The notes: generated from the sequence alone by a model not told the origin. Numbered from the stretch's first letter, positions 1-64,000 are shown. The stretch is DNA of 64,000 bases from Patescibacteria group bacterium (GCA_043798935.1 JAZDOC010000002.1:20874-84873); one strand, 5' to 3'. Program-made: numbers and translations.

Positions 1-804
1 ATGTTTTAAGTGTGTATTAGTTTTTAATACTTTTTCTGTTTGTGGCTCGTAAACCAAGCTATTAATTTCCGAGGCGCTAATTTCTATTTGATTAATGTCT
101 TTACTACTTTGAACAGCGGCGTGGCATCTATTTTCAACTAAAAAATCTTGGCTGATAATTAAATTAATTTCTTTATCAATGGCATAGTGATCAAAATATC
201 TTCCCAAAGACATGGCCAGCGAATTAGACACGGTTGCTTCCATAAAAGCGGCGACTATCAGAAGAGGTATAACAACTGCCAGAAAGCATCGCCCAAAAGT
301 GATCCAGGCGACTCGTCTTTTTTCTGAAGACAAAACCCGACTACCACCAATTAACTTAATAATTAAGCAAAACCCTAAAACAGCGCTTAATAAAAAAGCT
401 GGGATTTCAAAAATGCCATGAGGTATTAAAACAATTAGCGAGGTTATAAATGTACCGGGTGAAACCAATGATAAATGATAAGCAAAATTTAAAGTGACGC
501 CGATAATTATACCATTAACAAAAACAACCACTGCCGGTAATAAAATAATGCCAGTTAAAAACAATATTAATGTGACAATAAGGTTATTAATAAAAATTCT
601 AACGCCTAAAACAAGGGTCGAATCTGCATTATCGATTATGGTAGAAAATTTTTCACCAATAGCATTTATAATAGTGAGCTTAATATCAGTGGGCAGAAAA
701 CAGCCCAAAATAATACCCACTATAAAAAGAGTACTAATAGCGATTAATATCTTCTTACCGGCCGGATAAAAACTGGAAAACAAATCTATAACTTTTTTAA
801 TCAT
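1..804 (-). CDS. Polytopic integral membrane protein; 3' end of the gene lies beyond the window start (possibly SpoIIM/DUF95-like)
   Basis: ATG is the reverse complement of 802-804. The minus frame was checked codon by codon over 481-560 and stays open to position 1. The translation is very hydrophobic (…LTGIILLPAVVVFVNGIIIGVTLNFAYHLSLVSPGTF…). The overlapping plus-strand ORFs 212-421 and 494-769 are probably spurious. Confidence 0.5.
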   Translation of the reverse strand, partial: MIKKVIDLFSSFYPAGKKILIAISTLFIVGIILGCFLPTDIKLTIINAIGEKFSTIIDNADSTLVLGVRIFINNLIVTLILFLTGIILLPAVVVFVNGIIIGVTLNFAYHLSLVSPGTFITSLIVLIPHGIFEIPAFLLSAVLGFCLIIKLIGGSRVLSSEKRRVAWITFGRCFLAVVIPLLIVAAFMEATVSNSLAMSLGRYFDHYAIDKEINLIISQDFLVENRCHAAVQSSKDINQIEISASEINSLVYEPQTEKVLKTNTHLKH

Positions 805-884
805 GCTCTTATTATACTATATTTATTGAAAAATCAATAAATTGTAAATAAACTGCTAAAATGATATAATAATTTACACTAATA

Positions 885-1439
885 ATGATTTATTTTATGA
901 AAAAAATTAGCCTATTTACCTTATTAATTATCGCCACCATAGCTTTTACAGGCTGTAATGACAATAAAAATGCTGGTATCGCAAACATTCCTTTCGCCAT
1001 TCTAGATAAAAACGATTTTACTTTGGAAGATGTGGCTAAAGTAATTGAAAGCCCCATGATTTTAGCTACCGACCAAGCCGATACTTTGGCAACGGCATAT
1101 AGCCAAATCCGAGAAAACGGTGATGCGATAACCATTGATTCAGAAAAAGAAATAGCTATATTAGTTTTTCGCGGTAAAAACGGCAATTGTAAAAATGCCG
1201 ACATAAATATTACTAAAATAAGCCGTGAGGGGAAAACGGTTAAAGTAGAAGTGGCGCTGGATGAAAACAAAGTTAAAGATGATTTGTGCCGAATATTAAT
1301 GAACCCTTATTCCATTGTAAAGCTAGATAAAGAAACCTTAAAGTATTATTCAGGTTTAAAGTTCGAACTGATTGACGCCTCTAACCAAAAAACACTTAGT
1401 ACTAAAAAAATTAATCAGATACCGGGTATATTAAAATAA
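885..1439 (+). CDS. Putative lipoprotein (signal peptide with lipobox …AFTGC)
   Basis: N-terminus MKKISLFTLLIIATIAFTGC is a typical Sec/SPII signal with a Cys lipobox. No family recognised. Confidence 0.5.
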   Translation: MIYFMKKISLFTLLIIATIAFTGCNDNKNAGIANIPFAILDKNDFTLEDVAKVIESPMILATDQADTLATAYSQIRENGDAITIDSEKEIAILVFRGKNGNCKNADINITKISREGKTVKVEVALDENKVKDDLCRILMNPYSIVKLDKETLKYYSGLKFELIDASNQKTLSTKKINQIPGILK

Positions 1440-2419
1440 TGAAAGTCTTAGGCATTGAAACTTCTTGTGATGAAACATCGGCCGCAATTATTGATTATAA
1501 TCGAGGTCGTTTTAAAATATTGGGCGAAGTTATAAATTCACAAATTGCTCTGCATCGTAAAACCGGTGGCGTGGTTCCGGAAGTGGCGGCCCGTGAACAT
1601 GTAAAAAATATCATCCCTGTAATAACCTTGGCTTTTCAAAAAGCAGGCCTAAGCATAAACGATATAGACCGCATTGGTGTCGTTAGCGGTCCGGGGTTAA
1701 TCACTTCTTTATTAACCGGCGTAGAAACTGCTAAACATTTAGCTTTTTTAAGCCAAAAAAAAATCTTTGCCATTAATCATATTGAAGCGCATTTGGCGGC
1801 TAATTATTTATTGAATAAAAAAATAAATTATCCGGCGCTAGGATTAATAGTATCGGGCGGACACACGGAAATTGTTTTAATTACTGAAGCCGGTAGTTAT
1901 AAATTAATCGGTGCCACCCGCGATGATGCGGCCGGTGAATGTTTTGATAAATGCGCTAAAATTTTACGCTTACCTTATCCGGGCGGTCCAGAAATTTCTC
2001 GGCACGCTGAAAAAGGAACAGCTAATATCTCTTTCCCCAAACCAATGATAAACGCTAAGAATTTTGATTTTAGCTTTTCGGGTTTAAAAACTTCTGTTCT
2101 GTATTATGTGCGCGATCATAAAAAATACAACACTGATGCTGCGTGCGCTTCGATCCAGCAATCGATTGTTGATGTTTTAGTTCATAAACTTAGCTTGGCC
2201 CAAAATAAATTTAATGCTAAAACTATAATGTTGGCGGGTGGGGTAGCGGCAAATTTAAAACTGCGCCAAGCCATGAAAAAACAATTTCAAAATATTTTAA
2301 TTCCGGATTTACAATATTGCACTGATAACGGCGTGATGGTCGCCACCGCCACGGCTTTAAAAACTAAAGCAGATAATATATTTAAAATCAAAGCTGACCC
2401 AAGCTGGGAAATAATATAA
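1439..2419 (+). CDS. tsaD: tRNA N6-adenosine threonylcarbamoyltransferase TsaD (Kae1/Gcp family)
   Basis: MKVLGIETSCDETSAAII… is the canonical Kae1/TsaD N-terminus. Length 326 aa. Metal-binding His pair context (NHIEAHL). Confidence 0.9.
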   Translation: MKVLGIETSCDETSAAIIDYNRGRFKILGEVINSQIALHRKTGGVVPEVAAREHVKNIIPVITLAFQKAGLSINDIDRIGVVSGPGLITSLLTGVETAKHLAFLSQKKIFAINHIEAHLAANYLLNKKINYPALGLIVSGGHTEIVLITEAGSYKLIGATRDDAAGECFDKCAKILRLPYPGGPEISRHAEKGTANISFPKPMINAKNFDFSFSGLKTSVLYYVRDHKKYNTDAACASIQQSIVDVLVHKLSLAQNKFNAKTIMLAGGVAANLKLRQAMKKQFQNILIPDLQYCTDNGVMVATATALKTKADNIFKIKADPSWEII

Positions 2420-2437
2420 CATCTATCCTTCTTATTT

Positions 2438-2467
2438 CCCCTCTCCACGAATGGAGGGGGTGGGCAA
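2438..2467 (+). promoter_or_regulatory. GC-rich polypyrimidine/polypurine hairpin (CCCCTCTCCA-cgaa-TGGAGGGGG) followed by extended Shine-Dalgarno AAAGGGGGTGAG, ahead of the HD-domain gene
   Basis: Inverted repeat read directly. The SD matches 10 of 11 positions of the complement of the 16S 3' end (AAAGGAGGTGA). A near-identical module occurs at 38403-38434. Confidence 0.4.
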
Positions 2468-2472
2468 AGGGG

Positions 2473-3459
2473 GTGAGACAAAATAATATGATACACAACG
2501 ACAAAATTTACAACCAAATAATAATAGACGATCCTTTGATTCAAGAGCTTTATAATTCTAAAACTTTACAGCGTCTAAAAAGCGTTAATCAATACGGTGC
2601 CAGCGTCTATCGCTTTGCCCATCTTACCACTACGCGCTTTGAACACAGCTTAGGCGTTTATTTTTTACTAAAAAAGTTTAATGCTAATTTAGAAGAACAG
2701 GCGGCTGGTTTGCTTCACGACGTACCACACACCGCTTTCTCACATGTAATCGACTTTGTTTTTGGCGGTCCGGAAAATGCCAGTTTTCATGAAGAGTTTC
2801 ACGAATTCTTTTTACATGACAGCGACGCGGTACAAATTTTAGCTAAACACGGCATCGACTGGCATGATATTTACAAAACACATCTTTATAAACTATTAGA
2901 CAGGGACTTGCCGGACTTATGTATGGATCGACTGGATTATTTTTTCCGTGATATGTTTACGGATAATTCTATGACCTTAAAAGAAATAAATAAAATATTA
3001 AAAGATATAACGCGCTTTAATAATTATTTAGCTTTTGAAAACCAAACCACAGCAAAATTTGCGGCCAAAAAATTCCGCGAGGGCGACGACCGCTTATGGA
3101 GTAATCCTTTGCAAGCTACGCTGTATTATATGTTTGCGGAAATAATCAAAATCGCTTTATTTGATGATGTGATTTCTTTCCGAGATTTATTTTCAACCGA
3201 TGAAGCGGTTTATAAAAAACTAGCTTCCACTAAACACGTTAATATTAAAAGACGTTTAAAACAGATTACTTCTTTACAGGTAAAAGAAGATGTTAACAAC
3301 TACGACTATCATATTAAAACTAAAATTCGGGTAATTGATCCTTATGTAGTGCAAAAAGATAAATTAGTTCGTCTTTCCGTTCTCGACCCTATTTTCCACA
3401 AAGAAAACCAAGATTATATGGCTAGAAAACGTGAAGGCTTTTATGTTAAAATAATATAG
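2473..3459 (+). CDS. HD-domain metal-dependent phosphohydrolase
   Basis: H…HD motif context (FEHSLGV… LLHDVPHTAFSH) typical of the HD superfamily. 328 aa. Confidence 0.6.
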   Translation: MRQNNMIHNDKIYNQIIIDDPLIQELYNSKTLQRLKSVNQYGASVYRFAHLTTTRFEHSLGVYFLLKKFNANLEEQAAGLLHDVPHTAFSHVIDFVFGGPENASFHEEFHEFFLHDSDAVQILAKHGIDWHDIYKTHLYKLLDRDLPDLCMDRLDYFFRDMFTDNSMTLKEINKILKDITRFNNYLAFENQTTAKFAAKKFREGDDRLWSNPLQATLYYMFAEIIKIALFDDVISFRDLFSTDEAVYKKLASTKHVNIKRRLKQITSLQVKEDVNNYDYHIKTKIRVIDPYVVQKDKLVRLSVLDPIFHKENQDYMARKREGFYVKII

Positions 3460-3460
3460 T

Positions 3461-6067
3461 ATGCCAAAAGAAATTTCAAAAGCGTATGACGCAAATTTAG
3501 TAGAAAAAGATATTTACCAAGCCTGGGAAGAATCAGGCTTTTTTAATCCTGATAATTTAACTGATGCCAAAGACGCCTATTGCATCTCCATGCCTCCGCC
3601 AAATGTGACGGGCATTTTACATTTAGGCCACGCGCTCGAAAACACACTTATGGATATTGAAGTGCGCTATCAGAGAATGCAGGGTAAGAAAGCATTGCTT
3701 ATACCGGGGACTGATCATGCGGCTGTCGCCACCCAAGCCCGCGTGGAAGACAATCTAAAAAAACAAGGCATAGCAAATCCACGCCAACAGCTTGGTCGCG
3801 ATGGTTTATTAGAAAAAATCCGAGAATATGCTGAAGATTCAAAATCGAACATTCTTAATCAAATAAAGAGAATGGGTACAAGCTGCGATTGGTCGCGCCT
3901 AGCTTATACTTTTGATGAAACCCGTTCTGAGACCGTCTATACTATTTTTAAGAAAATGTATGAGGATAAATTAATTTATAAAGGATACCGAGTGGTTAAT
4001 TGGTCAGTGGTTGGGCAATCAACTTGTTCTGATGACGAACTAGTTTACGTTGACCAGCCAGCAAAAATTTATACTTTTAAATATAGTGCTGATTTTCCCA
4101 TAGCTATTGCTTCTACGAGGCCCGAAACAAAATTAGGCGATACGGCCGTAGCGGTTCATCCTGATGATGAAAGATATCAAAAATATATCGGCCAGAAATT
4201 TATCGTTGATGTTGGTACTGTAAAACCATTAACAATAAAAATAATTGCTGATAGCAATGTTGATCCAAAATACGGTACGGGCGCAGTTGGCGTGACGCCG
4301 GCGCACAGCCAAATTGATTTTGAAATGTATGAAAAAAATAAAGAGATTGGTTTAATTCAAGTAATCGGCCAAGATGGCAAGATGACTGAAAATGCCGGCC
4401 AAATATACGCCGGCCTATCGGCAGTTATGGCCCGAGAAAAATTTGTTGCCTGGTTGAAAGAAAATAATTTATTAATTGAAGAAAAGGAAACTGAACATAA
4501 TGTTGGCACTTCAGACCGCTTTAAGGATGTTGTTGAAGCCTTACCCATGGAACAGTGGTTTGTGGATGTAAATAAAAAAATTCCGTCAAAAAACAAAAGC
4601 TTAAAAGATCTAATGCGCACTGCTGTGACGTCGGGCTTAAATAATGATGTTAGTAAAAAAATATCAATTCAGCCGGAAAGGTTCAAGCAAACATATATGC
4701 AGTGGCTAGATAATTTACGCGACTGGAATATTTCCCGCCAAATTTGGTGGGGGCACCGCATTCCCATTTGGTATCGTGATGATGAAATCATAGTAAGTGA
4801 TGTCGCGCCAGACGGTAATGGCTGGAAGCAAGATGAAGATACGCTGGATACTTGGTTTTCATCCGGTACCTGGACATTCTCTACTTTAGGCTGGCCTAGC
4901 GAAACTAATGATTATAAAAATTACCACCCGACAGCCTGGATGCAAATGGGTTATGAAATATTATTTTTCTGGATGGCCAGAATGATTTTAATGTCGGCTT
5001 ATGCGCTGAATGATATTCCATTTAGAAGCGTATATATTCATGGAATCTTGCGTGATAAAGACGGCCAGAAATTTTCTAAATCAGCCGGCAACGGCATCGA
5101 TCCTATATTAATGATCGATAAGTATGGTTGCGACGCATTAAGAATGAGCTTAATCAAAGGCGTAACACCGGGCAATGATGCACGTTTTTATGAAGACAAA
5201 GTGCTGGCTTCTAGAAATTTTATCAATAAGTTGTGGAACGTCTCGCGCTATATCATCATGAGTAGCGATGAAATTAAAATATCACAATTAAATATCAACA
5301 CTGTAGCTGATCACTGGATAATTTCAAAATTACAAAATCTAATTCAATCCACTAAAGATAACTTAGACAAATACAATTTCAGCCAAGCCGGCGAAAATCT
5401 TTACGATTTCATGTGGCGAGATCTAGCTGATTGGTACTTAGAAATTACCAAGTTTCAACCTAACCAAGAAATATTAATTTATATCTTAGATAATTTGTTG
5501 CGTTTACTGCACCCTTTTATTCCGTTTGTGACCGAAGAAATTTGGCAAAATTTCGATACGGATAAATTATTAATGATTGAAGCCTGGCCCGTGGTAGACG
5601 GTAAGCTCATTGATAACGAAACCGAAGCTGAGTTTAAAAATATTCAGGATATTATTATTCAAATCAGAAACTTAAGAACTCAATATAAAATTGCACCGTC
5701 TAAAATTTTTGCCGTCTATACCCAAGCTGATATTCATGAAAATATAAAACAAATTATTTCTAAACTAGCCAGAGTAGAAATTAATTGTGCCTGGACAGAT
5801 GCAAAAAATAAAATTACTGAAGTATCTAACGCCGATTATAAATTCAAAATTATATTAGGCGAATTAATAGATATTGATGCTGAAAAAACCAGATTGGCCA
5901 AAGAAATTTTTGCTCTGGAAAAATATACCAGCAGTTTAGAAAAAAAATTAGCCAATAAAAATTTTACAGCCAACGCCCCGGCTCAGGTTATAGAGCAAGA
6001 ACTGGCCAAGTTGTCGGAAAAAACAAAAATCTTAAAAGATTTAAAAAAGAGTTTAGAAAATCTGTAA
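3461..6067 (+). CDS. valS: Valine--tRNA ligase
   Basis: Class I aaRS HIGH (LHLGHAL) and KMSKS (KFSKS) motifs. N-terminus KAYDANLVEKDIYQAWEESGFF and PPPNVTG typical of ValRS. C-terminal coiled coil (KLANKNFTANAPAQVIEQE). 868 aa. Confidence 0.9.
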   Translation: MPKEISKAYDANLVEKDIYQAWEESGFFNPDNLTDAKDAYCISMPPPNVTGILHLGHALENTLMDIEVRYQRMQGKKALLIPGTDHAAVATQARVEDNLKKQGIANPRQQLGRDGLLEKIREYAEDSKSNILNQIKRMGTSCDWSRLAYTFDETRSETVYTIFKKMYEDKLIYKGYRVVNWSVVGQSTCSDDELVYVDQPAKIYTFKYSADFPIAIASTRPETKLGDTAVAVHPDDERYQKYIGQKFIVDVGTVKPLTIKIIADSNVDPKYGTGAVGVTPAHSQIDFEMYEKNKEIGLIQVIGQDGKMTENAGQIYAGLSAVMAREKFVAWLKENNLLIEEKETEHNVGTSDRFKDVVEALPMEQWFVDVNKKIPSKNKSLKDLMRTAVTSGLNNDVSKKISIQPERFKQTYMQWLDNLRDWNISRQIWWGHRIPIWYRDDEIIVSDVAPDGNGWKQDEDTLDTWFSSGTWTFSTLGWPSETNDYKNYHPTAWMQMGYEILFFWMARMILMSAYALNDIPFRSVYIHGILRDKDGQKFSKSAGNGIDPILMIDKYGCDALRMSLIKGVTPGNDARFYEDKVLASRNFINKLWNVSRYIIMSSDEIKISQLNINTVADHWIISKLQNLIQSTKDNLDKYNFSQAGENLYDFMWRDLADWYLEITKFQPNQEILIYILDNLLRLLHPFIPFVTEEIWQNFDTDKLLMIEAWPVVDGKLIDNETEAEFKNIQDIIIQIRNLRTQYKIAPSKIFAVYTQADIHENIKQIISKLARVEINCAWTDAKNKITEVSNADYKFKIILGELIDIDAEKTRLAKEIFALEKYTSSLEKKLANKNFTANAPAQVIEQELAKLSEKTKILKDLKKSLENL

Positions 6068-6104
6068 TATAAATAGAGACGCGATAAGGTTATATATAAA
6101 AGCA

Positions 6105-6132
6105 GCAGAGACGCGCCATAGCGCGTCTCTGC
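6105..6132. terminator. Perfect GC-rich palindrome GCAGAGACGCGC-cata-GCGCGTCTCTGC between convergent valS and pilB (bidirectional intrinsic terminator; member of a repeat family)
   Basis: Read directly. AT-rich flanks. Half-site AGAGACGCG also at 6076-6084. Confidence 0.6.
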
Positions 6133-6225
6133 TTATATACACTACGTATTATTTTATATACATCGCGTATTTTTTCGCTTTATTTTAAAAATTTTCAAGT
6201 TTTCGCGATTCTTTTTTTCGTGTTT

Positions 6226-8052
6226 CTAATCTTCACTGGCAACTCTAAATATTTCTTCCGGGTGTGTTTGGCCTTCGCAGGCTTTTAAAATACCATCTTG
6301 CGCCATGGTTAGCATGCCGTGTTTTTGTGTCACATCACGCATTTGGTATTCAGATACTTTCCCGGACAAAGTAATGGTTTCAATTTCTTCATTCATGGTA
6401 AAAATTTCATAAATACCAACACGGCCTTTGTATCCGGTTTGACTGCATTTATCGCATCCTTGGCCTTTATAAAATTTAAGCTGATTTATATCTGGTATTT
6501 TCTCGCCTGAATTTTCTGGTATGGATGCAAGCACTTTTTTTACTCTTTCTAATAATTCAAACGGCAACGCCACTTCTTGTTTGCAATATTTACAAACCCG
6601 ACGAACTAAACGCTGACCAATTACAGCGCATAAAGCAGGCGCTAATAAAAATGGCGCTACACCCATGGATAAAAAGCGGGGGATGGCTCCGGCCGCGTCG
6701 TTAGTATGAATAGTAGACAATAATAAATGCCCGGTTAAAGCCGCTTGAATAGCGGTTTCGGCAGTTTCTAAATCTCTAATTTCTCCCACCATTACAATGT
6801 CAGGGTCCTGACGCAAAATCGCGCGCAAACCCTTGGAGAATGTATATCCTTTAGAATGTTCGATTTGGCTCTGAGCGATTCCTTGTAATTTATATTCGAC
6901 TGGATTTTCCAGAGTAATAATTTTAGTATCGGTGTCGTTTAATTTATTTAAAATCGCATACAATGTAGTGGTTTTACCAGAACCAGTAGGACCGGTAGTA
7001 ATAATCATACCATCGGGGCGAGCAATTTCTCGCTCTAACCTTTTTAAGGGTTCAGGCCTAATGCCTAAATCATCAAAGCTTAATCCGACTGACGATGATT
7101 TTAATAAACGCATTACTACGCTTTCTCCAAAAGCCGTGGGCAGAGTCGAAACGCGAATGTCCATTTTATCGTTTGAAAGCGCAATGGTAATACGCCCGTC
7201 CTGCGGGACAGAATCAACATTTAATTTTAATCCGGAAATACTTTTTATACGACTAATTAATTTTGGCCAAATACTAGCCGGGATTCGAGCGCCGACTTGT
7301 AGTAAACCATCAACGCGATAACGAATGGCCACGTCTTTTTCCTCGGCTTCAATATGAATGTCCGATGACCCGACTTTCAAGGCCATGGCAATAATCATTA
7401 TAAAAGCATCGGTTAAGTTAACTTGGGCCAGCTTACTGGCAAACACACCATAATTAACGAGCTCATCTTGAAAGCGAGTAATGTCTTTTTCAGTGATTTT
7501 TAAATCATTATCGATTATTCTAATTTTAGCTACATTTTTATATAAAGCAGAGGCTAGTTCAAAGCTATGGCGCGACATTAAATATAAGGCAATATCAGCC
7601 CCGGGAAAACGTTTTTGTAAAAGTGAAATAATGCCATGAACATTTTCATTATCAAGGTTAATAACTGCGACTCTTATTTTATTTTCCAGCTTAAAAAAAC
7701 AAATAGCTTCGGCGTCCATGGATTCTTTTTCCGGAATTAATGATATAGTTTCGCCGCTAATAGGAAAACCTTTTAAATTAATATAACCAACGCCATTTTC
7801 TTGAGCTTCGGTTTCGGCTTTTCTTTCCAAATTAGAAAGCTCAATATCGATCATTTTTTCATCCAATGCTTGAGCCGTATCTTTAGCCTCTTCACTAACA
7901 TCATTTAATAATTCTAGAGCTTCAGCTTGAACTTCGCCTTTAGGTTCAGAAGGTGTTTTATCGTCTTTAGGCTTGGTCGGAGTAGATGCTAAATTTGCCA
8001 AATGCGAGCTGGCCTGAGATTGATGAATTAAATCATTGATATTTTTAAGCAT
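6226..8052 (-). CDS. pilB: GspE/PilB-family type II/IV secretion (type IV pilus assembly) ATPase
   Basis: Walker A GPTGSGKTTT. N-terminal T2SSE_N-like region. C-terminal CxxC…CxxC zinc motif (CKYCK…CDKCSQTGYKGR). 608 aa. Confidence 0.85.
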   Translation of the reverse strand: MLKNINDLIHQSQASSHLANLASTPTKPKDDKTPSEPKGEVQAEALELLNDVSEEAKDTAQALDEKMIDIELSNLERKAETEAQENGVGYINLKGFPISGETISLIPEKESMDAEAICFFKLENKIRVAVINLDNENVHGIISLLQKRFPGADIALYLMSRHSFELASALYKNVAKIRIIDNDLKITEKDITRFQDELVNYGVFASKLAQVNLTDAFIMIIAMALKVGSSDIHIEAEEKDVAIRYRVDGLLQVGARIPASIWPKLISRIKSISGLKLNVDSVPQDGRITIALSNDKMDIRVSTLPTAFGESVVMRLLKSSSVGLSFDDLGIRPEPLKRLEREIARPDGMIITTGPTGSGKTTTLYAILNKLNDTDTKIITLENPVEYKLQGIAQSQIEHSKGYTFSKGLRAILRQDPDIVMVGEIRDLETAETAIQAALTGHLLLSTIHTNDAAGAIPRFLSMGVAPFLLAPALCAVIGQRLVRRVCKYCKQEVALPFELLERVKKVLASIPENSGEKIPDINQLKFYKGQGCDKCSQTGYKGRVGIYEIFTMNEEIETITLSGKVSEYQMRDVTQKHGMLTMAQDGILKACEGQTHPEEIFRVASED

Positions 8053-8150
8053 AAAATACTTTTATAGTGTTTATATTATAGCAGAAAAAAATAAATAAAA
8101 AAATGAAGGCGTGGTTACGCATCTCCGCCTTCATTATAGTGTTGCTATAA

Positions 8151-9308
8151 TTAATTTTGCAGTGATTGCGACAGTCTTTCTAAAATAATTTTTTCAGTTT
8201 CTTTGGTGCCGAGATTTTTAAATTCTAAAAATGTAAAATCGGGCGAGCCCTTAATATAGTATTCTCTAAATAATTGGTCGGCTTTAATATAATGGACGGT
8301 ATTAATTAATACTTTGCTGCCAAAATCTGGCTTGTGGTAAATAATGAATATGTTTTTAGCATCAGGCGTGTTTACAATAAGCTCATCGATAACTTTCTCC
8401 AGTTCATCCTCAGTAGCGCCAGCTTCAATAAAATCATAGGCTTCGAGAACAGACCAGACAATATTGTGCTTAAAATCTTTTTGCAACTTGGTTAAAGCCC
8501 GGCCCCATAATTTCAAAGTATGAATGGATTTATTCTGATATAAATTTCTCACTATTTCTTCGCGCCGAGCGCCAGAAGAGATTAAATGCGATGCAATAGC
8601 TAAAGACCGAGGTGTTACCGAAGTGGTTTTAAAACTCTTGGTTTTGGAAATTATTCCAGTTAATAAATTCGTAGCGATAAATTCATCTAAAATTTTAGGA
8701 TCTAAACGTTGCAACATTTCAAAAATAATTTCCGAGGTTGAGGTAGCGGTCACTTCGACAATATTAATTTGGCCGAAGTGTTCATTAGCCGGGCTGTGAT
8801 CAATATTTATAATTGGAACTTTATAAAAAAGTTCTACATTGTTTTCGTAAATACTTCCGAGTGCTTCAAAGTCTGGCGCATCCAAAGTAATGATTAAATC
8901 AAAATTATATTCACCGTCGTATGAAGACACGTTTTCTTTACTAATAAACCCGTTAGTCGGTGTAATATAAATGCTCAAACGATCGCCGTGGGTTTCATAA
9001 TTTAATTCTTGCACTTTGGTTTTGCCTAAATCCACTGAAATAATGAACTTGCGCAAAGCTGAAATATCAGAAAAAATCTCTGAACTGCGTGGTAAAAAAG
9101 AATGGGTATGTGGTAAAACAAATTCTGAAGCCACAATTCTGGGCTTTTTGTTTTTCTTTTCCAAAAATAATAAAACAGCCAAACCCGAAGCAATTGCGTC
9201 AGTAGTTGGCGTTTGCGGCAAACAAATCAATATATTTTCACTTTTAGCAATTATATCTTCAAATTGCTGGTCAGCTTTTAACATTTTCTTTATTAAATAG
9301 TAAAACAA
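8151..9308 (-). CDS. nrnA: DHH-DHHA1 phosphoesterase (NrnA-like oligoribonuclease/pAp phosphatase)
   Basis: DHH motif context IINIDHSPANEHFG. ~385 aa, typical NrnA size. GGGH-like C-terminal domain. Confidence 0.7.
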   Translation of the reverse strand: MFYYLIKKMLKADQQFEDIIAKSENILICLPQTPTTDAIASGLAVLLFLEKKNKKPRIVASEFVLPHTHSFLPRSSEIFSDISALRKFIISVDLGKTKVQELNYETHGDRLSIYITPTNGFISKENVSSYDGEYNFDLIITLDAPDFEALGSIYENNVELFYKVPIINIDHSPANEHFGQINIVEVTATSTSEIIFEMLQRLDPKILDEFIATNLLTGIISKTKSFKTTSVTPRSLAIASHLISSGARREEIVRNLYQNKSIHTLKLWGRALTKLQKDFKHNIVWSVLEAYDFIEAGATEDELEKVIDELIVNTPDAKNIFIIYHKPDFGSKVLINTVHYIKADQLFREYYIKGSPDFTFLEFKNLGTKETEKIILERLSQSLQN

Positions 9309-9370
9309 TGAATTTTCCTCTTTTTTGAAGGAATAGATTATCTTACTATAAATTCAAAATATGTCAAGGG

Positions 9371-9640
9371 TTATTTCCTATATATATAAGATAGCCAAAT
9401 TTTCTTAATATACGGCATTGTTAGGGTTGAAAGCATGAAAGCGATAGCCGGAACGATCGCATTTAGCCAGGGTTTATCAACATTGATAATATATAAGTAA
9501 ACTGCGATCGCAATATAAGTAAAAATCATTAAAATAATTTTTCTGGACCAGCTTGTCTCCCAAGCTTTATCGCCTTCGACTTTATTATTCCTAGATTTTA
9601 TTTCTCCTAGCTCTTTTTTAATTTGTTCTAAATCGTTCAT
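9371..9640 (-). CDS. Small membrane protein (2 predicted TM helices), hypothetical
   Basis: 89-aa ORF with hydrophobic stretches. No family recognised. Confidence 0.35.
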   Translation of the reverse strand: MNDLEQIKKELGEIKSRNNKVEGDKAWETSWSRKIILMIFTYIAIAVYLYIINVDKPWLNAIVPAIAFMLSTLTMPYIKKIWLSYIYRK

Positions 9641-9780
9641 ATACGTTTATTAGCTTACTATTGTATTTATCTATATAATTGTATCATTTACTAAAAAAAT
9701 AAACTACTGTAAGATAAATTTATTAAAATATTAATGTTATGATCGAGCTAGCCTCGATCAGCGCGTCTCGATCGACTAAT

Positions 9781-10437
9781 ATGCTCCAATTCGATATACT
9801 AACAATCTTTCCTCAAATCCTCGACTCTTATTTTAATGAGAGTATTTTAAAAATCGCCCAAAAGAAAAATAAGATTAAAATAATAATTCACGATATTCGA
9901 TCGTTTGCCAAAGATAAACGCAAAACTACCGACGATACTCCTTATGGCGGTGGACCGGGCATGGTCATGAAAATCGAACCAATTCATGATTGCTTAAAAT
10001 CTATAAAACATAAGAAAAAAAGCAAAGTTTTTATTATGGATCCGGCCGGTGAAATATTTAATCAACAGACCGCCAAAAAATATTCGGAAAAATTAGATCA
10101 AATTATTTTTATTTGCGGTCGCTATGAAGGTTTTGATGAAAGAGTTTATAAACTAGCTGATGGTAAAATTTCTATCGGCCAATATGTATTATCTGGTGGC
10201 GAACTTCCAGCCATGATTATTACTGAAGCCATTACCCGTTTAATACCTGGCGTACTAGGGCATGAGCACAGCATACTAGACGAAACCTTTTCACCTGATT
10301 TAGACTATATAGAATATCCGCAATATACTCGACCGGAAACATACAAAATCGGCAATAAAACATACAAAGTTCCGCCAATTTTATTATCCGGTAACCATGA
10401 GAAGATAAATCTTTGGCGCAAAAAAAATGCTAAATAA
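9781..10437 (+). CDS. trmD: tRNA (guanine37-N1)-methyltransferase TrmD
   Basis: MLQFDILTIFPQ… and YGGGPGMVMK are canonical TrmD. The track ORF starts at 9739 but the conserved N-terminus begins at the ATG at 9781. Confidence 0.85.
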   Translation: MLQFDILTIFPQILDSYFNESILKIAQKKNKIKIIIHDIRSFAKDKRKTTDDTPYGGGPGMVMKIEPIHDCLKSIKHKKKSKVFIMDPAGEIFNQQTAKKYSEKLDQIIFICGRYEGFDERVYKLADGKISIGQYVLSGGELPAMIITEAITRLIPGVLGHEHSILDETFSPDLDYIEYPQYTRPETYKIGNKTYKVPPILLSGNHEKINLWRKKNAK

Positions 10438-10860
10438 TGTAACGACCTAGCTTGTCTAGGTCCGCTTACTTGGATCTTGTCTTGATTAAATAATGCTGTT
10501 GATAACTTGTTATTAATAAGATAATTTAAATACTTGACATAATTTAAGAAATCGATTAGGATAATAAAGCGGTTAATTTTATCCGTTTTTACAATAAAAA
10601 ACTACAAACGCTGAAATTAGTTAGAAAGCAACTCTAAGGTTTACTGGATCTATTTATAGAACTATTCGGAAAGTACTTTTTAACTGATTTCAGGGTTTTT
10701 ATTTTAACCTTGAATTAGCTAGTACTTTGACAACCAAATAAGTGACAAGAATTATATCATATTCTTCAATTCTTTTGACGATTTTCTAAAAATCGTTTAT
10801 TTACAATAAATTCCGGTAACAATATCTCTTCACAGAATGTTGTTACTTTATTTTTTTGCT

Positions 10861-12341
<1,481 letters not shown>

Positions 12342-12585
12342 AAGGAGTATAAAAATCCTGCTTCTTTAAAGAAGCAGCTGTCGCCAGTTTAGTTGTTTCG
12401 ACAATTATTCTGGGAGGTATAATTCTTGTCACCTTTTGGTTGTCAAAGCAACTGTGTATTTTTGCTGAGGCTGGATAATCCAGCCTTTTAAAATATTTAC
12501 AATCTTTGGTGTTTTTGGTAGACTATATCTTGTTTAAAATCAAGATATTAAAAATTGCTAATTGTAAAATTGAAAATCGTTATAC

Positions 12586-12659
12586 GGGCATATAGCTCAG
12601 TTGGTTAGAGCGCAGTCCTGATAAGACTGAGGTCCCTCGTTCGAATCGAGGTATGCCCA
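12586..12659 (+). tRNA. tRNA-Ile (anticodon GAT)
   Basis: Cloverleaf read by eye. Anticodon loop CTGATAA. Acceptor GGGCATA/TATGCCC. Confidence 0.85.
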
Positions 12660-12666
12660 CTGGTGA

Positions 12667-12739
12667 GCCGCGGTAGCTCAGCGGTAGAGCAAGGGACTGA
12701 AAATCTCTGTGTCGGTGGTTCGACTCCGCCCCGCGGCAC
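12667..12739 (+). tRNA. tRNA-Phe (anticodon GAA)
   Basis: Near-identical to canonical bacterial tRNA-Phe (GCCGCGGTAGCTCAG…ACTGAAAATC…GGTTCGACTCCGCCCCGCGGCA). Confidence 0.85.
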
Positions 12740-12820
12740 CTGAAATTATTTGATTATTAATTTTCAATTTAATAATCAACCCTCATCGAAAATTGTGAAA
12801 TTGAAAATTGAAAATTATAT

Positions 12821-12896
12821 CGGGGTGTGGCCTAGTGGCTAAGGCGTTCGCTTTGGGAGCGAAAGATCGAGAGTTCAAGTCTCTCCACCCCGACCA
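12821..12896 (+). tRNA. tRNA-Pro (anticodon TGG)
   Basis: CGGGGTG…TTTGGGA loop…CACCCCGACCA. CCA encoded. Confidence 0.8.
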
Positions 12897-12898
12897 TT

Positions 12899-12972
12899 GC
12901 GGGTGTCGTATAATGGTAATACCTCAGCTTTCCAAGCTGATGCCAGGGGTTCGATTCCCCTCACCCGCTCCA
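12899..12972 (+). tRNA. tRNA-Gly (anticodon TCC)
   Basis: GCGGGTG…CTTTCCAAG…GGTTCGATTCCCCTCACCCGCTCCA. Confidence 0.8.
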
Positions 12973-12975
12973 GAT

Positions 12976-13050
12976 GGCGTGGTAGCCAAGTGGTAAGGCA
13001 ACGGTTTGCAAAACCGTTATGCGTCGGTTCAAATCCGTCCCACGCCTCCA
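12976..13050 (+). tRNA. tRNA-Cys (anticodon GCA)
   Basis: GGCGTGG…TTGCAAA loop…GGTTCAAATCCGTCCCACGCCTCCA. Confidence 0.8.
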
Positions 13051-13084
13051 AAAAAACATCATTGAATATTTTAGTAGCATCTGC

Positions 13085-14590
13085 ATGCTTATAAATACAA
13101 TTAAAAAGTTTACCCAAAAAATTAATTTCAAATTACTATTGCTTTTAGTTTTAGCTTTAATTATTAGATTGGTAATTCATTCAATCCGCGATTTATGGTG
13201 GGATGAAGTTTTTACTAGTTACTTAGTTAATCAACATTGGTTAAAAATGTTCGATATAATTATTCGCGATGTTCACCCTCCTCTGTATTATATTTTTTTG
13301 AAAATTTGGTGCTTCTTTTTTGGTATTTCTCCGCTAGGTTTACGCTCCTTTTCGATACTATGCGGATTAATTTTAATTACTATTGTATATTCATTCATTT
13401 CAAAAATTACTAATAATAAAAAGATAAGCTATATTATAGCTTTTATTTTGGCAATCAATCCTTTTTTTGTCGACTATTCTCTGGAAGCTCGCCCTTACAT
13501 GCTTTCCACATTACTGGCTAGTTTAACTTTATATTTTTTCTATTTAGCTCTCACAAACCAAGCACTTAAAACAAAAAAATATTGGCTGTCTACCACTACT
13601 TGTCTGGGATTATTATTTTTAACTCATTATCTAACTTCGATGATCATTGCTATCTTTCTAATATTTATTTATATTTACTATTTTATTAATCAAACACGGC
13701 AAACAGTTAAACAAAAAATAATTCATCTTATAACAATTTCTATTCCGGCTGGGGCATTATTTTTCGCATGGCTTCCTGGTTATATTGCGCAATCAAAAAT
13801 TAGTGGCACACCACAATGGATTCCACAACTAGGTTTAGGCAGATTTGTTATTGCCACTTACGGATTTTTATTCGGTGTTTACAGTAATTATTTGGGCCTG
13901 CCCGGAGTGAGGCAGCTGCTTGCAAATAGTAATTCATCCTTTATAATCGGCGCTATAATATTAATATTAATTTTTATTGGTAGTATTGTTGTATTTAAAT
14001 CTAAAAATAATTATCTTAAAACAATCGCTTTGCTTTCCTTTTTGTTATGGATCGTACCGATGCTATCGTTGTTAACTTTATCGACTTTTAACATTACAAA
14101 TTTATTTGTAGAACGTTATGTTATCACCTCGGCTTTTTTCTTTATAATTTGCATTGCCTTAATCTTAAGTGTGATCAACAAAAAAACGCTTTATGCTATT
14201 GTGATTATCTATGCTCTGTTAATCGCAAGAATCTATATCACGGCTTACCCTATAAACCACGATTATACGCAAGTCGCCAGTTTCGTCCAACAAAATTTCA
14301 AAGTTAATAATAACAATGTTTATGTTACAGCCGTTAATGATTTTGAGATCATGAGATATTATTTAAGAAACACTGATATCAAAATCTATTTATACGATAC
14401 AAAATATAACTCGGTGAGTAATGCATATAATAATGAGTACGAAGGTTATAAAATTATTCAGCCCACTGAAATAGCTGTTAGTCCTGACGTACTACGATCC
14501 AATGATATTATTATTGCTAATAATAATATCAGTAATGTTCAATTTAGCAGTATTTATTCTTTTTATAACTGGAAAATTTTAACGAAATAA
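13085..14590 (+). CDS. GT-C fold membrane glycosyltransferase (ArnT/PMT-like, GT39/GT83 family), paralog 1
   Basis: ~12 TM helices. First-loop RDLWWDE(V)FTSY motif with conserved DE pair typical of ArnT/PMT_2 enzymes. The track ORF start at 13019 overlaps tRNA-Cys; the likely start is the ATG at 13085. Confidence 0.6.
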   Translation: MLINTIKKFTQKINFKLLLLLVLALIIRLVIHSIRDLWWDEVFTSYLVNQHWLKMFDIIIRDVHPPLYYIFLKIWCFFFGISPLGLRSFSILCGLILITIVYSFISKITNNKKISYIIAFILAINPFFVDYSLEARPYMLSTLLASLTLYFFYLALTNQALKTKKYWLSTTTCLGLLFLTHYLTSMIIAIFLIFIYIYYFINQTRQTVKQKIIHLITISIPAGALFFAWLPGYIAQSKISGTPQWIPQLGLGRFVIATYGFLFGVYSNYLGLPGVRQLLANSNSSFIIGAIILILIFIGSIVVFKSKNNYLKTIALLSFLLWIVPMLSLLTLSTFNITNLFVERYVITSAFFFIICIALILSVINKKTLYAIVIIYALLIARIYITAYPINHDYTQVASFVQQNFKVNNNNVYVTAVNDFEIMRYYLRNTDIKIYLYDTKYNSVSNAYNNEYEGYKIIQPTEIAVSPDVLRSNDIIIANNNISNVQFSSIYSFYNWKILTK

Positions 14591-14617
14591 TTAAACTTTT
14601 AACTGCCCAGCGACACT

Positions 14618-16141
14618 ATGCTGAAAAATAAGATACAACAATCAATGAAAAAGATGAATGTATATTTATTGTTCATTGTAATTCTAGGGGCTTTGGTAAG
14701 ATTAGCAATACACTTCACTCGCGACCTCTGGGTAGACGAAATTTTTACGAGTTATTTAATGCAACAAAACTGGTGGCATATGTTTAGTATTATTATTCAT
14801 GATGTGCACCCGCCGTTGTATTATATTTTATTAAAAATTTGGACTTTAATATTTGGAGTGTCGCCATTGGCTTTGCGTTCTTTTTCTTTAATATTTGGCT
14901 TAGCATTAATAGTAATGATTTTTTATTTAATAAAATTAATCTTTAAAAATAATTTTCTTAGTTATAGCGCTGCTTTCATTTTTGCCGTCAATCCTTTTTT
15001 CGCCGACTATTCCATTGAATCTAGGACATATATGTTATCCGCTTTATTAACCTGTTTAACTATTTATTTTTTCGCACGTGCTTGGCAGAAGCATAAAGAA
15101 ATAGTTTTTAGCAAAAACTGGCTGTATCTATCTATTTGCCTAGGCTTATTATTTTTAACGCATTATGTTATATCTGTAATTATTGCTATTAATTTATTAT
15201 TTATTTATATTGCAGTATTTATTAAAAATCGTCAGCACAAAATTAAAAGTAATCTATGGTTAATCTTTAAAATCTCGATTATCCCAGCCAGTATTCTTTT
15301 ATTGTGGCTACCCGCATTTGTAACACAAATGAAATTAAATACTTCGGCTTATTGGATTCCAAAAATGCATTTTAGTCGATTAGCAGTTTCAACCTACGCT
15401 TTTTTATTTGGCGTACAAAGCAATGCCATGGGATTACAAAACGTAAGAAACATCACAAATCATTCGCCATCTTTAATTATTGGCGCATTTATATTAATAG
15501 TTTTATTATTAAGTGCGATTTTGATTATTAAATGTATAAATAAAGCACTTAAAGTATATACAGGGTTAGCTCTGGCTTGTTGGTTAATGCCAATAATTAT
15601 ATTTTTAGCATTGTCGCGTTATGATATTGTTAATTTATATATCGAAAGATATTTTATTACCTCAGCAGTTTATTTTTTAATTTATGTAATTTTCATTTTA
15701 AGTTTAATGAATAAAAAACTTGTTATGGCCATTATGTTCTTATATTTAATTTTAGTAGGAACAATATATACTACCGCTTATACATCCGATTTGCGCTACT
15801 CGGCTTTGGCCACTAAAATCAAAAATGAATTTAGCGCATCTGATAATATTTACTTTACCGATATGAGTGATTTTCAAACCATACGCTATTATTTACGTAA
15901 TACTAATTTTAATATTTATTTTTACGATGATCAATATAATTCCAGCCAATTCGCTTATGATAATGAATATAAAGGTTACAAAATTATTCAGCCCGCTGAA
16001 ATAGCCACTAGTATTACTAAGCCGCAACCTAATGATATATTTATTACCACTAATGAAATAGATAATATTCAATTTAATAAAATTTGTGCTTTCCGAGACT
16101 GGCAAATACTAACAAAACAGACTAATAATACAAACTTTTAA
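14618..16141 (+). CDS. GT-C fold membrane glycosyltransferase (ArnT/PMT-like), paralog 2
   Basis: Roughly 60% identical to the upstream paralog over most of its length (RDLWVDEIFTSY…HDVHPPLYYILLKIW…). Same topology. Confidence 0.6.
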   Translation: MLKNKIQQSMKKMNVYLLFIVILGALVRLAIHFTRDLWVDEIFTSYLMQQNWWHMFSIIIHDVHPPLYYILLKIWTLIFGVSPLALRSFSLIFGLALIVMIFYLIKLIFKNNFLSYSAAFIFAVNPFFADYSIESRTYMLSALLTCLTIYFFARAWQKHKEIVFSKNWLYLSICLGLLFLTHYVISVIIAINLLFIYIAVFIKNRQHKIKSNLWLIFKISIIPASILLLWLPAFVTQMKLNTSAYWIPKMHFSRLAVSTYAFLFGVQSNAMGLQNVRNITNHSPSLIIGAFILIVLLLSAILIIKCINKALKVYTGLALACWLMPIIIFLALSRYDIVNLYIERYFITSAVYFLIYVIFILSLMNKKLVMAIMFLYLILVGTIYTTAYTSDLRYSALATKIKNEFSASDNIYFTDMSDFQTIRYYLRNTNFNIYFYDDQYNSSQFAYDNEYKGYKIIQPAEIATSITKPQPNDIFITTNEIDNIQFNKICAFRDWQILTKQTNNTNF

Positions 16142-16220
16142 AACACCGGCTTTTCCACCAATTGGATTATATTGACTAAATAGATAAAATCGTATAATAT
16201 ACCATTTGTCTATTGTTTAT

Positions 16221-16294
16221 GCGGGTATCGTATAGTGGCTATTATACATCCTTGCCAAGGATGAAAGGCGGGTTCAATTCCCGCTACCCGCTCC
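16221..16294 (+). tRNA. tRNA-Gly (anticodon GCC)
   Basis: GCGGGTA…CATCC-TTGCCAA-GGATG…GGTTCAATTCCCGCTACCCGCTCCA, followed by an A-tract/hairpin/T-tract. Confidence 0.75.
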
Positions 16295-16344
16295 AAAAAA
16301 ATCACGGTTTATTATCGTGTTTTTTGTTTTATCAATTTTACTAA

Positions 16345-17055
16345 TTACATCTTCTGTGATAACCCTAAATCTTTTTTAACGGTTTCATATTCAGCATATA
16401 ATAATTCTAAATACTGATTGCGCTTGGCTCTGTCTCTTACTGAAGAGTGGATTAAATCTTCAATATTATCATATATGGTTTTTATCATATGATCAACAAA
16501 AGCTTGATAATATGATTCGCCATTATATTGCACTTGCTCTTTAGCCACGATATTATCGGTATCGCCGATATAAAAATCCATTTTCCGGGATTTAGGATTA
16601 TAAAAATACATTAAACAATCATCAGCAAAGCCGATATCATGCTCATATGCTAACCGCACTTGCGCAAATAATTGTTTAACAAAATCTACAAAATTATCAA
16701 TAGAGTGCATTTCTATACTTCCTTGTTTACCACTGTCAACCTCTTTCTGGCCATCATTATCGGCCGGTGTCATCAAAATGCTATTTCTTTCTTTGTTTAA
16801 TCTGTATGTCGGAAAAACTTTTAATCCGGCATCTTTTGCTAACTGATATTTCTCTTGCGCGCGTTCAGCGTCGCCATCGTCAAAAAATCTTTTTTCATAA
16901 AAATCCATTACCTGCCCGCGATATTCAATTTGCACTTTATAAAGTTCACCAAATTGACCGCGTTTACCGGTCCGACGTTCTTTAAGAAGGTCAATTTGAC
17001 ATTCTCTCCTGCCGCCAGTCTTAGCAAAAAGCACTAATTTAGGTTCGCCATTCAT
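16345..17055 (-). CDS. Hypothetical protein (236 aa), compositionally atypical
   Basis: Long ORF; no family recognised. GC looks elevated relative to neighbours (by eye). Confidence 0.4.
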   Translation of the reverse strand: MNGEPKLVLFAKTGGRRECQIDLLKERRTGKRGQFGELYKVQIEYRGQVMDFYEKRFFDDGDAERAQEKYQLAKDAGLKVFPTYRLNKERNSILMTPADNDGQKEVDSGKQGSIEMHSIDNFVDFVKQLFAQVRLAYEHDIGFADDCLMYFYNPKSRKMDFYIGDTDNIVAKEQVQYNGESYYQAFVDHMIKTIYDNIEDLIHSSVRDRAKRNQYLELLYAEYETVKKDLGLSQKM

Positions 17056-17134
17056 AATTATATTTTTTAAATTACAGCATATCTATTTTAATAGTATAGA
17101 TGCAGGACGTCAATAAATATGCTAATATGTTTTT

Positions 17135-17599
17135 ATGAAAAATAATCAGTTTGATATAATTTTATACAATGTCAGATCTCGTTTTAATGTAGGATCTGTT
17201 TTTAGGACTGCCGATGGCGCCGGAGTTAATAAAATTTATCTGGGCGGAATCACGCCGACACCACCGCACTCGCGAATTGCAAAAGTTGCATTAGGAGCCG
17301 AAAATTTTGTGGCCTGGGAACAATGCAAACAAACTTGGCGTTTAATCGAAAAATTAAAAAAACAAGGCGTTTATATTATGGCCGTTGAACAAACGAAAAA
17401 GAGTATCGATTATCATAAATTTAAACCACAGTTTCCCTGTGCCATAGTTATGGGAAGTGAAACCAAGGGGCTACCACCACAAATATTAAAAAGATGCAAT
17501 GCTTTTATAGAAATTCCCATGCACGGCCAAAAGGAATCATTAAATGTAGCTACTGCTTGTGGTATAATTGCTTTTGAGCTGGCTAAATATACTGAATAA
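17135..17599 (+). CDS. SpoU/TrmH-family RNA 2'-O-methyltransferase (TrmL-like)
   Basis: SPOUT motifs NVGSVFRTADGAG, IVMGSETKGL and ESLNVATACGIIAFE. 154 aa. Confidence 0.75.
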   Translation: MKNNQFDIILYNVRSRFNVGSVFRTADGAGVNKIYLGGITPTPPHSRIAKVALGAENFVAWEQCKQTWRLIEKLKKQGVYIMAVEQTKKSIDYHKFKPQFPCAIVMGSETKGLPPQILKRCNAFIEIPMHGQKESLNVATACGIIAFELAKYTE

Positions 17600-17614
17600 T
17601 TAATTTACTATTAT

Positions 17615-18793
17615 ATGCATCATGAAGGAGAATCAAAAAAAGAGATAGCTGAAAGGACAAGCCGCTATAATAAAGACGGTTTAACAGTTGAAAGAATGCA
17701 AGAGATAATCGCGGAAATACTAACAATGAAAAAGGCTAATGATGCTGTTATTAATGGTAATGCTCCCGAAGCATCAAGAACTAGAATGGCGCCAGAGCAA
17801 GACATTTATTATACTCAACCCTCTGATCCACTGCGCTTAATGCAAGACGTTTTATCACAACCAGAATATTCGTTAGAAGGCAAAAAAGTTCTAACAGTTG
17901 CCGGCAGCGGTGATTTGCCATTATTTTTCTTAAGCATGGGGGCAGAACAAACAGATGCTTTTGATATTTCGGCTATTGCTTGTGTAATGACTGAAGCAAA
18001 GCTAACTGCTATAAAAAGCGACTGTCTTTCTTTGGAACAATATTCAGACATGTTTAAAATTCCAGACCTGTCAAATTTAGATGAACCTGAAAATCTGGAA
18101 ACAGCGCGTGTTTTTTTCCAAGCAGATAATTACGATGCGCTTGAACCGCTGCTGACGCCTCAAGCAAAACAATTTCTGCAATTAGCCACTGATCCGGAAA
18201 CACGAACATTATTGTTTTCTTACGACATGGAAAACATGGGTATGCCATATGAAGTATTTCGCGATCGGCAATACATGGGTGGCATTAAACTAGCTGACAT
18301 CATTCCTCTGCTCAGTAATCCGGAATTATTCGCAAAATACCAAAAATCTTTGCAGCGCCAAAGAAGCAGAATCAGAAAAAAAAGTTTATTCCATATGACT
18401 CGTCGTGATTTAGCTCCATATGATTATGTATTCGTCAGCAATATAGGCTTTGATAAAGCTAGCATTATTTTTGATCTAAAAAATATGTTGATGAAAGGGG
18501 TAAAAAGAATTGGTTTTACTATCCAAGCCGGTGGCCAACACAGGCAGGAAAATAAAAATATCATGGTAAATTGGAACGGCGAAGCATTGCCAGCTAACGA
18601 ACAACCAGTAAAAAATAATCAGCCTATAATTAATATGCTGGATCAAGATTTAATTCCCGGAACAACAGTCGAAATGTTTGGTGTGAATATAAGAATTTTA
18701 TGCCATGATAGTTCTTCGCCTACTATACCAGTTTATGCTGAAATGCGTGCTGAAGACAATGAGCATTTATTTTCAAAACAAAAAACTACTTAA
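17615..18793 (+). CDS. Hypothetical protein (392 aa); possible Rossmann/SAM-MTase-like segment (VLTVAGSGDLPL)
   Basis: No confident family. One glycine-rich motif reminiscent of MTase motif I. Confidence 0.35.
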   Translation: MHHEGESKKEIAERTSRYNKDGLTVERMQEIIAEILTMKKANDAVINGNAPEASRTRMAPEQDIYYTQPSDPLRLMQDVLSQPEYSLEGKKVLTVAGSGDLPLFFLSMGAEQTDAFDISAIACVMTEAKLTAIKSDCLSLEQYSDMFKIPDLSNLDEPENLETARVFFQADNYDALEPLLTPQAKQFLQLATDPETRTLLFSYDMENMGMPYEVFRDRQYMGGIKLADIIPLLSNPELFAKYQKSLQRQRSRIRKKSLFHMTRRDLAPYDYVFVSNIGFDKASIIFDLKNMLMKGVKRIGFTIQAGGQHRQENKNIMVNWNGEALPANEQPVKNNQPIINMLDQDLIPGTTVEMFGVNIRILCHDSSSPTIPVYAEMRAEDNEHLFSKQKTT

Positions 18794-19469
18794 TAACAAT
18801 CGGCGCTAAAAAAGTTTTAGCCTGCCAATATAAACACTTACTTGGCGGGTTTACATCAACAATTTTACTGAATATATTTTCGTTGGCAAAACCAGCATTT
18901 AATAATGCTTGCCTCTGTGCTTTACTATAATCTTTGGCTTCATCTGAATAATAAGTAAAAACTCCACCACTTTTTAATTTTTTAAAAGCCACGGGAAAAA
19001 ATTTCCAATTATCTTTATGTAATTCTTTAGCAGATAACGGATACGTATCGCACAAAATTCCATCAATACTGTCATCTAGTATCTGATCAATTACTTCCTG
19101 CCAAAAACCCTCTAAAATATAGGTGCGATTTTTAGCATTACAGGCAAACTCTCTGGCTCTTTCGGCCACAGAGTGATTGGCTTCAATAATAATATGTTTG
19201 TAAACATCGGCTTCGTCGATATATTCAGCCGCAATACCCATACCAAACCCAACTTCAATAATAACTCCATTATGGCTAGTGGCAATTTTCGCCAAAGTGC
19301 GCATGTACGGACGCTCCCATTCTTCAATCACAGGTTGATTATAAATGGATAATTTATTATTGCTATAAATAGCCGGTAATTTTTTCCAGTCTTGTTTTTG
19401 GCGTGGAAAACCAATATTAACTCGAGCTGTACGAGTATCTTTATTGTCCTGTAATTTTTTTGAGGGCAT
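18786..19469 (-). CDS. Class I SAM-dependent methyltransferase of the GAMT/RMT2-like (guanidino-group N-methyltransferase) family
   Basis: EEWERPYMRTLA and VIIEVGFGMGIAAE resemble the guanidinoacetate N-methyltransferase fold motifs (W-E-x-PYM; motif I). Confidence 0.5.
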   Translation of the reverse strand: MPSKKLQDNKDTRTARVNIGFPRQKQDWKKLPAIYSNNKLSIYNQPVIEEWERPYMRTLAKIATSHNGVIIEVGFGMGIAAEYIDEADVYKHIIIEANHSVAERAREFACNAKNRTYILEGFWQEVIDQILDDSIDGILCDTYPLSAKELHKDNWKFFPVAFKKLKSGGVFTYYSDEAKDYSKAQRQALLNAGFANENIFSKIVDVNPPSKCLYWQAKTFLAPIVIK

Positions 19470-19520
19470 AAATAACGTTAATTATTACCCAACGGCTTTT
19501 AATAATATTTAAATTAGTTG

Positions 19521-19605
19521 TGCCGCGGGAGAGAATCGAACTCTCACGGGTTTTAAGCCCATTGGATTTTAAGTCCAACGTGTATACCAGTTTCACCACC
19601 GCGGC
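19521..19605 (-). tRNA. tRNA-Leu (anticodon TAA), long variable arm
   Basis: Reverse complement GCCGCGGTGGTGAAACTGGT…TTGGA-CTTAAAA-TCCAA-TGGGCTTAAAACCCGTG-AGAGTTCGATTCTCTCCCGCGGCA. 85 nt. Confidence 0.8.
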
Positions 19606-19657
19606 GTTTATTTTTCAATTAAACACAAATTATATTTTACTGAATTTTACAGAATTG

Positions 19658-20437
19658 TCAAATCTTTTTAGCTTTGATAATTTGCAATATTTTACTATGA
19701 ACTTTTTTGTTGGAAGCTACAAGGCCATTATAAGCGATGCGCCGAGGATCACCATGAAAGTCCGTCACTTTACCGCCAGCCTCTTTAACCATTAGCACTC
19801 CGGCGGCGACGTCCCATATTCTGACCGGTGGAGTGATAATTTGTGCCTCTACTCTGCCAGCAGCCACAAATGCTAACTCGAGGGCTGAAGAACCAAAATG
19901 ACGCATAGAACGAGCTTCAAATTCAAACTGCTGATAGGCGGCAACAGCCCGCCGCAATGAACTTTTATCATGTGAGTATGCGAAAGTAAGAAAAGAATCG
20001 CGTAAATTTCCTTCGTTTGAAACGTGCATTCTTTCTTCATTGCGATAAGCGCCTTTTCCCTTTTCAGCCACAAATAATTCGCGTGTATATGGTGCGTATA
20101 TTAAACCTAAAATTGGTTCACCCTTTTTTAATAAAGCTAAAGTTATACAAAAATAGGTATGGCGCATAATATAATTTGTTGTACCGTCTAGTGGATCGAT
20201 CACCCACATGTAATCACTATTTTTCTTTTTACGGAAGCCCTCTTCTTCAGATAAAATTGAGTAGTCTGGAAATGCTTCTTTAATTTTACGTACCATAAAT
20301 TTATCGACATCTAAATCACTCTTAGTGACCAGCTCTCTTTTTTTCTTAAAACGAATTTGTTCGGGTTGTAATTTCCGAAAATCTCTCATCAATATATTAC
20401 CTGCTCTTAAAACTAACCCCACGGCAAACTCTTTCAT
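19658..20437 (-). CDS. suhB: Inositol monophosphatase family protein (SuhB-like)
   Basis: WVIDPLDGTTNY metal-binding motif. 259 aa. Confidence 0.75.
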   Translation of the reverse strand: MKEFAVGLVLRAGNILMRDFRKLQPEQIRFKKKRELVTKSDLDVDKFMVRKIKEAFPDYSILSEEEGFRKKKNSDYMWVIDPLDGTTNYIMRHTYFCITLALLKKGEPILGLIYAPYTRELFVAEKGKGAYRNEERMHVSNEGNLRDSFLTFAYSHDKSSLRRAVAAYQQFEFEARSMRHFGSSALELAFVAAGRVEAQIITPPVRIWDVAAGVLMVKEAGGKVTDFHGDPRRIAYNGLVASNKKVHSKILQIIKAKKI

Positions 20438-20928
20438 AAATTATAAAATTTTACTTGATCTTGTTTGGTATCGTAAACGGCTAGCGATGGCGTTGAAAAA
20501 ACGCCACCGGCTGAACCGGGATTAATTAATAAATAATTGTCTTGTCGAAGCTCTTTGATTTCATGCGTATGCCCATAACACAAAATTTTATAATTATCAT
20601 CTTTTTCAGACAACGCCATCACTTCTTCTATCTGGTGACTAACATAAAATGTTTTATCGTCAATTTTTATTTGGGCATGAAAGTCATATTCTTTAATTTG
20701 CGCATATTTAGAAGCTAACATTTTCATGGATTCGATATCAGTATCCATGTTGCCAAATATTATATAAAGATCGCCAATATATTCTTTGGCAATTTTATCG
20801 AGCGTTTTAACAGTGCAAATATCACCAGCAATAATGAGCTGGTTAATCTTATTTTGTTTTAAAAGATTATTAATTTTTCGCCAATTTACTATATTATCGT
20901 GTAAATCAGCCATGATTGCTACTTGCAT
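20434..20928 (-). CDS. Calcineurin-like metallophosphoesterase (YfcE/MJ0936 family)
   Basis: MQVAIMADLHDN… GDI… GNMD… GHTH motifs. 4-nt overlap with suhB, suggesting an operon. Confidence 0.65.
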   Translation of the reverse strand: MQVAIMADLHDNIVNWRKINNLLKQNKINQLIIAGDICTVKTLDKIAKEYIGDLYIIFGNMDTDIESMKMLASKYAQIKEYDFHAQIKIDDKTFYVSHQIEEVMALSEKDDNYKILCYGHTHEIKELRQDNYLLINPGSAGGVFSTPSLAVYDTKQDQVKFYNL

Positions 20929-20946
20929 ATTAGTAATAATTATACT

Positions 20947-21768
20947 TTATTTATTGATACAACGCAATTTTTTTAATATCTTCAAATCTTTAACACGTTT
21001 ATCAATCGGTGTTTCTAAAATAAAGTTTATTTTTTTGATTCGTTTATCAGTTAGCCATAAAGCAAAACCGTGAATGCCGATTTTCCCTTGGCCAATATGT
21101 TCATGCCGATCTTTTTTAGAACCGAGTTCGACCATGGAATCATTAGCATGAATAAGTTTTAAATATTTCATTCCAATTTGTTTTGCAAAAACATTGAATA
21201 ATTCTTGGGGCGTATACCCATAGCCAAAAGCATGCATAACATCTAAACAAATGCCAACATGATGTTTTTGTAATCCCTGTAAAATAGTTTTCAGTTCTTT
21301 AAAGTCGCCACCAATTAATTCTCCGCTACCGGCTGTGTTCTCTATGAGAAATATGGTTTTCCCCTCATACCCTTTTAAACATGCATTTAAACTTTTAATA
21401 ACTTCATTAATGGCTTGATCACGTTTTTTATAACCAGCGGCTGTTCCTAAATGAGTCATTAAATATTTTACGCCCAACTGTGAACCACGCTCTAATTCTT
21501 CCCGAACCACGGAAATAGAGCTTTGTTTAATGCGACTATTTAATGAAGCGAAATTTATATAATACGGTGCGTGGATATAACTCTCTAATTTATATTGACT
21601 ACAGCGCTTTTTAAATAATTCGACATCTTCGGGATGTAATTTTATAGCCGATCCGCCCTGTGGTGGACGAGAAAAGAACTGGAAACACTCACAGCCTTCT
21701 TTATAAGCATTAAAGGGCGCATTAGATAGCTTGCCGGCAGCACTAACATGGGCACCAATTTTATTCAT
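20947..21768 (-). CDS. nfo: Endonuclease IV (AP endonuclease family 2, TIM barrel)
   Basis: MNKIGAHVSAAG… N-terminus and HxxD/HxNDS metal ligands (HANDS…). 273 aa. Confidence 0.75.
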   Translation of the reverse strand: MNKIGAHVSAAGKLSNAPFNAYKEGCECFQFFSRPPQGGSAIKLHPEDVELFKKRCSQYKLESYIHAPYYINFASLNSRIKQSSISVVREELERGSQLGVKYLMTHLGTAAGYKKRDQAINEVIKSLNACLKGYEGKTIFLIENTAGSGELIGGDFKELKTILQGLQKHHVGICLDVMHAFGYGYTPQELFNVFAKQIGMKYLKLIHANDSMVELGSKKDRHEHIGQGKIGIHGFALWLTDKRIKKINFILETPIDKRVKDLKILKKLRCINK

Positions 21769-21869
21769 GAGTTTATTATAGCAGAATTACGAAAAGTAGA
21801 AACACGAAAGCTCGAAACATTCGAAATAACGCGAAAAATGCAAAATGAAACAATGTAAAATAATAAAAA

Positions 21870-21897
21870 GCAGAGACGCGATTAATCGCGTCTCTGC
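21870..21897. terminator. Palindrome GCAGAGACGCG-attaat-CGCGTCTCTGC downstream of tig (member of the AGAGACGCG repeat family)
   Basis: Read directly. Confidence 0.55.
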
Positions 21898-21927
21898 AGG
21901 ACAAACTCTAATGTATTGTTCTATATA

Positions 21928-23208
21928 TTATACCACAACAAAGCTTTCCAATAATGCAAAAGTTTTTTGATTAATCAAAATATTTTTTGCATACCGTTTA
22001 TACTGTTCGCTTTCAAATTGTTTGATCATGTCGGGCTCATCTTTGTAGGGTGCAATAGTTTTTTCAATTTCTTCGGCTACTTCTTTGTCGGTAGCATCAA
22101 TTTTTTCAGCTTCAGCGACCGCCTTGGCGATCATGCCGGTTTTAATTCTTTTTTCCGCATTAGGTTGGAAATCTCTTTTAATGTCATCTTCGGTTTTTTT
22201 GATGTGCTGTAAATAATCTGCAAACTTACCACCCGAATTTTCAACATTGTGTTTAAATTCGTGCATCATTTTCTGGATCTCGATTTCCAACATCTCTTCT
22301 GGAATCGGATCAAAAGTAGATTTAGAAATAATTTCTTCTAAAATTGCTAATTCCAATCGTTCTTTTTCTTTTTGCTCTAATTCCATGTTGATATTATCAC
22401 GAATTTGTTTTTCCAATTCGGCCCAAGTTTTAAAATTTAATCCTTTAGCAAACTCATCGTTAAGCTCGGGTAAAGTAATTTCATAAACTGCTTGCACCTT
22501 AGCTTCGACATCACATTCTCTGTCAGCTAATTTCTTTTCGAAATAATCTTTGGGAAAAGTAATTTTAAAATTCTTGGTTTCACCGGTTTTTAGACCCATT
22601 AAATTATCTTCAAAACCAGGAATAAACTTTTTCTCTCCAATAACAATGGGGTATTTTTTTCCTTGTCCACCCTCAATAACCACACCGGCTAATTTGATAG
22701 TGAAATCAACTTCTACTTTGTCGTCTTTTTTAGCAGTTCGTTCTACTAATTTTTCTTGAGCGCGAAGCTTACGTAAATCAGCCAAAGTTTTTTTAACTTT
22801 TTCTTCATCGGTTTTTACAACCTGTTTTTTAACTGTTAAAGTTTTGTAATCACCTAATTTTATTTTAGGCATCAAGACGAAAGTAACTTTATATACTACG
22901 GGATTTCCCGGAGCGATTTTCTCGGCGTCCACTTTGGGCTGACCAACAAAATCGATGTTTTCTTTTTTAACTATCTCGGGCAGAGTTTTATTAACGATGT
23001 TATAAAAAGCTTCTTCGTAAATAGTGGCTTCTCCAACATGTTGCTTTAAAATATCATAAGGCACTTTGCCTTTACGAAACCCTGGAATGCTAACCTCTTG
23101 AGAAATTTTTAACGCCGCTTTGGCTAGGAATGGTTTTACGTCGGTATTGTCGAGTTCAACCAATAATTCTAGTTTACGGTCGGCTAATTCTTTTTTATCA
23201 ATTTTCAT
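21928..23208 (-). CDS. tig: Trigger factor (ribosome-associated chaperone, PPIase)
   Basis: Domain order and N-terminal ribosome-binding region (GFRKGKVP). 426 aa. Confidence 0.85.
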   Translation of the reverse strand: MKIDKKELADRKLELLVELDNTDVKPFLAKAALKISQEVSIPGFRKGKVPYDILKQHVGEATIYEEAFYNIVNKTLPEIVKKENIDFVGQPKVDAEKIAPGNPVVYKVTFVLMPKIKLGDYKTLTVKKQVVKTDEEKVKKTLADLRKLRAQEKLVERTAKKDDKVEVDFTIKLAGVVIEGGQGKKYPIVIGEKKFIPGFEDNLMGLKTGETKNFKITFPKDYFEKKLADRECDVEAKVQAVYEITLPELNDEFAKGLNFKTWAELEKQIRDNINMELEQKEKERLELAILEEIISKSTFDPIPEEMLEIEIQKMMHEFKHNVENSGGKFADYLQHIKKTEDDIKRDFQPNAEKRIKTGMIAKAVAEAEKIDATDKEVAEEIEKTIAPYKDEPDMIKQFESEQYKRYAKNILINQKTFALLESFVVV

Positions 23209-23218
23209 GCCTTATAGA

Positions 23219-25213
23219 TTAAATTAATAATGATACTAATAACAAAGCTACGATGTTTAAAATTTTAATCATGGGATTAATAGCTGGACCGGCTGTATCT
23301 TTGTAAGGGTCGCCTACGGTATCACCGGTAACAGCGGCTTTATGAGCCGGAGAACCTTTACCACCATGATTTCCATTTTCGATGTATTTTTTAGCATTGT
23401 CCCAAGCGCCTCCACCTGACGTCATGGAGATGGCCACAAATATTCCAGTGACGATACTACCAACTAATAAACCACCTAAAGCAACCGGGCCTAAAACAAA
23501 ACCAATTATAGCTGGAACTAATACCGGGATTAAAGCCGGCACGATCATTTGTTTGATTGCCGCTTTAGTAACAATGTCTACACAACGTGCATAATCTGGT
23601 TTGGCAGTACCAGCCATGATACCTGGGATTTCTTTAAATTGACGCCGCACTTCATTAACTACTTTACCCGCTGTTTTACCAACAGCTTCCATGGATAAAG
23701 CGCTAAAATAATATGGCAATAAACCACCAATAAATAAGCCTACTATAACTTTCGGATCTTCTAAAACAAATTTTAAAGTGTGACCTAAATCTGCGAACTC
23801 TTGAGTATAGGCAGCAAATAATACTAGAGCAGCCAGTGCAGCCGAACCAATAGCATAGCCTTTGGTAACAGCTTTAGTTGTATTACCGACTGCATCTAAA
23901 GGGTCTGTGATATCGCGCACTTCTTTTGGTAATTCTGCCATTTCGGCAATACCACCAGCATTATCGGTTATAGGGCCGTAAGAATCAATAGCCACGATAA
24001 TACCAGCCATAGACAGCATGCTCATGGCGGCTACAGCAATGCCGTAAAGACCGGCAAAGTAATAAGCTGCTAAAATACCAGCTGAAATTACAAGTACTGG
24101 AAGCATGGTAGATTTCATAGATACTGCTAAACCTTGAATAACATTGGTACCGTGGCCAGACTCGGAAGCCTTAGCAATGGAACGCACAGGTTTATATTTT
24201 GTAGAAGTATAATACTCTGTGATTAAAACCAAGCCGGCTGTCACAACTAATCCGATTAATGCCGAAAAATAAATTTCATTAACATTATAAATTCCATTAT
24301 CAACCATTAACCATTTAGTGACAGGATAAAAAGCAATGCCAGCTAAAATTCCAGAAACAGCTAAACCTTTATATAAAGCATTCATGATATTTTTGGTTTT
24401 TCCCAATCGAATAAACCATGTGCCAACGATAGATGCTAAAATAGCAATGCCACCAAGAACTAAGGGGAATAATAATGCATTATCAAAACCTTTAAAAGCT
24501 AATGAGCCAAGCAACATAGCGGCTACTGAAGTAACGGCATAGGTTTCAAATAAATCAGCGGCCATACCCGAACAATCACCAACGTTATCACCAACGTTAT
24601 CGGCAATCACAGCTGGATTACGTGGATCGTCTTCTGGAATACCAGCTTCGACTTTACCAACTAGATCAGCACCGACATCAGCGGCTTTGGTGTAAATACC
24701 GCCACCTAAACGAGCAAAAACCGAGATTAAACTTCCGCCAAAACCTAAACCTATTAATGCTTTAACATCGCCGAATATAGCAAAAAATCCGGCCACACCA
24801 AGCAGTGCTAAACCAACTACTAATAAACCTGTCACCGTGCCTCCCTGAACTGCAACTTGTAAAGCTTCTTTCAGTCCAGTACGGGCAGCTTCTGTGGTTC
24901 TAACATTAGCTCGCACCGAAACATTCATGCCCACATATCCAGCTAGAGCTGAAAAGACGGCTCCCACTAAAAATCCTAATGCTGTGTTTAAGTTTAATAT
25001 TAACCATAACAATACAAATAACACCACGGCGATAACGGCAATGGTTTTATACTGACGGTTTAAATACGCTTTTGCGCCAGCTTGAATAGCAGCAGCAATT
25101 TCTTGCATTTTATCTGATCCGGCTGGTCTTTTTAAAATCATACGAATAAGCACTGCACCATAGACGATGGCAATGACAGAGCTTACTAAAGCAAAGATGA
25201 TCGAGTTACTCAT
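23219..25213 (-). CDS. hppA: Membrane-bound proton/sodium-translocating pyrophosphatase
   Basis: [19 protein letters not shown] and [19 protein letters not shown] signature motifs. ~16 TM. 664 aa. Confidence 0.9.
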
Positions 25214-25243
25214 AGAATTTAATAATATTAATATTTTAAATAA

Positions 25244-26500
25244 TTAATTTTCTTTTTCTTCCACGACTTCTTCCACTGGCTCTTTGTCATCATCATCTTC
25301 ATTAGAATTTTCGGCATCGGTTTCTTTATTAACTGATTCTTCATCTTTACGAACATCAATTTTCCAACCAGTTAATTTGGAAGCTAAGCGAACATTTTGA
25401 CCACTGCGACCAATGGCTAAAGAAAGCTGATCTTCTTTAACTTCAGCTACGGCTATCTTTTCTTCATCATTTAACTTAACTGAAATAACTTTGGCCGGAG
25501 ATAAAGCATTAATAATGAATCTTACCGGATCTTCACTGTATTCTACGATGTCTATTTTTTCACTATTCAATTCGCCGATCACGGTTTGCACTCTGGTACC
25601 ACGTTGACCAACACATGAACCAATCGGATCGATGCTGTCGTCGTGGGCTATAACAGCAATTTTTGTTCTTGAACCAGCTTCACGGGCTACTGATTTCACT
25701 TCGATAGTACCGTTTTCAATTTCAGGAACCTCGGCCACAAATAATTCTTTTACTAAATCACCATGCGAACGAGAAGCCATCATTTCTGGTCCTTTATTTG
25801 TTTTTTCAACTGACAATAATAAAACTTTTATTCTTTGACCTGAACGGTATTGTTCACCCGGAATTTGTTCAGACGGTGGCAACATGGCTACAGCCTGACC
25901 TAAATCTATAAACACCATGCGACCTTCAACTCTTTGCACGATACCATTAATAATTTCACCAGCCCGGTCTTTATAAGTGTTAAATAATGTTTCTCTTTCA
26001 GCTTCACGTAATTTCTGAATAATTACTTGTTTAGCGGTTTGGGCAGCCATCCGACCATAGCCAGTAGGAGTTTCTAGTTCAGTTTTTAATTCATCGCCTA
26101 AGATAGCGTCGAATTTTATTTTCTTAGCTTCAGATAGTGCAATATCGGTTTTTACATTGAAGCGTTCTTTTTTTTCAAATTCTTCACCGGCTTCCTGCGC
26201 TTTATACATTTCTTCTTTTTCCAGTGCTAAAATCTTTTCTCGTTCTTCCGGATCCATGTCTTTCTCTTTTTCATATTCTTTATAAAGCTCGTCAGAAACA
26301 ACGGTCATTACTTCATAAAGACGTGAGGAGCCATCGTTAGGATTAAATTCGGCGCGAATATCGTATCCTTTTTTTGAAAATTCTTTACGATACGCTACGG
26401 CCAAAGCGCTTTCAATGGTTTCGATAACCGAAGCAAAGGAAACTCCTTTTTCTTCGCATATCTGTTTCATGGCAGCGCTTAAATCGGCTGTGTTAATCAT
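25244..26500 (-). CDS. nusA: Transcription termination/antitermination factor NusA
   Basis: N-terminal NusA domain (…EEKGVSFASVIETIESALAVAYRK…), S1 and KH regions, acidic C-terminal tail. Confidence 0.85.
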   Translation of the reverse strand: MINTADLSAAMKQICEEKGVSFASVIETIESALAVAYRKEFSKKGYDIRAEFNPNDGSSRLYEVMTVVSDELYKEYEKEKDMDPEEREKILALEKEEMYKAQEAGEEFEKKERFNVKTDIALSEAKKIKFDAILGDELKTELETPTGYGRMAAQTAKQVIIQKLREAERETLFNTYKDRAGEIINGIVQRVEGRMVFIDLGQAVAMLPPSEQIPGEQYRSGQRIKVLLLSVEKTNKGPEMMASRSHGDLVKELFVAEVPEIENGTIEVKSVAREAGSRTKIAVIAHDDSIDPIGSCVGQRGTRVQTVIGELNSEKIDIVEYSEDPVRFIINALSPAKVISVKLNDEEKIAVAEVKEDQLSLAIGRSGQNVRLASKLTGWKIDVRKDEESVNKETDAENSNEDDDDKEPVEEVVEEKEN

Positions 26501-26526
26501 GTTGATTATTATTTATTTAATAAAAA

Positions 26527-26551
26527 AACTAGTATTGGGAATATACTAGTT
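26527..26551 (-). terminator. Intrinsic-terminator-like hairpin (AACTAGTAT-n7-ATACTAGTT plus T6 on the minus strand) inside the nusA 5' leader
   Basis: 9-bp perfect stem followed on the minus strand by TTTTTTA. Lies between the predicted nusA promoter and the start codon. Confidence 0.5.
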
Positions 26552-26565
26552 AATATACATGTCAA

Positions 26566-26594
26566 ATCATACTATGCGACTAGTTATTTGTCAA
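26566..26594 (-). promoter_or_regulatory. Consensus sigma70-type promoter for nusA (TTGACA-17 nt-TATGAT)
   Basis: Minus-strand TTGACA (26594-26589), 17-nt spacer, TATGAT (26571-26566). Confidence 0.55.
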
Positions 26595-26939
26595 TCTTCA
26601 TTTTTCAACCATTGACAAATTAACAATATTGTGCTAGGGTGAAGATAATATGAACCAAATAATCCAAAACATTACTGAAAAAACTTCTGGCATTCGTCTT
26701 TTATGCTTATGTTTTAATATGTTGCGGATTAATACTAATTGATAAAAAATAAAGAACTCGTCAGTTAATACAAGTCCGCAAATAAAGCGGATTTTTCGTT
26801 CTTTTCAATACATTCCGGAGGGAATAGACATGAAATAAATGAGTGAAGTGTGGATAGAAAATAAACAGAATTATTTTCTGCCCTTACTTCGGCCAATTAT
26901 ATGTGTCTGTGCTGATATATTACACTACGTGTTTATATA

Positions 26940-27055
26940 TATCAGGAGAGTTCCTTTGCCTCATCCCCTAGGGATTGCGGCTACCAAAAAGGAACATCTC
27001 AGACAACGCGCTTAAGAATACCAATTCTAATAGCACGTTGTCTCACCCTTTTTAT
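26940..27055 (+). ncRNA. Candidate small structured RNA with its own intrinsic terminator (unknown family)
   Basis: Nested stems (GAGTTCCTTT…AAAGGAAC; CCCTAGGG palindrome). Terminator AGACAACGCGC…GCACGTTGTCT followed by CACCCTTTTTAT. No ORF; lies in a 575-bp gene-free region. Confidence 0.3.
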
Positions 27056-27075
27056 AAATAAATGATTTTAAATAT

Positions 27076-27120
27076 AAAATAAACTAGCCCACTGGCACAA
27101 AGCCAGGGGCTAGTTTATTA
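27076..27120 (-). terminator. Intrinsic terminator of the argF-arcC transcript (hairpin CTAGCCCACTGGC-acaaa-GCCAGGGGCTAG)
   Basis: GC-rich stem-loop immediately 3' of the OTC stop on the minus strand, followed by a T-rich run. Near-identical hairpin at 58877-58918. Confidence 0.55.
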
Positions 27121-27134
27121 TCATGAGAATATTA

Positions 27135-28064
27135 TTATATTCGATCTAATAAATATTTTAAAATCGCTTTTTGCGCGTGCAAACGATTTTCAGCTTGATC
27201 AAAAACTATTGATTGAGGGCCATCGATTACTTCAGCAGTTTGTTCATATCCGCGCATGGCCGGCAAGCAATTCATAAATAGTACATCAGCTTTAGCATGT
27301 TTCATTAAATCGGCATTAACCTGAAACGGCATCAGCAGGGCTTTGCGCTCGGCTTCTCTGTCTTTGGCTACATGATAACTCATCCAGGAATCCGTATAAA
27401 TTACATCAGCATCTTTAGCGGCTTCAGCTGCGTCGTGTAAAACTCTAATTACCGAACCGGTAATTTTAGCAATCTCATTAGCTTCATCAACAAACTGTTG
27501 TTTGGGTTTAACTTCTTCATTTTCCGGGCAGGCCACATCAATATTCATGCCAGTTAAAGCCGCGCCGTGTAGAAGCGAATAGGTAACATTGTTTTCGCAA
27601 TCTCCAAAGTAAGCGATTTTTAATCCTTTCAGTTCGCCTTTTTTTTCTTTAATGGTTTGTAAATCAGCCATAATTTGGCAAGGATGATTTTGTTCAGACA
27701 AAGCATCGATTACCGGTACGCCGGCATTATCAGCCAGCGCTTTAATATCTGAAAAGTGAAACATGCGCGCCATGATTACATCTGCAAAACGCCCTGAACA
27801 TTTAGCTGTGTCTTCGATGGTTTCCTTTTTACCTAATGGTGAAGTTGAGACATCATAATAAATAGCATGCCCGCCTAACTGTGTGGCGCCAACTTCAAAA
27901 CTAACTCTGGTACGCAGTGACGGTTTTTCAAAAATCATCATTAATGTTTTGTGTTTCATTACTTCGCGATAATCATCAGGATTTTTTTTCATAGTGATGG
28001 CCAGGTCTAAAACCTCATTAATTTCTTGGGGTTGCCACTCGGCTAGTGAAAGCAAATGTTTCAT
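27135..28064 (-). CDS. argF: Ornithine carbamoyltransferase
   Basis: SLRTR carbamoyl-phosphate motif, HPCQ ornithine-binding motif. 309 aa. Adjacent to carbamate kinase. Confidence 0.8.
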   Translation of the reverse strand: MKHLLSLAEWQPQEINEVLDLAITMKKNPDDYREVMKHKTLMMIFEKPSLRTRVSFEVGATQLGGHAIYYDVSTSPLGKKETIEDTAKCSGRFADVIMARMFHFSDIKALADNAGVPVIDALSEQNHPCQIMADLQTIKEKKGELKGLKIAYFGDCENNVTYSLLHGAALTGMNIDVACPENEEVKPKQQFVDEANEIAKITGSVIRVLHDAAEAAKDADVIYTDSWMSYHVAKDREAERKALLMPFQVNADLMKHAKADVLFMNCLPAMRGYEQTAEVIDGPQSIVFDQAENRLHAQKAILKYLLDRI

Positions 28065-28086
28065 AGTGTTTATTTATTTAATATTA

Positions 28087-28992
28087 TTAATTAATTATTT
28101 GGGTTCCGGTTTCGCCGGACAAAGCTTCTAATATTTTAAAGGGGTGGGTAATAATTACTTTCTCGCCATGACCTTTTTCCAAAAACTCAATAGCCGCCTC
28201 TATTTTTGGCAACATGGATCCTTTAGCGAAATGACCCTCGACAATATATTTTTTAGCTTCATCGACGGTTAGAGAATTTAAATCTTTTTGTTCAGGAGTA
28301 TTATAATTTAACGCCACTTTTTCTACATCAGTTAAAACTATAAAGATGTCAGCCTCTAGTTCGCGCGCTAATAATTGACCGGCACGGTCTTTATCAATTA
28401 CTGCGTCCACGCCTTCGTAACCATTTTCTTTTTTAACCACCGGTATACCACCGCCACCTGAAGCTATTACCAAAACATCATTATCAATTAATTTTTTTAT
28501 AACGTCTAACTCCACGATATGATCTGGAATAGGTGATGGCACGACTCTTCTAAAACCCCGGCCGGCATCTTCAATCATGTCGTCAGATATTTTTTCTTTA
28601 TAAAATGGACCAACTGGTTTAGATGGATTTTGAAAAGATGAATCCTTGGCATCAACTGCTACCTGAGTAATGATTGTTGCTACGTTAGCCGTGTCACCTA
28701 AAATATTTTTTAAACTTTGTTGAATTAAATAACCAATCTGCCCCTGAGTTTGCGCGCCACACATAAACATAGGCAACGCACAAACCTGATCTCTTCCGGC
28801 GTGATGCTGGATCAGTAAATTACCAACCTGCGGACCATTACCATGAGTGAGCACAACTTCATGCCCGGCTTTTCTAAGCTCGGCAATTTTTTCCATGGTT
28901 TTATGAATGTTATTTCTTTGTTCTTCATAAGTTCCTTTTTCATTAGCACTTTGAATAGCATTACCGCCTAAAGCAATTACAATTTTCGACAT
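28087..28992 (-). CDS. arcC: Carbamate kinase
   Basis: MSKIVIALGGNAI… amino-acid-kinase fold N-terminus. 301 aa. Confidence 0.8.
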   Translation of the reverse strand: MSKIVIALGGNAIQSANEKGTYEEQRNNIHKTMEKIAELRKAGHEVVLTHGNGPQVGNLLIQHHAGRDQVCALPMFMCGAQTQGQIGYLIQQSLKNILGDTANVATIITQVAVDAKDSSFQNPSKPVGPFYKEKISDDMIEDAGRGFRRVVPSPIPDHIVELDVIKKLIDNDVLVIASGGGGIPVVKKENGYEGVDAVIDKDRAGQLLARELEADIFIVLTDVEKVALNYNTPEQKDLNSLTVDEAKKYIVEGHFAKGSMLPKIEAAIEFLEKGHGEKVIITHPFKILEALSGETGTQIIN

Positions 28993-29026
28993 AAATAAAT
29001 ATTATTAATAATTAACGGGTGGACTT

Positions 29027-29404
29027 TTATTTTAACAAAATATTCTCAAAAAATCTAACCCGCGCTTGATTATTGTAAGACGAATAGATAATAGCCAGAA
29101 TATCTATTTGATAAATAAATTGTAAATGTTCTGGGTGTTGGCGTAAATATATGGTCACAGCGCGTTTAGCTTTTTGATATTTAGAACGAGTGACGGCTTG
29201 TTCGGGGCGACCATAACGCAAAGTGGCTCTGGTTTTAACTTCAATAAAATGTAAACGATTATCTCTTTCAGCCACAATATCAATTTCACCCCACTTGGTA
29301 AAAAAGTTGGTTTCAATAATGTTGAATTTTTTACTGATTAAATATTTAGTGGCAATAGCCTCACCGACCTTGCCGAATTGTTGATTGTACATAATTAGTG
29401 TCAA
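29027..29404 (-). CDS. yraN: UPF0102 protein YraN (restriction-endonuclease-like fold)
   Basis: GEAIATKYL…EIDIVAERD…FIEVKTR matches the YraN family. 125 aa. Confidence 0.7.
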   Translation of the reverse strand: MTLIMYNQQFGKVGEAIATKYLISKKFNIIETNFFTKWGEIDIVAERDNRLHFIEVKTRATLRYGRPEQAVTRSKYQKAKRAVTIYLRQHPEHLQFIYQIDILAIIYSSYNNQARVRFFENILLK

Positions 29405-29472
29405 ACCCTTCGATAAAATAAAAAAACGCTATGAGCGCCCGTTTATTTTGCTTTTAATACTATGCTATCAAA

Positions 29473-30021
29473 CTATTTCTCAAAAATCAAACCCCAGTGA
29501 CACTGCCCGGCTTCAAATTCATCGATGAGCTTTAAACCCAATTCTTGGCAAATCTCTTTAATTTGATTGGGTGAAACTCGCATATCGATTGGCGGACCGA
29601 GCGGTGATTTTTGATCAGACTTCCAGTCTACAACAACTAATTTTCCGGTTGGCTTTATCATGCGGATGCTTTCACGAACCATGTCACCATGGCGTTTCGA
29701 CTGAAACAATGTGGTTACTAAAAAACCCACGTCCAAGCTATTATCGCTAATGGCTTTTGTAGCACCGTAAATTTCTAAATCACTCCAAACAGTTTGCATA
29801 TTTTTTATACCATGAATCGCGGCTTTAGTTTGTAAGGCCGGCAGAATGCTTTTTACAATATCCACGGCATATGCGATACCATCTTCACCAATAATATTTG
29901 ATGATGCTAATGCCATGCGCCCTTCGCGCCCAGTTCCAAGGTCAGCAATAACATCGCCCCGTTTAACACCGGCGCGTTGTAAAATATTTAATACATTGAA
30001 CATTACTGTTTCATATGGCAT
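29473..30021 (-). CDS. Small class I SAM-dependent methyltransferase
   Basis: Motif I VIADLGTGREG. Acidic motif II. 182 aa. Confidence 0.55.
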   Translation of the reverse strand: MPYETVMFNVLNILQRAGVKRGDVIADLGTGREGRMALASSNIIGEDGIAYAVDIVKSILPALQTKAAIHGIKNMQTVWSDLEIYGATKAISDNSLDVGFLVTTLFQSKRHGDMVRESIRMIKPTGKLVVVDWKSDQKSPLGPPIDMRVSPNQIKEICQELGLKLIDEFEAGQCHWGLIFEK

Positions 30022-30058
30022 AGTTACATTATAGCAAAATTATCTAAAATAAATCAAT

Positions 30059-31087
30059 ATGAAGAAATACTATCTCTTAATTCTATTTATCGCTCTGTCA
30101 ATTACCATTATTGGTTGTACGGCCGATAAAAAAGAGCAGATGCCAAAAACAGCACAATCAAACACCGATAACAACACAGTTGTTAACAAAAACAATAAAA
30201 AAGAACAAACCAAGGATTATTTAATGTTTACCTTAAATGTTCATGACTGGGTTTTCCCGGATAAAAGCGCTGATGCGGTTATTAAAACAATTAACCTCCA
30301 TGAAAAGTATAATGTTCCTTTAGATATTTATTTAGACGATCAAGTTATGCAAGTTTATTTAGCAGACTATCCAGAAGTTATCGAAAAAATTAAATCTTCT
30401 AGCTTAGTTGCCGTGTCTTATCATGTGCGAGCACCGCATCCTATGTCTTCCGGTTTTACTTTTTTGTTGAAAGATAGAAATCAGTTAATTGATTACGAAG
30501 AGCATGCGTTAAACTTAGAAACTGGTCAGTACATAGAAAGCAAGCCAGGAGGATATCAGTTGATTAAAGACACTTTTGGTTATGCGCCACTGGCAGTGGG
30601 TGTTACTAAAAATGATGTAGAAAAAGTTTATGCAGATAAAGGTGCAACCTTTAAAATCATTCATGGACAAGAAATTAAGCTTGGTGATAAAAGTGATTAT
30701 CTTTATTACCGACCCGAGAATGTTGAAATAAAATGGTACGAGCAAAATAGAGCCTATATGCACAACGACATTACAGCTCAAGAATTAATTGCAAACAGCA
30801 TCGGCAATCAAAAAAGAGGTGGTTTGTTTATAAACATTAAAATGCATGAAAACAATTATTATACCGAAGACACTCCCTTCTGGCCGGTTTACTGGCAAGA
30901 CAGCCAAAAGACCCTGCCTCTGCAACCACCTTACGACACATCAGCTGGACAAAAACAAATAAGAATAAGACCGGCTGATTATACTCAATCCATGTGGGAA
31001 TTTTACGAAAACGCTTTGCAGTATGCTTCGGAAAATTTAGATCAATTTGAATTAGTTAATAATAAAGACTTGTTAGATTTATTATAA
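30059..31087 (+). CDS. Putative lipoprotein, hypothetical (342 aa)
   Basis: Signal peptide with lipobox LSITIIGC. No family recognised. Confidence 0.45.
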   Translation: MKKYYLLILFIALSITIIGCTADKKEQMPKTAQSNTDNNTVVNKNNKKEQTKDYLMFTLNVHDWVFPDKSADAVIKTINLHEKYNVPLDIYLDDQVMQVYLADYPEVIEKIKSSSLVAVSYHVRAPHPMSSGFTFLLKDRNQLIDYEEHALNLETGQYIESKPGGYQLIKDTFGYAPLAVGVTKNDVEKVYADKGATFKIIHGQEIKLGDKSDYLYYRPENVEIKWYEQNRAYMHNDITAQELIANSIGNQKRGGLFINIKMHENNYYTEDTPFWPVYWQDSQKTLPLQPPYDTSAGQKQIRIRPADYTQSMWEFYENALQYASENLDQFELVNNKDLLDLL

Positions 31088-31090
31088 AAA

Positions 31091-31127
31091 CATGGAGGCG
31101 CGATTCCGGAACCGCGCCTTCTGCATG
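31091..31127. terminator. Bidirectional GC-rich hairpin GGAGGCGCG-attccggaa-CGCGCCTTC between the convergent lipoprotein gene and gdhA
   Basis: Read directly. Shares the GGCGCG/CGCGCC core with the palindrome family. Confidence 0.5.
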
Positions 31128-31146
31128 TTGTTTTAAAGAAGAGTTA

Positions 31147-32388
31147 TTAAAACCCTCTAAGTTTCATGGCATCTGCGATTCTGCCAGTTGCTAAAATGTA
31201 AGCGGCCGTTCTTAAATCACAGTTATATTTTTCATGAAGCTTCCAGATAGCATTAAAATTATTAACCATAATAGGTTCTAATTTAGCTAACACTTCGGCT
31301 TCGGACCAATAATAATTGTAAGTATTTTGCACACCTTCAAAATAAGAAACTGTTACACCACCAGCATTAGCTAAAATATCCGGTGCTAATAAAATTTTCT
31401 TTTTAGCAAAAATTTCATCAGCTTCTGGTGTTGTAGGTCCATTTGCTAATTCTACTACAGCCCTGGCTTTTACTTTACCAGCGTTCTCTTTGGTAATTAC
31501 ATTTTCTAATGCGGCCGGAATTAAAATATCGCATTTAACTTCTAGGATCTGTTTATTGGTAATGTTTTTTGATCCTGCATAGTCTTGCACTGAACCATTT
31601 TTCTTTTTGTGTTCTTCAACTTTTACTGGATCTAAGCCTTTAGGATCTAAAATACCACCTTTGGAATCGGAAACAGCGATAATTTTATAACCTTTTTTAT
31701 GTAAAATTTTCGCCATATAAGAACCGGCATTACCGAAGCCCTGAATTACTACAGACGAGCCTTTTTTAAGTTTCATCTTTTTGGCTAATTCTAAAGTTAC
31801 ATAAACCCCGCCTTGAGCAGTTGAATATCCACGACCTTCACTGCCACCGACAGCTAAAGGTTTTCCAGTAATAATGGCCGGCGCATACTCACCATTATTT
31901 AACATAAAATATTCGTCCATCATCCAAGTCATAATCTGCGGTGTTGTATAAACATCCGGAGCCGGAACGTCTATCGCAGGTCCTAAATCTCGACTTAAAG
32001 CTCTAATAAAACCCCGAGATAATCTTTCTAATTCTGTCTGGCTAAGCTCTTTAGGGTTAACGGTTACACCGCCTTTGCCGCCGCCCATGGGAATGCCAAC
32101 GGTTGCACATTTAAAAGTCATCCAAAAAGACAAAGCTTTTACTTCATTGATATCGGTGTCAGGATGAAAACGAATACCGCCCTTATTAGGACCGCGAGTG
32201 TTATCATATTGAACACGATAACCCTCGTAAACTTTTAAGCTACCGTCATCCATTCGCACTGGAATGGAAACATGAATTTCTTTCTTGGGTTTTTGCAATC
32301 TGGCATAAACTTCTGGATCTAAATCCATAAGATCAGCTGCTTTTTTAAGCTGAGCCAAAGCATTTTTGAACGGATTGATTTTCGCCAT
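31147..32388 (-). CDS. gdhA: Glutamate dehydrogenase (Glu/Leu/Phe/Val dehydrogenase family)
   Basis: Catalytic-lysine glycine-rich motif IPMGGGKGG. NAD(P)-binding GFGNAGS. 413 aa. Confidence 0.85.
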   Translation of the reverse strand: MAKINPFKNALAQLKKAADLMDLDPEVYARLQKPKKEIHVSIPVRMDDGSLKVYEGYRVQYDNTRGPNKGGIRFHPDTDINEVKALSFWMTFKCATVGIPMGGGKGGVTVNPKELSQTELERLSRGFIRALSRDLGPAIDVPAPDVYTTPQIMTWMMDEYFMLNNGEYAPAIITGKPLAVGGSEGRGYSTAQGGVYVTLELAKKMKLKKGSSVVIQGFGNAGSYMAKILHKKGYKIIAVSDSKGGILDPKGLDPVKVEEHKKKNGSVQDYAGSKNITNKQILEVKCDILIPAALENVITKENAGKVKARAVVELANGPTTPEADEIFAKKKILLAPDILANAGGVTVSYFEGVQNTYNYYWSEAEVLAKLEPIMVNNFNAIWKLHEKYNCDLRTAAYILATGRIADAMKLRGF

Positions 32389-32415
32389 AATTCTTTTATT
32401 GATTAAATTAATTGT

Positions 32416-33603
32416 TTAATAATAAGATTCTAACGCTTTTTGCAAAATAAATAAAGCCCTCTTTAGTGCACTGGTTTTCAACACATAAGCTAAGCGCACT
32501 TGATTGACCCCTAAATCTTTAGTTGCGTAAAAACCCGGTGCCGGTGCCAACAAAACTGTTTCACCCTGATAATCGAATTTTTCTATCAACCATTTAGCAA
32601 AATTTTCACTGGATTTCACGGGTAAACCACAAACAATATAAAACGCGCCTTCGGGTTTGGAAAAGGTAAGACAGGGTATTTTTTTTAAAGCTTCATAAAC
32701 AACGTCGCGTCTTTTTTTATATTCGCTTATGACCGGGGTAATATATTTCTGAGAATTTTCGAGAATGGGAACCACGGCTAATTGTTCTATGGTTGAAACC
32801 GATAAACGTGCCATGCAAAATTTTAATACAGCTTGCATCACTTCTGTATTATGGCTAGCTATGGCGCCAATGCGTGCCCCGCAAACATTAAATCTTTTTG
32901 ATGCACTATCCACTAAAATTACTCTGTCTTGGGCTGTTTTAAAATTCATGAGTGAAAAACATTTTTCACCCGTAAAAGAAAATTCCCGATATGTCTCATC
33001 GGTAATAATAAATAAATTATGTTTAATAGCCAATTTCACTAATCTAGCAAGTTCAGCTTTTTTAAACACCGTGCCTGTAGGATTAGATGGGTTGGTAAAA
33101 ATAAAAGCTTTGGTTTTAGGGGTAATGGATTTTTCAATTTCTTTATTAGATGGTAAATGGAAACCATTTTTAATACTTAGTGTGACGGCTTTAATATTTA
33201 TTCCGCCGATAGAACCAAAGCCATTGTAATTTGTATAAAATGGTTCAAAGGCCAGGATCTCTTCGCCCGGATCGGCCACGGCACACATGGCAAAGATGAG
33301 CGCCTCAGACCCACCTTGCGTAATAATAATTTCTTCAGGCTTTAAATTGATTCGGACTGTTTTAAAATATTTTTGCCATGCCAATCGAGTTATCTCTAAA
33401 CCCTGCGACTGTGCATAAGCTGTGGGATTCTGTTTAAACTTCTTTAATTCCCGGTAGTAAGGGGCTGGGGTTTTAATGTCGGGTTGGCCAATGTTTAAAT
33501 GGTAAACTTTAATGCCCTGCTTTTTCCGTTGTTCAGCCAAACCAACCAGTTTACGAAGAGGCGACGCTGGCATATTAGTAGCACGCTTAGATATTTTTGG
33601 CAT
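32416..33603 (-). CDS. PLP-dependent aminotransferase, class I/II (aspartate/aromatic aminotransferase-like)
   Basis: PLP-lysine motif SASKRFNVCGARIG. Fold-type I length. The longest ORF (to 33657) would overlap trxB; the likely start is the ATG at 33603. Confidence 0.7.
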   Translation of the reverse strand: MPKISKRATNMPASPLRKLVGLAEQRKKQGIKVYHLNIGQPDIKTPAPYYRELKKFKQNPTAYAQSQGLEITRLAWQKYFKTVRINLKPEEIIITQGGSEALIFAMCAVADPGEEILAFEPFYTNYNGFGSIGGINIKAVTLSIKNGFHLPSNKEIEKSITPKTKAFIFTNPSNPTGTVFKKAELARLVKLAIKHNLFIITDETYREFSFTGEKCFSLMNFKTAQDRVILVDSASKRFNVCGARIGAIASHNTEVMQAVLKFCMARLSVSTIEQLAVVPILENSQKYITPVISEYKKRRDVVYEALKKIPCLTFSKPEGAFYIVCGLPVKSSENFAKWLIEKFDYQGETVLLAPAPGFYATKDLGVNQVRLAYVLKTSALKRALFILQKALESYY

Positions 33604-33637
33604 GATTAATAATATTAAAGATAAAAAAACAAAACGA

Positions 33638-34585
33638 TTATTTTTTACCCCAATCAACTCCGGCTTGCGCCTGACCGCGCTTTTTTAATAAATATGTATA
33701 AGCCGCTAACGCCGCTTTTACACCTTCACCGGTAGCAATAGCAATTTGTTTTTGATTAACATTAGTAAGATCGCCGGCCGCAAAAATACCTTCTGTATTG
33801 GTACAGCCTTTATGATTAACCACTACTTCTTTTCGATCATTTAATTCCACTAAACCTTCTAAGAAACCAGTGGCCGCCATACGTCCCACTTCAATAAATA
33901 CTCCATCCACCTGTACGTCTTCATTTGCTTCAGTTTTTAAATTTTTAATATTGATAGATTTTACAAATTGTTCGCCTTTGATTTCAGTAATGGCGCTGTC
34001 GTAATAAATAGTAATATTTTTATTGTTCACAATTTCTTTTACCATCACTTCCTCAGCCCTAAACGCATCGCGCCGATGAATAAGGTAAACATGAGTCGCA
34101 ATTTTAGATAAATAATCTGCCGCGTCGAGTGCGCTGTTTCCGCCACCAACCACGGCTACTTTTTTATTACGGTAAAGTGGTGCGTCACAATTAGCACAAT
34201 AAGTAACACCTTTATTCTTATACGTCTGTTCACCCGAAACATCGAGGTTTCGAGGAGTTAAGCCAAAAGCTAAAATTACGCTGTCTGTTTCAACAGTTTC
34301 GTTGTTATAATAAATAATAAATTTATTATCTTTCTTTTCAATTTTACTAACATCACCAAATTTAAATTCTGCACCAAATTTTTCTGCTTGGGTTTTCATT
34401 CGGTTGGCTAATTCAAAACCGTTTATTGGTTCGTTGAAACCAGGATAATTTTCAATATCAGTAGTGGTCGCCATCTGGCCACCAAGATCTTTGGATAAAA
34501 TTAAAGTTTTTAAAGTTCGGCGCGAGGCATAAAGAGCAGCCGTAAGGCCGGCCGGTCCGCCACCAATAATAATTACATCATACAT
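33638..34585 (-). CDS. trxB: Thioredoxin reductase
   Basis: FAD motif IIIGGGPAGLTAA. Redox-active CANC. NADPH motif VVGGGNSA. 315 aa. Confidence 0.85.
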   Translation of the reverse strand: MYDVIIIGGGPAGLTAALYASRRTLKTLILSKDLGGQMATTTDIENYPGFNEPINGFELANRMKTQAEKFGAEFKFGDVSKIEKKDNKFIIYYNNETVETDSVILAFGLTPRNLDVSGEQTYKNKGVTYCANCDAPLYRNKKVAVVGGGNSALDAADYLSKIATHVYLIHRRDAFRAEEVMVKEIVNNKNITIYYDSAITEIKGEQFVKSINIKNLKTEANEDVQVDGVFIEVGRMAATGFLEGLVELNDRKEVVVNHKGCTNTEGIFAAGDLTNVNQKQIAIATGEGVKAALAAYTYLLKKRGQAQAGVDWGKK

Positions 34586-34667
34586 ATGGTTTATAAAAAC
34601 TCGTAAAAATCTCGAATCTTAGATATATTATCCAAAAACAGCGAGTCTCCTGACGAGCTATGTTAAT

Positions 34668-34988
34668 TTATATAAGATTATCAATTTCTTTTTGTAAACT
34701 ATCTTTAGATTGAACGCCCATTAATTGATTAACAGGTTTTCCGTCTTTAAAAAAGATTATAGTTGGGATACTCATGACCTGATACTTTTGCGCCATTTCC
34801 GAATTAGCATCGACATCCAGCTTGCCAATCTTAATTGCTTTTGCTTTGTTGTCTTTGGCTAATTCATCGATAATAGGTTTCAACATTTGGCATGGCCCAC
34901 ACCAGGCAGCCCAAAAATCAACTAGCACTGGTTCTTTTGCATTAATTACTTCTTGTTCGAAGTTTTGATCTGTAAATTCTAACGACAT
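34668..34988 (-). CDS. trxA: Thioredoxin
   Basis: WCGPC active site. 106 aa. Confidence 0.9.
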   Translation of the reverse strand: MSLEFTDQNFEQEVINAKEPVLVDFWAAWCGPCQMLKPIIDELAKDNKAKAIKIGKLDVDANSEMAQKYQVMSIPTIIFFKDGKPVNQLMGVQSKDSLQKEIDNLI

Positions 34989-35065
34989 TTATTATGAAAA
35001 TTAATTATTAGAAACCTTTCGATACGTTTTTGTCGAAGAGTTTTTAGCCCAAACATTTTAACATT

Positions 35066-36304
35066 TTAGATTAGTTTTATCAACTTAACTCTTTTGATTC
35101 TTCTGTCCTCGGCTTCTTCAATAATAATTCTAACTTTATTTATTGTTAGTTCGTCATTTTTTTGTGGAAACCGACCGGTTTGTTCTAATATTATATGAGC
35201 AATACTCTCATACTCATCATCAGATAAATGGACATTAAAAAAACGGTTTATATGCCCTACAGCTGTACTGGCGTCAGCAATAATGGTTTTTTTATCAAGA
35301 CGCTGGATTGTGTTTTCATCAACATCAGTTTCATCACTTATTTCGCCAACAATTTCTTCCAATAAATCTTCCAGTGTAACAATACCGGTAACATCCCCAT
35401 GTTCATCAACCACCGCCGCAATATGAATGTGTTTTTTTTGAAACTCTCTTAACAAAGAATCCAAAGGTTTTTGTTCAGGTATATATAAAGCCGGCTTCAT
35501 TAACTCTTTAATTTTAATATCGCGCCGTTCACACGAAAAAGAAAGATATTCCAAAACATCTTTGGCAAATAGAATTCCTTTAACATTGTCTTCACTGCCA
35601 AAATATACTGGGAAGCGCGAATGACCGGTTTGATTAATAACATTTAACACATCGCCTAAGATTTGGTTGGATTCAAAACTGATCATTTCGCTCCGAACTG
35701 TCATGATATCTTCGGCTTTAATATCGTTTAATAAAAAAATATTTTTAATCATCTCTTTTTCATCTCTTTCTACAGTGCCCTGTTCTTCACCCAGCTCTAC
35801 CAAGGCTTTAACTTCCTCTTCATGAGCCGGTTTGTCTTCCTGCCCGCCAGCCAGTTCGTAAATAGCCCGGGAAAGTTTTGACAAAAAATAAGAAGCTGGA
35901 TATAGCAGATAAAATAATATTAATAATACTGGCGTCATAAATAATGACAATTGAGCCGGATTTTTTTGCGCTAAAGATTTGGGTAAAATTTCACCAAATA
36001 TTAATATGAGCAATGTCATAATACCAGTAGCCACGCCGGCGCCCACAGAACCAAGCGCGTTTATCGCCACTACAGTTGCCAGAGAGGCGGCACCAATATT
36101 AACTAGATTATTTCCGATTAATATTGTAATTAATACTTTGCCAGCATTATTTTTCAGGTACTCTAATTTTTTAGCATTTTTCTTTTTCTTATCAACTAAA
36201 TTTCTAACTTTTGCCACATTCAAAGAAAATAGTGCAATTTCAGCACTAGAAAAAAATCCTGATAAAAAGATTAATAATATTAAAAAAAGTATATTGGCTA
36301 GCAT
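35066..36304 (-). CDS. corC: HlyC/CorC-family transporter (DUF21-CBS pair-CorC_HlyC)
   Basis: N-terminal 4-TM DUF21, tandem CBS region, C-terminal CorC/HlyC domain. 412 aa. Confidence 0.7.
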   Translation of the reverse strand: MLANILFLILLIFLSGFFSSAEIALFSLNVAKVRNLVDKKKKNAKKLEYLKNNAGKVLITILIGNNLVNIGAASLATVVAINALGSVGAGVATGIMTLLILIFGEILPKSLAQKNPAQLSLFMTPVLLILFYLLYPASYFLSKLSRAIYELAGGQEDKPAHEEEVKALVELGEEQGTVERDEKEMIKNIFLLNDIKAEDIMTVRSEMISFESNQILGDVLNVINQTGHSRFPVYFGSEDNVKGILFAKDVLEYLSFSCERRDIKIKELMKPALYIPEQKPLDSLLREFQKKHIHIAAVVDEHGDVTGIVTLEDLLEEIVGEISDETDVDENTIQRLDKKTIIADASTAVGHINRFFNVHLSDDEYESIAHIILEQTGRFPQKNDELTINKVRIIIEEAEDRRIKRVKLIKLI

Positions 36305-36367
36305 TTGTGCTTATTATACATTAACAAAAAAACTCCGGCAACTAACGGACCTAGGCTTTATTGTATT

Positions 36368-37777
36368 TTATCGAGCTATGATCTCATCATAAAGATCCTG
36401 CCACGGTTTAGCCTGTGCTTCTATGTGCCACTTTGTTTTTTCATATATTTTATGATCAAATTCGTCAAGTGCATGTGCGACTTTGTAACGTAATTCAGCG
36501 TCTCTTTTTATTGAGCTTATTCTATAGCGAAGATTTCTTAGGATTTTATCCATATCATCACGACTTCTACCAAAACGACTTTTGGCTATTCGTGCCATTT
36601 TATCAATTTGTTCTATAGAACAATTGCCAGCTACATTTCTGACATTTTCGCTAGTAAAAAAGGATATTATTTCAGAATTTATACTCTTGGTTAATTCATC
36701 TTGTTTTCTTTGTAACAAATTTTCAACCCAGCTTTCGCTCTCATCTGGAATGCTTCTAGTGTAAATAGTATCTAATCTTTGTAATACTCTTTCTAAAACA
36801 GGTTGTTCTAAAACCAACGCGGCTTCCTCAACAAAATGTCCAACTATAAAGGAAATCTCATGATCTAAAAGATATTCCTGAGCAACTATTAATTCAATTA
36901 AAGTTAAAAATTTTTCCAAAGTTTTTGGAGTGGTAAGATTTTCACATAAATCATTTGCGACAAATCTTATTAAGTCTTCTTTAGATAACCCAGACTCTCC
37001 TGTGCAACTATCTATCGCAGTCAAAGCTTTTTCCGGACTGATATCTAATTCAGTGATTATGTTTGCTGTTGCTGTTTTTTCATCTGGGGTAAGCTCTCGA
37101 CTTCCTGGCTTTGATTGCAATTCTTTTCGTTCTTTTTCTTGTTCTGCATCTAATATTTCTAAAATTTCTCTTGGATGTAATCTTTGCAACTGTCTTAATT
37201 CGACTGTTTCATCTCCGCCTCCATATTCTGCTACTCCCAACCTAACAATAGTAGCCGTTCCTGGGTATCCTTCTTCGTATTGTAATAAAGTTACTTTTTG
37301 TCCGGGTCGTAATCGAGAATCTTCCCATCCTATATACATCCGGCTATTCGATGGTGCTGCGCCCTTATCTGGACCGACATAGGTCGCCTCGCTAGAATAA
37401 CCACCATGACTCAGACGTTGCACCTGTAAATTATCTGGATCCACCGGCTGCCTTAGCCCTCTTTCTTTTTGAATAATAGCCCCTCTTTTCCTGGGCGGTA
37501 TTATTGAATTTTTTGACCCTATTACAACTAAGTCTCCATGTTTTATAGCTGGTGTTATCAATTTTTTTGGATTTTTATGATCATATTTAGGAGGTATTTC
37601 CGGACCCAGATAACGTGCATATCTCATTATTATAAAATCTTCATCAGAGGGATCTCTTTGTTCAATTTCTTTTTCTGAAAAAGATAAAAAACTTCCCAAA
37701 GGCTCCACTTCTCTCTGTTCAATTTTTTCTTCTGGTTGAACGGCTGGAGACGGCCATCTTGGTTCAGCTGGATTCAT
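36368..37777 (-). CDS. Hypothetical protein (469 aa), Pro/Arg/Glu-rich, GC content visibly higher than surrounding genes
   Basis: Long uninterrupted ORF; no family recognised. Composition atypical for this genome. Confidence 0.45.
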   Translation of the reverse strand: MNPAEPRWPSPAVQPEEKIEQREVEPLGSFLSFSEKEIEQRDPSDEDFIIMRYARYLGPEIPPKYDHKNPKKLITPAIKHGDLVVIGSKNSIIPPRKRGAIIQKERGLRQPVDPDNLQVQRLSHGGYSSEATYVGPDKGAAPSNSRMYIGWEDSRLRPGQKVTLLQYEEGYPGTATIVRLGVAEYGGGDETVELRQLQRLHPREILEILDAEQEKERKELQSKPGSRELTPDEKTATANIITELDISPEKALTAIDSCTGESGLSKEDLIRFVANDLCENLTTPKTLEKFLTLIELIVAQEYLLDHEISFIVGHFVEEAALVLEQPVLERVLQRLDTIYTRSIPDESESWVENLLQRKQDELTKSINSEIISFFTSENVRNVAGNCSIEQIDKMARIAKSRFGRSRDDMDKILRNLRYRISSIKRDAELRYKVAHALDEFDHKIYEKTKWHIEAQAKPWQDLYDEIIAR

Positions 37778-37917
37778 AATTTTATATTTATAAATTAATT
37801 ATATCAAAATTTTAGCTTAAAATCAAGGCAAAAATAATCTCATACTTATAGCCACGAATCTTTTCATAGTCATAAGTATGTGCTGCAACCCATGTCCTCA
37901 TGAATTGCAGCTCCCCC

Positions 37918-38238
37918 CTATCCCACTAGAGCTCGAGCAATCACAGCGACCTTTCCTTTCAGGAAAGGGGGTCGCCATGTTCTCAGGAAAACAACATCTG
38001 GAGGTTTCTCCATTAAGACATGGAAGTTTCTCTCATCTTGGCCGTTGACGACCTCGACAAAAGCCGCTCCTCTATCCCAGAGGAGCAGTAACCACAGCCA
38101 TGTCCAGAAACTGGGATCATAAAAAGTGAATATCTCTCTGGCCTTTATTTCGGAGAGATCCAGAAATCTGATCCTTCTTTCTTCATAAAAGTCAATTTCA
38201 TACTGCATTTTATTCCCCGTTGTTTCATGCAGCCCCAC
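37918..38238 (-). CDS. Hypothetical small protein (106 aa; may start at internal Met), Trp-rich
   Basis: ORF only. Same atypical composition as the preceding gene. Confidence 0.3.
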   Translation of the reverse strand: MGLHETTGNKMQYEIDFYEERRIRFLDLSEIKAREIFTFYDPSFWTWLWLLLLWDRGAAFVEVVNGQDERNFHVLMEKPPDVVFLRTWRPPFLKGKVAVIARALVG

Positions 38239-38402
38239 TTTACGCCCCTGGAAATGGCTGTCAACAGATATGACAGAATTAGCATTTTTTAAAATATATT
38301 TGGCTGAAATTAGCTAAATTTATAAATAAATGTTGTTATAATAATTGACAAAATACACCAATTTGCTAAGTTGTACACATAATATAATAACTAAAAAATT
38401 CC

Positions 38403-38434
38403 CCCTCTCCGGAAGCGGAGAGGGGGCCGGGGGT
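38403..38434 (+). promoter_or_regulatory. Second copy of the polypyrimidine/polypurine hairpin (CCCCCTCTCC-ggaagc-GGAGAGGGGG) plus GGGGGTGAGG Shine-Dalgarno, ahead of TrmB-like paralog 1
   Basis: Read directly. Parallels 2438-2467. Confidence 0.4.
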
Positions 38435-38442
38435 GAGGTATT

Positions 38443-39204
38443 ATGGATCTAGCCAAAGACTTAACAAGATTGGGCTTATCAGACAGCGAAGCAAAAGTGT
38501 ATTTGTCTTGTCTTCAGCTAGGCAGGGAAACAGTTTTGAATATCGCTAAACACGCTGATCTTAAGAGACCAAGCGTTTATTTGCTTTTAGAAAATTTAGA
38601 GAAACGAGGGTTAGTTACAAAAACCAAAAAAGCTCATAAAACTTTTTTTAAAGCTGAGGAGCCGGGGCGTTTACTTTCTGGTTTAAAAATGCAAGAAGAA
38701 GTAGTTAATTCTATCCTGCCCTCTTTAGAAGCTATTTATAACATTGATCCTAAAAAACCAAATATTAAAATCGCTGAAGGAAATCAAAGCGTGGCTAATG
38801 TCTATAACGGCATTTTTAATTTCATAGCTAACCATCCTAAAGAAGAATTATTAATTTTCGGTGCGCTAAAAGAAGCTAGTAAATATTTTCAAGATGAAGT
38901 ACAAGATTATTTTATGAAAGTAATGGCTAAATCAAAAAATAGAATTAGAGAAGTAGGAAACAATGACCCTGAAACCAGAAGATATTTCCGCCAAGCCCAC
39001 CGCATTAACCCTAATCATGAAATCAGATTAATTAGATCTGACGGAAGTTTTCAATGTGATAATATGATTTTTGGAAACACAGTAGTCATATTTTCTGTAG
39101 ACGAACAAATCTTCTCCACTATTATAGAATCAGCTGCTATTGCCCAAACTTATCGCACCATGTTTAATATGGCCTGGAAAGCCGGAAAGAAATATATTAT
39201 TTAA
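38443..39204 (+). CDS. TrmB-like helix-turn-helix transcriptional regulator, paralog 1
   Basis: N-terminus LTRLGLSDSEAKVYLSCLQLGRETVLNIAKHADLKRPSVYLLLENLEKRGLV matches the TrmB-family wHTH. Conserved C-terminal …F(N/E/D)(M/I)(A/V)W shared with the other two paralogs. Confidence 0.6.
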   Translation: MDLAKDLTRLGLSDSEAKVYLSCLQLGRETVLNIAKHADLKRPSVYLLLENLEKRGLVTKTKKAHKTFFKAEEPGRLLSGLKMQEEVVNSILPSLEAIYNIDPKKPNIKIAEGNQSVANVYNGIFNFIANHPKEELLIFGALKEASKYFQDEVQDYFMKVMAKSKNRIREVGNNDPETRRYFRQAHRINPNHEIRLIRSDGSFQCDNMIFGNTVVIFSVDEQIFSTIIESAAIAQTYRTMFNMAWKAGKKYII

Positions 39205-39272
39205 TTTTTTATACCCCCAATAAATTGAGGGCCTAAAAAAATAAATAGGCCCTGACTTTAATTAGGGTTTAT

Positions 39273-39932
39273 TTAAGAAAATATCTTTGTCCCAACTCTC
39301 ACCAGAGTTGCACCACATTCCAAAGCAATTTCATAATCCTGACTCATACCCATGGATAGCTCGGTTAATCCATATTCGTCTTTATACATATCAAACATTT
39401 GTTTCATTTTTCTAAAATCCTCTCTAGTGGTTTTCTTATCCTGCAGAGCAGTAATAGTCATGAAACCGATTAAATTTATATTTTTAAATTCAGCTAATTT
39501 AGGAAGCAATACTTTTAAATTCTGTTTTACGATTCCGTGTTTATTTTCATCAACACTTACATTTACTTCTACCATGATATCAATGATCTTGTTAATTTTA
39601 GCGCATTCATTATTAATAACCTGGGCTATGGCGAAACTATCTACGCTCTGAATACAATTGAAATATTTAACAACATGCTTCACTTTGTTGGTTTGTAAAT
39701 GTCCGATGAAATGAAATTTAACTCGTTCTTGTAAAGACGCGATTAATCGAGTTTTTACAAATTTACTTTCAAATTCTTGCCATTTGTTTTCACCGATATA
39801 TTGAACACCGGCAGCAATAGCTGTATTAATATGTTCAGCCGAGTGTTTTTTTGTGACCGCTACTAATTTAGCATTGGGGTTAATGCTATAAATTTTATTA
39901 TTAATAATTTTTATATTTTGTTGAATATTCAT
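39273..39932 (-). CDS. yggS: YggS-family PLP homeostasis protein (alanine-racemase N-domain fold)
   Basis: LVAVTKKHSAEHINTAIAAGVQYIGENKWQE matches the YggS PLP-lysine region. 219 aa. Confidence 0.75.
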   Translation of the reverse strand: MNIQQNIKIINNKIYSINPNAKLVAVTKKHSAEHINTAIAAGVQYIGENKWQEFESKFVKTRLIASLQERVKFHFIGHLQTNKVKHVVKYFNCIQSVDSFAIAQVINNECAKINKIIDIMVEVNVSVDENKHGIVKQNLKVLLPKLAEFKNINLIGFMTITALQDKKTTREDFRKMKQMFDMYKDEYGLTELSMGMSQDYEIALECGATLVRVGTKIFS

Positions 39933-40036
39933 ACCTTAATGATATCCCCAATTAGCCAACAGGTAAAGTGTCAGAAATCTTGACAATTACTATAAAATGA
40001 GATTAAATAATAATAAGAGATTCATAGCGATTCAAT

Positions 40037-40822
40037 ATGAATGACAAAATAAAAAAGGCGTTGCAAGAAATCGGCTTAAGTGCAAACGAAGCCAAGCTTT
40101 TTTTGGCGACCTTACAACTTGGAGCTTCAAATATTTCCCAACTCGCTAAAGCTGCGAAAATCAAAAGACCCACGGCTTATTTAGCGTGCGAATCATTGCT
40201 CACAAAAAAGATGTTGCTCGTGGATAAAAAAAATCCTAGCCGTCCTGTATATAAAGCTAGTGATCCACAAAATATTTTAAATGATATTCGAAAAAAAGAA
40301 GAAATTTTTACCAGCATTTTTCCGGAATTACGACGCGTTAGTAAACAAGAATTATTACCTCATGTTCAAATTGCCGTAGACTACGAAGATATAATAAATT
40401 TGTATCGCGAACTCCTAGACCATTCTGCAAAAAAAGAAGTGATGATCTATGGCACTATTAGCCCTGAAGGTAATGAAGAAATTCATAGTAAGCTTTTAAA
40501 ATATTGGATGCGAATGCTAAAGGTAAAACCGGTTAAAATTAGAGAGATTCTAACTTATACGGATCAAAATTTAAACTACGTTCGGCAAGTAGAAAAAAAC
40601 GGCAATAAAAACCACCGAATAAAAGTCATCCCGGAAACTTTTCAGTATTTACCATATCGCATGAAAATCTTAGACGGCGATAATTTTATTTACGATAATA
40701 AAGTAGTTTCTTTTTCATCCTACAAAGAAAGTTTTTATGCGCTAGTTATTCACCATGCTCATATTTATAATATTTACAGAGATTTATTTGAAATGGCTTG
40801 GGAAATGGCTGAAGAAGGCTAA
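40037..40822 (+). CDS. TrmB-like helix-turn-helix transcriptional regulator, paralog 2
   Basis: LQEIGLSANEAKLFLATLQLGASNISQLAKAAKIKRPTAYLACESLLTKKML… wHTH. Shared C-terminal motif. Confidence 0.6.
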   Translation: MNDKIKKALQEIGLSANEAKLFLATLQLGASNISQLAKAAKIKRPTAYLACESLLTKKMLLVDKKNPSRPVYKASDPQNILNDIRKKEEIFTSIFPELRRVSKQELLPHVQIAVDYEDIINLYRELLDHSAKKEVMIYGTISPEGNEEIHSKLLKYWMRMLKVKPVKIREILTYTDQNLNYVRQVEKNGNKNHRIKVIPETFQYLPYRMKILDGDNFIYDNKVVSFSSYKESFYALVIHHAHIYNIYRDLFEMAWEMAEEG

Positions 40823-42423
40823 TAAATCTCTTTCTTATAGCAATCTTCACAATAAACTTTTTCCGGTCTGCCAGATGAGTAGGTTGATTTTATTTTAGTG
40901 CGGCATTTATTACATTCTCGATCATAAATTTTATTATTATTTCTCCAAGTTAAACGCTCAGCATAACGACACTGATAACACTTATCAGGTTCTAGTAGAT
41001 TATGTTGTTTATAAAAATTAATTTCTTGGGGAATTAATTTAAAATTTTTCTGACAAGTTTTGCATTGCTTAATGTCTTTTGGTAGAGACACGCCATGGCG
41101 TGTCTCTGCATCATCATTTAACCACTGCCAGTCATTTTTTTCTGTTTGTTCTTTATCTAAAGGAAAATAATCCTGGGCATTGGTTTCATTGTAGGCGAAC
41201 AGACTATTTTTAACTGGCATAAACTCTCCCCATTCATTATTCTGCTTCATATACTCAACAATCTGTTTAGTTAATTTATTGTATTCGTCTTCGGAATATT
41301 TTTTATTCAAAATGCAATACTCTTGTTTTTTTAATGATGAACATCCAAAAATAAATTTAGAATTTTGGCAATCAAATGAATAAAAATTATCATTACCGCC
41401 ACAGCAATTTATTGATCCGATTGAGTGTCTGGGCATAGGATAGCTTTCTAAATTTTCATAACCAAATTCACCCACGCCACCATATTCACAATCATAAGAA
41501 TCTTTTATCTGCACCATATTACTTACATGTTTACATTTGTCAGCTTCATGCAAATCAAAACAATTTTCACAATCCTTAGTATTATTTAAATAATCCCCAG
41601 TGGAATTAATAATGCGGCCTAGCTGATTTCGATAACTATGGACAGCTTTATTTTTTATTAAATCTTTAAACTTTTTTAATGCTTCTTGTTGCCCTTCTGA
41701 AGTATTTAATTTTAATTCAGCTAGTTTTTTTTCGTACTCTTCTTTTATATATTGTTTATTCAAAAAACAATATTGTTTATTTCTTAGGTTATAACACATA
41801 GTGCAATTCTGAATATTACGGCAATCATAACAAAATTTGCTTTCGTTTGCAGAAAAACATTTTATTAAAAATTCGCATTCATATAATCTTTCGCCAAAAA
41901 AACTTTGATAAGCCAATTCGGACTTAGTGACATGAAAACAATCAACACAATTTTTACAATATTGCAGCCAGTTGGAATAATAACATTGCTCATTATAGTC
42001 TGAAGAAAAAATCAAATAACAACTGCGATTATTGGTTGTTAGATGCGTATAGGCGGAGTTTTCTGATTTTAAATCAAGCACGGCAATTTGCGGAGTTTTT
42101 AAGATTAGCTCATGCCACTGTTTAAAGAAATCTTTATTAAAATCAAATTCTTGTCCATAATCAAGTGGATTGAATTTGTCTGACCACCAGCAATCACGGC
42201 AATATACAGTTAAACCCGTATCGGGTTTATATTGAGAAATTATTGGTTTGTGGCAAAGGTCGCAAGTACGCTGATATAAATTTCTTTCATTTCTATGAGC
42301 CATTCGTCTTTGCCGCCGGCAATCCGGACACAGCGATGGCTCATTTACATTTATGCGTTTATAAAAGTCTTTATCCTCGCTTGTGGTTTCAAATTGTTTC
42401 GAACATTGGTTACATTGTTTCAT
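40819..42423 (-). CDS. Cysteine-rich protein (534 aa, ~45 Cys) with duplicated N- and C-terminal double zinc-ribbon-like modules; function unknown
   Basis: N-term CxxC…FY…EP..CxxCR…RN..LY.R.CxxC…YCxDC repeated near the C-terminus. Central repeats end in (Q/E)YC(F/I)LNK(Q/K)Y. Palindrome AGAGACACGCC-ATGG-CGTGTCTCT embedded at 41085-41108. Confidence 0.5.
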   Translation of the reverse strand: MKQCNQCSKQFETTSEDKDFYKRINVNEPSLCPDCRRQRRMAHRNERNLYQRTCDLCHKPIISQYKPDTGLTVYCRDCWWSDKFNPLDYGQEFDFNKDFFKQWHELILKTPQIAVLDLKSENSAYTHLTTNNRSCYLIFSSDYNEQCYYSNWLQYCKNCVDCFHVTKSELAYQSFFGERLYECEFLIKCFSANESKFCYDCRNIQNCTMCYNLRNKQYCFLNKQYIKEEYEKKLAELKLNTSEGQQEALKKFKDLIKNKAVHSYRNQLGRIINSTGDYLNNTKDCENCFDLHEADKCKHVSNMVQIKDSYDCEYGGVGEFGYENLESYPMPRHSIGSINCCGGNDNFYSFDCQNSKFIFGCSSLKKQEYCILNKKYSEDEYNKLTKQIVEYMKQNNEWGEFMPVKNSLFAYNETNAQDYFPLDKEQTEKNDWQWLNDDAETRHGVSLPKDIKQCKTCQKNFKLIPQEINFYKQHNLLEPDKCYQCRYAERLTWRNNNKIYDRECNKCRTKIKSTYSSGRPEKVYCEDCYKKEIY

Positions 42424-42441
42424 AATGTTTAATATAAATTA

Positions 42442-42984
42442 TTAATTTAATATAATCAAGATACTTGATATTTTATTTAAAATATTTATAGAAAAATTTG
42501 TGTGCCGCCAGCTCTCTCTCGAGATCCAGCGGTTGTATCTCCAGAAGCACTCAGCTTCGTCTAAATATCCTTCAGACCAGTGGGGGCCCGAAGGAAGTTC
42601 ATGCCCGCTTATGAGTGCTCCCATAGGATTTTCAAATTCGAATACACAATAATGTAATGTTCTTACCATTTTATATTCGGGGTCAGCATACCAAAGACCC
42701 GGAAACATTATGGCAGGGTGCATTACCATATTATGGTAATAAAAATCCAGTAATTCATTAGTAGGGATTTCATTGCAGTATTTCTTGATCCACAAGAAAT
42801 CTTCTTCGCTGTAACGTCGTAGCTGCAAGGCCTCTTTCCACTGTTTTTCACTAGTCACAGATACCACGGTGAACTCACGTCCACCGAGGACCACTGTTTC
42901 AGGCAGTTTGCTTGAGATGTACATTGTATTTTCCTTTGATATCCAAAGCGCGAGATTACGCATGGAGTTCCGTTGTTGGAACAA
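42442..42984 (-). CDS. Hypothetical protein (180 aa), Trp/Tyr-rich, higher GC
   Basis: ORF only; no family recognised. Confidence 0.35.
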   Translation of the reverse strand: MFQQRNSMRNLALWISKENTMYISSKLPETVVLGGREFTVVSVTSEKQWKEALQLRRYSEEDFLWIKKYCNEIPTNELLDFYYHNMVMHPAIMFPGLWYADPEYKMVRTLHYCVFEFENPMGALISGHELPSGPHWSEGYLDEAECFWRYNRWISRESWRHTNFSINILNKISSILIILN

Positions 42985-43085
42985 CTCATAATAAACTATA
43001 CTGAATATATGTCAATTTTATGATTAGTTTTTTTGCTAAGATTAGATATTTTGCTAACTTTAGTAAAAATATTATGTCAAAAATA

Positions 43086-43114
43086 TTGACATTTATAAAA
43101 AAATTAGATAAAAT
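43086..43114 (+). promoter_or_regulatory. Sigma70-type promoter TTGACA-17 nt-TAAAAT upstream of TrmB-like paralog 3
   Basis: Read directly. Predicted TSS ~43121, placing the palindrome TGATCGAC-cttgtg-TCGATCA in the leader. Confidence 0.45.
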
Positions 43115-43158
43115 AAAAATGTTATGATCGACCTTGTGTCGATCAGATAATAAAACAT

Positions 43159-43923
43159 ATGAACTATAAACAAGTATTAAAACAATTCGGCCTTACAGAC
43201 AAAGAAACAGAAATATATCTGGCTTGTTTGCAGTTAGGAAACGACACAGTTCTTAACATTGCTAACAAAGCCGAAATAAAACGACCTACAACATATAATA
43301 TTCTCGAAGACCTAATCGAAAAAGGATTAATTTCAAGAAGCAAACAAAACAATAAAAACATATATATTGCTGAAAATCCGGATAAGCTCAATAAATTAGC
43401 CCAAATCAATAAAAACAACATTGAAGCGATCATTCCAGATTTGAACGCTATATATAATGTTCCACGTGGAACTTCAAAACCAACTATTAAAGTATATGAA
43501 GGATTAAATGCTGTTAAAAGTGTTTATTTAGAAATAATGGATTCTATTAAAGGCAAAGATTTAATGAGATTATATGGATCTATGAGCGATGTGGAGGAAA
43601 ACTTTAAAGATATTACCCATTTTTGGGCAGAAAAGAATCAGTATAAAAATTATCATATTAATGATTTATTAAATCCTGATTTATCCGAAAACCAAAAGTT
43701 TATAAATTCAATTAAAAGCATTGATAATCCAAATTATAAAATCAGATCATTGCCACAGGAGTATAAATTCAATAATATAGATAATATCATCTACAAAAAT
43801 ACAATAGCTATTATTTCTGTTAAAAAAGATATTACTGCTACTGTTATTGAAAACGAAGATATAGCCAATGCCTATAAAACAATGTTCGATATTGTTTGGA
43901 ATATATCAAAAGAAATAAAATAA
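43159..43923 (+). CDS. TrmB-like helix-turn-helix transcriptional regulator, paralog 3
   Basis: LKQFGLTDKETEIYLACLQLGNDTVLNIANKAEIKRPTTYNILEDLIEKGLI… wHTH. Shared C-terminal motif. Confidence 0.6.
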   Translation: MNYKQVLKQFGLTDKETEIYLACLQLGNDTVLNIANKAEIKRPTTYNILEDLIEKGLISRSKQNNKNIYIAENPDKLNKLAQINKNNIEAIIPDLNAIYNVPRGTSKPTIKVYEGLNAVKSVYLEIMDSIKGKDLMRLYGSMSDVEENFKDITHFWAEKNQYKNYHINDLLNPDLSENQKFINSIKSIDNPNYKIRSLPQEYKFNNIDNIIYKNTIAIISVKKDITATVIENEDIANAYKTMFDIVWNISKEIK

Positions 43924-43959
43924 TTATCAATGTTCCACGTGGAACAAAAATCAATATAT

Positions 43960-43993
43960 AATGAAGGCGCGATTACGTAATCGCGCCTTCATT
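43960..43993 (+). terminator. Perfect palindrome AATGAAGGCGCGATTACGTAATCGCGCCTTCATT (terminator of TrmB-like paralog 3)
   Basis: 34-bp perfect inverted repeat followed by a T-rich run. A relative is at 8098-8133. Confidence 0.55.
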
Positions 43994-44005
43994 ATTTTAT
44001 TATTA

Positions 44006-44219
44006 TGTGGACCCTAGGAGAGTTGCCCGCCCGAGGCGGGTCCGCCTTAGGCGGAAATTCCTGAACTTCCCGACGTGACGTCGGCACGCTCTATAGTAAA
44101 AACTGATTAAAATGTGGACCCTAGGAGAGTTGCCCGCCCGAGGCGGGTCCGCCTTAGGCGGAAATTCCTGAACTTCCCGACGTGACGTCGGCACGCTCTA
44201 TAGTAAAAACTGATTAAAA
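44006..44219. repeat. Two identical 107-bp tandem direct repeats, each starting with a copy of the 3' end of the adjacent tRNA-Ala (TGTGGACCCTAGGAGAG) followed by three GC-rich hairpins
   Basis: Units 44006-44112 and 44113-44219 are identical by eye. The third unit position is the genuine tRNA-Ala gene. Looks like att-site/integration scars or a tRNA-end duplication. Confidence 0.7.
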
Positions 44220-44221
44220 TG

Positions 44222-44297
44222 TGGTGGACCCTAGGAGATTCGAACTCCTGACCTCTCCCATGCCATGGGAGCGCTCTACCAACTGAGCTAAGGGCCC
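44222..44297 (-). tRNA. tRNA-Ala (anticodon GGC), CCA encoded
   Basis: Reverse complement GGGCCCTTAGCTCAGTTGGTAGAGCGCTCCC-ATGGCAT-GGGAG…GGAGTTCGAATCTCCTAGGGTCCACCA. Confidence 0.75.
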
Positions 44298-44406
44298 GTT
44301 TTCTCAAATATATTTTGACACACAATTATTATCATACACCTTTTCGACAATAATTTCAATAGTAATGCTGTGGGTAATACTACTGTGGTGTCATTATATC
44401 ATTTTG

Positions 44407-44478
44407 TGCCCCCGGGGGGAATCGGACCACCATCTAGGCTTTAGGAGTGCCTTGTTCTATCCATTGAACTACGGGGAC
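44407..44478 (-). tRNA. tRNA-like sequence, probably tRNA-Arg (anticodon CCT); degenerate, possible pseudogene
   Basis: Good acceptor stem (with G·U) and D-arm (GTAGTTCAATGGATAGAAC). The anticodon loop CTCCTAA reads CCT in a canonical loop context (A-A mismatch at the loop-closing pair). The T-stem carries a T-C mismatch and the T-loop reads TCCGATT, not canonical. Confidence 0.35.
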
Positions 44479-44607
44479 TTATAATATTGTTTGTTATCCA
44501 TTGCCAGCCCGAAGCTGGTCCGCCTTTGGCGAAAACTACGATGATAATATATTATGAAATCTTAAATATATTTGCTAACACTAGCTATTTTTAAGTGTCG
44601 TAAAATA

Positions 44608-44748
44608 CTATTTCTGTAATATTGAAGTATAAAATGAATGAGCCCAAGATTCTAATTTATTACTTCTTGAATCATAAATAATTAAAAGAGCCAAAATTAA
44701 AATAAAACTAGCAATTAAAGCAAAGATCATTAACAAATCTTTTTTCAT
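44608..44748 (-). CDS. Candidate small hydrophobic peptide (46 aa, single TM)
   Basis: ATG…TAG ORF, MKKDLLMIFALIASFILILALLIIYDS… Below the size cutoff of the supplied ORF track. Confidence 0.2.
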   Translation of the reverse strand: MKKDLLMIFALIASFILILALLIIYDSRSNKLESWAHSFYTSILQK

Positions 44749-44907
44749 GTGGGATTGATCCATATTTTTTTTATTTGAGCTTAATTTTTTATTAAAATCT
44801 AATTATATATTTTATCAACATTTTGAAATTCCACAAGGGTATTTACAAACCGACTATCCTATTATAATCTATATACTGCTTTTTATCCAAATATTAAAAA
44901 AAATTTT

Positions 44908-45315
44908 ATGCGTCCCATGTTTAAAAGTGAAGATGAAGGCTACACCAGCCAAGAAGCCGAAACTATTATCGGCAAGTCTGTTAAAATTGAAGGAACGTTC
45001 AACGGTGAAGGAAATATTATTGTCGAAGGTGAAGTAGAGGGAAATTTAAAAACCAATGAAGACCTAATTGTAAAACCAGGCGCAAAAATTTCAGCTGATG
45101 TTGAAGCCGCTAACATGAAAATTTCCGGTGAAATTAAAGGCAACATTAAATGTCATGGCAGTTTGGAAATTACTAGTACTGGTAATGTAATGGGAGATCT
45201 TGAAACTAAAATATTATCAATTGCATCGGGAGCAGTTTTAAAAGGCCAGTGTCAAGTTGAAGGAGCTAGCGGCTCTACTTTTTCTTCAGAAACCGAAACT
45301 GATGATCAAGAATAA
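44908..45315 (+). CDS. Bactofilin-family cytoskeletal protein
   Basis: Beta-helical repeat pattern (…ISGEIKGNIKCHGSLEITSTGNVMGDLET…). 135 aa. Confidence 0.65.
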   Translation: MRPMFKSEDEGYTSQEAETIIGKSVKIEGTFNGEGNIIVEGEVEGNLKTNEDLIVKPGAKISADVEAANMKISGEIKGNIKCHGSLEITSTGNVMGDLETKILSIASGAVLKGQCQVEGASGSTFSSETETDDQE

Positions 45316-45330
45316 ATAGAATAACTGAAA

Positions 45331-46110
45331 ATGTTTTTCTATTATTATGATGCTTTTGTAAGTGATAAAAAAAACGAGGAAGAACTTACTAAGGCTGAAA
45401 ATCGATTAATTACTTTGGGCATCAATGGCAGAATTGAAAAGTCTTCGGTTTTGCGTAATGCCAAAGAATCCATTGAAGACGGCATTAAACAAGGAGCTCA
45501 TACTATAATCGCGGTTGGTGACGACAACACTCTAACAAAAGTAGTTAATATTGCTGCTGAAAAAAATGTAACTATTGGTTTTATTCCCATGATTAAAAAT
45601 TCTAAATTTGCGGAAATATTAGGCATCGCTGATTCGCTGGAAGCATGCAATATTTTATCTAAACGCTTAACTAAAAAAATCAATCTAGGAAAAGCTAATC
45701 TGAATTATTTTTTAGCTTCGCTGAATTTACCACAGTCTGACGGTTTACAAATAGAGTGCGATGAAAAATTTAAAATAAGTTTGCGCCATCATAATTGTAA
45801 ATTATCCATTTATAATCTGGGTAATTTTTTAATAGCGTCCAAGAGAGAAGATTGGAAATTATTTCCAGGGCGGAGTAATCATTTATTTGTTTCAATTTTA
45901 CCGCAAAGCAAAAAAAAATTTGGTGGTTTAGTTCGCACGTCAAACCAGGAAAGAGAGAGTATATTTCCGGCTAAAAAAATTAAAATTACATCCCCGGATA
46001 TTTCGGCGCCAGTTATATTAGATGAACAAACTACTTTAAAAACTCCAGTGACAGTTTCATTCAAACCTAAAAAAATAACTTTTATTGTGGGGCGAAACCG
46101 CAAGATATAA
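45331..46110 (+). CDS. DAGK_cat-like (YegS/diacylglycerol-kinase catalytic domain) protein with degenerate GGDGT motif
   Basis: IIAVGDDNTLTKVVN and IGFIPMIKNS resemble the GGDGT and IPxGTGN segments of the lipid-kinase catalytic domain. Confidence 0.45.
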   Translation: MFFYYYDAFVSDKKNEEELTKAENRLITLGINGRIEKSSVLRNAKESIEDGIKQGAHTIIAVGDDNTLTKVVNIAAEKNVTIGFIPMIKNSKFAEILGIADSLEACNILSKRLTKKINLGKANLNYFLASLNLPQSDGLQIECDEKFKISLRHHNCKLSIYNLGNFLIASKREDWKLFPGRSNHLFVSILPQSKKKFGGLVRTSNQERESIFPAKKIKITSPDISAPVILDEQTTLKTPVTVSFKPKKITFIVGRNRKI

Positions 46111-46361
46111 AGAGTATTATTTTTAAAATATGTTTTATTTTTTTTTACCCTGAATAAATTCAGAGCCTAAAAAAATAATTTATATACACCTTTTAATTAT
46201 TGAAATGGGACAGGCCTCGAATTCATTCGGTGCATACTGGCTTATTTGTTTTGTACCACGCTGTTTTTTTATTTTTAAAATCGCGCCATAAAATAGTTGA
46301 CATTTTCGCTAAAAAAATATAAAGTAAATAAACGAAATTAACTTTACCTTGCTAAAACAAC

Positions 46362-48362
46362 ATGAATGTAAGCGAACTGATTAGAAAACTTAAAATGAAC
46401 AGGGAAGAATTCTTTGGCTTGGCTAAAGATTTAGGATTTGGTATTGGTGAGCGCGCCATAAAAATTGATGATCGCGTAGCTAATAAACTGACCGAAGCAA
46501 TTAAACAGCATTTTAAACAAAGTGCTAAGCGAAGCTTATTTGCCGATGAGTCTACTGCTACCGCCGATACCCAAGACGTTACTGACAATAAAGATGAACA
46601 GAAAATAGTTTTAATACCAGAAAAAATTACAGTTAAAAATTTTGCTGACAGGCTGCATAAACAGGTGACAGATTTAATTGCCATCTTACTTAAAAACGGC
46701 ATGATGGCCACAATTAATGAAAATTTAGATTTTGAAACTGCCTCAATTATTGCTGAAGATTTAGGATTCAAGCCAGAAAAAGAAACTGATGTTACCGAAG
46801 AAAAACATGCTGAAAAAGAAACTAAAAAAATTGCCGAAATATTAAAGCTAGAAAGCCAACAAAAAAGCACCTTGAAAGAGCGCCCGCCAGTAATTGTGGT
46901 AATGGGCCATGTTGATCATGGTAAAACAAAACTGCTCGATGCTATTCGACACACTAATGTTGTAGATGAAGAAGCTGGTGGTATTACTCAGAGCATTGGC
47001 GCTTACCAGGTTGAACACAATGGACGATTAATAACATTTATTGACACACCCGGTCATGAAGCTTTTACTGCGATGCGTTCCCGTGGTGCTAATGTAGCTG
47101 ATTTGGCTATCTTAGTTGTCGCGGCCGACGATGGCGTAAAACCACAAACCGTGGAAGCCATTGAAATTATGGAAAAAGCCCAGTTGCCTTATGTTGTGGC
47201 GATTAATAAAATTGATAAAGAAACAGCTGATGTTGAAAAAGTGAAAAAGAATTTAAGCGACTTGAATTTAATTCCGGAAGAGTGGGGTGGTAAAACAATT
47301 TGTGTTCCCATTTCGGCTAAACAACATTTACATATCGATGAACTATTAGACATGCTTCTATTATTAGCCGACATGAATAAAGAAAAAATCATGGCTAACC
47401 CTAACCGAGATGCTGTGGGTACGATTATCGAATCTAAAATTGATAAAGACTCGGGCCCAATCGCCACTGTATTAGTTCAAACTGGAACATTAAAAATTGG
47501 TGATCTGGTAATAGTAGGCCAAGTATCAGGAAAAATTAAAGCACTAAAAAACTGGAAAGGTAATCAGCAAGATAAAGCTCTACCAGCTACACCAGTAAGA
47601 TTCTTGGGTTTAAAAGGCGCTCCAGTTGTGGGTGATGTTTTACAGGTGACCACAGATAAAAAAGCTTTGAAGACAAAACAGAAACAATATCAGAGTTTTG
47701 GATTTTTACAGGCGCAAAAGCCAACCGAAGACACGGAAGAAACAAAACAATTAAAAGTAGTTTTAAAAGCCGATACTTTAGGATCACTAGAGGCTATTAT
47801 TTCATCTCTAGAAAAAATTCAACATAAAGAAGTTAGCATTTCGATAGTTAATAAAGGCTTGGGTAATATCACTGAAAAAGATATTGATCAAGCCGAGGCC
47901 GGCAAAGCTGTGATCGTTGGTTTTAATGTTTCTCTGACGCCGACCGGGCAAGACCACGCTCATGGCACTACGATCGTCATTAAAACTTACAAAATAATTT
48001 ACGAGTTGATTGATTTCATTAAAGAACAACTAGAAGCATTGCTACCACCGGAAATTATTTATGAAAAAGTTGGCGTTTTAAAAGTTTTAGCAATTTTCAA
48101 ATCGGCGAACAAGTACACAATTTTGGGTGGCCGAGTTGAAGAGGGTATCATTAAAGACAAAGCCATTGTAAAAATATTCAGAAGTGAAAAACAAATCGGC
48201 GAAGGCACAATTAGCCAATTACAATCTGAGAAAAAAAATGTTTCGGAAATTAAAGCCAAGGGTACAGAATGTGGTATTCAATTAAGTAGCGAGGCAACCC
48301 TGGCACAAAATGACATTTTAGAAATTTACGAGAAACGAGAAATAAAGAAAAAATTATTTTAA
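46362..48362 (+). CDS. infB: Translation initiation factor IF-2
   Basis: G domain VVMGHVDHGKTKLLDAIR, DTPGHEAF, NKID. C-terminal beta-barrels. 666 aa. Confidence 0.9.
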   Translation: MNVSELIRKLKMNREEFFGLAKDLGFGIGERAIKIDDRVANKLTEAIKQHFKQSAKRSLFADESTATADTQDVTDNKDEQKIVLIPEKITVKNFADRLHKQVTDLIAILLKNGMMATINENLDFETASIIAEDLGFKPEKETDVTEEKHAEKETKKIAEILKLESQQKSTLKERPPVIVVMGHVDHGKTKLLDAIRHTNVVDEEAGGITQSIGAYQVEHNGRLITFIDTPGHEAFTAMRSRGANVADLAILVVAADDGVKPQTVEAIEIMEKAQLPYVVAINKIDKETADVEKVKKNLSDLNLIPEEWGGKTICVPISAKQHLHIDELLDMLLLLADMNKEKIMANPNRDAVGTIIESKIDKDSGPIATVLVQTGTLKIGDLVIVGQVSGKIKALKNWKGNQQDKALPATPVRFLGLKGAPVVGDVLQVTTDKKALKTKQKQYQSFGFLQAQKPTEDTEETKQLKVVLKADTLGSLEAIISSLEKIQHKEVSISIVNKGLGNITEKDIDQAEAGKAVIVGFNVSLTPTGQDHAHGTTIVIKTYKIIYELIDFIKEQLEALLPPEIIYEKVGVLKVLAIFKSANKYTILGGRVEEGIIKDKAIVKIFRSEKQIGEGTISQLQSEKKNVSEIKAKGTECGIQLSSEATLAQNDILEIYEKREIKKKLF

Positions 48363-48695
48363 ATGAATAAACGCATATCGCAAATTAATGAACTCATCCG
48401 TTCTTTAATTGGTAAAGCAATTTTAGAAGAAATTGAATTACCACTGGGCTCATTAGTAACAGTGGTAAAAGTTGATACTGCGCCCGATCTTAAAACTACC
48501 ATAGTAAATATTAGCATCCTGCCAGACAACAGAAGTTTGTCCATATTTGAATTCCTTAATAAAAAAATAGTGCGAATTCAAAGATACGTTGGTAAAAATT
48601 TATCATTAAGAAACACGCCGCGTATTACTTTTAAATTAGATTTTACCGAGCGTCGAGCATCCCACATGGATCAAGTGCTTGACAGTTTACAATAA
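48363..48695 (+). CDS. rbfA: Ribosome-binding factor A
   Basis: KH-like RbfA sequence (RISQINELIRSLIGKAI…TVVKVDTAPDLK). Immediately follows infB. Confidence 0.8.
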   Translation: MNKRISQINELIRSLIGKAILEEIELPLGSLVTVVKVDTAPDLKTTIVNISILPDNRSLSIFEFLNKKIVRIQRYVGKNLSLRNTPRITFKLDFTERRASHMDQVLDSLQ

Positions 48696-48742
48696 AACAT
48701 ATATATTAATTAGCTCGTTTTGATTAATCCTTTTTTTATTAT

Positions 48743-49726
48743 ATGGCCATTTTAGCCGAAATTCAAAAACAAATTTTAGCCGAAATTCAAAAAGCTAAAC
48801 ATATAATGCTAGTAGCCCACCCCAAGCCAGACGGTGATGCGGCCGGCTCTTGTTTGGCCATGGCTCATTATTTAGAAGATTTACATAAAAGCTTCACTTG
48901 TTTTTGTTTAGGTGATTTAAGCCCATCGCTTCTTTTTTTGCCAAAAAACCAATACATAAAAAATCAGGCTCATCATTTTACTGAAAATAAATTTGATTTA
49001 TTAATTGTTTTGGATTCGGGTGATTTACGCTATGCCGGCATTTCCGACTATTTGGATGGAATGACTCAAGATTTTAAAATTATTAATATTGACCATCATC
49101 CAACTAACGAAATGTATGGCCATTTTAATTTAGTGATTTCCGACGCTTCCTCAACTTGTGAAATTGTTTATAATTTATTAAATAGTGTTAAAGCCTTAAA
49201 TAAAAATATTTCTACTTGTCTTTTAACCGGGATCATTACCGATACGGGTGGCTTTTCAAATTTAGCAACCAGCGCCACGGCCATTGATACTGCCAGTCGT
49301 TTGTTATTACACGGTGCGAATTTTAATAAAATTCATAATCAAACTTTAAACAATCGTTCTCTAAATTCTTTAAAATTATGGGGGCGAGCTTTAGAGCGCT
49401 TATTTAAAGATCCGGAAACTGGTTTTATTACGACAGCCATTACCCGCCAAGATTTAGATGAGTGCGATGCTGATTTAGATGCGTGTGAGGGGGTATCAAA
49501 CTTTCTCAATACCCTAGAGGAATCTAGAAATCAAACCGTAATGGTTTTAAGCGAACGTGAAGCTGGACAAATTAAAGTTTCACTACGCACCACTTCGCCT
49601 TTGATTGATGTGAGTAAATTTGCTAAACTAAATGGTGGCGGTGGACATAAAAAAGCCGCCGGCTATAGTATTAAAGGATCATTAACTAAAACTTCATATG
49701 GATGGACAATTAAAAAACTCGACTAA
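48743..49726 (+). CDS. DHH-DHHA1 phosphoesterase (second NrnA-like paralog)
   Basis: [17 protein letters not shown] motif. C-terminal GGGH ([10 protein letters not shown]). 327 aa. Confidence 0.7.
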
Positions 49727-49730
49727 CCAA

Positions 49731-50303
49731 ATGCTAATTCCGACAGTTATTGAAAAATCTCCATTGGGAGAAAGAGCTTACGACATTTATTCGCGTTTAT
49801 TAAAAGAGCGCATTATTTTTTTAGGTAGCACTATCGACGACCAAGTAGCTAATACTGTTATTGCACAACTATTATTTTTGGAATCCGAAGATAGCAAAAA
49901 AGACATTAAAATTTATATTAACTCTCCGGGCGGAATGGTAACAGCCGGGTTAGCGATTTACGACACCATGCAATATGTAAAATGTGATGTGAGTACGATC
50001 GTTGTAGGAGTAGCGGCTTCTATGGGGGCAACATTACTAGCGGCTGGTGCTAAAGGAAAACGTTTTGCTTTGCCTAACAGCGAGGTTATGCTTCATCAGG
50101 TGATGGGTGGTGCTGAAGGCCAAGCTTCTGATATTAAAATTCGCGCCGAACATATTTTAAAAATAAAAGATCGTTTGAATAAAATTCTAGCAAAACATAC
50201 TGGCCAACCACTTAAAAAAATTGATGCTGACACAGACCGAGATTTTTACTTGAACGCCGAAGAAGCCCTAAAATATGGGCTAGTGGACAAAATTGTTAAA
50301 TAG
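49731..50303 (+). CDS. clpP: ATP-dependent Clp protease proteolytic subunit
   Basis: Ser-His-Asp triad context ([19 protein letters not shown]; MLHQ). N-terminus MLIPTVIE… Likely start 49731 rather than the track ORF start 49698. Confidence 0.85.
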
Positions 50304-50509
50304 TGCTACGCTATTAATTGCCTTTTAATTATTAAACATCTTGGCAAAAGCTGTATCCGGTTAAGAATAAAGTTGAAGGCAAATAACTTTTCAGAAAATC
50401 AATCTTTCTATTATTCATATATAATGAACAATCTAAAAAGACATTTTTAATTAGCTTTCATAAACCTTAATTGTAAGGTGTCTTTTGCCAAGAGAAGAGT
50501 ATAAAATTT

Positions 50510-52039
50510 ATGCAAATGGAAATTTTAGGTCCAGTTCTTTTAGTTGCCGGGCTGGTAGGTGGTTCAATATGTGGCTATTGGCTACGTAAATTATTAGCCT
50601 CTAAAGAGCAGGATTCAGCCGAAGCCAAAGCTGAAAGAATCATTAACGAAGCTAAAAAACAAGAACAAGAAGTGACAATTAAAGCCAAAGACAAAGCAAT
50701 TGGCATTATTAACGAAGCCAAAAAAGAAGAACAAGAAAGACGCACGGAGCTTAAAGAACTGCAAAAGAGATTAGAAAACAGAGAAAATTTATTCGACAAA
50801 AAATTATTAGAGCTTGAAAGCAAGCAACAAAGTTTGTACGACAAAGCTAAAAGTGTTGAAAAATTAAAAAAAGAAATTGATGGCATTAAAGTTGAACAAA
50901 TTACTAAATTAGAAAAAGTTGCCTCTTTAACCCAGGATGAAGCGCGTAATACTTTATTGGAAAACGTTGAACAACAAAGCCAGGAAGTTTTACTAAGCCG
51001 AATGCGCAAATTGGAATCCATCACTTCCGAAGAATTAGAAAAAAAGGGCAAAGAAATGTTAACCACAGTTATTCAACGCTGTGCTTCTTCGCACGCGGCT
51101 GAAAGCACCACTACAGTAGTGCAGTTACCCTCTGATGAAATGAAAGGGCGTATTATCGGACGCGAAGGTCGAAACATCAAACGTATTGAAGAATTAACCG
51201 GCGTCGAAATTATTGTTGATGATACACCGGAAGCAATAGTAGTATCTGGTTTTTCTCCGATCAGACGACACTTGGCCAAACGCGCTTTAGATCAATTAAT
51301 TGCCGATGGTCGAATTCATCCCACAAAAATTGAAGACGCTATTGAAAAAGCTAAAAAAGAATTAGCTCTTGATATTAAAAAAGCTGGGGAAGAAGCCATG
51401 TATGAAACTGGCGTCACTGGCTTTGAACCTAAACTGGTTCAAATATTAGGACGGTTGAAATATCGAACTTCTTACGGACAGAATGTTTTGCGCCATAGCG
51501 TAGAGGTTTGCCAATTATCAGGTCTTATCGCTGAAGAGCTGGGTGCTAATGTGGCAATCTGTAAAAAAGCCGGCTTACTACATGATATTGGTAAAGCCGT
51601 TGATCATGAAGTCCAAGGTACTCATCCGGAAATTGGTCGCGACATTGCTAAAAAATTCAATTTACAACCCGAAGTGATTGTGCCCATATTAGAGCATCAT
51701 GAAGATCATCCTTCCACTTTAGAAGCCGTGATCGTAAAAGTAGCCGATGCCATTTCTGGGGCCAGACCCGGTGCTCGCAAAGATACTTATGAACAATATT
51801 TACAAAGACTTGAAGAATTAGAAAATGTAGCTTTGGCTTTTAAGGGTGTAGAAAAAGTTTATGCTATTCAGGCTGGTCGGGAAATTAGAGTGTTTGTTAG
51901 ATCAGAAGAAATCAGCGACATGGACGCCATTAAATTATCTAAAGAAATCGCTCGTAAGATTGAAGAAGAACTACGCTATCCGGGTGAAATTAAAGTGAAT
52001 GTGGTTCGAGAAACCAGAGTAGTGGAATACGCGAGATAA
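50510..52039 (+). CDS. rny: Ribonuclease Y
   Basis: N-terminal TM, long coiled coil, KH (GRIIGREGRNIKRIEELTG), HD domain (LLHDIGKA…). 509 aa. Confidence 0.9.
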   Translation: MQMEILGPVLLVAGLVGGSICGYWLRKLLASKEQDSAEAKAERIINEAKKQEQEVTIKAKDKAIGIINEAKKEEQERRTELKELQKRLENRENLFDKKLLELESKQQSLYDKAKSVEKLKKEIDGIKVEQITKLEKVASLTQDEARNTLLENVEQQSQEVLLSRMRKLESITSEELEKKGKEMLTTVIQRCASSHAAESTTTVVQLPSDEMKGRIIGREGRNIKRIEELTGVEIIVDDTPEAIVVSGFSPIRRHLAKRALDQLIADGRIHPTKIEDAIEKAKKELALDIKKAGEEAMYETGVTGFEPKLVQILGRLKYRTSYGQNVLRHSVEVCQLSGLIAEELGANVAICKKAGLLHDIGKAVDHEVQGTHPEIGRDIAKKFNLQPEVIVPILEHHEDHPSTLEAVIVKVADAISGARPGARKDTYEQYLQRLEELENVALAFKGVEKVYAIQAGREIRVFVRSEEISDMDAIKLSKEIARKIEEELRYPGEIKVNVVRETRVVEYAR

Positions 52040-52069
52040 TCTGTATTTTTATTAAAACATTTTATATCT

Positions 52070-52097
52070 GTAAAGACGCGCCATGGCGCGTCTTTAC
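52070..52097 (+). terminator. Palindrome GTAAAGACGCGCC-ATGG-CGCGTCTTTAC followed by T-run (rny terminator; repeat-family member)
   Basis: Read directly. Confidence 0.6.
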
Positions 52098-52175
52098 TTT
52101 TTTATCTATTTACCTTGCCTTATTCTAATTTTATAATATACTGGAAATATTATTATTAATGACTGAATCATAATT

Positions 52176-52604
52176 ATGCAAGCCAGAACAATCGACAACC
52201 AACACATAATCATCCTTGAAAAAGAAGAAGAATTAATTGAAACGCTCACAGCCTATTGCGGTGACCAAAATATTCAAGCCGGTATTATTACTGGCATCGG
52301 CTCTACTAACGATGCGATTTTAAAATACTTCAACCAAGACACCAAAGAATACATTGCAAAAAAATTCTCCGAAAAAAACTTTGAAATAATTTCTCTAGCC
52401 GGAAACGTATCATTCATCCAAGATAAACCTTTTACTCATATCCATGCTGTTCTTAGTGACGAAAATTACACAACCTTTAGTGGACACTTGGGCTCGGCTA
52501 TTATTGGTGTTACTTGTGAAATCATCATTACTGCCATTAATGACGCCTGGCACAGACAATATGATGACGAATCTAAATTGAACTTAATAAAATTTTATAA
52601 TTAA
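52176..52604 (+). CDS. PPC/DUF296-domain protein (PD1-like predicted DNA-binding fold)
   Basis: Size (142 aa) and motif pattern (…ISLAGNVS…THIHAVLSD…GHLG…) resemble DUF296. Confidence 0.45.
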   Translation: MQARTIDNQHIIILEKEEELIETLTAYCGDQNIQAGIITGIGSTNDAILKYFNQDTKEYIAKKFSEKNFEIISLAGNVSFIQDKPFTHIHAVLSDENYTTFSGHLGSAIIGVTCEIIITAINDAWHRQYDDESKLNLIKFYN

Positions 52605-52613
52605 TTGAATCTG

Positions 52614-52641
52614 CGTAGAGACGCGCCATGGCGCGCCTCTA
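52614..52641 (+). terminator. Palindrome GTAGAGACGCGCC-ATGG-CGCGCCTCTAC followed by an A/T run (repeat-family member)
   Basis: Read directly. Confidence 0.6.
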
Positions 52642-52777
52642 CTTAAAAAAACACATGAAACTACATTAGTTTAAAAAAATCGGTTCGGAAAAAGTCAAAA
52701 ATAATTTATTCTTTATATCGCGGATTATTTACATACATTTAGAACCTGTTATAATACAAACACAATTAAATCACTAA

Positions 52778-52890
52778 CTGTTAGAGGCGCTCCTAATGGG
52801 GCTGAGAAGTACTCTTAACACCTGATCTAGATAATGCTAGCGCAGGGAAACAGAATATAAACTGTTTTCTTGCGATAAAACAGTTTTTTT
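52778..52890 (+). ncRNA. TPP (thiamine pyrophosphate) riboswitch (THI element) with terminator expression platform
   Basis: P1 CTGTT…AACAG. Conserved GGGGCTGAGA, ACCTGATCTAGATAATGCTAGCGCAGGGAA. Downstream hairpin AAACTGTTTT-n8-AAAACAGTTT plus T8 abutting the thiN start codon. Confidence 0.85.
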
Positions 52891-52891
52891 T

Positions 52892-53518
52892 ATGAAAGTA
52901 ATAATCATCGCCAATGGCGAAATCAATAAAATAAAAAACATTAAACAATATAATTTTATAGTTGCGGCTGACGGTGGTGCTAATTATTGTTATCAAAATA
53001 AAATTAAACCTAATTTAATTATAGGCGATTTTGATTCTATAGATAATAAAGTCAAAAAATATTATTCGAAAATGAAAAGTATTGTTCATATAATAGATGT
53101 CGATCAAAATACTACTGATATTGAAAAAGCTCTAAATTATATAAAAAATAATTTTAAAAATAAATTAAAATCTAATTCGCGTATTGATATTTTAGGCGCT
53201 ACTAGTAATATTCGTCTCGACCATACTTTATATAATGTAAATCTGCTTAAACAATATTCTACTCTGCCAATTAAAATAAACTCGTTAAATTATTCGGTTG
53301 AAATTATTTCAAAAAATAAAATTATTAGAAACCGAAAAAATAAAACCATCTCTCTTTTTTCAGTTAGTAAAATAAAAAAAATAAACCTAACCGGTTTCAA
53401 ATGGCTGTTGCCAAATAATTGTAATCAAAACAATATTTCTGTTTCTAATGTAATAATTAGAAACATTGCCAAAATAAATTTTTCTCAAGGAAAAATAATT
53501 TTAATAATTAACAAATAA
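52892..53518 (+). CDS. thiN: Thiamine pyrophosphokinase (ThiN/TPK type)
   Basis: GDFDS catalytic motif (IIGDFDSI). 208 aa. Directly downstream of the TPP riboswitch. Confidence 0.7.
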   Translation: MKVIIIANGEINKIKNIKQYNFIVAADGGANYCYQNKIKPNLIIGDFDSIDNKVKKYYSKMKSIVHIIDVDQNTTDIEKALNYIKNNFKNKLKSNSRIDILGATSNIRLDHTLYNVNLLKQYSTLPIKINSLNYSVEIISKNKIIRNRKNKTISLFSVSKIKKINLTGFKWLLPNNCNQNNISVSNVIIRNIAKINFSQGKIILIINK

Positions 53519-53521
53519 TTT

Positions 53522-54553
53522 ATGAAAAAAACAGTATTAGTATTGCTAGCGCTCGTGCTAGTGATAACTGGATGCCAAAACATCGACACGGCGGATAATA
53601 ATAAATTGGTAATATATACTTATGACAGTCTCAGCGCCGAATGGGGATTGCTCCCGCAAATTTTAGATGAGTTTAAAACTCAAACTAGCACTGAAGTAGA
53701 AGTGGTTTCTTTTGCCGATACCGGGACAATGATGAATCAATTAATCTTAGAAAAAGGCGCGCCTAGAGCCGACATTGTGCTGGGGTTAGACAATGTAAAT
53801 TTTCCGGATGCGCAAAAGAACGATCTGTTAACTGCTTACACTCCAACGCGGGCCAGCGAAATTGATCAGTCGTTATTGTTCAATGAAGATTATTTAATGA
53901 CACCTTTTGACTATGGATATGTGGGCTGGGTTTATGATTCGGAAAAAATAAAATTTCCGGACGAAATTAGCTTACTCGACTTAGCTTCCAGAAAATATAA
54001 AGATCAGATTATTATTGAACAAGTCGGAGCGTCTTCGCCCGGCACTCAATTACTACTATGGACTAAAGCTGCATTAAGCGCTGATGATTATAATACTTTC
54101 TGGGATAATGTGGCCAGTAATGTATTAACCACAGCACCGGATTGGAGCACGGCTTATTATAGTTTATTTATGGAAGGCGAAGCGCCAATAGTGCTTAGTT
54201 ATCTAACCAGCCCGGCCTACCATATCGACCAAGAACAAACTGATCGTTATAAAGCTATTGCCATTAAAGAGGGCTATATGCGTCAGGTGGAGGGCGTGGG
54301 CGTTGTAAATAATGCCAACAATGAAAAATTAGCCCAAAAATTTATTGATTATTTATTAACCGACCAAGTGCAAAATAAAATCCCCACAACCCAATGGATG
54401 TTTCCGGTGTTAGGCGACGCGTCTACCTGGCCAGAAGCTTATCAACAAATAATTACTCCGTCGGCCGAACAGGTTTTACAAATCGATCCCGCAGAATTAA
54501 GTAGTGATTACAACAACTGGCTTACCGAATGGAATGAATATTTTGGTATTTAA
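53522..54553 (+). CDS. thiB: Thiamine ABC transporter substrate-binding lipoprotein
   Basis: Lipoprotein signal LVLVITGC. Periplasmic-binding-protein length. Operon context with the riboswitch and ThiP/ThiQ. Confidence 0.6.
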   Translation: MKKTVLVLLALVLVITGCQNIDTADNNKLVIYTYDSLSAEWGLLPQILDEFKTQTSTEVEVVSFADTGTMMNQLILEKGAPRADIVLGLDNVNFPDAQKNDLLTAYTPTRASEIDQSLLFNEDYLMTPFDYGYVGWVYDSEKIKFPDEISLLDLASRKYKDQIIIEQVGASSPGTQLLLWTKAALSADDYNTFWDNVASNVLTTAPDWSTAYYSLFMEGEAPIVLSYLTSPAYHIDQEQTDRYKAIAIKEGYMRQVEGVGVVNNANNEKLAQKFIDYLLTDQVQNKIPTTQWMFPVLGDASTWPEAYQQIITPSAEQVLQIDPAELSSDYNNWLTEWNEYFGI

Positions 54554-55934
54554 TAAAATCTTTTTTAGCTTGTGGGAAAGCTTGCTAACTGTGGGGCTTT
54601 CCCTGATACTAGGTGGCGGTCTAGCGCTTTTAGAGTTTAAATGCAAAGCCCGGTCTTCAAAAATATTTAATAGTTTAATGGCTCTGCCCATTTTTCTACC
54701 CGCCTTAATAGTTGCTACCGGTTTTGTGGCCGTGTGGGGAAATGCCGGTTATGTAAATGAATTATTAAATTTTCTTGGGTATAATAAAATTAAATTTCTT
54801 TATTCACCGCTCGCCATTATTGCGGCGCACTGTTTTTACAATATACCGCTAGCATATCTGGCCATTAATAACCGCTTAGCCTCAACACATATTTATTTAG
54901 AAGAAGCCAGCCAAGTGATGGGTGCCAATGCTTGGCAAACCTTTAAAAGCATTACCTGGCCCCGTTTGAAAAACATCGCAATTAGCATTAGCATAGTAAT
55001 TTTTCTATATTCCTTTTTAAGCTTTGCGATTCCATTAATTCTGGGCGGATTAAAATATCAAACTCTAGAAGTTTATATTTATTCATTGATTACCCAGCAA
55101 TTAAATTTTTCCAGTGCTCTTTTTGCGGCTGGCTGGCAATTTATATTTTTATTTATAATAGTTATAATATTTATAAAATACCTAAATATTTTCCCAGAAA
55201 AAAAAATCAAAAGCATTCGGCCGAAACTCTCAACTGCTCATACACTGCTAATCTACAGCGCTCGTTCAGCGATGATAATTTTTGTGGGCTTACCTCTGAT
55301 TGGATTACTAATTAAAGGAGGCGGTGGTATAGATTTTAATAAATTAATGGAAATCGATTTATTAAACAGCTGGATAAGATCATTCCTGCTCGCCAGCGCT
55401 TCAATTATTATTTCTTTTTTTATTAGTTTAATAATTTTATTTAAGAAATCATCTCTGGGAAAATATCTTATTTTTTTACTGGCGCTTTCTCCAATTATGG
55501 TCGGCTTGTTGTTGTTTTTAGTTTTCCGAAAAAATTTATTTTCCATGCCATTCGCGTATTCACTCATGCTTATACCTCTGGTATATTATCTCATCTCTAA
55601 TCAGTGGGGGTCTCGACCCATCTTCTTCGAAGAAACATTAAATATTCTAGGAGCCAACGGCTTGCAAAAAATAAAAGCTTGCCTGTATTATTTAACTCCT
55701 TCATTAACTAAAGCCGCGGCCTTAGGTTATGCTTTGGTTTTTGGCGACATCGCCATTGCCAGCTTATTAGCGCCATATAATCAGCCGACAGCCATGTCTT
55801 TAAGCTACGGCTTATTAGGTAATTATCGCTTTGGCCTGGCCTCAACTTGCATGAGCCTGGTATTGATTAGCATCTTTATTATCGTAATATTAATATATTT
55901 GTTAACATATAAATATGATTTTGAAAATAAATAA
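54534..55934 (+). CDS. thiP: Thiamine ABC transporter permease (fused double permease)
   Basis: Two tandem ABC permease domains, ~12 TM. Start ambiguous (54504/54534). Confidence 0.6.
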   Translation: MNILVFNKIFFSLWESLLTVGLSLILGGGLALLEFKCKARSSKIFNSLMALPIFLPALIVATGFVAVWGNAGYVNELLNFLGYNKIKFLYSPLAIIAAHCFYNIPLAYLAINNRLASTHIYLEEASQVMGANAWQTFKSITWPRLKNIAISISIVIFLYSFLSFAIPLILGGLKYQTLEVYIYSLITQQLNFSSALFAAGWQFIFLFIIVIIFIKYLNIFPEKKIKSIRPKLSTAHTLLIYSARSAMIIFVGLPLIGLLIKGGGGIDFNKLMEIDLLNSWIRSFLLASASIIISFFISLIILFKKSSLGKYLIFLLALSPIMVGLLLFLVFRKNLFSMPFAYSLMLIPLVYYLISNQWGSRPIFFEETLNILGANGLQKIKACLYYLTPSLTKAAALGYALVFGDIAIASLLAPYNQPTAMSLSYGLLGNYRFGLASTCMSLVLISIFIIVILIYLLTYKYDFENK

Positions 55935-56556
55935 TTTGAGCAAAGAATTTGATTCTAAAATAATTTTAAATAAGGTAGCTTTAACTACTAAAGCCAATGC
56001 GGTGCTAGCCATCGTGGGGCCGAGCGGTTCAGGCAAAACCACGCTCTTGCGCTGTATCGCCGGATTAGAAAATTACCAGGGTGAAATATTTTTCGATGAT
56101 AAATTAATAAACAGCGTTCCGACAGCTAAAAGAAACATCGGCTTGGTTAGCCAGGACTTGGCATTATTTCCGCATTTAACAGTCTGGGAAAATATTGTTT
56201 ATCCTTTAAAAATCCGCAAAATAAAAAAAGAAGGGATCGGGCTGCGGGTAAATAATATCTTAGAAAAATTAAATATAGCCGAATTTAAAAATAAATTACC
56301 GCAAAATATTAGCGGCGGCCAGCAACAGCGCGTGGCCATTGCCCGCTCGCTCATTTATCAGCCAGAAGTTTTATTACTCGACGAGCCTTTCGCTCAGTTA
56401 GATCAAGATCTGAAAACAGAACTGCTCGGCTGGTTAAAACAAATTTTACATCAAGAAAGCATCCTCACGTTATTTGTGACGCACGATCTGGAAGATGCTA
56501 AATATATTGGAGACAATATTATAAGAATTTCAAATACTCAAATTAAAATGCTATAA
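55915..56556 (+). CDS. thiQ: Thiamine ABC transporter ATP-binding protein
   Basis: Walker A GPSGSGKTT, ABC signature LSGGQQQR, Walker B LLLDEP. 213 aa. Confidence 0.7.
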   Translation: MILKINNLSKEFDSKIILNKVALTTKANAVLAIVGPSGSGKTTLLRCIAGLENYQGEIFFDDKLINSVPTAKRNIGLVSQDLALFPHLTVWENIVYPLKIRKIKKEGIGLRVNNILEKLNIAEFKNKLPQNISGGQQQRVAIARSLIYQPEVLLLDEPFAQLDQDLKTELLGWLKQILHQESILTLFVTHDLEDAKYIGDNIIRISNTQIKML

Positions 56557-56563
56557 TAAGAGC

Positions 56564-57352
56564 ATGAAAATTTTATTTTTTGGCGATATCGTGGGCAAAA
56601 TCGGCCGGCAAGCTATTAGCTACCACTTGCCGGATTTAATTAAACTGCACGAGCCGGATTTGGTTTTAGCAAATGGCGAAAACTTGGCTCATGGTATGGG
56701 TTTAACAGAAAAAACAATTTTAGAAATGCAGACAGCCGGCATTAATTTTTTTAGTACCGGCAATCATGTTTACGACAATACCCAAGGCAAAGAATATTTA
56801 AACAAAACCGAAGCGCCGGTTTTAAAACCAGCTAATCTGGACGGTCCCGGAAATGGCTACGCCATTATTAAACAGGCCGAACACAATATTTTATTTATTA
56901 ATTTATTAGGCAAAGTTTTTATTGATAAAAATCAGTCTTGCCCGTTTAAAACTTTTGATATTATTTTACAAGCCACAGCCGAAGTAAAGCCAAAAATAAT
57001 CATCGTAGATTTTCATGCTGAAGCCACCAGCGAGAAGCAAACTTTCTGGTATTATGTTAACGGCCGAGCCAGCGCCGTGCTTGGCACTCATACGCATGTA
57101 GCCACGGCCAACCCGCGCCTTAGTTCTTTGGGTACGGCTTTAGTTGAAGATGTTGGCATGGTAGGCGGAAGTGACACTGTACTGGGCGATAAAAAAGAAA
57201 GCATTATAAATCGTTTTTTAACTGGCATTAAAACCGCTCTGGAACCAACCGAACAAGGGCCAGTTATGATTAATGCCGTGTTATTAAATATTGACGACAG
57301 CACTGGAAAAACTACTAATATTAAACGCATTGACCTGGTTAGTGAGACATAA
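56564..57352 (+). CDS. ymdB: YmdB-family metallophosphoesterase (2',3'-cyclic-nucleotide phosphodiesterase)
   Basis: MKILFFGDIVGKIGR…ANGENLAHGMGLT matches YmdB/TIGR00282. 262 aa. Confidence 0.8.
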   Translation: MKILFFGDIVGKIGRQAISYHLPDLIKLHEPDLVLANGENLAHGMGLTEKTILEMQTAGINFFSTGNHVYDNTQGKEYLNKTEAPVLKPANLDGPGNGYAIIKQAEHNILFINLLGKVFIDKNQSCPFKTFDIILQATAEVKPKIIIVDFHAEATSEKQTFWYYVNGRASAVLGTHTHVATANPRLSSLGTALVEDVGMVGGSDTVLGDKKESIINRFLTGIKTALEPTEQGPVMINAVLLNIDDSTGKTTNIKRIDLVSET

Positions 57353-57407
57353 TATACTTAATGTAAATAAATTAAGAAAATCTAATCATTAATTTTATTT
57401 CAAAAAT

Positions 57408-57692
57408 ATGAACAAAGCCAAATTGATTGAAACCCTTTCGGAAAAAACAGGATTAAACAGGCTGCAAATTGAAAATGTGATCGATAGCATGCAAAAAATT
57501 ATTATTAGCACTATTAAAAGCGGGGGTATTGTATCACTAACCGGTTTTGTTACTTTTTCATCTCATACCCGCCACGCCCGCATGGGTGTTGACCCCAGAA
57601 ACCCTAAAGAAAAAATGGAAATTCCAGCCGTTCTCGTACCAAAGTTTAAAGCCGGCAAAGCTTTAAAAGATGCTTTAAAAGATAAAAATTAA
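57408..57692 (+). CDS. hup: Nucleoid-associated DNA-binding protein HU
   Basis: MNKAKLIETLSEKTGL…GFVTFS…R…R…P beta-arm pattern. 94 aa. Confidence 0.85.
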   Translation: MNKAKLIETLSEKTGLNRLQIENVIDSMQKIIISTIKSGGIVSLTGFVTFSSHTRHARMGVDPRNPKEKMEIPAVLVPKFKAGKALKDALKDKN

Positions 57693-57713
57693 TTATTAAT
57701 TAAATAAAAAATT

Positions 57714-58865
57714 ATGAAAAAACTATCGTTTGCGTTTTTTCTGATGTTAGCGCTCGTGGTAGCATCTCCGGCGTTAGCTGATTATGGTTATGAAAATACC
57801 ATCTCAGATTGTGCCTCACACGTAGCTTGGACAGATGCAATGGGCACTACACTTGAAATTTACATGATGCCAGTAGAGGCTACCCCTACTAGTATCACAC
57901 TGCAATTTATTCCAAGTTTTGATTTGAGCGATTGCACAGTAAAAACTCCGATTGGCTATACTGTTTTTGACGGTGTTAGTGTTAAAATGACTTCTGATAT
58001 TACCACTCCGGTAGGCGATGAAGAAGTACAGATCATATTAAATGATGATGCAAGCGGTGAATTAGAATATACTTTCACTGATTTAGACCCGGCCACTGAA
58101 TATCAATTCCGTGTTGACGGCTTGTTTGAAACAATTGGTGGCACTCCATACACTGGCAGTGTATCGGATAATGTATACTACGCTACCAGCACTGATCAAT
58201 CAACTAACTTTGCTATTGCCTCTGACGGTGTATTAAGCTGGACATGGGCAGAAGGCACTGCAAGTAATATTAAAGCTGACGTGGCTTTTTATGATGAAAA
58301 TGATGAACAAATAGTTTCAACTGTAAAATATAAAACATCGGATGGCGAGTATGACTATTATGATTTCGCCAATCAAATGTATAATGGCAATTATTATGCA
58401 ACTCTGACTACTTCAACAAAAAAAATATATGATTTAGTTGACCACAGAATTTGGGCTACGCCGGTAACATTATATTTCACCACCGTTAATGGCGTTGTCG
58501 TTTCTTCTTCGTATACACCTCAAGATGAAGAAGAAGAAATTGTATTAACTTCTCCGACCCAAAAACCGGTCATTAAAAAAGCTGGCGTTAAAACCGGTAT
58601 CGTGATGAAAAAGGCGCCTAGTTATTATGGCGAAGGTTATTACTACAAATTTGTCTTCTACAAGAAAAAAGGCAAAAATACAGCTTTTACATGGAATAAC
58701 GTAACAACAAAAAATAAGTCGATTTCTAAAAAACAAAAAACAAAATTAAAAAATGGTATAAGCAAAGGCCAAGCGAAATACCGCTATGTTCGAGCCAAGC
58801 TATGTAACTCTGAAGGTTGCGGACCGTGGTCTAAATATAAAAAATTCAAAGTAAAAAAGAGCTAG
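57714..58865 (+). CDS. Secreted protein with fibronectin-III-like region and Lys-rich C-terminal tail (surface protein candidate)
   Basis: Signal peptide MKKLSFAFFLMLALVVASPALA. LDPATEYQFRVDG (FN3-like). C-terminal K-rich segment. Confidence 0.45.
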   Translation: MKKLSFAFFLMLALVVASPALADYGYENTISDCASHVAWTDAMGTTLEIYMMPVEATPTSITLQFIPSFDLSDCTVKTPIGYTVFDGVSVKMTSDITTPVGDEEVQIILNDDASGELEYTFTDLDPATEYQFRVDGLFETIGGTPYTGSVSDNVYYATSTDQSTNFAIASDGVLSWTWAEGTASNIKADVAFYDENDEQIVSTVKYKTSDGEYDYYDFANQMYNGNYYATLTTSTKKIYDLVDHRIWATPVTLYFTTVNGVVVSSSYTPQDEEEEIVLTSPTQKPVIKKAGVKTGIVMKKAPSYYGEGYYYKFVFYKKKGKNTAFTWNNVTTKNKSISKKQKTKLKNGISKGQAKYRYVRAKLCNSEGCGPWSKYKKFKVKKS

Positions 58866-58876
58866 ATAGTGAATAA

Positions 58877-58918
58877 AATTAGCCTACTGGCATAAAGCCA
58901 GGGGCTAATTTTTTTTAA
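58877..58918 (+). terminator. Intrinsic terminator TTAGCCTACTGGC-ataaa-GCCAGGGGCTAA plus T8
   Basis: Read directly. Same hairpin family as 27076-27120. Confidence 0.7.
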
Positions 58919-58991
58919 ATAATATTCATTGTTTAACATCAAGCCCCGCCCTTTATGGGCGTGGGCGAATATTAAACATTGTTTATCTCTA

Positions 58992-59020
58992 TTGACAAAG
59001 CTCGGCCCAAATGCTAAATT
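58992..59020 (+). promoter_or_regulatory. Promoter TTGACA-17 nt-TAAATT for the rpsF-ssb-rpsR operon, followed by a structured leader
   Basis: Read directly. Leader hairpin AGGCCAGG-atcatc-TTGGCCT at ~59058-59085. Confidence 0.4.
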
Positions 59021-59124
59021 ATCAAAGCTTAATTATTTATACGCTTATTCTTAAATCCATGCTTTTCAGGCCAGGATCATCTTGGCCTAGAAAAGCGAAT
59101 AAGCTCTAACGAAAGGACAATTAA

Positions 59125-59634
59125 ATGATCCAACATTATGAACTGCTTTTTATTATCCCTGGATCTAGCGATGAAGCTAGTGTACCGGTGGTAAAAGAAA
59201 AAGTAGCCGAATTAATCAAAAAAAATGAAGGCCAAATTACCCGCGACCAAGATTGGGAGCGCCGCAAATTGGCTTACAAAATCAAACAAGAAGCCTATGG
59301 TTATTATTGGCTAATAGAGTTTGATGGTGAAACAAAAAATATTATTGAAATTTCCCGTCAATTAGAATTAATGCCGGAAATTTTACGCTTTTTGCTGGTA
59401 AAAGCTCGCGTTAAAACCGCCGCCGAATTAGCTGAAGAAGTTGTAATTAAAGAAAAAATCCGTGCTCGCCAAACCGAAGAAGTAAAACAAGAAATTAAAG
59501 AAGCCGACTCTAAACAACAAGTTGAAATTAAGGATAAAGAAGTTAAAAAAGAAGAAAAAATCGAAGGCAAGGTTTCAATGGAAGATTTAGATAAAAAATT
59601 AAATGAACTATTAGGCGACGATTTAGACGTTTAA
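59125..59634 (+). CDS. rpsF: 30S ribosomal protein S6 (with long acidic/lysine C-terminal extension)
   Basis: HYELLFIIPGSS… and WERRKLAYKI match S6. Operon rpsF-ssb-rpsR. Confidence 0.85.
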   Translation: MIQHYELLFIIPGSSDEASVPVVKEKVAELIKKNEGQITRDQDWERRKLAYKIKQEAYGYYWLIEFDGETKNIIEISRQLELMPEILRFLLVKARVKTAAELAEEVVIKEKIRARQTEEVKQEIKEADSKQQVEIKDKEVKKEEKIEGKVSMEDLDKKLNELLGDDLDV

Positions 59635-59655
59635 TTAATCTCTAAACTAAAATAT

Positions 59656-60105
59656 ATGGACTTAAATAAAGTAATGATCATAGGCCGGCTAACACGCGAT
59701 CCTGAAGTTAGGACCATCCCATCAGGGCAATCCGTGGCATCTTTTTCGCTAGCCACCAACCGCTCTTGGAAAGATCAAAGCGGCCAAGTACAAAACAAGG
59801 TTGAATACCACAATATCGTAGCTTGGCGCAAGCTGGCTGAGATTATTCAACAATATGTAAAAAAGGGTAGCCGTTTATATGTTGAGGGCCGTTTAGAAAC
59901 TCGCACTTGGGATGACCAAACCGGTGCTAAAAAGTATCGCACTGAAATCATTGTTGATAACATGATTATGCTTGATAGTAAAGGTTCCACCGGTGGTACA
60001 CCAGCCCCAGCCGCTCCCGCGAGCCCATCTTATAACGCACCGGCACCAGAGCCAAGCGTGAATAATCCCGATGAAGAAATTAGCGTGGAAGACATCCCAT
60101 TTTAA
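59656..60105 (+). CDS. ssb: Single-stranded DNA-binding protein
   Basis: OB fold MDLNKVMIIGRLTRDPEVR…EYHNIVAW…; C-terminal acidic tail ending DIPF. Confidence 0.9.
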   Translation: MDLNKVMIIGRLTRDPEVRTIPSGQSVASFSLATNRSWKDQSGQVQNKVEYHNIVAWRKLAEIIQQYVKKGSRLYVEGRLETRTWDDQTGAKKYRTEIIVDNMIMLDSKGSTGGTPAPAAPASPSYNAPAPEPSVNNPDEEISVEDIPF

Positions 60106-60135
60106 CCTTTTAATAATTGAAAATTGTAATACAAT

Positions 60136-60372
60136 ATGCCAAGAAAAAAAATTAAAAAACGACGAACTAAAGCAGAACAATTTTGCTATTTCTGTGTAAA
60201 CAATATTAAAGATATTGATTACAAACAAACCGATATTATTGCAAAATTCACTTCCAATTATGCCAAAATTTTACCACGAAGCCGCATGGGATCATGTGCT
60301 TCGCATCAAAGAAAATTAACCCAAGCGGTTAAAAGAGCACGCTACATGGCACTTTTACCTTACACCAAATAA
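60136..60372 (+). CDS. rpsR: 30S ribosomal protein S18
   Basis: CYFC…IDYK…LLPYT. 78 aa. Confidence 0.85.
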
Positions 60373-60394
60373 TCTAGATCGTTTTCAAATATTT

Positions 60395-60425
60395 AAGCGC
60401 GGTTTTATAACTGCGCTTTTTATTT
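60395..60425 (+). terminator. Intrinsic terminator AAGCGCGG-ttttataa-CTGCGCTT plus T-run after rpsR
   Basis: Read directly. Confidence 0.5.
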
Positions 60426-60489
60426 TACTTTCTTTTTATTGAAGCGAGCTTATGGTATAATAAATATTATTAATATTAATTATTTTCTC

Positions 60490-61926
60490 ATGAAACGCAC
60501 AAAAATAATCTGCACCATCGGCCCATCTTCCCAAAGCAAGCCGATTATCTTAAAAATGATTAAAGCCGGCATGGACGTAGCCAGGCTTAATTTTTCTCAT
60601 GGTACCTACCGCCAGCATGCTACCCTTATTAAAAATATCCGCGCCGCCGCCAAACAAGCCGGCCGCAATGTAGCCATTATGCAAGATCTGCAAGGCCCGC
60701 GTATTAGAATTGGTAAAGTCGATACGAACGGCATTGATTTAATACGACGCGACAAAGTGGTTTTAATTCATGAAACAAAAATCACTAAAAAACTTCAAGC
60801 TCAATTCAAAAACGGAAACTATAAAGTATTACCTGTCCAACTAAAAGATTTATATAAATACGCTGTAAGAGGCACTGATGTTTTAATTAACGACGGTCTG
60901 ATTTCTATTAATGTAAAAAAGGTCGCCCAAGATATTATTTATGGTGTTGTAGCCCGCCCCGGAATTGTGTTTAGCCATAAGGGCATTAATTTGCCCGGAG
61001 TTAAAATTGAAACCAAGGCCATTACTGATAAAGACCGCAAAGATTTAGCTTTTGGCTTAAAGCAAAAAATAGATTATGTAGCCTTGTCTTTTGTAAACAG
61101 CACCAAAAATGTTATCGAACTCAAAAAATTATTAGGAGCAAGTTTCCAAGTAGGCATTATTGCTAAAATTGAAACCACTGAAGGCGTAAATAATTTTACA
61201 CAAATTTTAAAATTGGCCGACGGTATTATGGTAGCCCGCGGAGACTTAGGAATTGAAACTCCGCCCGATAAAGTTCCGCTTCTGCAAAAAGATATGATTA
61301 GAGCTTGTTTAAAGGCGGCTAAACCTGTAATAGTCGCCACTCAAATGCTTGATTCAATGATTTTAAATCAGCGACCAACCCGCGCTGAAGTTTCCGATGT
61401 GGCTAATGCCGTAATTGATCATACCGATGCGGTGATGCTTTCCGGTGAAAGCGCTTTTGGAAAGTACCCGGTTGAATCAGTAAAAATTATGGCCGAGATA
61501 ATTAAAGAAACTGAAAAGTCGCCTTACGATAATGTACCTTCTCATTTTTTAACTGCTAGAACAAAAAATATTTCCGAGTCTATTTCCGCTAATGTTTTCG
61601 ACTTGGCTCAAGAGAATAATGTAAAGACGATTATTGTTGATTCTTTATCTGGTTTAACAGCACGCTTAATCAGCCGTTTCCGCCCTGAAGCTAAAATTAT
61701 TGTATTAACCAGCAACCCGGCGACCGTAAATAAAATGGCTTTGATTTGGAGCGCTTATGCCTATTATTTACCGCTTTGTAAAAACTTAGACGACTTATTA
61801 AAAAAATCTGTAAATTTAGTAAAAAAAGAAAAGCTAGTTAAAGCGAGTGACAAAATTATTATCGTTACCGGCCACCCGGTCGGGGAAAGCCATGGAATGA
61901 ATTTAATAAAAATTCAAACCGTCTAA
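60490..61926 (+). CDS. pyk: Pyruvate kinase
   Basis: MKRTKIICTIGPSS…MDVARLNFSHG…MVARGDLGIE. Start at 60490 rather than the track start 60439. Confidence 0.9.
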   Translation: MKRTKIICTIGPSSQSKPIILKMIKAGMDVARLNFSHGTYRQHATLIKNIRAAAKQAGRNVAIMQDLQGPRIRIGKVDTNGIDLIRRDKVVLIHETKITKKLQAQFKNGNYKVLPVQLKDLYKYAVRGTDVLINDGLISINVKKVAQDIIYGVVARPGIVFSHKGINLPGVKIETKAITDKDRKDLAFGLKQKIDYVALSFVNSTKNVIELKKLLGASFQVGIIAKIETTEGVNNFTQILKLADGIMVARGDLGIETPPDKVPLLQKDMIRACLKAAKPVIVATQMLDSMILNQRPTRAEVSDVANAVIDHTDAVMLSGESAFGKYPVESVKIMAEIIKETEKSPYDNVPSHFLTARTKNISESISANVFDLAQENNVKTIIVDSLSGLTARLISRFRPEAKIIVLTSNPATVNKMALIWSAYAYYLPLCKNLDDLLKKSVNLVKKEKLVKASDKIIIVTGHPVGESHGMNLIKIQTV

Positions 61927-61958
61927 TTTTTTAATATTAACTATTAATATTTTTTCTC

Positions 61959-64000
61959 ATGACTAAACAACAAAAAAAGAAAAAATTTATTCTTTGGTTT
62001 AAAGATTTAAACATTCACGATGTAGATGTAGTGGGCGGAAAAAATGCTTCACTGGGCGAAATGTATAACAACCTCACCCAAAAGTGTATTAATGTTCCGA
62101 ACGGTTTCGCCATTACAGCCAATGCCTATCGTTATATGTTGAAAAAAGCTGATATTGAAAATAAAATAAAAAAAATCTTAGCCAATTTAGATACGCACAA
62201 TTTAAAACAGCTAGCTGAAAAAGGATACAGGATACGAGAAATTATTTTAGGCGCAGAAATGCCTAAAGACTTGGAAAACGAAATTATTTCGGCTTACCGC
62301 GAATTATGCAAACAAGCCAAGCGCACTCACTTAGATGTAGCTGTACGTTCTTCAGCCACGGCCGAAGATTTACCCGACGCTTCTTTTGCTGGCCAGCAAG
62401 AAACTTTCTTAAACATCCGCGGAGAGTATGAAGTAATCTTAGCGGCCAAGCGATGTATGGCTTCTTTGTTTACTAATCGGGCTATATCATATCGCCAGGA
62501 TAAAAACTTCGATCATTTCGACATTGCTTTATCAGTTGGCGTGCAACGCATGGTGCGTTCCGACGAAGCCATTAGCGGAGTAATGTTTTCCATCGATACT
62601 GAATCGGGTTTTCAAAATGCAGTTTTAATAAATGGTTCTTACGGGCTAGGCGAAATGGTAGTCCAGGGAAAAGTTGATCCGGATGAATTTTATATTTTTA
62701 AACCCACATTGATGGACGGGGTTAATTTTAAAAATAAAAACACTTGCAACTATTGGTTCAAGTATGCGCCCATTATTGGCAAAACTTTGGGATCGAAAAA
62801 AATTAAAATGATATACTCGCCCGACGGTAACGAAAGCGTACGGGAAGTGCCGGTTCTGCCTGATGATCGCAAAGTGTTTTGTTTGAAAGAAAGAGAAGCG
62901 TTAAACTTGGCTTATTGGGCATGCTTAATTGAAAACCATTATAAAAAGCCCATGGATATCGAATGGGCTAAAGATGGCATCACCGGTGAATTTTATATTG
63001 TGCAAGCCAGGCCAGAAACAGTGCATTCCCAAGACGACAAAAAAATCTTGGAAGAATATAAACTATCGAAAAGAGGCAAAATAATCGCCGAGGGTGTAAG
63101 TGTGGGTTCGCGTATCGGTGTAGGTAAAGCTAACTTCATAAAAAGCGCTTCGGAAATAGGCCGTTTCAAAAAAGGCGATGTACTCGTCACTGAAATAACT
63201 GATCCGGACTGGGAACCGATTATGAAAATCGCTTCCGCTATTGTCACTAATTCTGGTGGACGCACTTCACATGCGGCTATCGTCTCGCGTGAACTTGGCA
63301 TTCCTTGTGTAGTGGGAACGCAAAACGCTACGCAAACTGTTAAGAACGGCCGTGATGTGACTGTGTCGTGTGCCGAAGGCGAGCGTGGCTATGTTTACGA
63401 AGGCGATATCCCATATCATGTAAAACGAACTGATCTGTCTAAGCTTAAAGAACCAAAAACCAAATTAATGCAGATCGTAGCCGATCCTTCCATGGCCTTT
63501 GATTATGCGCAGATTCCCAATCATGGAGTGGGGCTGGCCAGAGAAGAACTTATCATTTTAAACCATATTAAAATCCATCCGTTGGCATTGCTGCATTTTA
63601 ATAAAGTGACGGATCCGGAAACCAGACAACAGATTATAGACATGACTTATGGTTTTAAAAACAAAGAAGAGTTCTTTATTAAAAAATTAGCCGAGGGCAT
63701 CGGCCGCTTAGTAGCCGCCTACTGGCCTAATCCGGTAATTGTAAGAATGAGCGATTTTAAAAGCAACGAATATGCCGGCTTAATTGGTGGAAAATATTTT
63801 GAACCGCACGAAGAAAACCCCATGATTGGTTGGCGCGGTGCCAGCCGATATTACTCGCCACTTTATGAAGAAGCTTTTGCTTTGGAAGTTGAAGCGCTGA
63901 GAATTGTGCGCGAAGATATGGGCTTAAAAAATATGTGGGTAATGGTACCGTTCTGCCGCACGCCCGAAGAAGGCAAAAAAGTGATCAAGCTTTTAGACAA
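61959..64000 (+). CDS. ppsA: Phosphoenolpyruvate synthase; C-terminus lies beyond the window end
   Basis: VGGKNASLGEM, SSATAEDLPDASFAGQQET, phospho-His domain GGRTSHAAIVSRELGIPCVVG. Collinear with E. coli PpsA. No stop in window. Confidence 0.9.
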   Translation, partial: MTKQQKKKKFILWFKDLNIHDVDVVGGKNASLGEMYNNLTQKCINVPNGFAITANAYRYMLKKADIENKIKKILANLDTHNLKQLAEKGYRIREIILGAEMPKDLENEIISAYRELCKQAKRTHLDVAVRSSATAEDLPDASFAGQQETFLNIRGEYEVILAAKRCMASLFTNRAISYRQDKNFDHFDIALSVGVQRMVRSDEAISGVMFSIDTESGFQNAVLINGSYGLGEMVVQGKVDPDEFYIFKPTLMDGVNFKNKNTCNYWFKYAPIIGKTLGSKKIKMIYSPDGNESVREVPVLPDDRKVFCLKEREALNLAYWACLIENHYKKPMDIEWAKDGITGEFYIVQARPETVHSQDDKKILEEYKLSKRGKIIAEGVSVGSRIGVGKANFIKSASEIGRFKKGDVLVTEITDPDWEPIMKIASAIVTNSGGRTSHAAIVSRELGIPCVVGTQNATQTVKNGRDVTVSCAEGERGYVYEGDIPYHVKRTDLSKLKEPKTKLMQIVADPSMAFDYAQIPNHGVGLAREELIILNHIKIHPLALLHFNKVTDPETRQQIIDMTYGFKNKEEFFIKKLAEGIGRLVAAYWPNPVIVRMSDFKSNEYAGLIGGKYFEPHEENPMIGWRGASRYYSPLYEEAFALEVEALRIVREDMGLKNMWVMVPFCRTPEEGKKVIKLLD

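Follow-up and report, generated by a model that had tools for sequence, protein, structure and literature searches.

Operators known for the TrmB family of regulators are palindromes with a spacer of 5–8 nt. Rickettsia palindromic elements (RPE), about 100–150 bp long and known from Rickettsia only, are inserted in frame in housekeeping protein genes, where they are translated as an extra peptide, and also occur in non-coding DNA and in RNA genes. REP/BIME elements, which are mobilised by RAYT, and the palindrome-associated elements derived from IS200/IS605 are imperfect palindromes of about 30–40 nt that insert beside a short specific sequence without terminal inverted repeats or obvious target duplication; REPs are extragenic. 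The double-hairpin elements, GC clusters and repetitive hairpin-forming elements of mitochondria are short and GC-rich, form one or two hairpins, and are dispersed through the intergenic DNA of AT-rich compact genomes, sometimes also inside protein or rRNA genes, with mobility presumed (PMC2800124).

The window analysed here is a 64,000-nucleotide stretch of the genome of a Patescibacteria group bacterium (GCA_043798935.1). A sequence-only reading had described the block at 36.3–44.5 kb as a degraded island integrated at a tRNA gene, and correctly placed it between the end of corC at 36304 and a minus-strand tRNA-Ala(GGC) at 44222–44297. On balance, we judge it probable that the block is a three-module array of TrmB-like regulators native to the chromosome and, jointly, that the border repeats are dead tRNA-Ala copies hit by a 30-nt element. 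The features of the locus are as follows.

35066–36304, corC, with CNNM, CBS and CorC_HlyC domains; the block starts right after it
36368–37777, minus strand, gene for a 469-aa protein (NCBI V1898_00510)
37918–38238, minus strand, 106-aa ORF (p106)
38259–38275, unstranded, candidate operator TGTCAACAGATATGACA in the p106/trmB1 divergent region
38334–38350, second palindrome, with one mismatch, in the p106/trmB1 divergent region
38443–39204, plus strand, TrmB-like regulator 1 (trmB1, 253 aa; PF01978, E = 7e-15)
39273–39932, minus strand, yggS, PLP-binding protein (TIGR00044, E = 1e-51)
39969–39985, unstranded, palindrome TGTCAGAAATCTTGACA between the divergent yggS and trmB2
40037–40822, plus strand, TrmB-like regulator 2 (trmB2, 261 aa; PF01978, E = 3e-11)
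40819–42423, minus strand, 534-aa Cys-rich protein (cys534, V1898_00530)
42442–42984, minus strand, 180-aa ORF (p180; the NCBI version, V1898_00535, has 138 aa)
43075–43091, unstranded, palindrome TGTCAAAAATATTGACA between the divergent p180 and trmB3
43159–43923, plus strand, TrmB-like regulator 3 (trmB3, 254 aa; PF01978, E = 1e-14)
43958–43995, unstranded, bidirectional terminator-like hairpin
44008–44114 and 44115–44221, minus strand, two decayed tRNA-Ala copies of 107 nt each
44026–44055 and 44133–44162, 30-nt double-hairpin element occupying the T-loop position of each tRNA-Ala copy
44222–44297, minus strand, tRNA-Ala(GGC)
44406–44478, minus strand, tRNA-Arg(CCT)
44488–44547, minus strand, tRNA-Arg 5' fragment (CGTAGTT^CAATGGATA), its D-loop split by a third element copy
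44504–44533, third, diverged element copy within the tRNA-Arg fragment

The tRNA-Arg(CCT) gene adjoining tRNA-Ala had gone unmentioned in the sequence-only reading.

In a close relative (L036/L037, about 70% amino acid identity) the order IF2–bactofilin–tRNA-Arg–tRNA-Ala–TrmB3–Cys-rich…yggS…TrmB1 is the same as in the window, with the tRNA pair followed directly by the orthologues of TrmB3 and of the Cys-rich protein. The block orthologues in L036 are identical at 73% (TrmB3), 70% (Cys-rich), 52% (yggS) and 78% (TrmB1) of residues, and those of the flanks at 71% (IF2), 63% (DAGK-like) and 66% (bactofilin). From this gene order and these flank-like identities we infer that the backbone of the block is as old as its flanks and has occupied the same locus, the comparison being with one close relative species whose left end stops short of corC. 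Only 22 bp separate tRNA-Ala from the TrmB stop codon in L036, where the 107-nt units are absent. That the whole block could be a decayed genomic island integrated in the 3' end of tRNA-Ala, with the tandem repeats as att remnants, is suggested by the tRNA 3'-end sequence repeated at the border, by the homologue-less ORFs of atypical GC inside the block, and by tetranucleotide composition, in which no other 7.7-kb stretch of the window deviates as much as the block (0.170 versus 0.09–0.165). The proposed atypical composition does hold at 36.5–39.5 and 42.5–45 kb, but the trmB1–cys534 core is typical. Against an island stand the orthologues beside the same tRNA pair in the relative, the short tRNA–regulator interval there, and the state of both borders. 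The proposed weak partner of the tRNA end at the opposite border (GGACCTAGGC, 36347–36356) is present in the sequence but lies more than three mismatches from the 14-mer, at chance level; even matches within three mismatches are expected 1.5 times by chance per window. The two borders share no direct repeat of the tRNA 3' end, whose copies all lie on the tRNA side and are part of decayed full-length tRNA copies, and, in agreement with the sequence-only reading, no recombinase domain was detected among the 8 block proteins and 10 flank proteins scanned. The island-in-tRNA-Ala model is thus largely refuted, and we regard a whole-block island as highly improbable.

The border repeats themselves were confirmed by TRF as a 107-bp unit at 44005–44238 (2.2 copies, 97% matches). 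Each unit does begin with the tRNA 3' end, TGGACCCTAGGAGA on the plus strand at 44008, 44115 and 44225 being identical to the 3' end of tRNA-Ala. The similarity extends much further: alignment of the unit's 5' part to tRNA-Ala scores 29, against 13.7±2.7 for shuffled sequences and 12–17 for other tRNAs, and homology of the units to tRNA-Ala sets in as early as the D arm, whereas an att site would match the 3' end only. Site mapping places the 30-nt element after tRNA nucleotide 55, at TT^CAA in the T-loop. The third copy sits upstream of the intact tRNA-Arg gene, in the D-loop of the 5' fragment; it differs from the others by stem changes that are compensatory. In our reading the border repeats have nothing to do with the integration of an island. 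A duplicate of tRNA-Ala would have died and been hit in the T-loop at TT^CAA by the GC-rich double hairpin, giving what are now two tandem copies, and the tRNA-Arg 5' fragment would have been hit by the same element in its D-loop. The 107-bp unit (tRNA 3' part, spacer and hairpin) might instead be a miniature integrating cassette that carries a replacement tRNA end and was inserted twice. At other loci the intact tRNA and the hairpin-carrying fragment beside it are often unlike in sequence (L054, L155, L061/L160), fragments of the T-loop type lie downstream in 9 of 9 mapped cases and those of the D-loop type upstream in 7 of 8, and some loci have a GIY-YIG gene between the 5' fragment and the tRNA-like sequence, as such a cassette could explain. 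We nevertheless consider a cassette decidedly unlikely, given that the 107-bp unit encodes no enzyme, that the two units of the window are identical, as recent tandem duplication predicts, and that in L097 tRNA-Arg is simply duplicated in tandem and its second copy holds the element, an arrangement that fits duplication followed by insertion.

The three regulators are TrmB-family paralogs as had been recognised, all with PF01978 (E values of 1e-11 to 1e-15; 55, 43 and 55 bits against a gathering cut-off of 25.6), and share 27–36% pairwise identity. A profile of the paralogs matches the TrmB structure 3qph with E = 7e-9, residues 3–185 aligning to 7–187, and the alignment of regulator 2 to NCBIfam TrmB/TrmBL1 reaches residue 187, so that homology is not confined to the HTH but takes in the dimerisation helix and the start of the effector domain. 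With lengths of about 253–261 aa, the proteins lack the C-terminal sugar-binding subdomain, and no equivalog-level NCBIfam match was obtained (18–33 bits versus cut-offs of 500–650). Each regulator is divergent from one or more minus-strand genes, and the 3' ends of trmB2 and cys534 overlap convergently by 4 nt; a convergent 4-nt overlap between a Cys-rich gene and a TrmB gene is seen twice in L036. The idea of regulator–target modules fared well, the layout being real and kept in L036, with the same 17-bp palindrome in each module of the window. A module would consist of a TrmB-like winged-helix regulator and one or two divergently transcribed genes, three such modules forming the array. The exact sequence TGTCA-N7-TGACA occurs at 3 sites in the 64 kb (0.14 expected), one per TrmB divergent promoter region. 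In L036 it occurs three times, every one at a TrmB divergent region, and is missing in exact form from 2 of the 5 modules. Both the exact and the one-mismatch site of the trmB1 region are kept there, a site equivalent to TGTCAAAAATATTGACA is present, and blocks around the palindromes are conserved in intergenic alignments.

On sequence grounds the palindrome is a candidate operator of the TrmB paralogs. A TrmB dimer may bind its own palindrome and thereby repress or tune both its own and the divergent promoter, presumably in response to a ligand. The left half of TGTCAACAGATATGACA falls on a -35-like hexamer of the minus strand. At 43086–43114, TTGACA-17-TAAAAT agrees with a promoter at 11 of 12 positions, and its -35 hexamer is the right half of TGTCAAAAATATTGACA. 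Since each half-site, read on one strand, is TTGACA or close to it, the palindromes could be paired -35 boxes of divergent promoters that TrmB does not bind, and the adjacency of regulator and neighbour could be without regulatory meaning, as is also hinted by Cys-rich homologues in more distant genomes, which have no TrmB neighbour. Yet the 64 kb contain many other divergent promoters, and the palindrome is found at the TrmB modules alone, in all three, and again in the relative; palindromes with spacers of this length are moreover the known type of TrmB-family operator. We therefore hold the paired-box explanation to be unlikely.

The genes between the regulators differ from this backbone. 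The 469-aa protein matched only itself among 5.8e9 proteins, and itself plus one spurious repeat protein in an exhaustive HMMER search; it had no match in Pfam, NCBIfam, PHROG or PADLOC, and its single-sequence AF2 model was uninformative (pLDDT 48). The higher GC claimed for the 469- and 106-aa proteins applies to the latter (GC 0.458, GC3 0.477, z = 2.7, for a gene mean GC of 0.365) but not to the former (GC 0.367, z = 0.05), whose GC3 of 0.223 is low and host-like and whose only local GC peak (0.47–0.51) is at 37.2–37.5 kb. For the 180-aa ORF the claim was borne out (GC 0.403, GC3 0.436, z = 2.1). The 534-aa protein is Cys-rich, with 37 cysteines rather than the roughly 45 first counted. 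No family match to the 106-aa ORF was found in Pfam, NCBIfam, PHROG or PADLOC, and none by tblastn against the relative; NCBI apparently does not annotate it, the locus tags running from 00510 to 00530. A homologue search with the 180-aa ORF returned only itself, and in L036 no such ORF separates the orthologues of TrmB3 and the Cys-rich protein. The slots between regulators in the relative hold different ORFs that are also high in GC (0.40–0.57), the equivalent slot being occupied by an Arg-rich, implausible 152-aa ORF of GC 0.53. These observations support the view that the 469-, 106- and 180-aa genes are lineage-specific; being so, and two of them atypical in composition, they may fairly be called accessory, a term that does not suit the whole block. 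They would turn over fast, while the regulators, yggS and the Cys-rich protein would be inherited vertically. The 106- and 180-aa ORFs might not be genes at all but GC-rich non-coding or decayed foreign DNA between regulators, as their lack of homologues, their atypical GC3, the seemingly missing NCBI annotation of the former and the implausible ORF in the relative would suggest. Both are nonetheless long and open despite the AT-rich genome, NCBI annotates the 138-aa version of one, and Rfam shows no RNA family at either, which leaves a non-genic origin possible but rather doubtful.

The 30-nt element, TCCGCCNAAGGCGGACCNGCCTCGGGCNGG, is GC-rich and contains two internal hairpins that differ from each other. 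It is missing from the relative, from 595 kb of other loci, and from plasmids, phages and IMG/VR. One of a large family in Patescibacteria/CPR metagenomes, it matches at least 120 metagenome contigs in about 105 distinct contexts, in a scan that held 25 bases fixed and therefore under-samples the family in both diversity and host range. Conservation covers a core of about 30 nt and does not extend to the flanks, the stem covaries (A-T 77, C-G 24, mismatch 1), and insertions are flanked by NTT^CAA, with no clear terminal inverted repeats and no evident target-site duplication. Contexts include tRNA fragments, where the insertions sit in loops, intergenic DNA, and housekeeping genes (RecG, LeuRS, LigA, Fmt). 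The element lies inside long ORFs in 35 of 106 contexts, where it invariably makes up 10 codons and shows a bias in reading frame; this exact length would let it be tolerated in protein genes. RecG is found with the element (L042, L139, L104, L120, L093) and without it (L082, L062), and TrmD contains it in L060 while the window's own TrmD has an empty site; among near-identical strains no empty site was found. Between RecG copies the nucleotide identity of the element is 97–100% versus 52–80% for its flanks. A GIY-YIG gene family is present at 18 of 120 element loci versus 0 of 42 other loci, its start lying 13–31 nt from the element in 9 of 107 contexts; no such gene was found in the window. 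Judged by its distribution and empty sites, the element behaves like a small site-specific insertion element. No description of it was found in the searchable literature. Tentatively, and at somewhat less than an even chance, we propose that it is an undescribed, now or recently active insertion element of Patescibacteria/CPR that is specific for TT^CAA, homes into the T-, D- and anticodon loops of tRNAs and, always as 10 codons, into housekeeping protein genes, and is possibly mobilised by small GIY-YIG nuclease cassettes or derived from the end of one. If so, the tRNA-fragment scars that it leaves resemble att sites and can lead island prediction astray.

The locus resembles tRNA-integrated islands in that the tRNA 3' end recurs next to the tRNA gene, with genes of odd composition adjoining. 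It differs from them in having no integrase among the scanned genes, no distal att site and neighbours that are orthologous in the relative, and in that what is repeated is an entire tRNA copy, decayed and bearing an inserted hairpin element. The N-terminal winged helix PF01978 is common to the window regulators and to TrmB of P. furiosus (PDB 3QPH), TrmBL1 and TrmBL2. TrmB itself has about 340 aa and a C-terminal sugar-binding barrel, which is missing from the window regulators of about 250 aa. As in the TrmB family, the candidate operator that overlaps their promoters is a palindrome with a short spacer; the archaeal TGM motif differs from it in sequence. With the mitochondrial double-hairpin elements the 30-nt element shares GC-rich hairpin form and dispersal, but those are organellar, have no known fixed target or length, and are unrelated to it in sequence. 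It is similar to REP/BIME elements in size, in being defined by hairpins, in lacking clear terminal inverted repeats and in its short target; unlike them, it has no Y1/HUH transposase near the copies examined, the enriched neighbour being a small GIY-YIG nuclease gene. Like RPE it is repeated, palindromic and in frame in housekeeping genes as well as present in non-coding DNA and RNA genes, and it is set apart from them by its 30-nt length, its far greater uniformity, its defined TT^CAA site and its occurrence in CPR bacteria.

The block from 36.3 to 44.5 kb, taken from sequence alone for a decayed tRNA-Ala-integrated island of regulator-target modules, is laid out as follows between its housekeeping flanks.

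left flank: thioredoxin reductase, aminotransferase and glutamate dehydrogenase (housekeeping)
35066-36304, minus: corC, left of the block
right of corC, minus: 469-aa ORF
between the 469-aa ORF and trmB1, minus: 106-aa ORF
38443-39204, plus: trmB1, TrmB-like regulator
between trmB1 and trmB2, minus: yggS
40037-40822, plus: trmB2, TrmB-like regulator
right of trmB2, minus: cys534, gene of the 534-aa Cys-rich protein (identical to NCBI V1898_00530, Patescibacteria group bacterium, from a 127-kb contig)
between cys534 and trmB3, minus: 180-aa ORF
43159-43923, plus: trmB3, TrmB-like regulator
between trmB3 and the tandem units: bidirectional terminator
between the terminator and tRNA-Ala: two 107-bp tandem units
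right of the tandem units, both minus: tRNA-Ala(GGC) and tRNA-Arg(CCT)
right of the tRNA pair: bactofilin, a DAGK-like gene and IF2
right flank: IF2, DHH-family protein and RNase Y (housekeeping)

Against a window GC of 36%, the atypical composition claimed for the small ORFs is confirmed for the 106-aa ORF (GC 0.458, GC3 z=2.7) and the 180-aa ORF (GC 0.403, GC3 z=2.1), whereas the 469-aa gene, also said to be of higher GC, is average overall (0.367, with host-like low GC3) and has only a local peak at 37.2-37.5 kb. No other 7.7-kb stretch of the window deviates as much in tetranucleotide usage as the block (0.170), but the deviation stems from 36.5-39.5 kb and 42.5-45 kb, and the trmB1–yggS–trmB2–cys534 core is typical (z from -1 to 0.6). 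Elsewhere in the window, five tRNA genes (Ile, Phe, Pro, Gly, Cys) come after a 16S rRNA gene (10855-13050 for the whole cluster); no 23S rRNA gene lies within the 64 kb. A TPP riboswitch (76.6 bits) precedes a 208-aa gene (52773-53518) that is the most AT-rich in the window (GC 0.226, z=-3.1).

A CorC-anchored scan of GTDB genomes returned only relatives at ≤40% identity, of no use for close synteny; in one Peregrinibacteria contig (L003) a Cys-rich homologue lies 4.6 kb from corC. A closer relative (ENA contigs L036/L037, about 70% protein identity) was reached via the Cys-rich protein. Its gene order runs RNase Y – ClpP – DHH – RbfA – IF2 (71%) – DAGK-like (63%) – bactofilin (66%) – tRNA-Arg(CCT) – tRNA-Ala(GGC) – TrmB3 orthologue (73%) – Cys-rich orthologue (70%) – another TrmB – second Cys-rich paralog – truncated TrmB2-like gene – yggS (52%), and further on reaches another TrmB and then the TrmB1 orthologue (78%), with only 22 bp between tRNA-Ala and the regulator stop codon. 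The gene abutting the tRNA is conserved like the housekeeping flank, since TrmB3 at 73% compares with 71% for IF2, 63% for the DAGK-like protein and 66% for bactofilin. The same order at the same tRNA locus, at flank-like identity, argues that the backbone was probably in place before the two lineages split. The weak partner of the tRNA 3' end proposed for the opposite border is indistinguishable from a chance match, and no recombinase was found among the housekeeping flank genes scanned. A tRNA-anchored island is thus not supported, which removes a false genomic-island call. What differs between the window and the relative is the gene set between the regulators, so the label 'accessory' fits these individual genes and not the block as a whole.

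Each of the three regulators matches PF01978 above threshold, and their profile aligns to Pyrococcus furiosus TrmB (3QPH) with E=7e-9 over residues 3-185; on these two grounds they belong to the TrmB family, as had been proposed. They share 27-36% identity among themselves, lack the C-terminal sugar-binding part and score far under the equivalog cut-offs; their PADLOC and NCBIfam matches proved to be generic winged-helix hits only. No fourth paralog occurs within the 64-kb window. The divergent layout also stands: with both genomes read in the same orientation, a gene or genes on one strand repeatedly face a TrmB gene on the other. The window has three of these units, the relative five.

The 64-kb window has exactly three copies of the motif TGTCA-N7-TGACA (38259, 39969 and 43075; chance expects 0.14), and these sites fall in the three TrmB divergent intergenic regions; the 21.6-kb L036 locus likewise has three, in TrmB divergent regions only. 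A second palindrome with one mismatch lies upstream of trmB1 and is kept in both genomes, and between orthologous intergenic regions the palindrome blocks are kept where their surroundings have diverged. A caveat is that the motif might be merely two back-to-back -35 boxes, to which its sequence is equal: the right half of the trmB3 site coincides with the -35 hexamer of a promoter match (11/12), and the left half of the trmB1 site with the opposing promoter's -35. As a candidate operator, the palindrome would let each TrmB paralog regulate its own gene and the divergent gene, as we infer from the known behaviour of the family, whose members are dimers that bind spaced palindromes at promoters. 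The block is a conserved array of TrmB-like regulator modules with one common candidate operator type. To our knowledge almost no transcription regulation has been characterised in Patescibacteria, and the three paralogs, with their common candidate operator type and quickly changing neighbour genes, offer a concrete and testable regulon model in an uncultured member.

Several smaller features accompany the regulator genes. A perfect 14-nt palindrome, GTTCCACGTGGAAC, occurs twice, within the trmB3 coding sequence (43459-43472) and just past its stop codon (43932-43945); both copies are exact in the 73%-identical orthologue (L036 9053-9066 and 9516-9529) at similar spacing (473 versus 463 bp), where chance expects 0.05 matches per window, and the palindrome could be a protein site, serve DNA looping or act as a terminator. 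Short hairpin-containing insertions lie directly upstream of the start codons of trmB1 (38390-38440, CCCCCTCTCCGGAAGCGGAGAGGGGG) and trmB3 (43128-43158, GATCGACCTTGTGTCGATC) and are missing from the otherwise conserved intergenic regions of L036. In each of the three pairs seen, the Cys-rich gene converges with the TrmB-like gene downstream of it, the stop codons overlapping by 4 nt (one pair in the window, 40819-40822; two in L036, 11590-11593 and 14108-14111).

The genes between the regulators are without known relatives and are replaced rapidly. None of the 469-, 106- and 180-aa ORFs has a match in the relative or in Pfam, NCBIfam, PHROGs or PADLOC, and the 469- and 180-aa proteins have no homologue among 5.8 billion proteins. 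For the 469-aa protein an exhaustive HMMER pass also found no homologue, its sole non-self match (P0123) was a repeat artefact, and its AF2 model has a pLDDT of 48. Rfam searches of the repeats and the high-GC ORFs, at gathering thresholds and at E≤5, brought up only sub-threshold RAGATH-32 and ncS025 hits. The equivalent slots in the relative hold other ORFs, several of high GC (0.40-0.57) and one with a GC3 of 0.72.

The 534-aa protein is indeed Cys-rich, with 37 cysteines and not the approximately 45 claimed. It belongs to a widespread and hitherto uncharacterised Patescibacteria family of Cys-rich zinc-finger and β-solenoid proteins, with at least 1504 members of about 550 aa, whose annotations place them in Peregrinibacteria, Gracilibacteria, Kerfeldbacteria and other Patescibacteria. 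Several paralogs per genome are common, and this MAG has a second (P0036); exact-protein look-ups of cys534 and P0036 found no contig. On the 10.8-kb contig L040 (1-10798) five paralogs with 36-64% identity to cys534 stand in tandem, with genes for an AbiEii toxin-domain protein and an AAA_14/DUF4143 ATPase interspersed among them. More distant members adjoin genes for a DUF87 ATPase, PrmC, RF-1 and L31 and have no TrmB nearby, so the Cys-rich/TrmB adjacency is lineage-specific. The AF2 model, built with 40 homologues, is confident (pLDDT 81, pTM 0.83), and the first and last 85 residues each form one copy of a duplicated paired CxxC zinc-finger module. No solved structure is related to the protein by sequence; a metal-binding structural or scaffold role would be our guess.

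The block itself is of modest interest, and the part worth pursuing lies in its border repeats. The tandem repeat is confirmed, with a period of 107, 2.2 copies and 97% matches, and the first 14 bases of each unit are, as described, those of the tRNA-Ala 3' end. Read on the tRNA strand, the unit terminates in the tRNA-Ala acceptor 3' strand, and its upstream part aligns to the D arm, the anticodon arm and on up to the T stem, with a score of 29; shuffles score 13.7±2.7, and the window's eight other tRNAs 12-17. The T loop is replaced by a 30-nt insert folding into two GC hairpins. The unit is not taken for a functional tRNA with a UCA anticodon loop, as it has no 5' acceptor strand and no ARAGORN or Rfam call. 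Upstream of tRNA-Arg, at a distance of 25 nt, is a third copy of the element, slightly diverged and with compensating changes in its stems; when it is excised in silico the flanks rejoin as CGTAGTT^CAATGGATA, matching tRNA-Arg positions 6-21, which places this insert in a D loop. The repeats had been read as att remnants. Because homology runs from the D arm to the acceptor and the 30-nt insert occupies the T-loop slot, they are more probably dead tRNA duplicates carrying an insertion than att sites, and the identity of the two 107-nt units suggests a recent tandem duplication. The relative has neither units nor element at its tRNA pair. It holds its own tRNA-Ala(UGC)-like pseudogene between tRNA-Arg and tRNA-Ala (L036 8822-8892), with about 5 nt of the anticodon stem missing and not called by ARAGORN, so that tRNA gene decay is recurrent at this locus.

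A scan with a pattern of 25 fixed bases matched the element in at least 120 metagenome contigs, and in none of IMG/VR, 72,556 plasmids or 50,697 phage records. Over about 105 distinct contexts among the matches listed, conservation begins and ends sharply around TCCGCCNAAGGCGGACCNGCCTCGGGCNGG, and one variable stem pair covaries (A-T 77, C-G 24, mismatch 1). The 5' flank in these listed contexts is NTT in 77 of 105 and TTC in 14, and the 3' triplet is CAA in 63 of 105, with CAG, CAT and CGA also seen, the first 3' base being fixed by the scan pattern. Because of these flanks, the predicted insertion site is defined as TT^CAA, which forms the core of T loops in bacteria and of certain D and anticodon loops. 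Among the matches listed, 17 of 106 contexts have a tRNA no more than 250 nt away; all nine mapped T-loop cases show an interrupted 3' fragment downstream of an intact tRNA, and seven of eight D-loop cases an interrupted 5' fragment upstream. A strict polarity rule is broken by contig L097, where tRNA-Arg is simply duplicated in tandem and the second copy carries the element. Variant hairpins include a nested one, TCCGCC-GCTGGCGTAGCCAGC-TTTTGGCGGA, which occupies the T-loop slot in a further tRNA-Arg 3' fragment; variant elements lie at about 1000-1060 of L097 (oriented copy) and on contigs L141/L148. The family is broader than the scanned pattern. C-rich hairpins similar to those upstream of trmB1 and trmB3 occur near the element in contigs L041, L136 and L151.

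Among the matches listed, 35 of 106 contexts lie within long ORFs, where the element always spans 10 codons, with a strong frame bias: the forward reading is SAQGGPASGW in 22 of 24 cases and the reverse PARG[GW]SA[LF]GG in 8 of 11. Host genes encode RecG, LeuRS (two copies), LigA, Fmt, MurB, MurG, a CCA-adding-type enzyme and TrmD. Insert-bearing proteins are on record exactly, including ones from Parcubacteria DG_72 and Microgenomates GW2011_GWC1_41_8, and orthologues without the insert include RecG of contigs L082 and L062 and the window's own TrmD. LeuRS P0126 (L067/L123) carries SAQGGPASGWQ at residue 238 and SAKGGPASGWE at residue 491; no empty site was found in its 90% cluster, every member of which (near-identical strains) has both inserts. 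Nucleotide identity across five RecG orthologues is 97-100% in the element and 52-80% in the coding sequence beside it. An old, neutral peptide insert is hard to reconcile with this contrast, which would fit repeated or recent insertion or strong nucleotide-level constraint.

A possible autonomous partner is a small GIY-YIG nuclease gene (PF01541, E about 1e-15): in 9 of 107 contexts among the matches listed, such a gene begins 13-31 nt away from the element. The family is present at 18 of 120 listed element loci versus 0 of 42 other loci, and is absent from this window. These genes encode 81-100 aa on the strand opposite to the element (L043, L076, L084, L088, L096, L116, L127, L129 and L131), and often lie between a tRNA 5' fragment and a tRNA-like sequence overrun by their 3' end (L076, L131).

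The border repeats thus reveal a very uniform 30-nt hairpin element on many CPR metagenome contigs, which interrupts tRNA gene copies and lengthens RecG, LeuRS, LigA, Fmt, MurB, MurG, TrmD and other enzymes by 10 residues. We found no account of the element in the searchable literature, whether by its sequence, by its peptides or in work on CPR palindromic or MITE elements, and a paper on group I introns in Patescibacteria tRNAs is inapplicable, as it concerns position 35/36. The 30-nt double hairpin is apparently a site-specific mini-element of CPR bacteria that has gone unreported. If mobile, it would be among the smallest site-specific insertion elements known and a source of annotation artefacts in CPR genomes (pseudo-att sites, spurious tRNA calls and insert-bearing proteins). 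Its nearest analogues include the Rickettsia palindromic elements (RPEs) and the REP and IS200/IS605-derived hairpin elements, together with the mitochondrial double-hairpin, GC-cluster and RHE elements (PMC2800124); a mobile element of this kind would be a bacterial counterpart of the Rickettsia RPEs and the mitochondrial hairpin elements.

Follow-up and report, generated by a model that had tools for sequence, protein, structure and literature searches.

The repeat array at the tRNA-Ala locus is best explained, with a probability of roughly 0.6, by duplication of the tRNA-Ala gene, insertion of a 30-nt double-hairpin element (DHE) and a recent tandem duplication of 107 bp. An account by integrase and att sites is thereby replaced by a series of small events. 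In tRNA loops of the window (the whole 64,000-nt stretch of Patescibacteria DNA analysed here) and of other contigs, the DHE represents an insertion of exactly 30 nt, and the members of its family are scattered, constrained in structure and polymorphic between orthologous genes. The array is located within a 1-kb intergenic region of the AT-rich window (~36% GC), the main features of which are as follows:

43159-43923, plus strand: TrmB-like gene, the left border of the intergenic region
43958-43995, bidirectional: terminator-like hairpin, which closes the TrmB-like gene on the plus strand and presumably the tRNA-Arg/tRNA-Ala transcript on the minus strand
44222-44297, minus strand: working tRNA-Ala(GGC) gene (ARAGORN; Rfam tRNA, 65.9 bits)
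44331-44359, minus strand: promoter-like site TTGAAA-17-TATGAT upstream of tRNA-Ala, in a flank conserved with the relatives' locus L131
44406-44478, minus strand: tRNA-Arg(CCT) gene (ARAGORN and Rfam, 50.6 bits)
From 44908, plus strand: bactofilin-like gene, the right border of the intergenic region

ARAGORN and Rfam thus both place a real tRNA-Ala in the third slot of the array, as the initial annotation had it, and what was there called a tRNA-Arg-like gene is a good tRNA-Arg(CCT). The hairpin at 43958-43995 is the sole terminator-like site between 43958 and 44900. In the intergenic region the cumulative GC skew reaches its minimum, the gene strand switches and there are three DnaA-box-like sites, which are grouped to the right of the array (44369-44891), so that a replication origin probably lies near the array. 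The neighbouring genes encode TrmB-like, zinc-finger, bactofilin-like, DAGK and IF-2 proteins and are syntenic with the homologous locus L128, where synteny extends through DAGK and IF-2; the relatives of the IF-2 protein come from metagenome-assembled genomes of Patescibacteria and Kerfeldbacteria. The TrmB protein of the window is 84% identical to that of L131 and 73% identical to that of L128.

The array itself consists of two 107-nt units on the tRNA strand, with the following parts:

44006-44112, minus strand: unit 1, a dead 77-nt tRNA-Ala(GGC)-derived copy plus a 30-nt DHE, with the ancestral 3' flank by the terminator
44113-44219, minus strand: unit 2, in tandem with unit 1 and 100% identical to it, adjoining the working tRNA-Ala gene on its downstream side
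44006-44025 (44113-44132 in unit 2), minus strand: tRNA-Ala 3' segment CAACTCTCCTAGGGTCCACA, comprising the 3' half of the T-loop, the T-stem and the 3' strand of the acceptor stem
44026-44055, minus strand: DHE copy 1, TCCGCCTAAGGCGGACCCGCCTCGGGCGGG, at the T-loop position (covariance model R1, 54.4 bits)
44133-44162, minus strand: DHE copy 2, in unit 2 (covariance model R1)
44070-44084 (second copy 44177-44191), no strand: perfect palindrome CCGACGTCACGTCGG at the would-be anticodon-arm position

The units had looked identical on first inspection, and they do match base for base over 107 nt each; Tandem Repeats Finder returns a period of 107 with 2.2 copies and a score of 441. On the minus strand the units end in ...CTCTCCTAGGGTCCACA and the working tRNA-Ala in ...ATCTCCTAGGGTCCACCA, with 15 nt in common, hence the earlier description of the unit ends as the tRNA-Ala 3' terminus minus one triplet is accurate. 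The shared 15-mer, GTGGACCCTAGGAGA, occurs exactly three times in the 64 kb, against an expectation of 0. The three GC-rich hairpins ascribed to each unit (CCGACGT-C-ACGTCGG, TCCGCC-TAA-GGCGGA and CCCGCC-TCG-GGCGGG) are all perfect. The whole window has seven distinct hairpins that are perfect, GC-rich and with a stem of at least 6, and six of these are in the units.

The origin of the 3' segment follows from the relatives. Both L131 and L128 have a single tRNA-Ala(GGC) immediately past the TrmB terminator, and neither carries the array, or a DHE at tRNA-Arg or tRNA-Ala, at the homologous locus; a covariance model search of the loci of close relatives likewise found no DHE. The array is hence variable between relatives, as the initial annotation required of it. 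The tRNA-Ala genes of L131 and L128 end in ...GGGTCCACAAT and ...GAGTCCACATA, without an encoded CCA, and the last 20 nt of the unit (CAACTCTCCTAGGGTCCACA) match the 3' end of the L131 gene, also CCA-less, in 20 of 20 positions, so that the missing triplet of the units represents the ancestral state. The T-loop of the L131 gene reads TTCAACT. After removal of the DHE the unit comprises 77 nt, about the length of one tRNA, of which the last 31 nt are identical to L131 tRNA-Ala at 29 positions. The 3' segment of the unit is therefore tRNA-derived and of the ancestral type. It is the working gene that differs, having an encoded CCA and the T-loop TTCGAAT. Its extra triplet can be simple CCA-CCA slippage; a retro-copy origin of the working gene, an idea suggested by the encoded CCA, was dropped, since an encoded CCA is present in five of the nine tRNAs of the window. 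The promoter-side flank of the working gene is conserved with L131, and the leftmost unit adjoins the terminator, which is the position of the tRNA-Ala gene in the relatives; together these indicate that amplification was internal to the ancestral tRNA locus.

The remainder of the unit body is more diverged. In an in-register alignment to tRNA-Ala, TAGAGCG is found at offset 19 in both, a hairpin occupies the position of the anticodon arm and AGkTCAGGA follows, and when the 57 nt before the DHE were compared with the 88 tRNAs of the fetched loci, the six tRNA-Ala(GGC) genes scored highest, with one tRNA-Val equal to them. By themselves, the 5' 46 nt show only a weak likeness to tRNA (p ~0.075 for the local score, which 225 of 3000 shuffles reach). 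The units give no tRNA match with RF00005 or ARAGORN even at E<=10, and as they are without a 5' strand of the acceptor stem and have no valid anticodon loop, they have no tRNA function. The uneven divergence, with an almost intact 3' part of 31 nt and a weakly tRNA-like 5' part of 46 nt, is a point against the preferred explanation, for the first duplication may have been limited to the 3' third of the tRNA and a spacer. According to this alternative, which we consider unlikely, the copy began at about position 42 of the tRNA and included ~46 nt of unrelated trailer, the tRNA likeness of the body being due to chance. The non-significant score of the 5' part fits it, as do three other contigs (L075, L109 and L077) in which short fragments rather than whole copies accompany a tRNA. 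It is opposed by the 77-nt period, by TAGAGCG at the identical offset, by the rank of the six tRNA-Ala(GGC) genes and by the existence of nearly full-length DHE-bearing tRNA copies (L122). All that separates the alternative from duplication of the whole gene is how far the first event reached.

Two further features sit uneasily with simple duplication and decay. The T-loop TTCGAAT of the working tRNA, as opposed to the TTCAACT type of the units, together with its CCA, calls for extra changes after the duplication or for replacement of the 3' part. In addition, a perfect palindrome at the anticodon-arm position is contrary to what neutral decay predicts; searches of the window, of the fetched loci and of viral contigs gave no further copy of CCGACGTCACGTCGG.

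Of the three hairpins of a unit, two make up an insertion of exactly 30 nt, TCCGCC-yAA-GGCGGA-CCmGCC-TCG-GGCkGG, in the T-loop of the tRNA-Ala-derived segment. The junction in the unit reads GGAATT^[30 nt]^CAACTCTCC, compared with the uninterrupted GGAGTT^CAACTCTCC in the T-loop of L131, and when the flanks of the insertion are joined they align to tRNA-Ala across the junction. The proposal that the repeated tRNA 3' ends record the activity of a mobile element at a tRNA gene was correct. Covariance model R1 detects just three copies of the DHE in the window, the third of which lies beyond the tRNA-Arg gene:

44504-44533, minus strand: DHE copy 3, TTCGCCAAAGGCGGACCAGCTTCGGGCTGG (covariance model R1, 50.8 bits)
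44487-44540, minus strand: partial 5' duplicate of tRNA-Arg around DHE copy 3, which occupies the D-loop position, just upstream of the real gene

A degenerate copy of the hairpin pair had been reported at 44496-44530; the pair is real, but it is located at 44503-44531, within the element at 44504-44533. Compared with copies 1 and 2, copy 3 shows a compensatory stem change. Once the 30 nt are removed, TATCCATTG^AACTACG matches the D-loop region of tRNA-Arg in 16 of 16 positions, and the same layout as that of the tRNA-Arg fragment is found in L077 at a tRNA-Arg(TCT).

The history proposed for the array can be set out on this basis. The tRNA-Ala(GGC) gene would have been repeated in tandem, presumably over its whole length, with the promoter-proximal copy remaining functional. 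The DHE would then have entered the T-loop of the downstream copy precisely at GTT^CAA, without target duplication, either disabling this copy or arriving in one that was already spare (the order is our reconstruction), and the copy would have decayed. Finally, unequal recombination or replication slippage between direct repeats would, very recently, have doubled the 107 nt made up of 77 nt of tRNA-derived sequence and the 30-nt DHE, which would account for the 100% identity of the units. Replication slippage had been offered as the second option in the initial annotation, and slippage or unequal crossing-over is the simplest route to two identical 107-nt units. Most likely, the units ride passively as a 3' trailer of a tRNA-Arg/tRNA-Ala transcript, upstream of the shared terminator, which lies 3' of unit 1.

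The second unit might instead be an assembly artefact, a mis-resolved short repeat. The window apparently comes from a metagenome-assembled genome, and exact repeats of 107 nt are shorter than typical reads, which makes their copy number hard to fix; exact-protein look-ups with three window proteins returned no independent assembly of the array on record. However, such repeats are usually collapsed rather than expanded by assemblers, and duplicated DHE-bearing tRNA fragments are present in the independent contig L122, hence an artefact is very unlikely, and the main conclusion holds even with one unit.

The initial annotation had favoured integrase-made attL/attR sites, possibly left by serial integration and excision. 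This attribution is not sustained, as there is no integrase and no cargo, the flanks are syntenic and the hairpins belong to the dispersed DHE family. Neither the flanking ORFs of the array nor the Pfam calls of L128 include a recombinase gene, and successive tRNA 3'-end cores are separated only by 46 nt and the 30-nt DHE (76 nt), without cargo of kilobase scale. The 15-nt core common to the tRNA and the displaced copies is att-like, and the units retain the L131-type T-loop and the CCA-less end; the hairpin pair, in contrast, is a member of a dispersed 30-nt family and not att-arm DNA. A weaker version would hold that a small integrative or homing cassette with its own tRNA-Ala 3' end (TTCGAAT and CCA) recombined with the resident gene and displaced the native end downstream, after which nearly all of the cargo was lost and the remnant duplicated. 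It would explain that the displaced copies have the ancestral 3' end (a CAACT T-loop and no CCA, as in L131) and that the 3' part of the working gene is different, and it draws on the close relatives without the array and on cassette-like loci with DHE, tRNA-Ser and GIY-YIG genes in other contigs. Still, such a relic is improbable: no integrase, GIY-YIG gene or other cargo is present (tblastn for GIY-YIG in the 64 kb was negative), the array is bordered by the syntenic genes for TrmB, zinc-finger, bactofilin-like, DAGK and IF-2 proteins, the period minus the DHE corresponds to a single tRNA, the best in-register match of the body is tRNA-Ala, the unit body and the junction are absent from viral contigs, and CCA is no foreign mark because it is encoded by five of the nine window tRNAs.

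Stepwise duplication around a DHE also has to be weighed against a function of the units as structured RNA or DNA signal, be it a stabilising or processing trailer, a mimic of the tRNA 3' end, or a protein- or DnaA-related site near the putative origin. Folded as RNA, the unit is better than shuffles (z = -2.7), compensatory changes maintain the hairpins across the family, and the array is situated at the GC-skew minimum and strand switch, near the DnaA-box-like sites. Such a function is nevertheless exceedingly unlikely, as the closest relatives lack the array at the same locus, and conservation of the DHE goes with the element rather than with the locus, given that the same 30-mer occurs inside unrelated protein genes. 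At the Rfam gathering threshold only the two true tRNAs pass and no family is assigned to the units; RAGATH-32 was rejected as their identity (21.8 bits against a gathering score of 41.8 bits), and matches to permuted tmRNA and several sRNAs on the units or the terminator at E<=10 are sub-threshold noise. The unit hairpins do not qualify as intrinsic terminators, for no T-run follows any of them and a terminator scan gives only 43958-43995, and the start of the unit, TGTGGACCC (TGTGGA), agrees with the DnaA box consensus at only 6 of 9 positions.

The association of the DHE with tRNA fragments is not confined to the window. In at least eight metagenome contigs (nine DHE sites, counting a second copy in L122), deletion of exactly 30 nt restores the match to an adjoining intact tRNA, as it does at two sites of the window, namely the two identical units and the tRNA-Arg fragment. 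The tRNAs concerned are as follows:

tRNA-Ser with DHE-bearing fragment: L026, L035, L072 (29/29), L104 and L122 (35/35; 72/72 over the longer copy)
tRNA-Arg(TCT) with DHE-bearing fragment: L077
tRNA-Pro with DHE-bearing fragment: L109
tRNA-Leu with DHE-bearing fragment: L075
Window tRNAs with DHE-bearing fragment: tRNA-Arg (16/16) and tRNA-Ala

At all of these tRNA-fragment sites, in the contigs listed and in the window, the DHE lies in the D-loop or the T-loop, and none of them shows a target duplication. At tRNA-Ser loci of other contigs, a small GIY-YIG gene stands between the DHE-bearing 5' fragment and the intact tRNA, with the tRNA 5' part and its upstream flank as direct repeats on either side, which gives these loci a cassette-like look; tblastn of the GIY-YIG ORF found no match in the 64-kb window. 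That 5' fragments lie upstream and 3' fragments downstream of intact tRNAs is a geometric consequence of partial tandem duplication, and hence by itself no proof of a coupled mechanism. Similarly, the presence of the DHE only in the broken copy would be the outcome expected from selection on single-copy essential tRNAs.

To survey the family, metagenome contigs were scanned with the degenerate pattern GCCCGANGCNGGTCCGCCTTNGGCG, which spans both window variants. At least 123 matches were obtained in at least 120 contigs, and the contexts of the matches listed are unrelated genes and tRNA loci. The pattern has no match in viral contigs, and the consensus DHE has none in phage or plasmid collections; a viral origin was rejected, as the hairpin-pair pattern, the unit-body palindrome and the junction of tRNA end and DHE each gave 0 matches in viral contigs. 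The sense-strand consensus of 30 nt reads TCCGCC-CAA-GGCGGA-CCAGCC-TCG-GGCTGG, and 73 of 117 copies among the matches listed are identical. Their flanks have the consensus TTT^[G/A/C]A[A], with a preferred site of TTT^NAA. The consensus DHE contains no stop codon in any of the six frames, and 91 of the 123 copies listed share one orientation and frame within a long open frame, in which they encode SAQGGPASGW (...SGG in the CCCGCC/GGCGGG stem variant).

Seven host proteins were assigned by Pfam, namely MurA, DnaG primase, UvrC, DnaJ, a MiaB-type radical SAM protein, a GT4 glycosyltransferase and a PMT_2 membrane transferase, and by sequence inspection only, a ClpB/ClpC-type ATPase and a UvrD/PcrA-type helicase were added. 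Among MurA orthologues 85-88% identical to the host, the insert is present in two, absent in four and replaced by a different insert at the same loop in two; the MurA homologues with a name come from Staskawiczbacteria, Nealsonbacteria and Patescibacteria. Compared with solved structures, the MurA insert falls in a variable loop, where the indel is not a clean 10 residues. Fourteen DHE-bearing DnaJ proteins among the matches listed have a median identity of ~45%, computed on a set of 15 rows that includes a duplicate L054 row and one non-DnaJ protein. Their insertion points do not all coincide, and some DnaJ proteins have the insert twice, at separate places in the G/F region. A near-invariant 30-mer in hosts with ~45% identity cannot be explained by simple vertical descent and neutral drift. 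Empty sites are represented by intact tRNA paralogues, by MurA without the insert and by tRNA-Arg and tRNA-Ala of L128 and L131.

Diverged copies at other loci have compensatory stems (TCGGCC/GGCCGA, TCAGCC/GGCTGA, TGCGCC/GGCGCA and TCCACC/GGTGGA). Over 29 distinct variants, double changes were found in 6 of 12 pairs and 97.1% of cells are paired; none of 500 shuffles is as high and slid controls reach 18-52%. At the level of sequence, the stem covariation supports both predicted hairpins of the DHE. No description of the family was found in the openly accessible literature.

As a guess, the DHE might move by insertion directed by sequence and structure at TTT^NAA, with mobilisation in trans, along the lines of elements of the IS200/IS605-REP type or of mitochondrial hairpin elements. 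It is possible, though doubtful, that the DHE is trans-mobilised and active and crosses deeply divergent Patescibacteria horizontally. It would insert at TTT^NAA without target duplication, prefer hairpin loops such as the D- and T-loops of tRNAs and have a fixed orientation relative to transcription or replication. In proteins it would be tolerated as a 10-residue SAQGGPASGW loop, while at essential tRNAs it would persist only in duplicated copies, so that it would drive or mark a rapid turnover of fragments of tRNA genes, sometimes together with small GIY-YIG genes. If this were true, the DHE would be the smallest widely distributed bacterial mobile element described, with a mechanism possibly based on RNA or single-stranded DNA.

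The element matters first because it is almost invariant and in frame in essential genes, as well as in the loops of copied tRNA genes, while its housekeeping host proteins diverge to ~45% identity. If mobile, it would serve as a compact, readily recognisable marker for horizontal exchange between uncultured CPR bacteria, and it offers a tractable case for how hairpin elements choose their targets and move without duplications. For annotation, the DHE gives rise to spurious ORFs (e.g., 44003-44194 and 44107-44325), to 10-residue protein inserts and to tRNA-like fragments that can be mistaken for att sites.

Among the known arrangements, integrase att sites in tRNA genes resemble the array in the direct repeat of the tRNA 3' end downstream of an intact tRNA, in the displaced copy being the older allele and in the variable presence. 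They differ in that the array has neither integrase nor cargo, its unit equals one tRNA length and its hairpins are those of a separate, dispersed family. Tandem tRNA duplication followed by pseudogenisation shares the head-to-tail order, a period of about one tRNA and downstream copies that fail the tRNA model, whereas here inactivation is associated with a defined mobile insertion in the T-loop, which recurs at Arg, Ser, Pro and Leu tRNAs elsewhere.

Rickettsia palindromic elements (RPE) are selfish palindromic elements of ~100-150 bp, restricted to Rickettsia, that are found in frame in protein genes and also in RNA genes. Like the DHE, they are palindromes scattered through a bacterial genome that is reduced and AT-rich, form extra loops when translated and vary in presence among orthologues. 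In contrast to RPE, the DHE measures 30 nt (two 15-nt hairpins), is unrelated in sequence, is near-identical across lineages with ~45% DnaJ identity and has a strong bias to the single frame encoding SAQGGPASGW. RPE are mentioned in PMC1779305.

REP and REPIN sequences are the classic hairpin repeats of bacteria. REPIN-RAYT systems and palindrome-associated elements derived from IS200/IS605 share with the DHE short hairpins, the lack of a target-site duplication, a short specific target and an orientation bias. Precise insertion without target duplication, the short target and the orientation bias of the DHE resemble single-strand transposition of the IS200/IS605-REP type, and likewise the mitochondrial hairpin elements; mobilisation in trans is plausible. 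REPs lie outside genes, bear a GTAG or CGTC tag and are accompanied by a RAYT gene (PMC3337134; PMC3733652), whereas by inspection the tag is absent at the ends of the DHE, most listed copies of which are intragenic.

Mitochondrial GC clusters, double-hairpin elements and repetitive hairpin-forming elements are described from Allomyces, yeasts and sponges, in intergenic DNA, rRNA genes and protein genes (PMC2800124). These are short GC-rich single or double hairpins that spread in AT-rich genomes, as does the DHE, and the Allomyces elements, again like the DHE, have no target duplications, on which ground an RNA route was suggested for them (PMC2800124). The mitochondrial elements are organellar, while the DHE resides in a free bacterial genome, and there is no sequence similarity between them; insertion in tRNA D-/T-loops and an in-frame peptide of 10 codons are features of the DHE that the text consulted (PMC2800124) does not describe for the mitochondrial elements. 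Palindromic selfish elements in frame or in RNA genes are thus already known from RPE, mitochondrial GC clusters and double-hairpin elements, and the DHE is of that kind. It differs in its length of 30 nt, exactly 10 codons, in being broadly distributed and near-invariant across deep Patescibacteria, in its single-frame bias and in its location in the D-/T-loops of tRNA-gene fragments.

The AT-rich gap at window positions 44300-44900, viewed in the context of 42000-45000, is probably a replication origin. It holds the minimum of the cumulative GC skew, and coding changes from mostly minus strand over 16-43 kb of the window to all plus strand over 44.9-62 kb. The gap also harbors three DnaA-box-like 9-mers with at most one mismatch, at 44369, 44812 and 44883; no dnaA gene was identified adjoining 44300-44900.

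A 6-kb stretch encodes three paralogues of the TrmB-family helix-turn-helix regulators. All three are plus-strand genes in surroundings that are otherwise minus-strand, and they are accompanied by a GC-rich hairpin and by two copies of a 16-nt perfect palindrome:

38401-38426: perfect GC-rich hairpin CCCCCTCTCCGGAAGCGGAGAGGGGG, directly upstream of the first paralogue and, besides the hairpins of the array, the sole further strong GC hairpin in the window
38443-39204, plus strand: first TrmB-family paralogue
40037-40822, plus strand: second TrmB-family paralogue
43159-43923, plus strand: third TrmB-family paralogue
43458-43473: palindrome TGTTCCACGTGGAACA, within the third paralogue
43931-43946: palindrome TGTTCCACGTGGAACA, directly past the stop codon of the third paralogue

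The positions of the palindrome are kept in all close relatives, where some copies adjoin tRNAs, and the following sites were located in the metagenome loci, including the close relatives L128 and L131:

L001: 1122
L004: 3164 and 3601
L128: 4763
L129: 2796
L130: 1627
L131: 300, 792 and 1035
L132: 381

The palindrome does not occur in the 120 contigs listed as carrying the double hairpin element (DHE). The palindrome could be the operator of a TrmB-family regulator, or it could be a terminator.

Two mechanically called reading frames cross the units and the tRNA:

44003-44194, minus strand: ORF of 63 aa
44107-44325, minus strand: ORF of 72 aa

Both are a side effect of the hairpin element, which contains no stop codons, and gene annotation is unwarranted for either. 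Elsewhere in the window, five clustered tRNAs come after a 16S rRNA gene in place of the 23S rRNA (10855-13050), hence the rRNA genes are unlinked, and a TPP riboswitch is found at 52773-52865.

In L001, the spacing from ttattattaTGTGGA to the GTGGA of the tRNA-Ala 3' end is exactly 107 nt (1318-1430), and this spacer carries GC hairpins of its own and terminates in TCCACA. The 22 nt cattattttattattatgtgga occur both in this locus and at the left edge of the array in the window. The spacer may be an older, decayed unit, or else the match may be a coincidence.

Further families of GC-rich inserts were found at the same types of site as the DHE:

L122, ~4975-5015: 40-nt insert in the T-loop of a pseudo-tRNA-Ser
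L001, ~1700-1745: 40-nt insert in a 5' fragment of tRNA-Arg, at the position of the D-loop

Likewise, the MurA loop is occupied by the peptide NSGLPRRSA.RND in two proteins (P0023 and P0029), where other orthologues have SAQGGPASGW. The DHE peptide is also present at residue 187 of a UvrD/PcrA-like helicase encoded by a 1414-aa ORF in contig L087, and a large internal segment of this helicase looks like an intein. Small GIY-YIG nuclease-like ORFs (~81 aa) occur in L026, L035, L072, L104 (556-798) and L122 (5110-5360), placed between, or adjoining, DHE-bearing tRNA-Ser 5' fragments and intact tRNA-Ser. In L104, the ORF is flanked by a direct repeat consisting of the tRNA 5' part and 11 nt of upstream flank, and the arrangement looks like a homing cassette aimed at the D-loop of tRNA-Ser.
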